This document shows, piece by piece, positions 1-25,274 of a DNA stretch of 25,274 nt. The DNA is from a virus, in UHGV virus genome UHGV-0164608; one strand, written 5' to 3'. The position numbers were made by a program, and so were the translations under genes. The notes below the pieces were generated by a model, which did no database searches, was not told the DNA's origin, and saw nothing but the letters and a program-made list of their open reading frames with translations. Each line of letters starts with the position of its first letter. Positions within the stretch are counted from its first letter, which is position 1.

Positions 1-47
1 GAGATTAGCGAGTGTCTCGTGGGCTCGGAGATGTGTATAAGAGACAG
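1..47. other. Illumina Nextera library adapter at contig end (P7 tail GAGAT, 8-nt index TAGCGAGT, read-2 adapter GTCTCGTGGGCTCGG, mosaic end AGATGTGTATAAGAGACAG); not biological sequence
   Basis: Bases 14-47 read GTCTCGTGGGCTCGGAGATGTGTATAAGAGACAG exactly, preceded by an 8-nt index-like block and GAGAT. The tail-fibre reading frame runs straight into it. Confidence 0.9.
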
Positions 48-1140
48 GAACAGGGACACCAACAGGTAATGCAGAGCCTTCTCCCAAACCAAGGTATGCG
101 AGAAGACCAGCAACATCCTTTCCACTCAAATTAGTCAGCGTATTGTCCAGCGGTTGTTTACCTGCCAGTGCATTAAGCATTGTCGTGGCAAAGTTCGGGT
201 CATTCCCCAGCGCCGCCGCCAGTTCGTTCAGTGTATCCAGTGTCGCAGGTGCAGAACCCACCATTGCCGCAATCGCCGATTTCACAAAAGCCGTGGTGGC
301 AATCTGTGTATTGTTGACCGACTGCGCCGCCGTGGGGGCTGTTGGCGTTCCGGTGAGTGCCGGACTCGACAGCGGCGCTTTCAGTGCCAGCGCATTGTTA
401 ATGGTGGTACTGAATTTCGGATCATTGTTAATGGCTACGGCTATTTCTTTCAGCGTGTCCAGCGTGGCTGGCGCACCATTAATAAGAGCCGTCAGTGCCT
501 CCTGAACAAACGCGGTGGTCGCAACCTGCGTGGTGTTATTCCCCGCCGCTGGCGTTGGCGCTTTGGGTGTCCCGGTAAACGTAGGACTTTCTTTCTGTGC
601 ATACTGTGAATGCGGGTCCGGTGCGGCAAGATGTTTTGCCATCTGATCATCCGCGTACACCTTCAGCTCCAGTACCTTATCATCCACATACTTGCGGGTT
701 GCCAGCACTACGGCAGGGTCGATTTTCAGGGTGATATTGTCCGTGCTGCTGGTAATCAACACCATACGCACGGTCTGGGTACGCCCGCTGCCTTCAGCCA
801 GTTGCGGCTTATAGCTTTCCGGGCAGTTGCCCACGGCAATCAATGCCCCGGACTCATCAAACAGGCCCACTTCACGTATCCACCAACCGCCCTCGTTTTC
901 AGGGATCACCTGTTCAGCAATAATCTGGCTGCTGTTCTGCGGGTCGATATAGAGCATATTCAGCGCAGCCCGGCGTTTCTCATTTACCAGTGCTGTCTGC
1001 TTTGCGTCCGGCGTTGGTAATGTTCCGCCGCCATCGCCGACCGCCATATGGGTAATTTTTAAAGGCACACCGAGCGCGGCGGCGCTGGCAAGTTTCGCCG
1101 CGCCAATATCCGTCAGCAGGGTATAAAATTTTGTGCTCAT
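48..1140 (-). CDS. H: Tail fibre protein (P2 gpH-like), N-terminal ~364 codons only; 3' part lost at contig/adapter boundary
   Basis: Manual minus-strand translation from ATG at 1140 gives MSTKFYTLLTDIGAAKLASAAALGVPLKITHMAVGDGGG...YKPQLAEGSGRTQT...ATLDTLNELAAALGNDPNFATTMLNALAGKQPL, matching the P2 gpH N-terminus and collar repeats. The start overlaps the gpI stop (ATGA). It is absent from the ORF track because it has no stop inside the window. Confidence 0.85.
148..585 (-). repeat. Two tandem in-frame ~73-codon repeat units inside the tail-fibre gene (TGTP-x-APT...TTQ[VI]ATTAFV...APATLDTL[KN]E[IL]A...NDP[KN]F[SA]TT...NALA...PL)
   Basis: The motif is seen twice in the H translation. The same duplication shows as repeated peptide strings in the antisense plus-strand ORF 143..505. 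Confidence 0.6.
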
Positions 1141-1742
1141 GGATTCACTCTCATTGTGTCAATAACATGGACCGCCCCGCCTTCATGCGCGGTGCCGCCG
1201 GAAATAATTGTTTCGTTGATATACGGATAGATCGTGATTTCTTCGCCAAGATAGCTGGCGGCTCCCACCCAATGCGGGCCGCTGGTATGCAGATTGATGG
1301 ACATGCCGATCATGTGACGGCTACATGGTTTGGCATCGCTTATCAGTCGCTCAAGTTCCAGATAGGTATCTTCAGTGATGCCCTGGTCCTGCACGCCGAT
1401 ATCCAGGCGAAACGTGCCCGGTGCCTCTCCGGTCTGCCACCACTCAATAATGCGGATCAGAAAGCCGAACGGCTCCACCACCCGCCGCACGGCACTGGTG
1501 GTCCCTTTATGCTGATGAATATAAAAAGCATCCTTCACCACCTGGCGCTTGACGCTTTCTGTCCAGCCCTCGTCCCAGCGATCCACAGAGAACGCCCAGG
1601 CGAGATAAGGCAGGAAACTGACCGGACAGGTTGCCGGATTCCACAAGTCACGCAGCGGCACCTGCAGATCAGAAATCCCGCTGCAGGTTTGCGCCAGTCG
1701 GCGCTCCAGTGGTGTTGAACCCGGTGGCAGCAGACTATTCAT
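1137..1742 (-). CDS. I: Baseplate assembly protein (P2 gpI-like)
   Basis: 201-aa product with LPPGSTPLE...RDLWNPATCP...LPYLAWAFSVDRWDEGW, as in P2 gpI. ATG at 1742 preceded by GGAGGAA. Overlaps J by 8 nt. Confidence 0.9.
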   Translation of the reverse strand: MNSLLPPGSTPLERRLAQTCSGISDLQVPLRDLWNPATCPVSFLPYLAWAFSVDRWDEGWTESVKRQVVKDAFYIHQHKGTTSAVRRVVEPFGFLIRIIEWWQTGEAPGTFRLDIGVQDQGITEDTYLELERLISDAKPCSRHMIGMSINLHTSGPHWVGAASYLGEEITIYPYINETIISGGTAHEGGAVHVIDTMRVNP

Positions 1743-2643
1743 CCGTTCCTCCGTTGGTTACGCTCCACTGCGTACATGATGCCGCCTGTGTTTTGTTCAG
1801 GACCACATCCGCCAGCGGCGAAGCCAGCTCCACACGCTGCACACCCTCAACATGCAGGGCGGCAAAGATGGCGCTACGGCGAATATCCCGGCCAAGACGC
1901 GTCTGACTGGCGATATACTTCTGCAGACTGGCTTTTGCCGCTGCCATTACCGGCTCTGCTTCCGGTCCCGGATAGAGAAAAATGGTGGCTTCCACGCGGT
2001 ACGGGATGATTTCTGCGCTGCGAACCGTCAGACGGTCAGCCACCGGGCGGACGTTCTCACTGTTCAGAGCTTTTTCCACCACGTCCAGCAGGTCTTTTTC
2101 TGCAGTTCCGTCGCCTTCGCGGCTCAGGACAGTCAGCACCACCTCTGCAGGTGCCGGGCTGGTTGCACTGGCATCCGCCACCCGACCGTCGGCGCTTCGG
2201 GCATGAAATTCATAAGCTGCAGTTGGCCCCGCAACAGAAAGCCCTTCAAAGGCTGCAGGCACACGCAGGCGTAACGCTTCATCGCTTTCCATCACAGCTG
2301 CAACGGGCGGCACAGCATCATTATCAGCAGGCGTCACCGTCAGGCGTGTCACGTTGTAGTTGGCAGCGAGCTGGTCCAGATCGCTCCCTATGGCATAAGC
2401 CACCATCACCGCCTGCGCGGCTTCGTTAATGCGCTGGCGCAGAAGCAACTCACGATAAGCATTCTCCTGCAACAATTTGGTGACGGGTTCAGATTCCAGT
2501 TCCAGGGTACGCATCACAGCCTCCTGTTCATCTTTCGGATGAAGCGCCACAAATTCGGCCTTGCGTTCGGCAAGCAGCGTCTCAAAGTCCGGCACATCCA
2601 CAATCTGCGGCGCAGGCAACTGCGAAAGGTCAATCACTGCCAT
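1735..2643 (-). CDS. J: Baseplate assembly protein (P2 gpJ-like), 302 aa from internal ATG
   Basis: MAVIDLSQLPAPQIVDVPDFETLLAERKAEF aligns with the P2 gpJ N-terminus. ATG at 2643 with AGGAG 7 nt upstream. The track's longer ORF (to 2682) starts 13 codons further upstream. Confidence 0.9.
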   Translation of the reverse strand: MAVIDLSQLPAPQIVDVPDFETLLAERKAEFVALHPKDEQEAVMRTLELESEPVTKLLQENAYRELLLRQRINEAAQAVMVAYAIGSDLDQLAANYNVTRLTVTPADNDAVPPVAAVMESDEALRLRVPAAFEGLSVAGPTAAYEFHARSADGRVADASATSPAPAEVVLTVLSREGDGTAEKDLLDVVEKALNSENVRPVADRLTVRSAEIIPYRVEATIFLYPGPEAEPVMAAAKASLQKYIASQTRLGRDIRRSAIFAALHVEGVQRVELASPLADVVLNKTQAASCTQWSVTNGGTDE

Positions 2644-2989
2644 TCTCTGCTCCTGTTGATACGGAAAGGGAAACAGGCACACCGTTATTACGCCGCCCGG
2701 TCAGCTCCACCACCATTGAACCGTCAAAATTGCTGTTAATGGTGATGGAATCCAGCGTCAGCCGTGGCTCCCAGCGACTCAGCGCCACATACACTGCCGA
2801 CATGACCTGCAGGCGTAATGCCGGATTTTGTGACTGGTCTATCAGTGCCGACAGCAGAGAACCATATTCCCGACGGGCAATACGGCTACCCTGCGGTGTC
2901 AGCAGAATGTCCCGCACCGACTGGCGCAGATGGTCAATATCAGTAATGGCTTTGCCGCTGGTATTATTCATCCCGCTATAAAGCGTCAT
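2630..2989 (-). CDS. W: Baseplate wedge protein (P2 gpW / gp25-like)
   Basis: 119-aa product. ATG at 2989 overlaps the V stop (ATGA). Size and position match P2 W. Confidence 0.88.
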   Translation of the reverse strand: MTLYSGMNNTSGKAITDIDHLRQSVRDILLTPQGSRIARREYGSLLSALIDQSQNPALRLQVMSAVYVALSRWEPRLTLDSITINSNFDGSMVVELTGRRNNGVPVSLSVSTGAENGSD

Positions 2990-3564
2990 ACCGGACCTCC
3001 GGTTGTGTCGCCGCCTTTCAGGACGCCAGTATGCTGATGCGCATCAACCACAATCCCGTTAGAACTCATCGCTCCGCCGCCCTGGGTAACGCCACCATTG
3101 ATCACCACTTCGCTGTTAATGCGCGTGCGGTCAGCCTCCAGTACAAACTCACTGGTTTTCATGGTGATGTTGTCGACAGCCTCAATGACCATTGATTTGA
3201 TGCCCCTGACATACCAGCGCCCGGTGGCGGGTTCGTATTCAAACCAGCCACCGTCAGGATGTTCTGTCACGCAGGCGTCCGCCGACGTCGACGGTGGAGC
3301 GAACTGATTCGAATAGACAGCGGGCAACGCAAAGGCGGTTTCAAGATTTCCGCCCAGACTCAGCAGCACCACCTGTTCACCTTCCGTTGGTCGCCACCAT
3401 GTGCGGGCATTCCCGGCACGCAGCGTCAGCCAGCTGATCCAGTTGGTTTCAAGGTCGCCCGTTTTCACCCGACAAAGCCAGTTTTCCCTGTCCACTTCGG
3501 TGACTACCCCTGTGCGGATCAGGTTGGTGATGAGGCGCATGATTTCGGTTAGTTGTGCGTTCAT
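2986..3564 (-). CDS. V: Baseplate spike / assembly protein (P2 gpV-like)
   Basis: 192-aa product MNAQ...IRTG.V.E.D...RCRV.TG...W..WL..RAG..RTWW.P..GEQV, closely parallel to P2 gpV. Confidence 0.9.
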   Translation of the reverse strand: MNAQLTEIMRLITNLIRTGVVTEVDRENWLCRVKTGDLETNWISWLTLRAGNARTWWRPTEGEQVVLLSLGGNLETAFALPAVYSNQFAPPSTSADACVTEHPDGGWFEYEPATGRWYVRGIKSMVIEAVDNITMKTSEFVLEADRTRINSEVVINGGVTQGGGAMSSNGIVVDAHQHTGVLKGGDTTGGPV

Positions 3565-3610
3565 AGGGAAAGGTTGCCATCAGGGGAAGAAAGGCGGCAG
3601 TGCTGCAACT

Positions 3611-3628
3611 TGTATCAGTGCTGATACA
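3611..3628. promoter_or_regulatory. Perfect dyad TGTATCAGTGCTGATACA (TGT-N12-ACA) between S and V; candidate Ogr/B-type late-activator binding site
   Basis: TGT at 3611-3613 and ACA at 3626-3628 with 12-nt spacer, fully palindromic, centred about 55 nt upstream of the V start codon. P2-family late promoters carry TGT-N12-ACA upstream of -35. Confidence 0.5.
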
Positions 3629-3632
3629 AAGA

Positions 3633-4079
3633 TCACCCCGCCAGCCATTGCAGAATCATGTCGCGGGTCATTGCCTCAACATCATCATTTACACCCAGCA
3701 GGCGGCGCTCTGCGTAACGGACCTCCGGTCCTTTGCGACTGACGCGATCACGCAGGCCGTAATGGTGAACACGGGCAATACGCTGCACCTTGCCTTCAAA
3801 CTGTACGCTGGCAGAGTCGGCGCTGGCGGCAGTTTTCAGGTATTTTGTGGTGCGCAGCTTTGCAAACATCTGACGTTTGATGCGCCCCTTCTTGCTGCGT
3901 GCTGTTACCCTGCGCGGTTCATAACTGCTGCCATCTGGATTGCGCTGCATCCTGATATTCTGCTGCTGTGTCCGGCGCAGTTCCTGCGCCAGCTGGCGCA
4001 TCATGCGGCTTCTCGTGGCTGGTTCCAGATTCGCCAGCAAGGCACTCAGCCAGTCGTCCATCTTCTGCAGTTCAGCCAC
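3633..4079 (-). CDS. S: Tail completion protein (P2 gpS-like)
   Basis: 148-aa basic protein in the gpS position. The track start at 4079 is GTG; an in-frame ATG at 4061 is an alternative start. Confidence 0.85.
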   Translation of the reverse strand: MAELQKMDDWLSALLANLEPATRSRMMRQLAQELRRTQQQNIRMQRNPDGSSYEPRRVTARSKKGRIKRQMFAKLRTTKYLKTAASADSASVQFEGKVQRIARVHHYGLRDRVSRKGPEVRYAERRLLGVNDDVEAMTRDMILQWLAG

Positions 4080-4503
4080 GTTTCACCGTCCACATTTCTT
4101 CAGGTTCATCGGGTTCTGCTACAGCTTCAACGCTCGACACACTGCCGTCAGTGCTGACCAGCACACGTTCCGTCAGTTGCAGGTTAAGGCTGATATCACA
4201 GACATCGTTGCGCAAAATATCCACATCAAAGGTGAATAGCTTTTCCCGTAACGCCGGGTTATTGATGGCATCGGGCTGGTTATCCCGAAGCCACAGTAAA
4301 ACCGGGGCCATCAGCAGATTCTGGTCGCCACTGAAATCCTCTATCACCACGTTCAGGGTATAGCGGTACTCCCATGACATGGAGCTGGCCCCCGTGGCAA
4401 CCAGCGAACCGTTATCCACAAACAGATGCAGTTTGTCCGGGTTATTGCGGACATAAGGCACCGCTTTATTGAGGGCGTGGCGCAGGGATTGTGGTTTGTT
4501 CAC
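4072..4503 (-). CDS. R: Tail completion protein (P2 gpR-like), probable GTG start
   Basis: VNKPQSLRHALNKAVPYVRNNPDKLHLFVDNGS resembles the P2 gpR N-terminus. GTG at 4503 has AGGAG 7 nt upstream. The track's TTG start at 4524 is 7 codons further upstream. Confidence 0.85.
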   Translation of the reverse strand: MNKPQSLRHALNKAVPYVRNNPDKLHLFVDNGSLVATGASSMSWEYRYTLNVVIEDFSGDQNLLMAPVLLWLRDNQPDAINNPALREKLFTFDVDILRNDVCDISLNLQLTERVLVSTDGSVSSVEAVAEPDEPEEMWTVKRG

Positions 4504-4756
4504 TGTTTCGCTCCTGACACGCAATAATCATGTCCACTTTGTCTGCACAGACCGCCCAGGCGGCCTCCGTTTCATCCAACAACGCGTTCAGATCACCGTT
4601 AGTGCGCGGCGCTGCCTGCTCCAGCCGACACGGTGTCACTCGCGGACAACCACTGACGATAAGCTGCACCTCCGGTGAGTGCCGAACGTTCCCGCAGCCG
4701 GATAATGTCAGCAGGCAAAGGAGTATCAGCCCAGCGGCGTAAATCCTCGTTCTCAC
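4466..4756 (-). CDS. lysC: Outer-membrane spanin lipoprotein (P2 LysC / Rz1-like), overlapping lysB out of frame
   Basis: 96-aa product with signal peptide and lipobox LTLSGC, proline-rich tail. The 5' part lies inside lysB in another frame, as for Rz1-type genes. Confidence 0.75.
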   Translation of the reverse strand: MRTRIYAAGLILLCLLTLSGCGNVRHSPEVQLIVSGCPRVTPCRLEQAAPRTNGDLNALLDETEAAWAVCADKVDMIIACQERNSEQTTIPAPRPQ

Positions 4757-5027
4757 GTTTCAGTTCCTCGATCCGGTGTTGTCGTTGTCTCAGCAGCGCG
4801 CTGGTCTGTTCTGCTTCGGCATAGAGCCGCGCCTGCTCCCGGTTATTGGTTTCAGTCAGAATGGACAGGCTAATAAGCTGGCTGTTGCTCTTTGCCAGTG
4901 CCTGGCTTTTGCTCTGCAGCTCGTCTGCCTGCGTACTAATGGTCTGGCTGGCATCAGCCAGCCGCCACGTCTGCCAGCCCAGCGCCGCCAGTAATAACGC
5001 CAGCACAACCAGCAGCAACCGGTTCAT
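4599..5027 (-). CDS. lysB: Inner-membrane spanin (P2 LysB / Rz-like)
   Basis: 142-aa product with N-terminal TM helix MNRLLLVVLALLLAALGW followed by a coiled-coil region. ATG at 5027 overlaps the upstream stop. Confidence 0.8.
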   Translation of the reverse strand: MNRLLLVVLALLLAALGWQTWRLADASQTISTQADELQSKSQALAKSNSQLISLSILTETNNREQARLYAEAEQTSALLRQRQHRIEELKRENEDLRRWADTPLPADIIRLRERSALTGGAAYRQWLSASDTVSAGAGSAAH

Positions 5028-5401
5028 GCTGCTACCTGTTGCGCCATCTGATTACGGGTGATCCATAAGGCAATAACGGTCAGCAGATAAAAGACCAGGG
5101 TAATAGCCCACCCCGTCCAGGCGAGACTTACGACAATCAGCAATCGCATCACCCAACTGATAAATACGTTTTCTTTTCGGGTAATTGTCTTCAGCAAAGA
5201 TGCCCTTAACTCCTGCCAAAGCGGGCCATTCTTAATTAACGCAGCCAGTGCTACCGGAATTACCGCCCATGTCAGCAAACAGGCTACCCAAACGCCGGAC
5301 GCTGCCAGTACCGGAAAAATCCCCTGCGGATACACCATTGCTGCGATTAACAGCGCCATCCATAACATCAGAAACAGTCCGCTGATTAATTTCTTTTTCA
5401 T
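5024..5401 (-). CDS. lysA: Lysis-accessory membrane protein (P2 LysA-like position)
   Basis: Several hydrophobic helices, starting at the internal ATG at 5401 (MKKKLISGLFLMLWMALLIAA...). The stretch upstream of this ATG in the track ORF overlaps the endolysin gene. Confidence 0.6.
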   Translation of the reverse strand: MKKKLISGLFLMLWMALLIAAMVYPQGIFPVLAASGVWVACLLTWAVIPVALAALIKNGPLWQELRASLLKTITRKENVFISWVMRLLIVVSLAWTGWAITLVFYLLTVIALWITRNQMAQQVAA

Positions 5402-5402
5402 T

Positions 5403-5915
5403 TCAGTTTGCTCCCTGTAAACACCAGGCCATCTCCCGCGCACGGCGGTTATCCAGCCCCTGATTAAACACACCTTTTACATACACCCAGCGCGGTAACT
5501 GTCGGCACGCATCCGCCCAGCGCCGCTGGTTGAGCAATTTCACCAACGTGGAACTGCAGGCATTGCCCGTTCCCACGTTGAAGGCAAACGACACCACCGC
5601 GTCATACACCTTCTGCGGCGGCTGTTGCTTCACACACCTTTCCAGCACCCGCTCCACACGTAGCACGTTGGAGATCAGCCCTTCTGCTGCCTGTCGTTCC
5701 GTAATGGTTTTGCCGGGAATGACGCCCGACGTATTACCAATGCCGTCGGTCCAGACACCCGCGCTGCACTGATACGGCTGCAGACGACAGCCTTCGTAAT
5801 CGGCAATCAGTTTCAGTCCCTCCACGGAGGTGTGAAGCTGCTGAAAACCCGGCAGCGTGGCAGCAATAGCCAGCACGGTCCCGACAAGGCAGCGTTTAAC
5901 GATTGATGGATTCAT
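5403..5915 (-). CDS. SAR endolysin, T4-lysozyme/P21 R-type (GH24)
   Basis: N-terminal weakly hydrophobic signal-anchor (VGTVLAIAATLPG), then YEGCRLQPYQCSAGVWTDGIGNT and SFAFNVGTGNACSSTL, parallel to the P21 R endolysin. ATG at 5915 with GGGAGGA upstream. Confidence 0.85.
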   Translation of the reverse strand: MNPSIVKRCLVGTVLAIAATLPGFQQLHTSVEGLKLIADYEGCRLQPYQCSAGVWTDGIGNTSGVIPGKTITERQAAEGLISNVLRVERVLERCVKQQPPQKVYDAVVSFAFNVGTGNACSSTLVKLLNQRRWADACRQLPRWVYVKGVFNQGLDNRRAREMAWCLQGAN

Positions 5916-6111
5916 AATCCTCCCGCGAGATCTGCCCGTCGCGCAGAAGCTGGTAGGCTTTGTGTTTGTAGTACCAGTTGATAGCCAGCATCAGCACACC
6001 AATCATCAGGCCGCCCAGCGTTGAGGCATCCTTGATGGACAAATCGCCCAGCCAGGCCAGCACGACGGCGATGCAATACGTGATAAAGGCGCTGATTCGC
6101 TCAAGCGTCAT
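5896..6111 (-). CDS. Holin, two-TMD pinholin-like
   Basis: 71-aa product with two hydrophobic helices and a charged C-terminus, immediately upstream of the SAR endolysin. Confidence 0.65.
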   Translation of the reverse strand: MTLERISAFITYCIAVVLAWLGDLSIKDASTLGGLMIGVLMLAINWYYKHKAYQLLRDGQISREDYESINR

Positions 6112-6114
6112 AAT

Positions 6115-6318
6115 TCAGTCCCATAGCTGGACGGTCTGCACGGTGGTGGTGGTCGGAATGTCCGGCAGCTCCACCTGCAGCCCGTGAGGTAAAAAGGGGC
6201 CGTGTTCGGCAAGCCCCGGATTTGCCTTCAGTACCTGCTCCGTGACACCCTGTGTACGCCCGTAATGACGCCAGCAAAGCGCGTCCACCGTGTCATACTG
6301 ATGCGCACGTACTTTCAT
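6115..6318 (-). CDS. X: Tail protein X (P2 gpX-like)
   Basis: 67-aa product ...YGRTQGVTEQVLKANPGLAEHGPFLPHG.QVELPD, matching P2 gpX in size and sequence. Confidence 0.85.
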   Translation of the reverse strand: MKVRAHQYDTVDALCWRHYGRTQGVTEQVLKANPGLAEHGPFLPHGLQVELPDIPTTTTVQTVQLWD

Positions 6319-6782
6319 CAGATAAGCTCCACAGTGCAGTGCGGCGCATCCTGCACCCGGCTGACGGCCCAGCGGGCGTCACGCCACAAATCACCGCTGG
6401 CTTCTGCCAGTTCTTCGCCTCGCTTCACACCGGATGCCGTGGCGTCATAGTCCTGGTATCGTTCGTTGAGCATGGCGCGTGCCCAGCAGTAAACCGCGTT
6501 GAAATAGTGCTGAATGCGCTCACTTTTCCCGTCCAGCTGTTCTGCCGGAACCTCTGCCAGCGAGGCATACCCCAGCATCTGCTGGCGTCTGCGAAACTCA
6601 TACAGCTCTGCGTTGACCTCCGAAATTGCCGACAGCGCAACCTGCTTTAAACGCGACTGCGTCACCGTGCCGTCAGTGCGCATCACGCTGCGAAACTCCG
6701 ACAGGTCCACATCAGGCCAGAACGGCGTATTTCTGATGATTTCCGCCTGTTCCGGTGCCTGTTCTGGCGCAACAAACTTCAT
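6318..6782 (-). CDS. L: Head completion/stabilisation protein (P2 gpL-like)
   Basis: ...NAELYEFRRRQ...ELWRDARWAV.R.Q..P.C resembles P2 gpL. Internal ATG at 6782 has AGGAGAAA upstream; the track ORF begins at a GTG at 6845. Confidence 0.85.
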   Translation of the reverse strand: MKFVAPEQAPEQAEIIRNTPFWPDVDLSEFRSVMRTDGTVTQSRLKQVALSAISEVNAELYEFRRRQQMLGYASLAEVPAEQLDGKSERIQHYFNAVYCWARAMLNERYQDYDATASGVKRGEELAEASGDLWRDARWAVSRVQDAPHCTVELI

Positions 6783-6877
6783 GCTGCTTTCTCCTGAAAT
6801 AGAGGGCGGTGGACGGGGTTTTGATGTGGCGGTGCCTTTCGCCACCCCGTGCCGCCCGTGCGCGGGGGCACGTTCTG

Positions 6878-7528
6878 TCAGCGGCTGTCATTGCGCAGTC
6901 TGCGCTCCAGCTGCTGTTTGTCTTTTTTCACGCCACAGCGGGGATCGAGCTGTAACGCATGGTTGAGATGATTAAGGGCGGAAGCCGGATTGCTTTCACT
7001 CAGGACAGCGCCAATCGCTTTATGCAGACGCGCCCGTGATTGGTCCGGCATATCCAGACCGTCTGTCAGCTCCAGCGTCTGCAGCAACAGATCGGCATCA
7101 AAGCCGGTGGCGGCAAGCATTGCGCTCTGCGCTGCATCTGCCATTTCCTCTGCCAGCACGGTCTGCACGTTGCGGTTACCCAGCGGCATCACCCAGCCAT
7201 GACGCAGGGCATGACGCCCGATCTCCAGCGCCCCGGCATAATCTCCGGCATCAATGCGCCACAGCATCACGTACATCAGCACGTCATCCTGTTGAGCGCC
7301 TCCGGCAGCCAGGACGCCCTCCGCCCAGGCGGCATATTTCGGCAGCAGCTTCACCTTTATTTCCGCTTTTTTCACCGTGGACTGAACGCCCTTGAGACGG
7401 CGGCGGTCTTCCGCCAGTTGCAGCAGCATCAGGTCATAGCCCGACGCGTGGCGAACACTGCCGCCTTCACGGGCGGCCTGTTCAGCCTGAACGCGCAGGC
7501 GATGCTGCCGTGCGGGACTCAGGCTCAT
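6878..7528 (-). CDS. M: Terminase small/endonuclease subunit (P2 gpM-like)
   Basis: 216-aa product in the gpM position of the O-N-M-L operon, ATG at 7528. Confidence 0.85.
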   Translation of the reverse strand: MSLSPARQHRLRVQAEQAAREGGSVRHASGYDLMLLQLAEDRRRLKGVQSTVKKAEIKVKLLPKYAAWAEGVLAAGGAQQDDVLMYVMLWRIDAGDYAGALEIGRHALRHGWVMPLGNRNVQTVLAEEMADAAQSAMLAATGFDADLLLQTLELTDGLDMPDQSRARLHKAIGAVLSESNPASALNHLNHALQLDPRCGVKKDKQQLERRLRNDSR

Positions 7529-7531
7529 AGG

Positions 7532-8590
7532 TTACGCTCCGGCTTCTGCTGCGGCGGCGCTGAAATCGCCAATCTGGATGTTTTCCACCAGTGCGGCGCA
7601 GCGGTAGTCCTCAACCACATAGGCTTCGTTAACAGATTCAAAGTTTTCAATCCGGTCACGTTTCGGGTTGTCGATAACTGAACGACGGCGGGTGTCTTCC
7701 TGCCAGTAGATGGACAGGTTATCCAGACGGGTGATCAGCAGCGCATTCGGCGGGAAGAACGGCGCACGCACGGCCTGCAGACCGCCCATGCGTTTCTGAC
7801 TGATAATCATATCGGCTGCCAGTTTTTCACTGTTTTCCTGCTCTTTGTTGACCAGCGGGAAATACTTGTCAGACAGCAGTTCACGACCGCAAATCACCAC
7901 CAGATCGTCATCGTCCTGGTAGACCACGTCGATAAGCTCATTAACGGCATCCATCACCACGGCGTCCAGGTTGGCATATTCGCCACCTTTACCGACTTTC
8001 ACCGCACCCGGTGTGGTTTCACCGCCCGTGGTGGTGCTGCCCATGACGTGATCCGGTGCATCCTCACGGATTTTCTGCAGCCAGCCTTTGTTCACATCCT
8101 GCAGCAGCGGGTTTTCGCTGCGGTTGGAGGTTTTCGCACGCTTCACGCCGTTAAAGCCGATCATGATGCGGTCCAGTGCCTGACGTTTCACGATGGCGTC
8201 ACGGATACGCACCTGGAAATCCTGAAACTTCGCCCACAGGTCCAGCTTCGCGTAGGTCAGTACCGTGTCAAAGTTGGTCTGCTCGCATTTGTATTCCACA
8301 TCGACCATCAGCGTAGGATCGACAGGTTCACGCTCTTTCGCGGTGGTGTCAGTGGTTCCGGCAATGGTGCTACCAACACCCAACCCCAGCAGCTGACCGG
8401 ACTGCTCAGTCACTGGCGTGACGTTAATCAGCGTCAGGAAAGCGGCGGACTGCTGGATCTGGTCTTCCAGCGTCTGCTGCACAGACGGCTCTACGGTGAA
8501 CTTGCTGGACAGTTCTTCAACTGCCACACCGTTCAGACGCGCCAGCTGCTGCAGGTAAGCGTTAAAAGCAAAGCGGGTATTCTTCTTCAT
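7532..8590 (-). CDS. N: Major capsid protein (P2 gpN-like)
   Basis: 352-aa product, size and position as P2 gpN. Confidence 0.92.
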   Translation of the reverse strand: MKKNTRFAFNAYLQQLARLNGVAVEELSSKFTVEPSVQQTLEDQIQQSAAFLTLINVTPVTEQSGQLLGLGVGSTIAGTTDTTAKEREPVDPTLMVDVEYKCEQTNFDTVLTYAKLDLWAKFQDFQVRIRDAIVKRQALDRIMIGFNGVKRAKTSNRSENPLLQDVNKGWLQKIREDAPDHVMGSTTTGGETTPGAVKVGKGGEYANLDAVVMDAVNELIDVVYQDDDDLVVICGRELLSDKYFPLVNKEQENSEKLAADMIISQKRMGGLQAVRAPFFPPNALLITRLDNLSIYWQEDTRRRSVIDNPKRDRIENFESVNEAYVVEDYRCAALVENIQIGDFSAAAAEAGA

Positions 8591-8606
8591 CGGGTTTTAT
8601 GCTCCA

Positions 8607-16329: not shown

Positions 16330-18744
16330 TTAATACAGGTTTCGCCACTTATCATCTTCCTGCAAACGCTGGTTCCGATAGAAGATACGCAGGCCTGCTC
16401 CTGACGGAATACTGCCGCCGCGAAGGAGTAAATCGACCTCTTTCTCGCTGCCATCAAATCCTCTGGACTTCAGTTCATAGACGAGCTGCTGTCGCTGATG
16501 GTCTCTAATTCGCTGTTTGTAGTCTTTACGCCGTTTCGGTTTCACCAGGCGTAACCTAGCAGCCAGTTCCCGGCGCTCTTTTTTGCTCATACTGTGCAGG
16601 TAATCGTGCAACTCCTTGTCATCCATGCGGGTAATGTCCGTCCTGGTATCCCCATCAGCTGATTTGTCTTTCCCTTGTTGGTTCAAATTTTCAGCAAGGG
16701 GACAGTTATTGCCACGAGTCCAAGGGGCGCAAGCGCCCTGGTCGGCTGCCGCCTCCTGAACGTCAACGGCCTTACGAACCATTTTCCACTTCACGGCATG
16801 AGTGCAGATCTTGCCCTCTGCAATAGGTGACCAGATGCCATAAATACGAATGCCGTGATCGCCATAGGCGGTCGGCTCTTCGTTGATTTCATAAGCAGTT
16901 CTGATGAGGTGATATTTACGGGGAACCAGTACGCCGCCCTGCTTCATGATGTAGGTGGCAAAACAACCAGCATCAGCAGCAGCCAGGATTGCATCAAGGC
17001 GCGGGTTATCCAGTACCGGCGCACCTGCTTTTTTGTCACCCTGTTGCCTTGCCGCCTGACCAGCCAGCAATCGCAGTTCACGGTAAGCCTGACGCCCCGG
17101 AATGCCAAAGAAGCGGAATTGCTGAACACGATGCAGAGACGCCCAGGCATTCACGTATTCAGCGTTATCACGCAGGGATTTACCCGTTTCCTTGCTGATC
17201 TCGCCAGCCAGACCACGCCCGTCAATGTTCTTACTGATATATTTCGCGATGTAGCTTGTCGGCGTTCCTTTGCGCGGGTTAATCAACTCAGACTTAAAGC
17301 GTGGTCCCGTGTTATTCCCCAGCTCCTCGCGGTCTTCACGAATGGCAAACTTACGCAACAAAGCAGTAATGGCGCGGCGATCTTTTTTGCGCATAAAACA
17401 CAACAGGTGCCAGTGAACTGTACCGTCATGATGCGGCTCAGCCACCCGCACGCCATACCAGCGCAATCCGGCTTTGTGCATCGCCTTACGAAATGCAGCA
17501 AACATGCCAACCAGATAATCACTGCTTTGTCTTACCGTCGCATTTGTCCAGGTCGGGTTGGGCCTGCCGTTATTTAGCGTGGAATGGAAACGTGACGGAC
17601 AGGTGATGGTGTAGAAAACGGCGCAGTCACCGCGCATTTCCGCGATAAGCTCCAGGCCTTTAACACAGGCCATCATCTCATTGCGGCGATGCGCAGGGTT
17701 GCTGCTGCTGGCGTTTACCACATCCTCCATGTCCAGCGTGTCGCCGTCTTCGTTCACCAGTTCATGAGAACGGAAAAACTCCAGCGACTTACGGCGCTGC
17801 TCACGTTTATGCATCACGGCTTCATAGCTGACATAGGGAGATGCTTTTTTGCTGACCAGACAGACAGCACGCAACTGCTCTTCCCGCCATTCGCAACGCA
17901 TCTTCCATAATTTCCGATACCACCAGTCGGCGCACAGCATACGCGCCAGCGAACCCGGAATGAGTTCATAGGGCACAGGTTTGCGGCGGTTTCTTTTCCG
18001 GCGGAGTTGCTCAAACGCAGGCGGTATGACATCCAGTCGCAGGGTTTCTGCTGCCACCTTTTCCCATGTCTTGCGGATTTCTTCCGGCTTAACATCATCG
18101 GAGGCGTACAAATCACCACAAGCGGCATCAAGACACATGCTCATATGCGCAGCGACAAGGGTGGACAGGCGTTTCACCTGATCCTGACTCATTTCAGGCA
18201 GGATCAGCAGACCGTCCAGCCCTTCATGGCTTGCCATAAAACGAAAAGATGCAGATAGCTGGCTGTCGCGTACATGCTCCAGTCGTTCCAGGCATGGCTT
18301 AATCGTCTCACGCAAATAGCGGGAATAAGCCTTTGGCCTGCCCAGGTTGCTGAAGTATTTAATACGTTGCATCAGCGGCTTGCTGATATGGGAAGGCTGG
18401 GCGTTGACATCCGCCAGAATGACCATGTCTGGATTAAAACGCTGCTGCTCATGCGCCAGCTTTGCCCGGCTAATTAGCTTATCCTGCTCCATTTCGCGCT
18501 GGACAGGATCACGGGATTCATTAAAGAAATAACGCTCCCAGACCTGATCACTCAGTGCCTCGCGGCGCAGTTGTTCCTGCTCGTTATCGGCAGCGTACAG
18601 AGTGATCAGGTTTGAAAGCGCAGAAACCGGCGCAACTTCCGCCGGGTCCAGATAAGGGTTAATGGCCTTTTTCGGGCTGTTCCATGAGAATGCTGCGGCA
18701 GCCTCGTTAAAGCCGCAGCAGTTGTTCATATCGGCATGACTCAT
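16330..18744 (-). CDS. A: Replication initiation protein, rolling-circle endonuclease (P2 gpA-like)
   Basis: 804-aa product containing [17 protein letters not shown] and [12 protein letters not shown], hallmark motifs of P2 gpA. Confidence 0.9.
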
Positions 18745-19598
18745 GCACGTACTCCGTACACGGCAGAACTGTCCACGCCACGCGAATAATCAAATCCCAC
18801 CCAGCAGCGCGGCCCGGAAACAGCAATGATTTCTGTTGCTGATTTACCCTCTCCAGCTGCCACACCGATGTTGCGTTTTGCCTTGATGTAGTGGTGAGTA
18901 AAATTGCGATACAGCGAACGGATCAGGGATGTGTCACTGTTAGAAACAATGACCGGATGTCCTTCTGATGACCGATGTTCAAGAACGGATGCCAGGTGAT
19001 ACTGGTCATCTTCAGTGAAGCCGTCAGTGTGATAACCGGAAAACGTGCCGTCATACGGCGGATCGCAATACACCACATCCCCCGCCTTCAACATCGCCAG
19101 CGTTTCATCAAAGCTGGCGCAGATAAACGTTGCCCGCTGGGCTTTTTCTGCAAATGCGCGAATTTCTTTTTCAGGGAAATACGGATTTTTATAATTACCG
19201 TAGGGAATGTTGAAATGCCCGCTCTTGTTATAGCGACATAAACCACGGTAACCGTGACGATTGAGATACAGGAAATATACCGCTTTCATGAAATCAGTAA
19301 TTTCAGTGGAGTAATTAAACTCCTGCCTTATGTTGTAATAAGCCACCTCCCTGTTTGCGATCTCAAATAAAACTCTGGCGCGAGATATAAACGATTCACA
19401 ATCAGCGGCAACCTTTTTATAGAGGTTGATTAAATCAGGATTAATATCCGCAACCAGATAGCTGGGGTAATCCGTCTCCATCATCACAGCACAGGAACCC
19501 GCGAAAGGTTCAACCAGTCGCGGGCCAGCAGGAAGGTGTTTTTTCAGTTCGGACATAATGGCGGTTTTATTTCCCGCCCATTTCAGGATGGTGCTCAT
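18741..19598 (-). CDS. dam: DNA adenine methyltransferase (Dam-like, N6-adenine)
   Basis: [23 protein letters not shown]...[11 protein letters not shown]... and DPPY. ATG at 19598 with GGAGGTG upstream, overlapping the upstream stop (ATGA). Confidence 0.85.
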
Positions 19599-19822
19599 AC
19601 AGCACCTCCGTTGTAATGTTTGCCTTTCAGCTCTGCGATTTCCTGACAGGTAATGCAAAGCTGCACACCTGGAATGGCGCGGCGGCGTGCTGGCGGAATT
19701 GGCGCTTCACACTCAATGCAAAGCACGCGGGACACGCCCGGCGTTTTGGCACGGGCAGCACGAATATGGCGCTGGCGTTCTTCTTCAACGCGCTGCTGTA
19801 CAAGATCCATTGCATCAGCCAT
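19595..19822 (-). CDS. TraR/DksA-family C4 zinc-finger protein
   Basis: 75-aa product with CIEC-x17-CITC. Confidence 0.7.
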   Translation of the reverse strand: MADAMDLVQQRVEEERQRHIRAARAKTPGVSRVLCIECEAPIPPARRRAIPGVQLCITCQEIAELKGKHYNGGAV

Positions 19823-20055
19823 TAGTGGATCTCCTGCGCTTCGTTCTGGATTGCTTCAGCAGTTACACGCAGTAGTTCTGCTGCTTCGACGTGGTTTAGC
19901 TGGCGGGATGTGATATGACACGCCAGGCTATCAAGGCGAGCTGCCATTGCTTCAGCCCTTGCCCGGCGTTCTTCCAGACGAGCCTCTGTCAGTAAAATAT
20001 TAAGACATGCATCATCCGGTCCGGTTTTAGTCGTGAGGGTTTCAATATTACGCAT
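19822..20055 (-). CDS. Hypothetical early protein
   Basis: 77 aa from ATG at 20055 with AGGAGAA upstream; stop overlaps the next start (TAATG). Confidence 0.5.
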   Translation of the reverse strand: MRNIETLTTKTGPDDACLNILLTEARLEERRARAEAMAARLDSLACHITSRQLNHVEAAELLRVTAEAIQNEAQEIH

Positions 20056-20122
20056 AATCAATTCTCCTGAATTTAGATAAAGGGATGCCCGGCGGGTTTA
20101 CGCCATTAATTTCATTAGTTGG

Positions 20123-20464
20123 TTAATTCGGCATGGTTAGCCGTCTGGGAAATAAGCTCACCACTGCACGAAAATGATTCATTGCTTTAATCAACTCCCG
20201 CTTTTCGTCAGTGGTCAGCTCATTAATGCTGATGATATGACGTTCAGCTGGAATTTTTGCCATAAAGAATATGGCAGCCAGTGCTCGTTTATTTTTTTCG
20301 TTATTGATATCCCGTGGATCACGCATATCTTTAATAAACCGCTCAAGCTCTGACTCAATATTCAGGCCAAATACTTTCGCCCTTAACTCCGCAATGTGAT
20401 TAAGTCCATTCAGGCGTTCACCGGGGCTTAATGGAACAGTCGCCGCAGCGCCTTCAATAGCCAT
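20123..20464 (-). CDS. Hypothetical early protein
   Basis: 113-aa product, ATG at 20464 with GGGGGAA upstream. Confidence 0.5.
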   Translation of the reverse strand: MAIEGAAATVPLSPGERLNGLNHIAELRAKVFGLNIESELERFIKDMRDPRDINNEKNKRALAAIFFMAKIPAERHIISINELTTDEKRELIKAMNHFRAVVSLFPRRLTMPN

Positions 20465-20628
20465 TTGTTCCCCCGTTTTTTCGTTGATAGTTCTGCCAGC
20501 AATTCATCTTGTGAACGGCACGGATGCCAGCGTTTACCATCCTTACCCATTATCCAGCCGTGACCGTAGTGCATTGCCGGGCTTTGTTTTACCAGCAGCG
20601 ATGCAAATGATGGTTCTTTCGTCAGCAT
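20428..20628 (-). CDS. Small hypothetical early protein
   Basis: 66 aa from ATG at 20628 with GAGGTG upstream, directly after cII. Confidence 0.4.
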   Translation of the reverse strand: MLTKEPSFASLLVKQSPAMHYGHGWIMGKDGKRWHPCRSQDELLAELSTKKRGNKWLLKALRRLFH

Positions 20629-20635
20629 AAGCACC

Positions 20636-21145
20636 TCACAGCAAACCGAATGAAGCACCGAGGCCAGTCATGGTATCAACTGCACTCGCCATCGCAGGGT
20701 TAGCCTGTAAACGGGCCTGTAATGAAACAGCAGCCAGCGCCATCAGTCGTGTTACAGAGTTAATGCTGCTGATAGCATCACGACGACCTGCACTGGTTTT
20801 TACATCGCCAGATACCGCACCTGCAGCAACACGCCCGATCTCTGCGGTTGCACTCATGACGTAATGCGGCAGTTTCTCTTTTGCTACCTCATTAATAGGT
20901 ACACATGGCAGGCAGTGAATCTGTGCCAGAAAACCATCTATCAGCGTTGAATCTTCAGTCAGATCGGTAAGCAGCCAGATTTCTGGCGCATTGAGCTGAT
21001 GCGGTTGATCTGGGTTGAGTTTGTTTCGCAGAGTCTGGACATTCATTCCTGCACGTTCTGCCAGCTTCGCCATATTGTGACGAAGTGCAAAAGCTCTACA
21101 GGCTTCATCAAAATGTGGATGTTTGGAAACTTGGTAATCAAACAT
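20636..21145 (-). CDS. cII: CII-like transcriptional activator (phage 186 CII type)
   Basis: [45 protein letters not shown]... is near-identical in pattern to 186 CII. 169 aa from ATG at 21145. Confidence 0.85.
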
Positions 21146-21177
21146 GGTCGACACCCCTGATGTATCCCAAAATGGAA

Positions 21178-21399
21178 CTAGTTGAATACAACATTGCAAT
21201 CAGTAAGTGCATCAACGGTAAGAGCAGCAAGGTTGATCATCACCTTTTCTCTTTTCTTGTCTTTCCGAAGGCGATGCCGAGGGATGCGACCGTCAGCCAG
21301 CATATCGTTAATTGTGTCGATTGAAAGACCAGTAAGTTCGCTATAACGCTCAATTGTGACATGTGGCGTATTCAGAGTTATTGAAATGTTAGGGGTCAT
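21178..21399 (-). CDS. apl: Apl/Cox-type excisionase and lytic regulator
   Basis: 73-aa product, first gene of the rightward early operon, divergent from cI. Confidence 0.75.
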
Positions 21400-21494
21400 G
21401 ATGCAACATCTCCTATTGGCTTGTGGTGAGCCTGTAGTAATCGTGGCAAGTACCCAAATGGGGACAAAACTGATACTAGGATCGCAAAAGAGAT
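21400..21494. promoter_or_regulatory. Lysis-lysogeny switch region with divergent promoters between apl and cI
   Basis: 95-bp intergenic region between divergent regulators; individual operators not resolved. Confidence 0.5.
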
Positions 21495-22091
21495 ATGTCA
21501 ACATCAAAGTACCCAAGTGAGATCAAAATAAATCCCAATAAAGGTGGTAAGGCTGCGATTGAGCGATTAGTCGAAGCTTATGGCTTTACGACACGACAGG
21601 CTTTAGCTGATCACTTGGAAGTATCAAAAAGCACTCTGGCGAACAGGTATTTGCGGGATACGTTTCCTGCAGACTGGATAATCCAATGTGCTCTTGAAAC
21701 AGGAACCTCACTGAAATGGTTAACCACCGGGCAAGGACTTAAGCAAAGCTCGCTGACAGTAGCCACAGAAGAGCTTCCCAAGTTTCGCCTTACCGCAGGC
21801 AAAATGATTGAAGATGGTTCATATGTATTCGATTCATCATTTCTTCCTGCAAATCTTTCATCACCAATTGTTATTCAGGATGGGCTTGTCACATACATTT
21901 GTGATCAAAAATTTTCTGAAGTACTTGATGGACACTGGTTAATCAACATCGACGGAACCTATTCCATTCGAAAAATCACAAAGCTTCCAAAAGGTATGAT
22001 TAAAATTACAACTACAGAGAATAGCTTTGAATGTGCATTTTCTGATATTGAAGTGGTTGCTTGTATAAGAAGTACAATAGTTTCAAATTGA
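21495..22091 (+). CDS. cI: CI immunity repressor (phage 186 CI type)
   Basis: ...ERLVEAYGFTTRQALADHLEVSKSTLANRYLRD...CALETGTSLKWLTTGQG... parallels 186 CI. 198 aa. Confidence 0.85.
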   Translation: MSTSKYPSEIKINPNKGGKAAIERLVEAYGFTTRQALADHLEVSKSTLANRYLRDTFPADWIIQCALETGTSLKWLTTGQGLKQSSLTVATEELPKFRLTAGKMIEDGSYVFDSSFLPANLSSPIVIQDGLVTYICDQKFSEVLDGHWLINIDGTYSIRKITKLPKGMIKITTTENSFECAFSDIEVVACIRSTIVSN

Positions 22092-22111
22092 TATAGTAAA
22101 AGGATTTAAAA

Positions 22112-23788
22112 ATGAATTCATTTTCCATCGTTATATTCTTATTAGCATTTCTCGCCCCTGTTCTAGCTATAATATTATTTAAGCAAAGTAAAGAACACAA
22201 AGCCGCCATAGATAACCTGACGGCTAACAACATAGCCCTTTCCAGCCAACTGAGTGAAAATCAAGAAAAGTTAGCACAGACTGCACGAGATCTATCAGAG
22301 CTTGAAGGGCGAGCAGCACCATTATGGCAATACGAAGAATTGCACAGCGCAGTGATGGAGGCAGAGAATAAGATAAAAAATGCAGACTCAATAGCTAGGC
22401 AAAAAATAGAAGAAGCCCAAATAAAGGCAGCTAAGACAGTAAACGAAGCAAGTTATCAAGCTCAGATAACAATAAGCAACGCTAATAGCGAAGCTATAGC
22501 AATCACCAAAGACGCTCGCGATGCACGCCTGAAAGCCAAAGAACGTCTTGATAATGCCAACAGTAAAGCAAATGAGCTGATCTCAAATGCTAATGACAAC
22601 GCAGTAAAAATTATTTCCGATGCAGAAGAAAGAGCAAAAGAGATTGCTGGTTCAGCATATGAAGCTAAAGAGTTTGCAGAAAAATATGAAGCAGTTGCCA
22701 AATCAATGAAAAATAAAATTGAAGGTTATGGCGATGAATGGATCATCCCTAACCGTAGTGTACTTGATGAATTGGCAGAAAATTATGAGTTTACAGATGC
22801 AGGCAAGGAATTACAAAAAGCCAGGGAGTTAACAAAATCATTAATAAAAACTAATAAAGCAGCTTCGTGTGATTATGTTGAGCAAAACAGGCGTAATACT
22901 GCTATCAACTTTGTTTTGGATGCCTTCAATGGAAGAGTTGACAGTATTTTATCGAAAGTCAAACACAACAATTTTGGAAAACTTTCCCAAGAAATAAAAG
23001 ATGCATTTCAACTTGTAAATTATAATGGATCTGCTTTTAGATCCGCAAAAATAAGTGACATCTATCTTCAGGCACGACTCAACGAGCTAAAATGGGGAGT
23101 TGCAGTTAATGAAATTATGCTCGAAGAAAAAGAGGAGCAAAGAAGGATTAAAGAACAGCTTCGTGAAGAGGAAAGAGCTCGTAGAGAGTATGAAAAAGCG
23201 ATAAAAGAAGCCGAAAAAGAAGAGAAAGCTATTCAGCAAGCTATAAATAAAGCGACGAAAGAGCTTATGCTTGCAAATGAAGAACAACGCTTAGCTTTAG
23301 AGCAAAAAATAGCTGAACTACAGTTAAAATATGAAGAAGCTGAAGCTAAAAACCAACGAGCTATTTCTATGGCTCAACAAACTAGATCAGGCCATGTTTA
23401 TATAATTAGCAATATTGGCTCATTTGGCGAAGATGTATATAAAATTGGAATGACACGCCGCCTTGAACCACTTGATCGTGTTCGTGAACTTGGGGATGCT
23501 AGTGTTCCTTTTTCGTTCGATGTTCATGCGATGATTTATAGTGATGATGCACCGTCATTAGAAAATCATCTGCATAAAGTCTTCAACGAAAAGCAGGTCA
23601 ATAAAATTAACTCACGAAAAGAGTTTTTTAACGTAAATATTAAAGAAATTAAATCGGTTATTGAAGATATGAACATCAATGCCCACTGGACAATGTTTGC
23701 AGAGGCGAAAGAATATAGAGAGTCACTAGCTATTGAACAGGAACGCAAAGCAGCCACTTCCGCCAACGATGAACTACATGTTGCTTAG
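22112..23788 (+). CDS. Membrane-anchored coiled-coil protein with C-terminal T5orf172/GIY-YIG-like domain (DUF4041-like architecture); candidate defence/abortive-infection moron
   Basis: N-terminal TM helix MNSFSIVIFLLAFLAPVLAIILF, ~400 aa of A/E/K-rich coiled coil, then GHVYIISNIGSFGEDVYKIGMTRRLEPLDRVRELGDASVPFSFDVHAMIY...LENHLHKVF. AT-rich, 20 nt downstream of cI. Confidence 0.7.
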   Translation: MNSFSIVIFLLAFLAPVLAIILFKQSKEHKAAIDNLTANNIALSSQLSENQEKLAQTARDLSELEGRAAPLWQYEELHSAVMEAENKIKNADSIARQKIEEAQIKAAKTVNEASYQAQITISNANSEAIAITKDARDARLKAKERLDNANSKANELISNANDNAVKIISDAEERAKEIAGSAYEAKEFAEKYEAVAKSMKNKIEGYGDEWIIPNRSVLDELAENYEFTDAGKELQKARELTKSLIKTNKAASCDYVEQNRRNTAINFVLDAFNGRVDSILSKVKHNNFGKLSQEIKDAFQLVNYNGSAFRSAKISDIYLQARLNELKWGVAVNEIMLEEKEEQRRIKEQLREEERARREYEKAIKEAEKEEKAIQQAINKATKELMLANEEQRLALEQKIAELQLKYEEAEAKNQRAISMAQQTRSGHVYIISNIGSFGEDVYKIGMTRRLEPLDRVRELGDASVPFSFDVHAMIYSDDAPSLENHLHKVFNEKQVNKINSRKEFFNVNIKEIKSVIEDMNINAHWTMFAEAKEYRESLAIEQERKAATSANDELHVA

Positions 23789-23846
23789 CAATGTATGTTT
23801 CATAGCAATCACACATTGATTACTGGTTGTATATACAGTTAAATTT

Positions 23847-23872
23847 AGCCCTCTGATATGAGGGCTTTTTTA
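23847..23872 (+). terminator. Rho-independent terminator abutting the int start codon
   Basis: AGCCCTC-tgatat-GAGGGC followed by TTTTTT, then ATG of int. Confidence 0.6.
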
Positions 23873-24924
23873 TGGCAGTACGAAAACTCACCACAGGAAA
23901 ATGGCTTTGCGAATGTTACCCCGCCGGACGTAGTGGACGTCGTGTGCGTAAACAATTCGCCACCAAAGGCGAAGCACTGGCTTTTGAGCGTCACACGATG
24001 GAAGAAACCGAAGCAAAGCCCTGGCTAGGTGAATCAGTGGATCGTCGAACACTGAAAGACGTGGTTGAGCTATGGTTCAAACTACATGGTAAATCACTGA
24101 CAGCTGGGCAGCATGTCTATGACAAATTGCTGCTGATGGTTGACGCTCTGGGCAATCCCCTTGCAACTGATCTAACCTCTAAAATGTTTGCCCACTATCG
24201 AGATAAACGCCTGACAGGAGAGATCTACTTCAGCGAGAAATGGAAGAAAGGAGCAAGCCCGGTCACCATTAACCTGGAGCAAAGCTATCTAAGTAGTGTT
24301 TTTAGCGAACTATCCCGCCTGGGCGAATGGTCGTATCCGAACCCACTGGAGAACATGCGAAAATTCACCATCGCAGAAAAAGAGATGGCATGGCTTACCC
24401 ATGAGCAGATTGTTGAATTACTGGCTGATTGCAAACGTCAGGACCCAATTCTGGCACTGGTAGTTAAGATATGCTTAAGCACAGGCGCACGCTGGCGAGA
24501 AGCCGTAAATCTTACTCGTTCACAGGTGACCAAATACCGAATTACCTTTGTAAGAACGAAGGGGAAGAAAAACAGAAGCATCCCTATCAGTAAAGAGCTT
24601 TACGAAGAGATCATGGCGCTTGATGGGTTCAATTTCTTCACAGACTGCTATTTTCAATTTTTATCCGTGATGGAAAAAACGTCTATCGTGCTCCCTCGCG
24701 GTCAACTCACACACGTTCTGCGCCATACGTTTGCGGCGCACTTCATGATGTCGGGTGGAAACATTCTGGCCTTACAAAAAATTCTCGGACACCACGATAT
24801 AAAAATGACTATGCGTTACGCACATCTGGCACCGGATCATCTGGAAACGGCGCTCCGTTTCAATCCTCTGGCAACGCTGCCAAGTGGCGACAAAGTGGCG
24901 GCAGCGGTTGGCATTACCCCGTAA
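23872..24924 (+). CDS. int: Tyrosine integrase (P2/186 family)
   Basis: 350-aa product with ...GARWREA..., LTHVLRHTFAAHF, LGHHDIKMTMRYAHL (R, H-x-x-R, Y catalytic residues). Confidence 0.9.
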   Translation: MAVRKLTTGKWLCECYPAGRSGRRVRKQFATKGEALAFERHTMEETEAKPWLGESVDRRTLKDVVELWFKLHGKSLTAGQHVYDKLLLMVDALGNPLATDLTSKMFAHYRDKRLTGEIYFSEKWKKGASPVTINLEQSYLSSVFSELSRLGEWSYPNPLENMRKFTIAEKEMAWLTHEQIVELLADCKRQDPILALVVKICLSTGARWREAVNLTRSQVTKYRITFVRTKGKKNRSIPISKELYEEIMALDGFNFFTDCYFQFLSVMEKTSIVLPRGQLTHVLRHTFAAHFMMSGGNILALQKILGHHDIKMTMRYAHLAPDHLETALRFNPLATLPSGDKVAAAVGITP

Positions 24925-24947
24925 TAACCACCACTGACCACCAACCC

Positions 24948-24979
24948 AACTTATTGTTTTTACTATAACTTATTGTTTT
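24948..24979. repeat. Two direct 13-bp repeats (aacttattgtttt) 19 bp apart downstream of int; candidate Int arm-type sites
   Basis: Exact direct repeat read from the sequence, in the position expected for the attachment site. Confidence 0.4.
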
Positions 24980-24983
24980 CATT

Positions 24984-25009
24984 AACCCGTTTACATAAAT
25001 GGGTTTTTT
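24984..25009 (+). terminator. Hairpin plus T-run after int; possible terminator
   Basis: aacccgttta-cat-aaatgggtt with one G-T wobble, followed by TTTTTT. Confidence 0.35.
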
Positions 25010-25274
25010 GTTGCCTGGAATTTATGTCTTTCTTAATCAATTGATTAAAATCATACTTTTACACACATGGCGACAGGGGTTTTACCATTTCGGTGTCAGT
25101 CTTTGTTTTATGCCGTTTCAATCGCGTACAATAAATCAACCAAAGCAACCGCGCCGACATCATCCCAGCGTAAATAACTCGCTAAAGAACTTGTTCCTGA
25201 ATCCTTCCCTAAAACTTTCGTAAGCGTACAGCGAGAACCGTATTGACGGGGATGTGTTATTCAGTTGGCAGTGT

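Follow-up and report, generated by a model that had tools for sequence, protein, structure and literature searches.

The first 47 bases of the window (the whole 25,274-nt stretch of DNA analysed here, UHGV virus genome UHGV-0164608) are almost certainly an untrimmed Nextera i7 adapter that has left the adjoining tail-fibre gene H artificially truncated, a joint claim that we hold with near certainty. Adapter remnants at contig ends are a familiar assembly artefact with nothing novel about them, and there is nothing biological in the 47 bases themselves. The phage sequence next to them belongs to a Gin-type invertible tail-fibre cassette, which we favour, if only somewhat, as the cause of the contig break. 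The adapter is composed of three parts:

1..5, + strand: GAGAT, the last five bases of the P7 flow-cell primer tail (Illumina, synthetic), evident from the match of bases 1-47 to the i7 index primer.
6..13, + strand: the i7 index TAGCGAGT, i.e. Nextera N716, read as ACTCGCTA (synthetic), according to the table in PMC7589761.
14..47, + strand: the Nextera read-2 transposase adapter (synthetic), composed of GTCTCGTGGGCTCGG and the 19-nt Tn5 mosaic end AGATGTGTATAAGAGACAG, by exact match.

The window thus starts with the layout GAGAT-TAGCGAGT-GTCTCGTGGGCTCGG-AGATGTGTATAAGAGACAG, and taken together these are identical to the last 47 bases of the complete i7 index primer (CAAGCAGAAGACGGCATACGAGAT + TAGCGAGT + GTCTCGTGGGCTCGG + AGATGTGTATAAGAGACAG); the chance expectation of such a 47-mer match in a sequence of this size is 2.5e-24. 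The sequence-only reading, made before any comparison with relatives, had described these bases as library adapter consisting of a Nextera sequence and an index, and had staked this on an exact comparison of bases 14-47 with the Nextera read-2 adapter. We confirmed both parts: bases 14-47 (GTCTCGTGGGCTCGGAGATGTGTATAAGAGACAG) showed 0 mismatches to the 34-nt adapter, and appendix B of PMC7589761 lists TAGCGAGT, in its read form ACTCGCTA, under N716 and also gives the oligo layout. The 34-nt adapter was found as a single copy on either strand of the window, while 0 of 100 dinucleotide-preserving shuffles contained one. Similarly, the 19-nt mosaic end occurred only once over the two strands, even with 3 mismatches permitted, and neither a TruSeq adapter nor a second copy of the Nextera adapter was present within the window. 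Compared to known contamination with Nextera or Nextera XT i7 (N716) adapters, the window is alike over all 47 bases and displays no difference; it holds just 5 nt of the P7 part, its orientation fits read-through of a short insert, and a contig terminus is the usual location of such a remnant.

The homology of related phages begins where the adapter ends. In a megablast search against 5,426 complete E. coli genomes, matches started at query base 46/47 or 78 and none earlier, near-identical Klebsiella records matched from base 47 on, and in a multiple alignment with three relatives the window was wholly divergent upstream of base 48. Base 47 (G) is compatible with both adapter and genome, so that the junction is ambiguous by one base. 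A permissive blastn search produced weak alignments of ~89% that extend back to base 25 or 32; these extensions were rejected as homology and attributed to chance, as the multiple alignment shows scattered matching bases there. With the homology of relatives starting at 46-48, the earlier claim that the start of the window is a contig end and not a biological boundary is supported. The true continuation in CP091829.1 is ...CCTGTTCC|GTGGCCTTTAGCAACTCC, while the window at the same position has ...CCTGTTCC|TGTCTCTTATACAC. Read-through reads would be expected as ...CCTGTTCC|CTGTCTCTTATACACATCTCCGAGCCCACGAGACACTCGCTAATCTCG..., a contig continuing H would be expected to begin at or near GTGGCCTTTAGCAACTCCGCCAACAGGCTGG, and the adapter string used in trimming is CTGTCTCTTATACACATCT.

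The phage part of the window, the truncated gene and the genes upstream of it are as follows:

47..25026, no strand: genuine phage part, from H to int and att, of a P2/186-like Klebsiella prophage (alignment to OM835953.1).
48..1140, - strand: H, homologue of P2 gpH, codons 1-364 of 517, Collar receptor-binding domain absent (Pfam, identity to P2 gpH, H of CP091829.1).
1137..3564, - strand: baseplate genes I, J, W and V, upstream of H (Pfam Tail_P2_I, Baseplate_J, GPW_gp25 and Phage_base_V).

We identified the cut gene as H because of its Phage_tail_fib domain, its homology to P2 gpH and the V-W-J-I-H synteny. The Pfam domain Phage_tail_fib (PF12571) was found at the N-terminus (residues 1-150, E=2.6e-65), and the product is 53.4% identical to P2 gpH over residues 1-332 (E=4e-70). 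The open reading frame begins with an ATG at 1140 and stays open to base 49, which gives exactly 364 whole codons; the figure of about 364 codons proposed from the letters of the window was therefore exact and its coordinates right. The encoded 364 residues match the N-terminal part of the 517-aa H in CP091829.1 (locus L005) without a single difference. In relatives, H has 517 aa and combines Phage_tail_fib with a Collar domain, whereas the window copy, cut at codon 364 of 517, is an incomplete H without the C-terminal receptor-binding part: 153 residues are lost, among them the Collar domain. The reading frame continues into the adapter as ...PV|SYTHLRAHETLANL and reaches base 1 exactly, for a total of 380 codons with a 16-residue adapter-derived C-terminus. 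This 380-aa read-through product was absent from a collection of 15 billion proteins by exact look-up. The truncation of H stems from the assembly and not from biology. A gene caller would output H with the spurious tail ...SYTHLRAHETLANL, and the 47 bases need masking.

Overall, the phage sequence proved to be nearly identical to that of known Klebsiella prophages. Positions 47-25026 aligned to positions 5281-30260 of Klebsiella phage KP12 clone KP12_3 (OM835953.1, locus L010), whose 34,795-nt, circularly permuted genome is that of a P2/186-like temperate phage hosted by K. pneumoniae, with 99.984% identity (24,980 nt, 4 mismatches, 0 gaps). The left 11.7 kb (47-11742) share 99.98-99.99% identity with one 33-kb draft contig and with the prophages of three large chromosomal records. 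The alignments of the window with KP12 and with K. pneumoniae chromosomal prophages (CP091829.1, UWVL01000001.1) have no gaps, and gene order is shared. In contrast to KP12, the window carries 248 nt of non-phage right flank, which includes the end of an IS66-family element: phage identity ends at 25026, the att site, positions 25027-25202 remained without a match when complete E. coli genomes were searched by megablast, and the last ~70 nt (25203-25273) match an IS66-family (ISEc22-like) terminus with 88% identity. The right contig end is an ordinary repeat break. As in P2, the window encodes gpH and the Pfam families of I, J, W and V, while its immunity region has a CI repressor of the phage 186 type (Pfam). 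In P2, H is directly followed by G, and to our knowledge P2 has no invertase; in the Klebsiella prophage, by comparison, H has a constant part followed by a variable part that can invert.

The window covers 71.8% of the 34.8-kb prophage, and 9,815 nt are absent relative to KP12. The absent part comprises the end of H, tfa, an oppositely oriented tfa' with an alternative C-terminus of H, the invertase, sheath, tube, E/E', tape measure, U, D and ogr. In CP091829.1, locus L006 and KP12, the order past H is tfa, tfa', Sv', invertase, sheath, tube, E, T, U, D and ogr. Because near-identical prophages have tail genes past the cut, the absence of these genes from the window is uninformative about the phage. 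The sequence-only reading had warned that the tail-fibre assembly, sheath and tube genes expected beyond the cut were not assessable and that a claim of a prophage lacking tail genes would be wrong. Both warnings were justified, as essentially identical prophages carry these genes. Its list of the genes beyond H calls for one refinement: the cut is followed not just by G, FI and FII but by a Gin-type invertible host-range cassette of ~1.9 kb together with its invertase. The wording 'not assessable' suits this strain, given that one 99.99%-identical prophage (CP052189.1) has indeed been rearranged at this point by an IS. Any judgement on tail-gene loss, prophage completeness or tail-fibre type from the window would be wrong: the contig represents 72% of a Klebsiella P2/186-like prophage that is common and otherwise looks intact.

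The cassette is represented in the window by the following elements:

78..104, no strand: Gin/Cin/Hin-type crossover site CTTCTCCCAAACC-AA-GGTATGCGAGAA, corresponding to H codons 346-355; a 27-nt inverted repeat in relatives.
48..77, - strand: 10 codons at the start of the variable part of H, which has the 'Collar' orientation, the sole retained piece of the cassette; identical to CP091829.1, L006 and KP12.
Junction sequences: ...GGAGAAGGCTCTGCATTACC... between the constant part and Sv; ...GGAGAAGCGGCGAAAAGGGATG... between the constant part and Sv'.

The site at 78-104 marks the boundary between the constant and the variable part within H. It is present as a single copy, with no second crossover site within the window. 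In loci L001, L004, L005 and L006 the 27-nt site pairs with a partner that adjoins the invertase, and the same paired-site arrangement was seen in E. coli relatives. The two crossover sites in L005 and L006 are 27-nt inverted repeats located 1,851 nt apart and 81% complementary (11639-11665 and 13517-13543 in CP091829.1). In near-identical prophages, the cassette of ~1.9 kb consists of the variable end of H, tfa, tfa' and an alternative gp53-like C-terminus, and H can end in either a Collar-type or a gp53-like C-terminus depending on the orientation. A 188-aa serine recombinase with a full-length match to Mu Gin (3UJ3, E=3e-93) adjoins the cassette; this invertase, whose gene lies outside the window, has Resolvase and HTH_7 domains in L005, L006 and KP12. 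We take the crossover site to resemble the hix/gix consensus, a view that fits the structural evidence in relatives; no published hix/gix site sequences turned up in a literature search.

Inversion at the crossover site of the window occurs in nature. Bases 48-77 differ from locus L002 and from CP052189.1 (locus L007), which have another or a flipped segment at this position. In CP052189.1, whose constant part is 99.99% identical, the site is followed by CGGCGAAAAGGGATG... (11639-11790), which in CP091829.1 is found, reverse-complemented, at the far end of the segment; because the site is joined exactly to the reverse-complemented far end, the cassette is flipped in this genome. Both orientations were seen between genomes (Sv in L005 and L006, Sv' in L007), not within this sample. 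In clonal cultures with P2-like prophages, both orientations of the tail-fibre segment have been found to coexist (PMC4272514). The arrangement in L005 and L006 is like that of the G segment of Mu, the C segment of P1 and the P segment of e14 (Gin, Cin and Pin, respectively), with a constant N-terminal part of the tail fibre, two opposed sets of variable C-terminus and assembly genes, an adjacent invertase, and inverted crossover sites of ~27 nt with an AA/TT core. However, compared to the Mu and P1 switches, the host phage is P2/186-like, and the window has one site and 30 nt of cassette, while the invertase and the second site lie outside, as would a Fis-dependent recombinational enhancer.

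The contig stops 30 nt (10 codons) into this cassette. A draft contig (L008; GCA_054571215.1, JBTPTU010000021.1) ends at its position 11650, equivalent to window position 93, beside the AA/TT core, and assemblies therefore break at this crossover site recurrently. Since the cut falls 30 nt inside the cassette and orientations are normally mixed, we attribute the break to inversion, which we consider a somewhat better than even proposition; that the contig end marks active, ongoing Gin-type inversion in the sequenced K. pneumoniae culture is an evenly balanced one. As to the mechanism, we infer that Tn5 would have cut the DNA at 47/48, leaving a fragment shorter than the read length, and that read 1 would have passed the end of the insert and continued into ME', the i7 index and P7. 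If such reads were left untrimmed before assembly, the assembler may have used them to lengthen the contig at a dead end or branch of the graph. Mixed orientations of the cassette would halve the k-mer support spanning the junction and branch the graph at 78-104. A query of bases 1-140 was placed at a median of 2 positions per E. coli genome. A branch caused by inversion is expected at 77/78, where the orientations diverge, while the observed end is at 48, and the overshoot of 30 nt would need an extra assumption, e.g., that one orientation was thinly covered and the adapter tip out-competed the true path.

An alternative explanation is that the adapter is real but that the stop at 48 is trivial, caused, for example, by a local coverage gap or by Tn5 insertion bias in a low-coverage Nextera library, and that its proximity to the crossover site is coincidental. 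A coverage gap near the site would look the same, the end lies 30 nt beyond the expected branch at 77/78, the inverted repeat (27 nt, 81% complementary) is too short to mislead an assembly at the usual k-mer sizes, and at its opposite end the contig stops for an ordinary reason, a repeat break where an IS66-family element terminates. We nevertheless consider a trivial stop less likely than inversion, if a serious rival to it, because an independent draft contig also terminates within the same 27-nt site, prophages that are 99.99% identical differ by inversion at this site, and mixed orientations are the norm in cultures (PMC4272514). It is also conceivable that the prophage was truly rearranged or truncated nearby, its tail genes displaced or lost, and that the adapter sits on a novel junction that was left unassembled. 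Such an IS-mediated rearrangement has a precedent in CP052189.1, and the right end of the window abuts an IS66-family element; however, bases 48-77 keep the intact Sv orientation and are identical to L005, L006 and KP12, no IS end precedes the adapter, and 22 of the 26 contigs read with an identical gpI grouped with the intact layouts of L005 and L006, all of which makes a real rearrangement quite improbable.

The 47 bases could in principle also be biological, as the end of a Tn5-derived transposon or as a mini-Tn5 or EZ-Tn5 construct engineered into H, given that the mosaic end is itself Tn5-derived and that its ...AGACAG-3' is in the target-joined orientation of a real Tn5 insertion. However, the mosaic end shows 0 mismatches to the synthetic ME compared to 3 mismatches to the outside end and 4 to the inside end of natural Tn5, it is preceded by the Illumina-specific GTCTCGTGGGCTCGG, the catalogue index N716 and the P7 tail, and the sequence stops after 5 nt of P7. 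We know of no transposon that carries GTCTCGTGGGCTCGG, an 8-nt catalogue index and a P7 tail. A natural or engineered transposon was excluded on the grounds of the synthetic ME and the Illumina-specific bases upstream of it, and we regard its probability as negligible. As the source contig was absent from all collections scanned, the start of the window could conceivably be an internal chimeric join rather than the true start of a contig: the adapter-genome junction was not found in viral or metagenome contig collections, and neither the host flank nor the H/crossover-site sequence had a source match in the genome contig collection.

If the break was indeed caused by ongoing inversion, adapter-tipped or truncated H genes in draft assemblies would provide a cheap bulk signal of prophages that are switching tail fibres. 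A truncated P2-like H in drafts should not be taken as decay, considering the recurrent failure of assemblies at the crossover site.

Several additional observations were made on the relatives and on other regions of the window. In OM835953.1, H is annotated as two CDS (4822-6374; 422 aa and 80 aa), whereas a single 517-aa gene is present in the chromosomal copies. The entry is filed under Vequintavirinae although its gene content is P2/186-like, and it appears to be an induced prophage that was co-assembled and given the wrong label. CP052189.1 carries an IS with a 234-aa transposase at 11790-12610, ~120 nt into the flipped cassette, which is probably IS26. This IS is joined to the region near gene A, equivalent to window position 16126 onwards, in inverted order, so that one complete genome contains this prophage in a form truly rearranged by an IS. 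Within the window, three co-oriented ORFs (217, 142 and 377 aa; 12422-14643, - strand) adjoin the portal gene, at a position of variable cargo in P2-like phages. They had no Pfam or PADLOC match and matched PHROGs of unknown function (9664, 11490 and 12777), as did their 225-aa neighbour (14952-15629, - strand; phrog_1353); these portal-side ORFs could be an uncharacterised accessory or defence module. Finally, a 558-aa protein with DUF4041/SNIPE and T5orf172 domains is encoded between the 186-type cI and the integrase gene (22112-23788, + strand), and PADLOC matched it strongly to PD-Lambda-1, an anti-phage system (E=7e-120).

Follow-up and report, generated by a model that had tools for sequence, protein, structure and literature searches.

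Does the inverted repeat in the short spacer ahead of the baseplate gene V of a P2-like prophage serve as the binding site of a late transcription activator, and does a second copy, between the divergent genes O and P, do the same for the operons on either side of it? We addressed this question by computational analysis of a DNA of 25,274 nucleotides, which we call the window. The window is a P2/186-like Klebsiella prophage that is 99.98% identical to phage KP12 (OM835953) over positions 47-25026 and has the same gene order as P2 and 186. Its early region encodes a CI-type repressor and CII, according to the annotation of KP12, indicating a phage of the 186/Fels-2 type.

Two dyads ahead of the late operons

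The two dyads precede late morphogenetic operons of a P2-like genome, as judged from Pfam matches and synteny with P2, 186, and KP12. The identities of V, S, O, and P, which the initial annotation had assumed, were borne out by Pfam (Table 1). The region 3565-3632 is the whole of the intergenic spacer between S and V, no more and no less, and the spacer between O and P is 142 bp. An exact TGT-N12-ACA was found in each spacer, upstream of V and between O and P, at the positions and with the letters originally described: TGTATCAGTGCTGATACA at 3611-3628, 5 nt from the stop codon of S, and TGTACCGACAACCACACA at 9519-9536. The first dyad has perfect 8-bp arms around a non-complementary TG (8 of 9 symmetric pairs), and the second has 4 of 9 symmetric pairs, namely those of TGT/ACA and one inner pair. 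At both dyads the motif extends to TTGT-N12-ACAA.

Table 1. Coordinates of the late genes, the predicted activator dyads, and the predicted promoter elements in the window.
Feature	Position	Strand	Basis or remark
V (baseplate spike), first gene of V operon	2986-3564	-	Pfam Phage_base_V and Apex; KP12 annotation
V start codon	3562-3564	-	predicted transcription start is its A, 3564
V promoter, -10-like hexamer CAACCT	3571-3576	-	-12 to -7 from the A of the V ATG
V-operon Ogr/B-type activator dyad (predicted)	3611-3628, extended 3610-3629		TGTATCAGCACTGATACA on gene strand; exact motif
S (tail completion), last gene of O operon	3633-4079	-	Pfam Phage_tail_S; KP12 annotation
O (capsid scaffold), first gene of O operon	8607-9440	-	Pfam Phage_GPO, 376 bits
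O promoter, -10-like element gCAACCAT	9478-9484 (AACCAT 9478-9483)	-	CAAACAT or CAACCAT in relatives
O/P shared activator dyad (predicted)	9519-9536, extended 9518-9537		exact motif; alignment with P2 and 186
P promoter, -10-like hexamer TAGGTT	9571-9576	+	starts 52 nt from TGT; T at -7 from ATG
P (large terminase), first gene of P-Q operon	9583-11349	+	Pfam Terminase_5, Terminase_6N, Terminase_6C

The gene for an activator of the Ogr/B type is not in the window. The initial annotation had stated as much, and tblastn searches of the window with P2 Ogr, 186 B, and the KP12 protein agreed, yielding no homologue (the best E value, 0.076, is noise). A single small C4 zinc finger is encoded in the window, by the ORF at 19595-19822, and Pfam assigns it to the DksA/TraR type and not to Ogr. 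The cognate Ogr/Delta activator is known from KP12, where it is encoded next to attP, and thus beyond the att junction; the contig ends before the gene. The KP12 protein has 72 amino acids with the cysteine pattern CX2C-X22-CX4C and scores 78 bits against Pfam Ogr_Delta; its identity is 51% to P2 Ogr and 54% to 186 B. Because homology to KP12 ends at 25026, at the att junction, ogr of the prophage would be expected about 9.5 kb left of the start of the window.

Several features near the ends of the window are described here for completeness. Positions 1-46 are Illumina Nextera adapter that was left untrimmed and consists, in this order, of GAGAT, the i7 index TAGCGAGT, GTCTCGTGGGCTCGG, and AGATGTGTATAAGAGACAG. 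Homology to KP12 starts at base 47, within the tail-fibre gene, and we conclude that the left end of this contig is contaminated by adapter. At the other end, identity to KP12 stops at 25026, about 100 nt past the integrase gene (23872-24924), and the last 248 nt (25026-25274) are presumably host DNA at a prophage-host att junction; no tRNA gene was found in 25026-25274. A strong terminator-like hairpin (23847-23871, AGCCCTC-tgatat-GAGGGCT followed by TTTTT) abuts the ATG of int at 23872; ahead of this hairpin, the same spacer upstream of int contains an exact TGT-N12-ACA at 23796-23813. An ORF for 558 amino acids (22112-23788, plus strand) is located between the CI-type repressor and the integrase. 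It has DUF4041 and T5orf172/MUG113 (GIY-YIG-like) domains and is labelled 'chromosome segregation ATPase' in KP12. It has no counterpart at that position in 186 or P2 and is a possible moron or defence gene.

Chance, RNA hairpins, and conservation upstream of V

The motif alone was not more frequent than expected by chance. There were 5 matches to TGT-N12-ACA in the window compared to 6.59 ± 2.24 in shuffled sequences, and the dyad at 9519-9536 has little symmetry apart from its TGT/ACA ends. Both observations would be expected if the dyads were functionless chance matches to a six-base pattern. However, the placement of the two matches was not what chance predicts: two were found in the 176 positions of the two spacers, where about 0.046 were expected (Poisson P ~0.001). 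We also scored the whole 25 kb on both strands with a PWM 22 nt wide that was built from sites of other phages only, leaving out the window and sequences identical to it. The dyads at 3611-3628 (23.8 bits) and 9519-9536 (20.4 bits) ranked first and second, and both exceeded every one of 30 shuffled windows, the maxima of which had a mean of 12.0 and reached 19.9 bits at the highest.

The three remaining exact matches in the window (9577-9594, 14627-14644, and 23796-23813) scored at most 12.5 bits, which is the level of the null, and we rejected them as further activator sites. The match at 9577-9594 (TGTGCCATGAACACCACA, 12.5 bits) overlaps the start codon of P, 58 nt from the real O-P site, and its TGT reads TGG in Fels-2 and SEN8; it is probably a chance match. 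The one at 23796-23813 was not among the top 15 PWM scores and has no -10 hexamer at the conserved offset.

The dyad upstream of V was conserved at a fixed position in diverged relatives. We compared 33 unique upstream regions, comprising those of P2 and 186 and of 31 loci that encode a relative of V in Escherichia, Citrobacter, Enterobacter, Pantoea, Erwinia, Tatumella, Rouxiella, and other genera. The exact motif was present in 28 of the 33, starting at -63 to -65 from the ATG in 26 regions and at -77 in the other two, and the flanking sequences were unrelated in many relatives because a different gene precedes V there. In the window, the first base of the dyad is 64 nt ahead of the ATG. Among the 20 relatives that share this spacing, A at -11 and T at -7 were invariant, and the unselected positions -65 (T), -46 (A), and -12 (C) were nearly so, with C at -12 in 18 of the 20. 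Because of these conservation data, we exclude chance as an explanation, and we consider it extremely improbable that the two dyads have no function. Position, homology (described below), and conservation together argue that these two copies are functional even though the motif itself occurs at chance frequency.

Conservation extended to the spacing between the dyad and a -10-like hexamer. Of the 28 V regions that bear the dyad, 26 have a hexamer of the form xAnnnT that begins at an offset of exactly 52 nt from the initial T of TGT. At this same offset, TATAGT is present in the two loci where the dyad is at -77, and there it is followed by a 13-nt leader with GAGGA or GAAGGG; except in these two loci there was no Shine-Dalgarno sequence before V, nor room for one. 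The start of V itself appears well placed: the N-terminus aligns with those of P2 and 186, and there is no alternative in-frame start codon between the upstream stop and the ATG. A fixed distance from dyad to -10 is what is predicted for an activator-dependent promoter from which transcription starts at the A of the ATG. A consensus scan found no sigma-70 -35/-10 promoter in either the S-V or the O-P spacer, which also fits activator-dependent promoters. The -10 hexamers at V, O, and P (CAACCT, AACCAT, and TAGGTT) all have the conserved A at the second position and T at the sixth.

The symmetry of the dyad at 3611-3628 might instead reflect a function in RNA. The dyad lies directly after S, where it could act mainly as a hairpin at the 3' end of the O-operon transcript, as a terminator, an attenuator, or a stabiliser. 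The minus-strand RNA from 3650 to 3585 folds at -25.4 kcal/mol (z = -3.3), with an outer stem (GGCGGG/CUGCCGCC) that encloses the dyad hairpin and is followed by UUUCUUCC, and P2 has a putative terminator after S. However, no run of T directly follows the dyad hairpin, and a terminator scan made no call at the dyad, finding only a chance-level number of candidates. An alignment fold of seven relatives gave a covariation term of +0.41 with one compensatory pair, which does not support a conserved RNA structure. In relatives with another gene before V, 3 to 7 of the 9 pairs were complementary, with a mean of 5.25 compared to about 4.5 by chance. TGT, ACA, and their spacing to the -10 hexamer were kept although the interior of the dyad was not self-complementary, and this is the signature of a site in DNA. 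No Rfam match was found anywhere in the window. Based on these results, we think it very unlikely that the dyad functions mainly as an RNA hairpin. It is possible that the RNA of the S-V spacer additionally acts where the O operon ends, as a weak terminator or as a stabiliser.

Kinship with the activator sites of P2, 186, and their relatives

The dyads correspond in position to annotated activator sites. The initial annotation had matched them to the element bound by Ogr, Delta, and B, and proposed an alignment with the late promoters of P2 and 186. In that alignment the O-P dyad falls within the annotated activator sites of both phages: P2 (GenBank AF063097) has a single annotated site, 3057-3087, for the divergent promoters pO and pP, and 186 (GenBank U32222) has a single B-protein site, 3798-3817, for pV and p12. 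The aligned sequences are TGTGTCAGTGATAAGCCA in P2, TGTGTGGGCGGTTGTCCA in 186, and TGTGTGGTTGTCGGTACA in the window (on the O strand). By this alignment, the dyad at 9519-9536 is the positional homologue of the pO/pP site of P2 and the pV/p12 site of 186. Likewise, the dyad at 3611-3628 is, by its position, the counterpart of the activator site of P2 pV (10239-10266), the transcript of which starts at 10308, where the V coding sequence also begins.

The resemblance to P2 includes the geometry of the promoters. The transcripts from P2 pO and pP start at 3127 and 3016, 111 nt apart, and each start lies at a distance of exactly 64 nt from the first dyad base, counted on its own strand (3063 to 3127, and 3080 to 3016). 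The window shares with P2 the operons that the sites would control, the single site for O and P, and promoters with a weak -10 and no -35; the starts predicted in the window also have the P2 distance of 64 nt to the first base of the dyad, with that of V at the A of its ATG. It differs from P2 in the sites themselves: those of P2 are TGT-N12-CCA (pO/pP and pF) and TGT-N11-ACA (pV), whereas all those of the KP12 type are exactly TGT-N12-ACA. In addition, S and V of P2 are separated by a moron (orf30) and a putative terminator, and a 23-nt leader with a Shine-Dalgarno sequence precedes P in the P2 mRNA; in the window, the ATG of P is at the predicted start.

With 186, the window shares the distance of 87.5 nt from the centre of the dyad to the ATG of the scaffold gene, the left half-site TGTGTGG, adjacent homologues of S and V with a spacer of about 70 bp, and a CI-type repressor in a 186-like early region. 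Differences from 186 are that its sites end in CCA (with only a good left half at the promoter of orf32), that its homologue of P has the 23-nt leader, and that its B protein and the KP12 activator share only 54% identity. Thus, no exact TGT-N12-ACA was present at the annotated late promoters of P2 and 186, although exact matches occur elsewhere in both genomes. In the Fels-2/KP12 group, on the other hand, the exact consensus was present at every late promoter that we examined, including a third site in KP12 at 2748-2765, before the tail sheath gene and outside the window, with CAACAT at the 52-nt offset.

The O-P spacer is organised in the same way in Fels-2, SEN8, and phages of Dagavirus, Gegavirus, and Gegevirus, which have the exact dyad, a distance of 55.5 nt from its centre to the ATG of P, and TATGTT or TAGGTT as the -10 of P. 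The Fels-2-group phages are relatives by sequence, and their late promoters are unannotated in the GenBank records; we know of no experimental study of these promoters. The satellite phage P4 is a further point of comparison. Its promoters bear additional sites, Delta is a tandem duplication of the Ogr fold, and the window contains no satellite genes. Common to both are the TGT-N12-ACA element, found in the Delta-dependent P4 promoters Psid and PLL, and the activator family (PMC3931495). The same source gives TGT-N12-ACA as the consensus of the four late promoters of P2 and states that these depend on Ogr (PMC3931495, which cites Christie and Calendar 1985 on the P2 late promoters).

Alternatively, some other regulator might bind the dyads, be it a host protein like CRP or a further protein of the phage. 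The TGT...ACA ends do resemble the half-sites of CRP, which are TGTGA and TCACA. The consensus spacing for CRP is TGT-N10-ACA, compared to N12 here. Moreover, the positional homologues of the dyads in P2 and 186 are annotated as Ogr or B-protein sites, the phage lineage encodes an Ogr_Delta protein, and the same dyad is ahead of all of the late operons of KP12. We therefore regard a regulator of another kind as highly improbable. The match to the Ogr/Delta/B element is supported by homology, conservation, and PWM rank, and from these we infer binding, dependence on the activator, and the transcription starts in this prophage.

The divergent promoters of O and P

The spacer between O and P contains one high-scoring site by PWM, and its distances to both genes are conserved. 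A scan of IMG/VR with the O protein returned 80 loci, but all were at least 99% identical to the window and were uninformative for footprinting; because of this near-identity, we used phages in GenBank as the source of diverse O-P spacers. The exact dyad was kept in Fels-2, SEN8, ST13-OXA48phi12.1, ST15-OXA48phi14.1, ST258-KPC3phi16.1, and YenM42.18 (Yersinia).

On the O side, the distance of 87.5 nt from the dyad centre to the ATG is equal in the window and in 186. We predict that the O transcript starts at about 9472 on the minus strand because the P2 starts are 64 nt from the first base of the dyad (9536 - 64 = 9472). The leader of O would then be about 32 nt long, with GGAG ahead of the ATG at 9440.

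On the P side, the distance from the dyad centre to the ATG was 55.5 nt in the window and in 5 of the 6 relatives with the exact dyad. The sixth, ST258-KPC3phi16.1, has its first ATG at 55.5 nt too, but P is annotated to start 9 nt further downstream. TATGTT or TAGGTT ends 7 nt before the ATG in all six; this -10 is TATGTT in the Fels-2 group and TAGCCT in P2 and 186. In P2, 186, and vB_EcoM-613R3, the distance from the dyad centre to the ATG of P is 78.5 nt, and the extra 23 nt is the mapped leader of P2 with its Shine-Dalgarno sequence. The start of P at 9583 is secure from sequence comparison: the N-terminus aligns with P of P2 and Orf12 of 186, and there is an in-frame stop three codons upstream with no alternative start between. 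The first base of this start codon is 64 nt from the first base of the dyad, as at V, and the predicted transcription start, 9583 on the plus strand, is the A of the P ATG.

The O-P spacer also contains an inverted repeat, AGCCTT-cattc-AAGGCT (9553-9569), between the dyad and the -10 hexamer of P. Its arms are not kept in Fels-2, SEN8, and other relatives, and it is probably incidental.

Predicted late gene activation and leaderless mRNAs

We think it very likely that the two dyads are binding sites of an Ogr/B/Delta-type late activator that is encoded outside the window and drives the late operons. In the proposed mechanism, the zinc-finger activator of the prophage would bind each dyad, with the centre of the dyad at -55.5, and recruit RNA polymerase. 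The value of -55.5 relative to the predicted starts comes from the mapped starts of P2 and from the hexamer that begins 52 nt after TGT. Because these promoters combine a weak -10 hexamer with the lack of a usable -35, RNA polymerase would depend on an activator bound upstream, about 55 bp from the start. Activation in P2 works through the C-terminal domain of the alpha subunit of RNA polymerase and is blocked by mutants of the rpoA109 type. The dyad at 3611-3628 would drive the V-W-J-I-H operon on the minus strand from a start at 3564. The dyad at 9519-9536, midway between divergent promoters, would drive O-N-M-L...R-S on the minus strand from about 9472 and P-Q on the plus strand from 9583. 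As such, the dyads are an uncharacterised orthologous instance of the textbook regulatory element of P2-type phages.

The predicted starts at 3564 and 9583 are the A of the respective start codons and imply that the V and P mRNAs have no leader. The two genes have the same geometry: at both, the ATG is 64 nt from the first base of the dyad, and at P it is 7 nt after the T of TAGGTT or TATGTT. The 23-nt Shine-Dalgarno leader of P in P2 and 186 is missing in six phages of several genera. Based on these comparisons, we give somewhat better than even chances to the prediction that the V mRNA and the P-Q mRNA, two of the four late operons, are both leaderless in the Fels-2/KP12 clade. A leaderless start of V is already annotated for P2, so the only mildly new point is the predicted leaderless mRNA of P. 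In the literature searched, we found no paper that calls the V mRNA of P2 leaderless, and for P2 the point rests on the GenBank annotation.

The predicted sites have a use in annotation. They would mark the starts of three late operons in a prophage family that is very common in Klebsiella, Salmonella, and Escherichia, and for which database records such as that of KP12 carry coding-sequence annotation only. With their conserved spacing, they also give a search pattern that is sharper than the bare motif: TTGT-N12-ACAA and xAnnnT separated by 34 nt, with transcription expected to begin 64 nt from the initial T of TGT. These results do not alter how late gene control in P2-type phages is understood, and the prediction of leaderless V and P mRNAs is a small, testable addition. 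If the prediction is true, then these phages would have to make terminase and baseplate by 70S-type initiation on mRNAs that lack a leader.

Follow-up and report, generated by a model that had tools for sequence, protein, structure and literature searches.

A SNIPE (PD-lambda-1) family gene as probable defence cargo between cI and int of a P2/186-like temperate phage

Introduction

In phage 186, the immunity repressor gene cI and the integrase gene int overlap by 1 nt, which bears out the premise of the original prediction for the present locus that int follows cI closely in 186-type phages. In the window analysed here, the whole 25,274-nt stretch of the virus genome UHGV-0164608, a gene of 1.7 kb stands between the two. 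The locus thus raises the question of what this gene encodes and what it might do for the prophage at such a position. The original prediction, made from the sequence alone, was of a membrane-tethered, nuclease-like effector directed against incoming phage. It called for searches of Pfam and PADLOC and for a comparison with related prophages, and it named two outcomes that would count against it: a C-terminal domain lacking a T5orf172/GIY-YIG match, and a gene conserved as a core lysogeny function.

A protein of this description is already on record. Vassallo et al. 2022, Nat Microbiol (PMC9519451), discovered it as PD-lambda-1. Saxton et al., Nature 2026 (PMC13190303), gave it the name SNIPE and showed that it is a nuclease of the inner membrane, which cuts the DNA of siphoviruses while they inject it.

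Results

An AT-rich gene between cI and int

The open reading frame occupies positions 22112-23788 on the + strand, runs from an ATG start to a TAG stop and encodes 558 aa. Its GC content of 0.36-0.38, compared with 0.53-0.62 in the structural genes, agrees with the AT-rich insert that had been predicted. Directly upstream lies a 186-type immunity repressor gene cI of 198 aa (21495-22091, +; Pfam Phage_CI_repr 8.4e-32, Phage_CI_C 2.5e-27), and downstream the tyrosine integrase gene int of 350 aa (23872-24924, +; Int_N 3.2e-32, Phage_integrase 7.2e-22), which anchors the other end of the slot. The predicted 20-nt distance from cI and the separate ribosome-binding site are both found: between the cI stop codon TGA (22089-22091) and the ATG at 22112 there is a 20-nt spacer (22092-22111, +) with the Shine-Dalgarno sequence AAAGGA at 22099-22104, ending 7 nt before the start codon.

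Homologues of the 558-aa protein fall into 3,355 clusters at 50% identity (E <= 1e-3), and orthologues in other genera differ from it with a dN of 0.05-0.16 and saturated dS. Together, the number of homologue clusters and the low dN argue that this is not a chance reading frame. Because of the saturation of dS between genera, only dN and a few regional dN/dS ratios (0.02-0.05) are usable, and by these measures the gene is evidently under strong purifying selection across genera and over its full length.

Assignment to the SNIPE family

We conclude that, very probably, the gene encodes a single-gene anti-phage system of the SNIPE (PD-lambda-1) family, which this P2/186-like temperate phage holds between cI and int as accessory cargo. 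In PADLOC, the protein matched the PD-Lambda-1 model PDLC03976 with E = 7.3e-120 (aa 107-550 against profile positions 37-481 of 491) and PDLC03977 with E = 3.7e-116; it also matched phrog_1847 with E = 3.8e-132, and RefSeq labels the gene "SNIPE associated domain-containing protein". The order of its parts, TM helix, DUF4041 and GIY-YIG, is that of SNIPE (PMC13190303). These matches and this order lend support to the predicted membrane-tethered effector against incoming phage, which would be essentially the published SNIPE mechanism. Consistent with a single-gene system, there is no obligatory partner gene: cI and int flank the gene directly in E. coli, Klebsiella and Salmonella, and an extra open reading frame of 309 aa or 286 aa follows it at only three of seven surveyed loci. 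A search of PDB sequences with the protein gave no match at E <= 1, and Foldseek with the full-length AlphaFold2 model gave no significant match.

The cI-SNIPE-int arrangement is present in 164-165 of 5,426 complete E. coli genomes (about 3%). The module also occurs in Klebsiella, Salmonella and Citrobacter, at 82-85% identity.

Domain architecture

The predicted N-terminal TM helix is supported by a Kyte-Doolittle 19-residue mean of 2.99 over aa 4-23 (22121-22180, +), a segment that is helical in the AlphaFold2 model (pLDDT 81) and has an equivalent in 51 of 58 diverse homologues. Since only three residues precede this single-pass helix and KQSKEHK follows it, the protein is predicted to adopt an N-out/C-in topology; that of SNIPE has been established by experiment (PMC13190303). 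Between 59 and 66% of SNIPE family members have such an N-terminal TM helix among their first 70 residues.

Behind the membrane anchor comes a helical stalk rich in A, E, K and N (aa 24-204; 22181-22723, +; AlphaFold2 helices 2-72, 75-179 and 181-204). It is the fastest-evolving part of the protein, with a dN of 0.135-0.156 as against 0.05-0.065 elsewhere, or about 2.5 times the rate of the rest, and its NCBIfam matches are confined to weak coiled-coil hits to DivIVA and V-ATPase-E. The model and the composition of the stalk indicate ordinary A/E/K-rich helices.

A compact helical domain (aa 217-325) then contains DUF4041, the Pfam family "SNIPE" PF13250, at aa 267-322 (22910-23077, +), which is matched with E = 3.1e-12 and a score of 46.6 bits (gathering score 27) and is likewise listed as PF13250:SNIPE in the precomputed Pfam hits of orthologues. 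Conservation within it is complete at F272 and at least 90% at N287 and N303. In SNIPE, DUF4041 binds both DNA and the phage tape measure protein (PMC13190303). A long E/K/R-rich linker helix (aa 326-425; 23087-23386, +; AlphaFold2 helices 316-387 and 390-425) leads from DUF4041 to the nuclease. The predicted coiled coil of about 400 aa thus holds for the long helices at residues 2-204 and 316-425 and fails for aa 217-325, where the model has the compact domain instead.

The C-terminal nuclease-like domain occupies aa 427-520 (23390-23671, +), where both Pfam families T5orf172 (E = 5.9e-17) and MUG113 (E = 1.6e-19) score above their gathering scores, so that the match on which the original prediction depended is significant. 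The features that define the GIY-YIG superfamily are present, namely a fold of a three-stranded beta-sheet with alpha-helices and the GIY, YIG, Arg, Glu and Asn residues, here G427-H-V-Y430, Y443-K-I-G446, R449/R450, E484 and N497. All of these are invariant or at least 90% conserved among 50-58 diverse homologues; E484, at least 90% conserved, lies within PSLE(K/N) and is encoded at 23561-23563.

Comparison with the characterised SNIPE protein

The characterised SNIPE is the 500-aa protein RCP76574.1 of E. coli ECOR26. BLASTP aligned aa 265-555 of the window protein at 49% identity (E = 2e-76) to a 500-aa E. coli protein that has all nine residues named in the SNIPE paper. The window protein and SNIPE are alike in being encoded by a single prophage-borne gene and in having an N-terminal single-pass TM helix, DUF4041, a long linker helix and a C-terminal GIY-YIG domain, and they share the catalytic glutamate (E414 in SNIPE, E484 here). 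Identity drops from 70% in the nuclease through 45% in the linker to 28% in DUF4041, and it is not significant at the N-terminus; SNIPE homologues display the same regional gradient, with a highly variable N-terminal region (PMC13190303). BLASTP found no alignment to SNIPE for the first ~264 aa of the window protein, and a forced alignment gave 24% identity over 151 positions of the N-terminal region. The region before DUF4041, with a stalk of roughly 240 aa, is 70 aa longer than in SNIPE, and the whole protein 58 aa longer. Four tape-measure-binding positions of SNIPE are changed in the window protein (E223 to S292, W257 to K327, K305 to Q375 and T319 to N389). The genomic setting differs as well: the window gene occupies the cI-int junction of a P2/186-like myovirus, and the protein with all nine residues is encoded by a lambdoid prophage, in its early region, a context taken from one genome (L007) whose protein matches the nine named residues and is not the ECOR26 record itself.

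The authors of the SNIPE study view the N-terminal region as a specificity adapter (PMC13190303). In SNIPE it associates with ManYZ, an inner-membrane complex that lambda exploits. Because the stalk of the window protein does not align with that of SNIPE, the 558-aa subtype may have a membrane partner and a phage range unlike those of the ManYZ/lambda case, and judging from these sequences an association of the window protein with ManYZ cannot be assumed.

Transcription and the int leader

On the + strand, a scan found no terminator-like site from the start of cI to 23847, and a consensus promoter scan, an insensitive method, found no promoter-like site from the start of cI to a weak one at 23687. 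The spacing and layout of the genes make it plausible that cI and the SNIPE-like gene share a transcript that starts at the lysogenic promoter. On its right-hand side the cargo slot is bounded by an int leader (23812-23871, +) that is conserved in an alignment of 18 leaders. It contains a -35-like TTGATT (23816-23821), a LexA-box-like palindrome (23821-23840) and a -10-like TAAATT (23840-23845), followed by a hairpin (23847-23866; -14.8 kcal/mol, z = -3.0) and a T-run abutting the int ATG, which together were called terminator-like. The motif ACTG-N10-CAGT is enriched (three found, 0.33 expected). Given this layout, transcription through cI and the SNIPE-like gene probably terminates at this hairpin and its T-run, directly ahead of int.

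A variable cargo slot linked to the cI allele

In this P2/186-like prophage family, the space between cI and int is a slot for variable defence cargo. At 32 of the surveyed loci with a 186-type cI, the gap between cI and int measures 399-3308 nt and has a GC content of 0.29-0.41. When three E. coli loci are added, the cargo of the resulting 35 loci comprises 30 protein clusters, among which PADLOC recognised PD-Lambda-1, AbiU, HEC-01, PDC-S20, PDC-M11A and PDC-M18. Another 17 loci and phage 186 have no cargo, with a gap of 9-34 nt or an overlap. In prophages with other cargo, similarity resumes right after the SNIPE stop codon. The comparison of related prophages thus found other cargo or none at the junction, and the gene is not a conserved core gene of lysogeny.

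The features by which Rousset et al. 2022 (PMC9122126) recognise hotspots, a small locus of high turnover between two conserved phage anchors and enriched in defence genes, are all found at this slot. Published hotspots of P2-like phages are tin/old and Z/fun in E. coli P2 and a cI-integrase hotspot in Vibrio K139-like P2-related phages (Rousset et al. 2022; Vassallo et al. 2022). The present slot resembles the P2-like hotspots in holding short, AT-rich cargo of high turnover between conserved anchors, with known and candidate defence systems. It differs from the Vibrio and P2 examples in belonging to Enterobacterales 186-like prophages integrated beside rcdA/ybjJ, and in cargo that is co-directional with cI, begins 20 nt behind it and co-varies with the cI allele. 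A name for the enterobacterial slot was not found in the literature covered.

The cI allele of the window and the SNIPE-like gene nearly always occur together: the allele was found in 178 E. coli genomes (at least 80% coverage), as compared with 165 carrying the SNIPE-like gene, and across species the gene was present at all seven loci with this allele. Insertion sequences in H13, H21 and H22 hint that disruption may account for the gap of about 13 genomes. E. coli LR-50 and UMNF18 are examples of lysogens, and about 1,100 E. coli prophages have this type of int.

Discussion

By homology with E. coli SNIPE, the protein would reside constitutively in the inner membrane, exposing three residues to the periplasm and the remainder to the cytoplasm, and its tether would hold the nuclease off the chromosome. 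During genome injection, mainly by siphoviruses, DUF4041 would touch both the incoming DNA and the tape measure protein, and the DNA would be cut by the GIY-YIG domain. The infected cell would be expected to survive, which would make this a direct defence and not abortive infection. If the gene is indeed co-transcribed with cI from the lysogenic promoter, every lysogen would be armed, with the transcript probably stopping at the hairpin and T-run ahead of int. The characterised SNIPE has no effect on myoviruses or on prophage induction (PMC13190303), and since the carrier is itself a myovirus, we expect that it should not harm itself.

The closest competitor of this reading is an abortive-infection toxin, in which a tethered, non-specific nuclease is released or activated on infection, destroys the host chromosome and kills the cell. 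Some observations point that way: without its TM helix, SNIPE attacks host DNA and becomes highly toxic (PMC13190303), so that the nuclease itself is not specific for sequence or phage, and Abi-type systems such as AbiU (in L031) are among the occupants of the slot. However, cells that make the characterised SNIPE stay alive and keep growing when infected, and radiolabelled DNA of the phage is cut as it is being injected (PMC13190303). The window protein keeps the SNIPE architecture, including an uncleaved N-terminal anchor, and no protease or release module adjoins its gene. We therefore regard the toxin as improbable. A selfish GIY-YIG homing endonuclease or other mobile gene that invaded the cI-int junction and brings the lysogen no advantage appears highly improbable. 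Homing endonucleases are soluble and have DNA-recognition domains, whereas the window protein has a TM anchor and a helical/DUF4041 region of ~400 aa, and neither Pfam nor the AlphaFold2 model gave a recognisable sequence-specific DNA-binding module in it. The strong purifying selection described above also speaks against self-insertion, as do the inheritance of the gene with one cI allele and not scattered over alleles, and the occupation of the same slot by unrelated defence genes.

Database labels offer yet another view, that of a structural or segregation protein (SMC-like, DivIVA-like or like a V-ATPase stalk): the GenBank records OM835953 and ON470620 use "chromosome segregation ATPase", the JGI name is "vacuolar-type H+-ATPase subunit H", and NCBIfam gives weak matches to DivIVA_Wag31 (2e-5), SMC (0.0026) and V-ATPase E (0.014). 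These NCBIfam matches fall far under the curated cut-offs (24.5 against 260 bits, 15.5 against 729) and cover A/E/K-rich helices only; all being sub-threshold, they were rejected as compositional. The matches to DUF4041, T5orf172 and PD-Lambda-1 are orders of magnitude stronger. A Pfam scan of the window protein found no P-loop/Walker ATPase domain, and the SMC or chromosome segregation ATPase label was rejected on this ground and because the TIGR02169 hit (15.5 bits) lies in the helical linker only. Judged by domain content, the segregation or structural reading is effectively refuted.

Like SNIPE, Zorya, Kiwa and the superinfection-exclusion (Sie) proteins that stop DNA injection work at the inner membrane while the genome enters, and where the DNA is, not what its sequence is, marks it as non-self (PMC13190303, PMC12904381). 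However, Zorya (the ZorAB motor with ZorCD) and Kiwa (KwaAB) are multi-gene systems in which DUF4041 and GIY-YIG are not fused, the classical Sie proteins prevent entry with no nuclease involved, and the PADLOC models for Zorya, Kiwa and Sie gave no match to the window protein. Among GIY-YIG proteins, SLX1, I-TevI, the UvrC N-terminal domain, R.Eco29kI and PD-T4-3 are 13-26% identical to it, and none of them is membrane-anchored or fused to DUF4041.

A more speculative possibility, which we put forward tentatively and consider rather less likely than not, is that the 558-aa enterobacterial subtype is a retargeted SNIPE. Its stalk would dock the nuclease to some injection conduit that is not ManYZ, and the range of phages stopped would be unlike the lambda/Bas14 one. 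The gene and its cI allele would then form one inherited module of immunity plus entry defence under the lysogenic promoter, with the hairpin insulating int and with int having acquired its own SOS-box promoter to compensate.

The family, the mechanism and the kind of hotspot are all published already, and the novelty of the locus is low. Its value is mainly confirmatory, and it corrects the GenBank label "chromosome segregation ATPase". The locus would be a clean natural example of a prophage that arms its host with an entry-stage nuclease: with the gene directly behind the immunity repressor, the lysogen would be protected against siphoviruses and the myovirus carrier would not be at risk. 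Of modest interest are the uncharacterised cargo that shares the cI-int slot and the phage specificity arising from the divergent stalk of a widespread subtype. The 558-aa form occurs in many Enterobacteriaceae beyond E. coli.

A SNIPE-family nuclease between cI and int

Judging from its profile matches, the gene at 22112-23788 (+) encodes a recognisable member of the SNIPE (PD-lambda-1) family. It opens with ATG and runs for 558 codons to a TAG stop, and its product exceeds the Pfam gathering scores for T5orf172 (aa 427-520, E = 5.9e-17), DUF4041 (aa 267-322, E = 3.1e-12) and MUG113 (E = 1.6e-19). Two PD-Lambda-1 profiles of PADLOC match aa 107-550 (E = 7.3e-120 and 3.7e-116), and PHROGs returns phrog_1847 (3.8e-132), a group of unknown function. 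PD-lambda-1 came from a functional selection as a 1,503-nt gene of ECOR26 (RCP76574.1; Vassallo et al. 2022, PMC9519451) and was renamed SNIPE by Saxton et al. (Nature 2026, PMC13190303). SNIPE is a GIY-YIG nuclease constitutively tethered to the inner membrane, having a periplasmic N-terminus, a cytoplasmic body and E414 as catalytic residue; its DUF4041 helps it bind DNA and makes contact with the tape measure proteins of siphoviruses, and without its TM helix it is toxic through cleavage of host DNA (PMC13190303). It cuts phage DNA during injection and not afterwards, a direct, non-abortive defence that acts on lambda and most siphoviruses, leaves myoviruses and podoviruses unaffected and does not affect prophage induction (PMC13190303). 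By analogy, the match to this family supports the original prediction of a membrane-tethered nuclease effector that would target phage. An abortive-infection toxin is unlikely because the characterised homologue shows a direct-defence phenotype. The novelty of the gene is low, since the family mechanism was published in 2026 and standard tools already flag the gene.

The protein has one strong TM segment predicted by hydropathy at aa 4-23 (KD 2.99), just where an N-terminal anchor had been proposed; KQSKEHK follows directly, and an equivalent segment is present in 51 of 58 diverse homologues. The full-length AlphaFold2 model (alignment of 58 sequences, pLDDT 81.3) places helices over aa 2-72, 75-179 and 181-204, followed by a compact helical domain (217-325), a long helix (316-425) and an alpha/beta domain (427-520). 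The supposed coiled coil of about 400 aa is therefore better described as a pair of helical stalks on either side of a folded domain that contains DUF4041. Across diverse homologues Y430, S433, G436, G439, T448, P466 and F469 are invariant, and G427, K444, I445, G446, R449, R450, E459, E484 and N497 are at least 90% conserved; by alignment, these are the GIY...YIG...R...E...N set.

For comparison with SNIPE we used a 500-aa E. coli protein (L007:4984-6486) as its stand-in, which carries all nine residues of the SNIPE paper at their stated positions (E223, N250, L253, W257, E264, K305, I308, T319 and E414). The window protein aligns with it over aa 265-555 (49% identity, E = 2e-76), with no alignment N-terminal of aa 265. 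Identity falls from the nuclease (70%) through the linker helix (45%) to DUF4041 (28%), and a forced alignment of the N-terminal region gives 24% across 151 positions, with 70 extra residues ahead of DUF4041 in the window protein. The same gradient holds for the SNIPE family as published, in which the nuclease is most conserved, DUF4041 less so, and the N-terminus, proposed by the SNIPE authors as a specificity adapter, very variable in sequence and length (PMC13190303). The catalytic E414 has its equivalent in E484, and the position of W257 is occupied by K327; in SNIPE, W257R strengthens binding to the tape measure (PMC13190303).

Distribution and selection

Clustered at 50% identity, the family comprises 3,355 clusters at E <= 1e-3 and 1,405 at E <= 1e-30. 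The 558-aa subtype (82-100% identity) occurs in E. coli, Citrobacter, Salmonella, Klebsiella, Enterobacter, Raoultella and others, and the Klebsiella and Salmonella copies lie 20 nt past a 198-aa cI and ahead of int in prophages of this type. The cI-SNIPE-int arrangement is found in 164-165 of 5,426 complete E. coli genomes. Between genera, synonymous sites of the gene are saturated, and dN comes to 0.135-0.156 over the first 264 aa and to 0.05-0.065 over DUF4041, linker and nuclease. These substitution rates point to purifying selection on the entire protein, with the stalk (the helical region before DUF4041) as its fastest-evolving part. A homing endonuclease does not fit this selection, nor the TM anchor, the long body without a DNA-recognition role and the linkage to a single cI allele.

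Newer RefSeq annotation names the product "SNIPE associated domain-containing protein", and one phage record has a homologue as "PD-lambda-1". The labels "chromosome segregation ATPase", wrongly given to the gene in OM835953.1, and "V-ATPase subunit H" stem from sub-threshold coiled-coil similarity; profile searches found no ATPase domain. Some 270 E. coli genomes code for other proteins whose T5orf172/GIY-YIG domain is related (about 71% nucleotide identity across about 200 nt), which RefSeq calls "GIY-YIG nuclease family protein"; one (L008:3185-4429) has genes for a 3'-5' exonuclease and a YdcA-family protein beside it, within an island where fragments of T6SS/CDI toxin genes lie.

The carrier prophage and the cI-int slot

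The window has a P2/186-like gene order: tail and lysis, capsid, terminase and portal, an AT-rich island, replication gene A, then dam, fil, cII and apl (minus strand), followed by cI, the SNIPE-like gene and int (plus strand). It is 100% identical, at an offset of 5,234 nt, to GenBank OM835953 ("Klebsiella phage KP12 clone KP12_3") and 99.8% identical to E. coli chromosomal prophages; related prophages integrate next to rcdA/ybjJ. The database entry OM835953.1 is assigned to "Klebsiella phage KP12", subfamily Vequintavirinae, but its sequence is the genome of a temperate phage of P2/186-like type and barely differs from prophages of E. coli; an induced prophage was probably co-assembled.

In phage 186 the ends of cI and int share one base, which bears out the premise that int normally comes straight after cI. 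Here the SNIPE-like gene begins 20 nt past the TGA of a 198-aa cI with both Pfam domains of the 186-type repressor, has AAAGGA 7 nt 5' of its ATG as the expected ribosome-binding site, and ends 83 nt before the tyrosine integrase gene. It is AT-rich as described, with GC of 0.36-0.38 against 0.53-0.62 in the structural genes. On the int side the boundary is sharp, and similarity to prophages with other cargo resumes within about 20 nt of the stop codon. Other E. coli prophages, each with a different cI allele, carry at this junction a 60-63-aa YdcA-family ORF alone, such an ORF with a KAP-family NTPase (PADLOC candidate PDC-S20, 2.5e-171), or a 314-aa protein without Pfam or PADLOC match (L002:4036-4980).

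We surveyed 77 loci on contigs from one genome per species, with the integrase as query. The cI-int gap is 9-34 nt in 17 of them, each of which has a 186-like int sharing only about 50-56% identity with that of the window, and 399-3,308 nt, at GC 0.29-0.41, in 32. Together with three E. coli loci, these 32 hold 30 protein clusters of cargo, co-directional with cI and int with one exception. PADLOC matches include AbiU (3.3e-127), the two-gene HEC-01 (2e-208 and 6.5e-74), PDC-M11A (7.1e-136), PDC-S20 and PDC-M18A/B; about half of the cargos had no PADLOC match. The SNIPE-like gene occupies 7 surveyed slots, always with the cI allele of the window (81-98% identity), and in E. coli that allele is found in 178 genomes and the gene in 165. 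The principle of a prophage cI-int defence hotspot is already known from P2-related phages of Vibrio (Rousset et al. 2022, PMC9122126); we did not find the enterobacterial version named in the accessible literature.

Several slots are headed by the same YdcA-family small ORF that is seen beside the nuclease gene of L008. The second commonest occupant (5 of 35 loci; L002, L029, L035, L083 and L085 among its cluster) is a 314-338-aa protein without Pfam or PADLOC match, whose N-terminal half is coiled-coil and whose C-terminal part has hydrophobic segments. Certain species have one more gene after the SNIPE-like gene and before int, encoding 309 aa (L019:4981-5910, L020:4982-5911, L083:4932-5855) or 286 aa (L021:4845-5705, minus strand). 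Neither matched PADLOC and the former also occurs in a SNIPE-less slot; they may be independent cargo or SNIPE accessories.

Expression and the int leader

Because the gap to cI is 20 nt and no terminator-like site was found on the plus strand from the cI start to 23847, the simplest reading is that the SNIPE-like gene would be co-transcribed with cI from the lysogenic promoter. The sole plus-strand promoter-like match is weak and lies near the 3' end of the gene (23687-23714). About 60 nt ahead of int (23812-23871) are conserved regardless of cargo (compare L002, L004-L006, L009, L013 and L014-L035) and comprise a -35-like TTGAyy, 18 nt holding a LexA-box-like palindrome (TACTGGTTGTATATACAGTT, 23821-23840), a -10-like TAAATT, and a hairpin with a T-run. 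The hairpin (AGCCCTC-TGATAT-GAGGGCT, 23847-23866; -14.8 kcal/mol, z = -3.0) is followed by T5 abutting the int ATG, holds the int Shine-Dalgarno in its 3' arm and is kept, with compensatory changes, downstream of other cargos. The palindrome halves CTG and CAGT are invariant or near-invariant columns in 18 aligned leaders from several genera, and ACTG-N10-CAGT is found three times in the window, where chance predicts 0.33. Such a layout suggests that int has a promoter under SOS control, with transcripts that begin within the hairpin or beyond it; transcripts reading through from the cI-cargo operon would be terminated by the hairpin and/or have their int Shine-Dalgarno masked.

Other features of the window

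A near-consensus LexA box (TACTGTAAATATAAACAGTG, 16219-16236; minus-strand reading 16237-16218) precedes a DinI-family gene (Pfam DinI, 1.3e-22), upstream of ORFs 15988-16278 (-) and 15744-16049 (-). This is the counterpart one would expect to the p95-tum SOS operon of 186, and so the prophage is probably SOS-inducible via a Tum-type antirepressor.

A second AT-rich island (12422-15629, minus strand, GC 0.33-0.43) separates the portal gene from the tum/A replication side, which is where P2 has its known tin/old defence hotspot. Its four minus-strand ORFs, 12422-13075 (217 aa), 13069-13497 (142 aa), 13510-14643 (377 aa) and 14952-15629 (225 aa), had no match in Pfam or PADLOC and matched only PHROGs of "unknown function"; they are candidates for uncharacterised defence cargo more novel than the SNIPE-like gene. 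A few E. coli genomes hold the first three together as a cassette.

Follow-up and report, generated by a model that had tools for sequence, protein, structure and literature searches.

How can a prophage make its integrase when a terminator hairpin runs right up to the int start codon and holds the gene's only Shine-Dalgarno sequence within its stem? The question is raised by the locus analyzed here, a 25,274-nt viral sequence (hereafter, the window) that is a 186-like prophage carrying cII, apl, cI, a SNIPE/PD-Lambda-1 defence gene, and then int. The repressor gene cI (21495 to 22091, plus strand; Pfam Phage_CI_repr and Phage_CI_C; annotated as “repressor protein” in KP12) would be the first gene of a lysogenic operon ending at this hairpin. 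The cargo between cI and int is a gene on the same strand (22112 to 23788) with the Pfam domains DUF4041, T5orf172 (a nuclease), and MUG113, which PADLOC assigns to PD-Lambda-1 (E = 7e-120) and whose product RefSeq names “SNIPE associated domain-containing protein.” The tyrosine integrase gene int (23872 to 24924, plus strand; Pfam Int_N and Phage_integrase) encodes a protein 56% identical to 186 Int, and its start codon is correctly assigned, since residue 1 aligns with residue 1 of phage 186 Int. A first-pass annotation of this DNA had read the arrangement as one that tightly limits int translation in the lysogen and insulates an upstream moron from int. We consider it somewhat better than an even bet that the hairpin is a terminator that hides the ribosome-binding site and that it forms part of a conserved, LexA-controlled int promoter module.

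The sequence from 23840 to 23874 reads, in order, taaattt, AGCCCTC, tgatat, GAGGGCT, ttttt, and ATG. The hairpin (23847 to 23866, plus strand) thus consists of a 5′ arm at 23847 to 23853, the loop TGATAT, and a 3′ arm at 23860 to 23866, and the T6 tract at 23866 to 23871 adjoins the int ATG at 23872 to 23874. This was the top plus-strand site in a terminator scan (7 pairs, 5 of them G-C, a loop of 6, then TTTTTT), and RNAfold places it in both the minimum free energy (MFE) and the centroid structure of 23789 to 23900 (z = −2.42), with a ΔG of −12.8 kcal/mol for the isolated hairpin, so the hairpin and T-run that the first-pass annotation had described against the start codon are borne out by sequence, scan, and folding alike. 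Positions 23847 to 23871 are by their sequence a canonical intrinsic terminator, at which transcripts are predicted to end; the efficiency of that termination is likewise a prediction. Also correct was the observation that GAGGG (23860 to 23864, plus strand) is the sole purine-rich stretch before the gene: it is the only one from the −10 region to the ATG, its 7-nt spacing to the start codon is ideal, and as the Shine-Dalgarno (SD) sequence of int it lies wholly inside the 3′ arm, leaving the T6 tract to serve at once as terminator U-tract and as SD-to-AUG spacer. In read-through RNA of the window the SD has an unpaired probability of about 0.00, and it is fully paired in the read-through RNA of most hairpin variants found in relatives. 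Because the 3′ arm is the int SD, the hairpin would silence int on RNA derived from upstream. It may therefore do two jobs, ending the lysogenic cI-SNIPE operon as an intrinsic terminator and silencing translation of int on whatever RNA enters from upstream.

Whether the hairpin belongs to the cargo or to int can be judged from what lies on either side of it. The stem begins 59 nt past the SNIPE stop codon (23788), cI and SNIPE lie upstream in the same orientation, and a terminator of its own is classical for a moron; a cassette that brought its terminator along, with the overlap of the int SD an accident, would account for this much. The same AGCCCTC/GAGGGCT hairpin, though, stands before int behind at least 10 other cargo clusters, including Old, AriA-like, and PDC-M18A, and similarity to phages with other cargo starts within the hairpin or at motifs upstream of it, not after it. 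Hairpins of the same types accompany many cargo genes, and the conserved DNA on the int side includes the 3′ arm. The SNIPE ATG is 20 nt past the cI stop with only an AAAGGA stretch, a likely SD, before it and no room for a promoter of its own, so SNIPE reads as a member of the cI operon. A cargo-derived hairpin was consequently rejected, given that the identical hairpin occurs with many cargo clusters, and we regard this origin as extremely improbable. The insulation proposed in the first-pass annotation survives insofar as the hairpin separates int from the cI-SNIPE unit, but what is insulated is not an autonomous moron, nor is the hairpin a terminator belonging to it.

The hairpin instead closes an 83-nt module, which fills the gap between the SNIPE stop and the int ATG and is found directly before int in about 120 related loci, irrespective of the cargo that separates int from cI (32 different clusters, among them Old, AbiU, HEC-01, PDC-S20, and others). 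The group bearing the module is present in 1121 of 5426 complete Escherichia coli genomes, CFT073 included, and in many other enterobacterial genera; E. coli UMNF18 matches the window at 100% identity from 23789 to 23960. Only loci in which cargo separates cI from int, by a gap of 410 to 3300 nt, have the module. Those like 186, in which the two genes adjoin, lack it, as do some loci with more distant Ints in spite of their cargo. The hairpin is retained in 43 of 46 distinct int leaders, always with the SD in the 3′ arm, and is preserved by about 10 unrelated arm sequences (AGTCCTC/GAGGACT replacing AGCCCTC/GAGGGCT, for example). RNAalifold on a MAFFT alignment of 25 diverse leaders returned no consensus structure, because the stems lie in different registers and their sequences are unrelated, and conservation of structure was judged instead by folding each sequence and comparing it with shuffles, with module-less relatives, and with 5′/3′ chimeras. 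For the 46 distinct leaders the MFE averages −11.7 kcal/mol and the median z is −4.35, as against −2.8 and 0.2 for 26 leaders of module-less relatives (Mann-Whitney p = 1.8e-10), and exchanging 5′ and 3′ halves weakens the native −11.7 kcal/mol to −6.5 in the chimeras. Leader structure is far beyond chance. In several lineages the T-run is missing, yet a hairpin that pairs the SD persists right next to the −10 element, so that SD sequestration, and not termination alone, is the shared trait.

A structured SD region right at a start codon is also the typical form of a translational operator, and if a protein bound this hairpin, then Int itself, autoregulating its own mRNA, would be one candidate. 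Int of phage P2, to which the window Int is related, reportedly autoregulates. The arm sequences are wholly different among close Int relatives, which argues against a sequence-specific protein site, and the GGAGG of P2 is free, its hairpin being a different one at a greater distance; we therefore think a protein-bound operator very unlikely. Across 65 distinct module sequences the flanks and the hairpin arms vary while a core upstream of the stem stays; TTGAC, CTG-N10-CAG, and an A/T-rich hexamer are maintained from Escherichia to Rahnella, Yersinia, and Pectobacterium in surroundings that turn over. These conserved columns are promoter and operator motifs, and they do not form the structured body expected if the spacer were a small RNA ending at the terminator. 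An Rfam scan of 23600 to 24100 gave a RyhB match at 23805 to 23873 (28.6 bits, E = 0.003) together with weaker ones to others, which is what speaks for such an RNA, but the score is far under the gathering threshold of 55, the matches (RyhB, TarA, and Trp leader, all sub-threshold) are driven by the terminator, and there is no promoter upstream from which such an RNA could be made. These candidates were rejected, and a small RNA here seems to us barely plausible.

The conserved motifs suggest that int has a σ70 promoter of its own within the 83 nt. In the window, the putative −35 hexamer is TTGATT (23816 to 23821, plus strand; TTGACA or TTGACC in relatives), and the −10 element (23839 to 23845, plus strand) can be read as TTAAAT at 23839 to 23844 with a 17-bp spacer or as TAAATT at 23840 to 23845 with an 18-bp spacer; the sequence T-W-A-A-A-W-T is conserved immediately after CAG. 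The spacer is filled by a predicted LexA box, TACTGGTTGTATATACAGTT, at 23821 to 23840, in which CTG (23823 to 23825) and CAG (23836 to 23838) form a CTG-N10-CAG palindrome with an A/T-rich center; the box matches 16 of the 20 positions of TACTGTATATATATACAGTA and covers the 17-bp spacer plus the first base of the −10. It is the best match to a LexA position weight matrix (PWM) in the whole window, at 24.7 bits, whereas shuffles average 11 and reach 21.7 at most. The matrix is approximate, being compiled from 29 literature boxes (range 12.5 to 26.5 bits, median 20.2), and by this measure the score of the int-promoter box lies inside the span of the validated E. coli boxes. Its ACTG and ATACAGT segments show conservation of at least 97% across the 65 module sequences. 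Many enterobacterial genera are represented among the 41 distinct boxes, which score from 14.8 to 27.3 bits, none below the weakest training site. The possibility that the palindrome at 23820 to 23840 is a copy of the CI operators was discarded, as a repeat search of 21100 to 24000 found no link to the pR/pL region. A second pair of predicted boxes (16203 to 16237, minus strand; 23.7 and 12.7 bits) lies at the promoter of the phage SOS operon (tum/DinI-like), with a DinI domain in the ORF downstream, the analogue of 186 p95, and constitutes a second SOS input of the prophage. Since the operator fills the spacer, the int promoter is expected to stay closed in a healthy lysogen and to open on cleavage of LexA during the SOS response, the same signal that would switch on the Tum anti-repressor.

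If there were no working promoter here, then the hairpin would be a plain operon-end terminator, and Int would come only from the few cI-SNIPE transcripts, initiated at pL or pE, that read through and on which ribosomes sometimes melt the hairpin. The hairpin does show every feature of a terminator, the window's −35 and −10 hexamers are weak (8 of 12 matches), and TTGATT/TTAAAT was not among the promoters that a scan of the window listed. By annotation, 186 int is transcribed together with cI from pL/pE, the cI TAA overlapping the int ATG. Moreover, pE is very strong in the presence of CII (PMC6593788), so leaky read-through could supply the Int needed for integration. What this explanation leaves unaccounted for is the conservation of TTGAC, of CTG-N10-CAG, and of the A/T-rich hexamer, the position of the window's top LexA match, and the SD-pairing hairpin set flush against the −10 in lineages without a T-run. 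The same scan applied to relatives did report promoters, TTGACA-17-AAAAAT in L003 and TTGACC-18-TAAATT in L008, each ending 2 nt short of the terminator stem. We regard the plain terminator as unlikely. With a conserved promoter directly in front of the hairpin, int expression is more likely to be conditional (on SOS and probably on CII) than simply “tightly limited,” as had been proposed, and the earlier statement that int has no free ribosome-binding site holds for RNA that starts upstream of the hairpin and no further, the promoter having been overlooked.

The position of this promoter relative to the stem may keep its transcripts translatable. In the window the −10 (TTAAAT) ends 2 nt 5′ of the stem, so transcripts from the int promoter should begin inside the 5′ arm; with the start placed 6 to 8 nt downstream of the −10 hexamer, hexamer geometry predicts initiation at 23850 to 23853 (plus strand), around 23851. 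Of the 44 hairpin variants, 42 have a predicted start, placed in the same way from the −10, that lies within the 5′ arm. Such transcripts would carry only 0 to 4 of the 7 pairing bases of the 5′ arm and so would neither terminate nor hide the SD, and truncating the hairpin from its 5′ side accordingly lowers its stability from −12.8 to −2.5 or 0 kcal/mol. Two details of the window itself count against this. The positions 6 to 8 nt after its −10 are all pyrimidines, which are less favored as starts, and RNAfold still puts the unpaired probability of the SD in the short transcript of the window variant at only 0.03 to 0.19, because a CUC/GAG remnant of the stem persists and there is weak pairing to coding sequence.

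A further input to the int promoter may come from CII. The window cII gene (20636 to 21145, minus strand; Pfam Phage_CP76) encodes a protein with 72% BLASTP identity to 186 CII and near-identical to it in the N-terminal half, and it is the presumed activator at an inverted repeat, ATGTATG-N12-CACACAT (23791 to 23816, plus strand), that resembles the 186 CII site. The reference copy is the site of pE, ATGTTTG-N13-CAAACAT (21119 to 21145, plus strand), which lies inside the 5′ end of cII, coincides with the annotated 186 site in both position and sequence, and is the sole exact match to the motif in the window, where 0 would be expected by chance. The int-side repeat agrees with pE at 6 of 7 bases in each half-site, with one base changed in each, and in relatives takes the form ATGT[AT]TG / CA[AT]ACAT. 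In most module-type loci for which both regions were captured, pE and a point about 80 nt before int are the only places with the motif. At pE the half-sites are published as lying near −38 and −58 (PMC6593788); those of the int-side repeat, centered at 23813 and 23794, would lie at about −38 and −57 if transcription starts at 23851. The spacer is 12 nt in the window and in most E. coli and Klebsiella loci and 13 nt in other lineages, while pE sites always have N13, and the window repeat does not show the 13-nt spacer (20 bp from center to center) of a pE-type site. The consensus −35 of the relatives, which a CII-dependent promoter would not need, also counts against a CII input. The near-pE geometry nonetheless suggests a second input at the establishment of lysogeny, as with λ pI.

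Taken together, these predictions describe a 186-like clade in which int no longer belongs to the repressor operon and is placed under a LexA-repressed, CII-responsive promoter that starts inside a terminator/anti-SD hairpin, so that Int would be made only on SOS or as lysogeny is established, the constitutive cI-defence transcript yielding none, an insulation that may have enabled the defence hotspot. For the scheme in its entirety we would put the chances at a little under even. One point against it is that LexA bound in the spacer should block the int promoter in an infected, undamaged cell too. If the scheme is true, then excision and integration in a very common group of 186-like prophages are regulated differently from those of 186, with an integrase that sits directly in the host SOS regulon, out of reach of the lysogenic transcript. 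The consequences would extend to prophage stability, to spontaneous excision, and to the way in which defence genes such as SNIPE can enter the repressor operon and be constitutively expressed without deregulating the recombinase. The module would also be a compact natural part, with terminator, operator, promoter, and gate on the ribosome-binding site in 83 nt.

The cI-int gap of the window, with its SNIPE/PD-Lambda-1 gene, is like a known defence hotspot, which PMC13586616 locates by its flanking genes; neither “LexA” nor “terminator” occurs in that text, so the regulatory module flanking the hotspot is not described there. Searching the literature on P2/186-like phages for an int promoter under LexA or CII control returned nothing relevant, and the 83-nt int control module apparently has not been described before. 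Placing a tyrosine recombinase in the SOS regulon by a LexA box that overlaps its promoter has a parallel in integron intI (PMC3948777), although integrons are a different kind of element with a recombinase of a different subfamily, and they have neither a terminator/anti-SD hairpin nor an activator site.

Among the phages, P2 differs from the window in its free SD, its hairpin further upstream, and its having no LexA box. Phage 186 is a textbook model of SOS-inducible lysogeny switches. It (NC_001317) belongs to the same phage family as the window and shares with it CII, the pE site, the Tum/DinI SOS operon, the Int family, and SOS as the induction signal, but its cI stop overlaps the int ATG, and there is no hairpin, LexA box, or separate promoter at int. 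LexA acts in 186 at tum (p95) only, whereas in the window clade int has a predicted LexA box of its own and is cut off from cI by cargo and terminator. The likeness to λ pI is that of a dedicated int promoter uncoupled from the repressor operon and provided with a site for the establishment activator CII (CII-like here). The 186-type CII is unrelated to λ CII, however, and the window site has the N12 spacer and one change per half-site. λ pI has no LexA operator, which is predicted for the window int promoter, and λ sorts its transcripts at the 3′ end (sib retroregulation), whereas the window module would do so at the 5′ end.

A different class of element offers a parallel to the hairpin itself. 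IS10/Tn10, and also IS50 and IS3, are reportedly protected from external promoters (Davis, Simons, and Kleckner 1985, as cited in PMC13181058). In the IS10 type of arrangement, an upstream segment pairs with the translation signals of the recombinase gene, whose own promoter starts past or inside the 5′ arm, so that only read-through from outside folds back. The window resembles this in that the int SD is paired with an upstream arm. The gene's own transcripts are predicted to start inside the 5′ arm. It differs in that the gene is a phage integrase, that the fold-back is also a terminator whose U-tract doubles as the SD-AUG spacer, and that the “outside” transcription against which int would be protected comes from the phage's own cI-cargo operon.

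The window is the regulatory end of a 186-like prophage of the P2 family, and nearly identical prophages are found in many E. coli chromosomes and as Klebsiella phage KP12. On the minus strand lie cII (20636-21145; Phage_CP76 domain, 72% identity to 186 CII) and an apl-like gene (21178-21399), and on the plus strand cI (21495-22091) and a 558-aa DUF4041/T5orf172 protein (22112-23788), both assigned by domain match, followed by int (23872-24924; Int_N and Phage_integrase domains). Since the alignment of the window Int with phage 186 Int (56% identity) begins with residue 1 on residue 1, the genuine start is the ATG at 23872. PADLOC assigns the 558-aa protein to PD-Lambda-1 (E = 7e-120), its RefSeq name is now SNIPE-associated, and SNIPE is a membrane nuclease (PMC13190303). 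Its ATG lies 20 nt past the cI stop with only an AAAGGA stretch, the likely Shine-Dalgarno sequence (SD), in between, so SNIPE reads as part of the cI operon and not as a self-contained moron.

The bases before int (23840-23874, plus strand) read taaattt-AGCCCTC-tgatat-GAGGGCT-ttttt-ATG. A terminator scan finds the stem at 23847-23866 (AGCCCTC / TGATAT / GAGGGCT; 7 pairs, 5 of them G-C, with a 6-nt loop), followed by TTTTTT at 23866-23871. Every detail of the terminator hairpin first described at this ATG is correct: the isolated hairpin has a dG of -12.8 kcal/mol, and RNAfold of 23789-23900 recovers the identical structure in both the MFE and the centroid. The reported lack of a free SD is borne out for RNA that enters from upstream, with GAGGG (23860-23864, 7 nt from the ATG) being the sole SD-like stretch, wholly within the 3' arm and essentially fully paired in folded RNA that reads through from cI-SNIPE. 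The hairpin very probably serves as both a terminator and a means of SD sequestration. A second small stem-loop (23866-23905, plus strand), in which the U-tract and start codon pair weakly with AGGAAAA in int codons 9-11, appears in the MFE of long and short leaders alike and may be either an added translational control or chance. A sub-threshold Rfam match to RyhB at 23805-23873 (plus strand; E = 0.003), spanning promoter and terminator, was judged a chance, terminator-driven match, its 28.6 bits falling short of the gathering score of 55.

Approximately 155 loci with genes for relatives of this Int, taken from a single genome for each species and from IMG/VR contigs, fall into two architectures. 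In the 186 type, cI and int are adjacent or overlapping (gap 6-46 nt; in phage 186 itself the TAA of cI shares bases with the ATG of int) with neither a hairpin nor special motifs, and in the module type cI and int are 410-3300 nt apart with a conserved module before int. In six loci whose Ints are more distant, the gap is 581-2111 nt and none of the motifs is present. Of 5426 complete E. coli genomes, 1121 carry the module, CFT073 among them. Among 108 loci, the cargo before the module forms 32 unrelated clusters, its main ORFs invariably co-oriented with cI, and includes PD-Lambda-1/SNIPE, Old, AbiU, HEC-01, PDC-S20, PDC-M18A and AriA-like proteins; the cI-int gap is a defence-gene hotspot. 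The same hairpin types stand beside many different cargos, and the hairpin therefore belongs to the int side. In both junctions read, those of the window and of the commonest E. coli variant, whose cargo is a 63-aa secreted-looking peptide, the cargo starts a few nt past the cI stop. A local tandem duplication at 23778-23809 (plus strand; ATGTTGCTTAGCAAT / ATGTTTCATAGCAAT, 17 nt apart) covers the stop codon of SNIPE together with the distal CII-like half-site and may have been left behind when recombination brought this cargo and the module together.

Of 46 distinct leaders, 43 have a stable hairpin in the interval from the -10 to the ATG, with arms that are unrelated between lineages (AGCCCTC / GAGGGCT; AGTCCTC / GAGGACT; CCCCCTT / AAGGGGG; TAGCCC / GGGCTA; AATGCTCTCC / GGAGGGCATT; CACATTCTC / GAGAATGTG; ACTCTCCTAAA / TTTAGGAGAGT; CCTCCATT / AATGGAGG) and the SD in or at the 3' arm throughout. 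Leader folding has a median z of -4.35 in module-type loci versus 0.2 in those with no module (p = 1.8e-10), and native halves fold at -11.7 kcal/mol versus -6.5 for chimeras. Because Rahnella, Yersinia, Serratia and Pantoea types keep the hairpin without a T-run, SD sequestration is the common, selected property; terminator function, as read from these leaders, appears as an addition in the Escherichia and Klebsiella types, the window included. In Klebsiella phage 4LV2017 the integrase start is annotated at 3586, 72 nt downstream of the conserved post-hairpin ATG at 3514, so the annotated protein lacks N-terminal arm-binding residues.

Upstream of the hairpin is a LexA box, TACTGGTTGTATATACAGTT (23821-23840). 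With an approximate PWM built from 29 E. coli boxes from the literature, it ranks first in the 25-kb window at 24.7 bits (shuffles: mean 11.0, maximum 21.7), and the annotated box of 186 p95 scores 26.7 bits. In relatives, the 41 distinct boxes that precede int all exceed the weakest training site, with scores of 14.8-27.3 bits, and ACTG and ATACAGT show conservation of 97% or more across 65 distinct module sequences, in which a T-W-A-A-A-W-T element comes directly after CAG, and flanks and hairpin arms vary. The box occupies the spacer of a putative int promoter, a typical site for a LexA operator, between a -35 at 23816-23821 (TTGATT; TTGACA or TTGACC in relatives) and a -10 at 23839-23844 (TTAAAT, or TAAATT at 23840-23845), both on the plus strand. 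A promoter scan of the window did not list this promoter, which matches 8 of 12 consensus positions; in two relatives the scan found TTGACA-17-AAAAAT (10/12) and TTGACC-18-TAAATT (9/12), the latter with 2 nt between the -10 and the terminator stem. Together these motifs make LexA regulation of a predicted int promoter likely. Ranked second, at 23.7 bits (16218, minus strand), is the box before the DinI/Tum-like SOS operon, so the prophage has two separate putative LexA inputs. That p95-like promoter (16203-16237, minus strand) also carries a weaker 12.7-bit neighbour and precedes a 62-aa ORF (15991-16176) and a DinI-domain, Tum-like ORF (15747-16049), both on the minus strand.

Across variants the -10 ends 0-3 nt before the stem, and a predicted start 7 nt further on thus falls inside the 5' arm (42 of 44 variants; ~23851 in the window, where the candidate positions are pyrimidines, a point against them). 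RNA begun there would keep 0-4 of the 7 pairing bases, for a hairpin dG of -5.8, -2.5 or 0 kcal/mol. Counting against a free SD, RNAfold leaves it just 3-19% unpaired in the short RNA of the window variant, and we regard a start inside the 5' arm as somewhat favored.

An inverted repeat upstream of the LexA box (23791-23816, plus strand; ATGTATG-N12-CACACAT) resembles the CII site of the 186 establishment promoter pE, ATGTTTG-N13-CAAACAT in the GenBank record, the half-sites of which are centered at -38 and -58 (PMC6593788). The exact motif occurs once in the window, within the cII 5' end (21119-21145, plus strand; 0 expected by chance), and marks pE of this phage. When all loci were scanned with one mismatch allowed, most module-type loci with both regions captured had the motif only at pE (always N13) and ~80 nt ahead of the ATG of int (N12 or N13), and 186-type loci had it at pE only. 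The two arms do not strictly covary, with mixed ATGTTTG...CATACAT combinations being common, and the repeat therefore looks more like a protein site than like an RNA stem. The proximal half-site is centered on 23813, which would be -38 if transcription starts at 23851. CII input to the predicted promoter is nonetheless a tentative proposal, no better than balanced, because each half-site of the window copy differs by one base, its spacer is 12 nt long, and the -35 of relatives matches the consensus.

If these elements act together, read-through RNA would carry the whole hairpin with its SD paired and, as a complete hairpin followed by a U-tract, should terminate, while RNA from the int promoter, with a truncated 5' arm, would escape termination and leave the SD exposed. 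In the lysogen int would be silenced three ways, by LexA at the promoter, by termination of cI-SNIPE transcription and by SD fold-back on any read-through, and SOS would lift the repression of tum and int simultaneously, with CII as a possible added input at establishment. A weak point is that LexA is expected to repress the int promoter also when undamaged cells are infected; Int for integration could be made if CII competes with LexA or if transcription from the strong pE leaks through to int. On sequence evidence, the best explanation, with moderate confidence, is an SOS-controlled int promoter whose predicted internal start bypasses a terminator/anti-SD hairpin. Of the original interpretation, termination and SD sequestration are supported, and the limit on int would be one that this promoter bypasses.

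Past the int stop, AACTTATTGTTTT occurs twice as a direct repeat (24948-24960 and 24967-24979, plus strand; 19 bp apart), and the two copies are candidate arm-type Int sites in attP. A second terminator-like hairpin (24984-25005) and TTTTGTTG follow, and the prophage ends at ~25012-25026. Outside that end, the last 55 nt (25219-25273) have 94% identity to IS66-family transposase regions of Stx phages.

The text of PMC13586616, on the cI-int hotspot, contains neither "LexA" nor "terminator." Searches of the literature found no description of the module, which we therefore take for a new form of established types of control, not for a new principle. Protection of IS10 and IS50 from external promoters uses a fold-back that forms on read-through RNA only, the same logic as that of the window hairpin. 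Phage 186 lacks the module, and in P2 the GGAGG is free and a LexA box is absent. Parallels to the module are lambda pI, a dedicated int promoter linked to an activator (PMC7708051), and LexA control of the integron tyrosine recombinase gene intI (PMC3948777).
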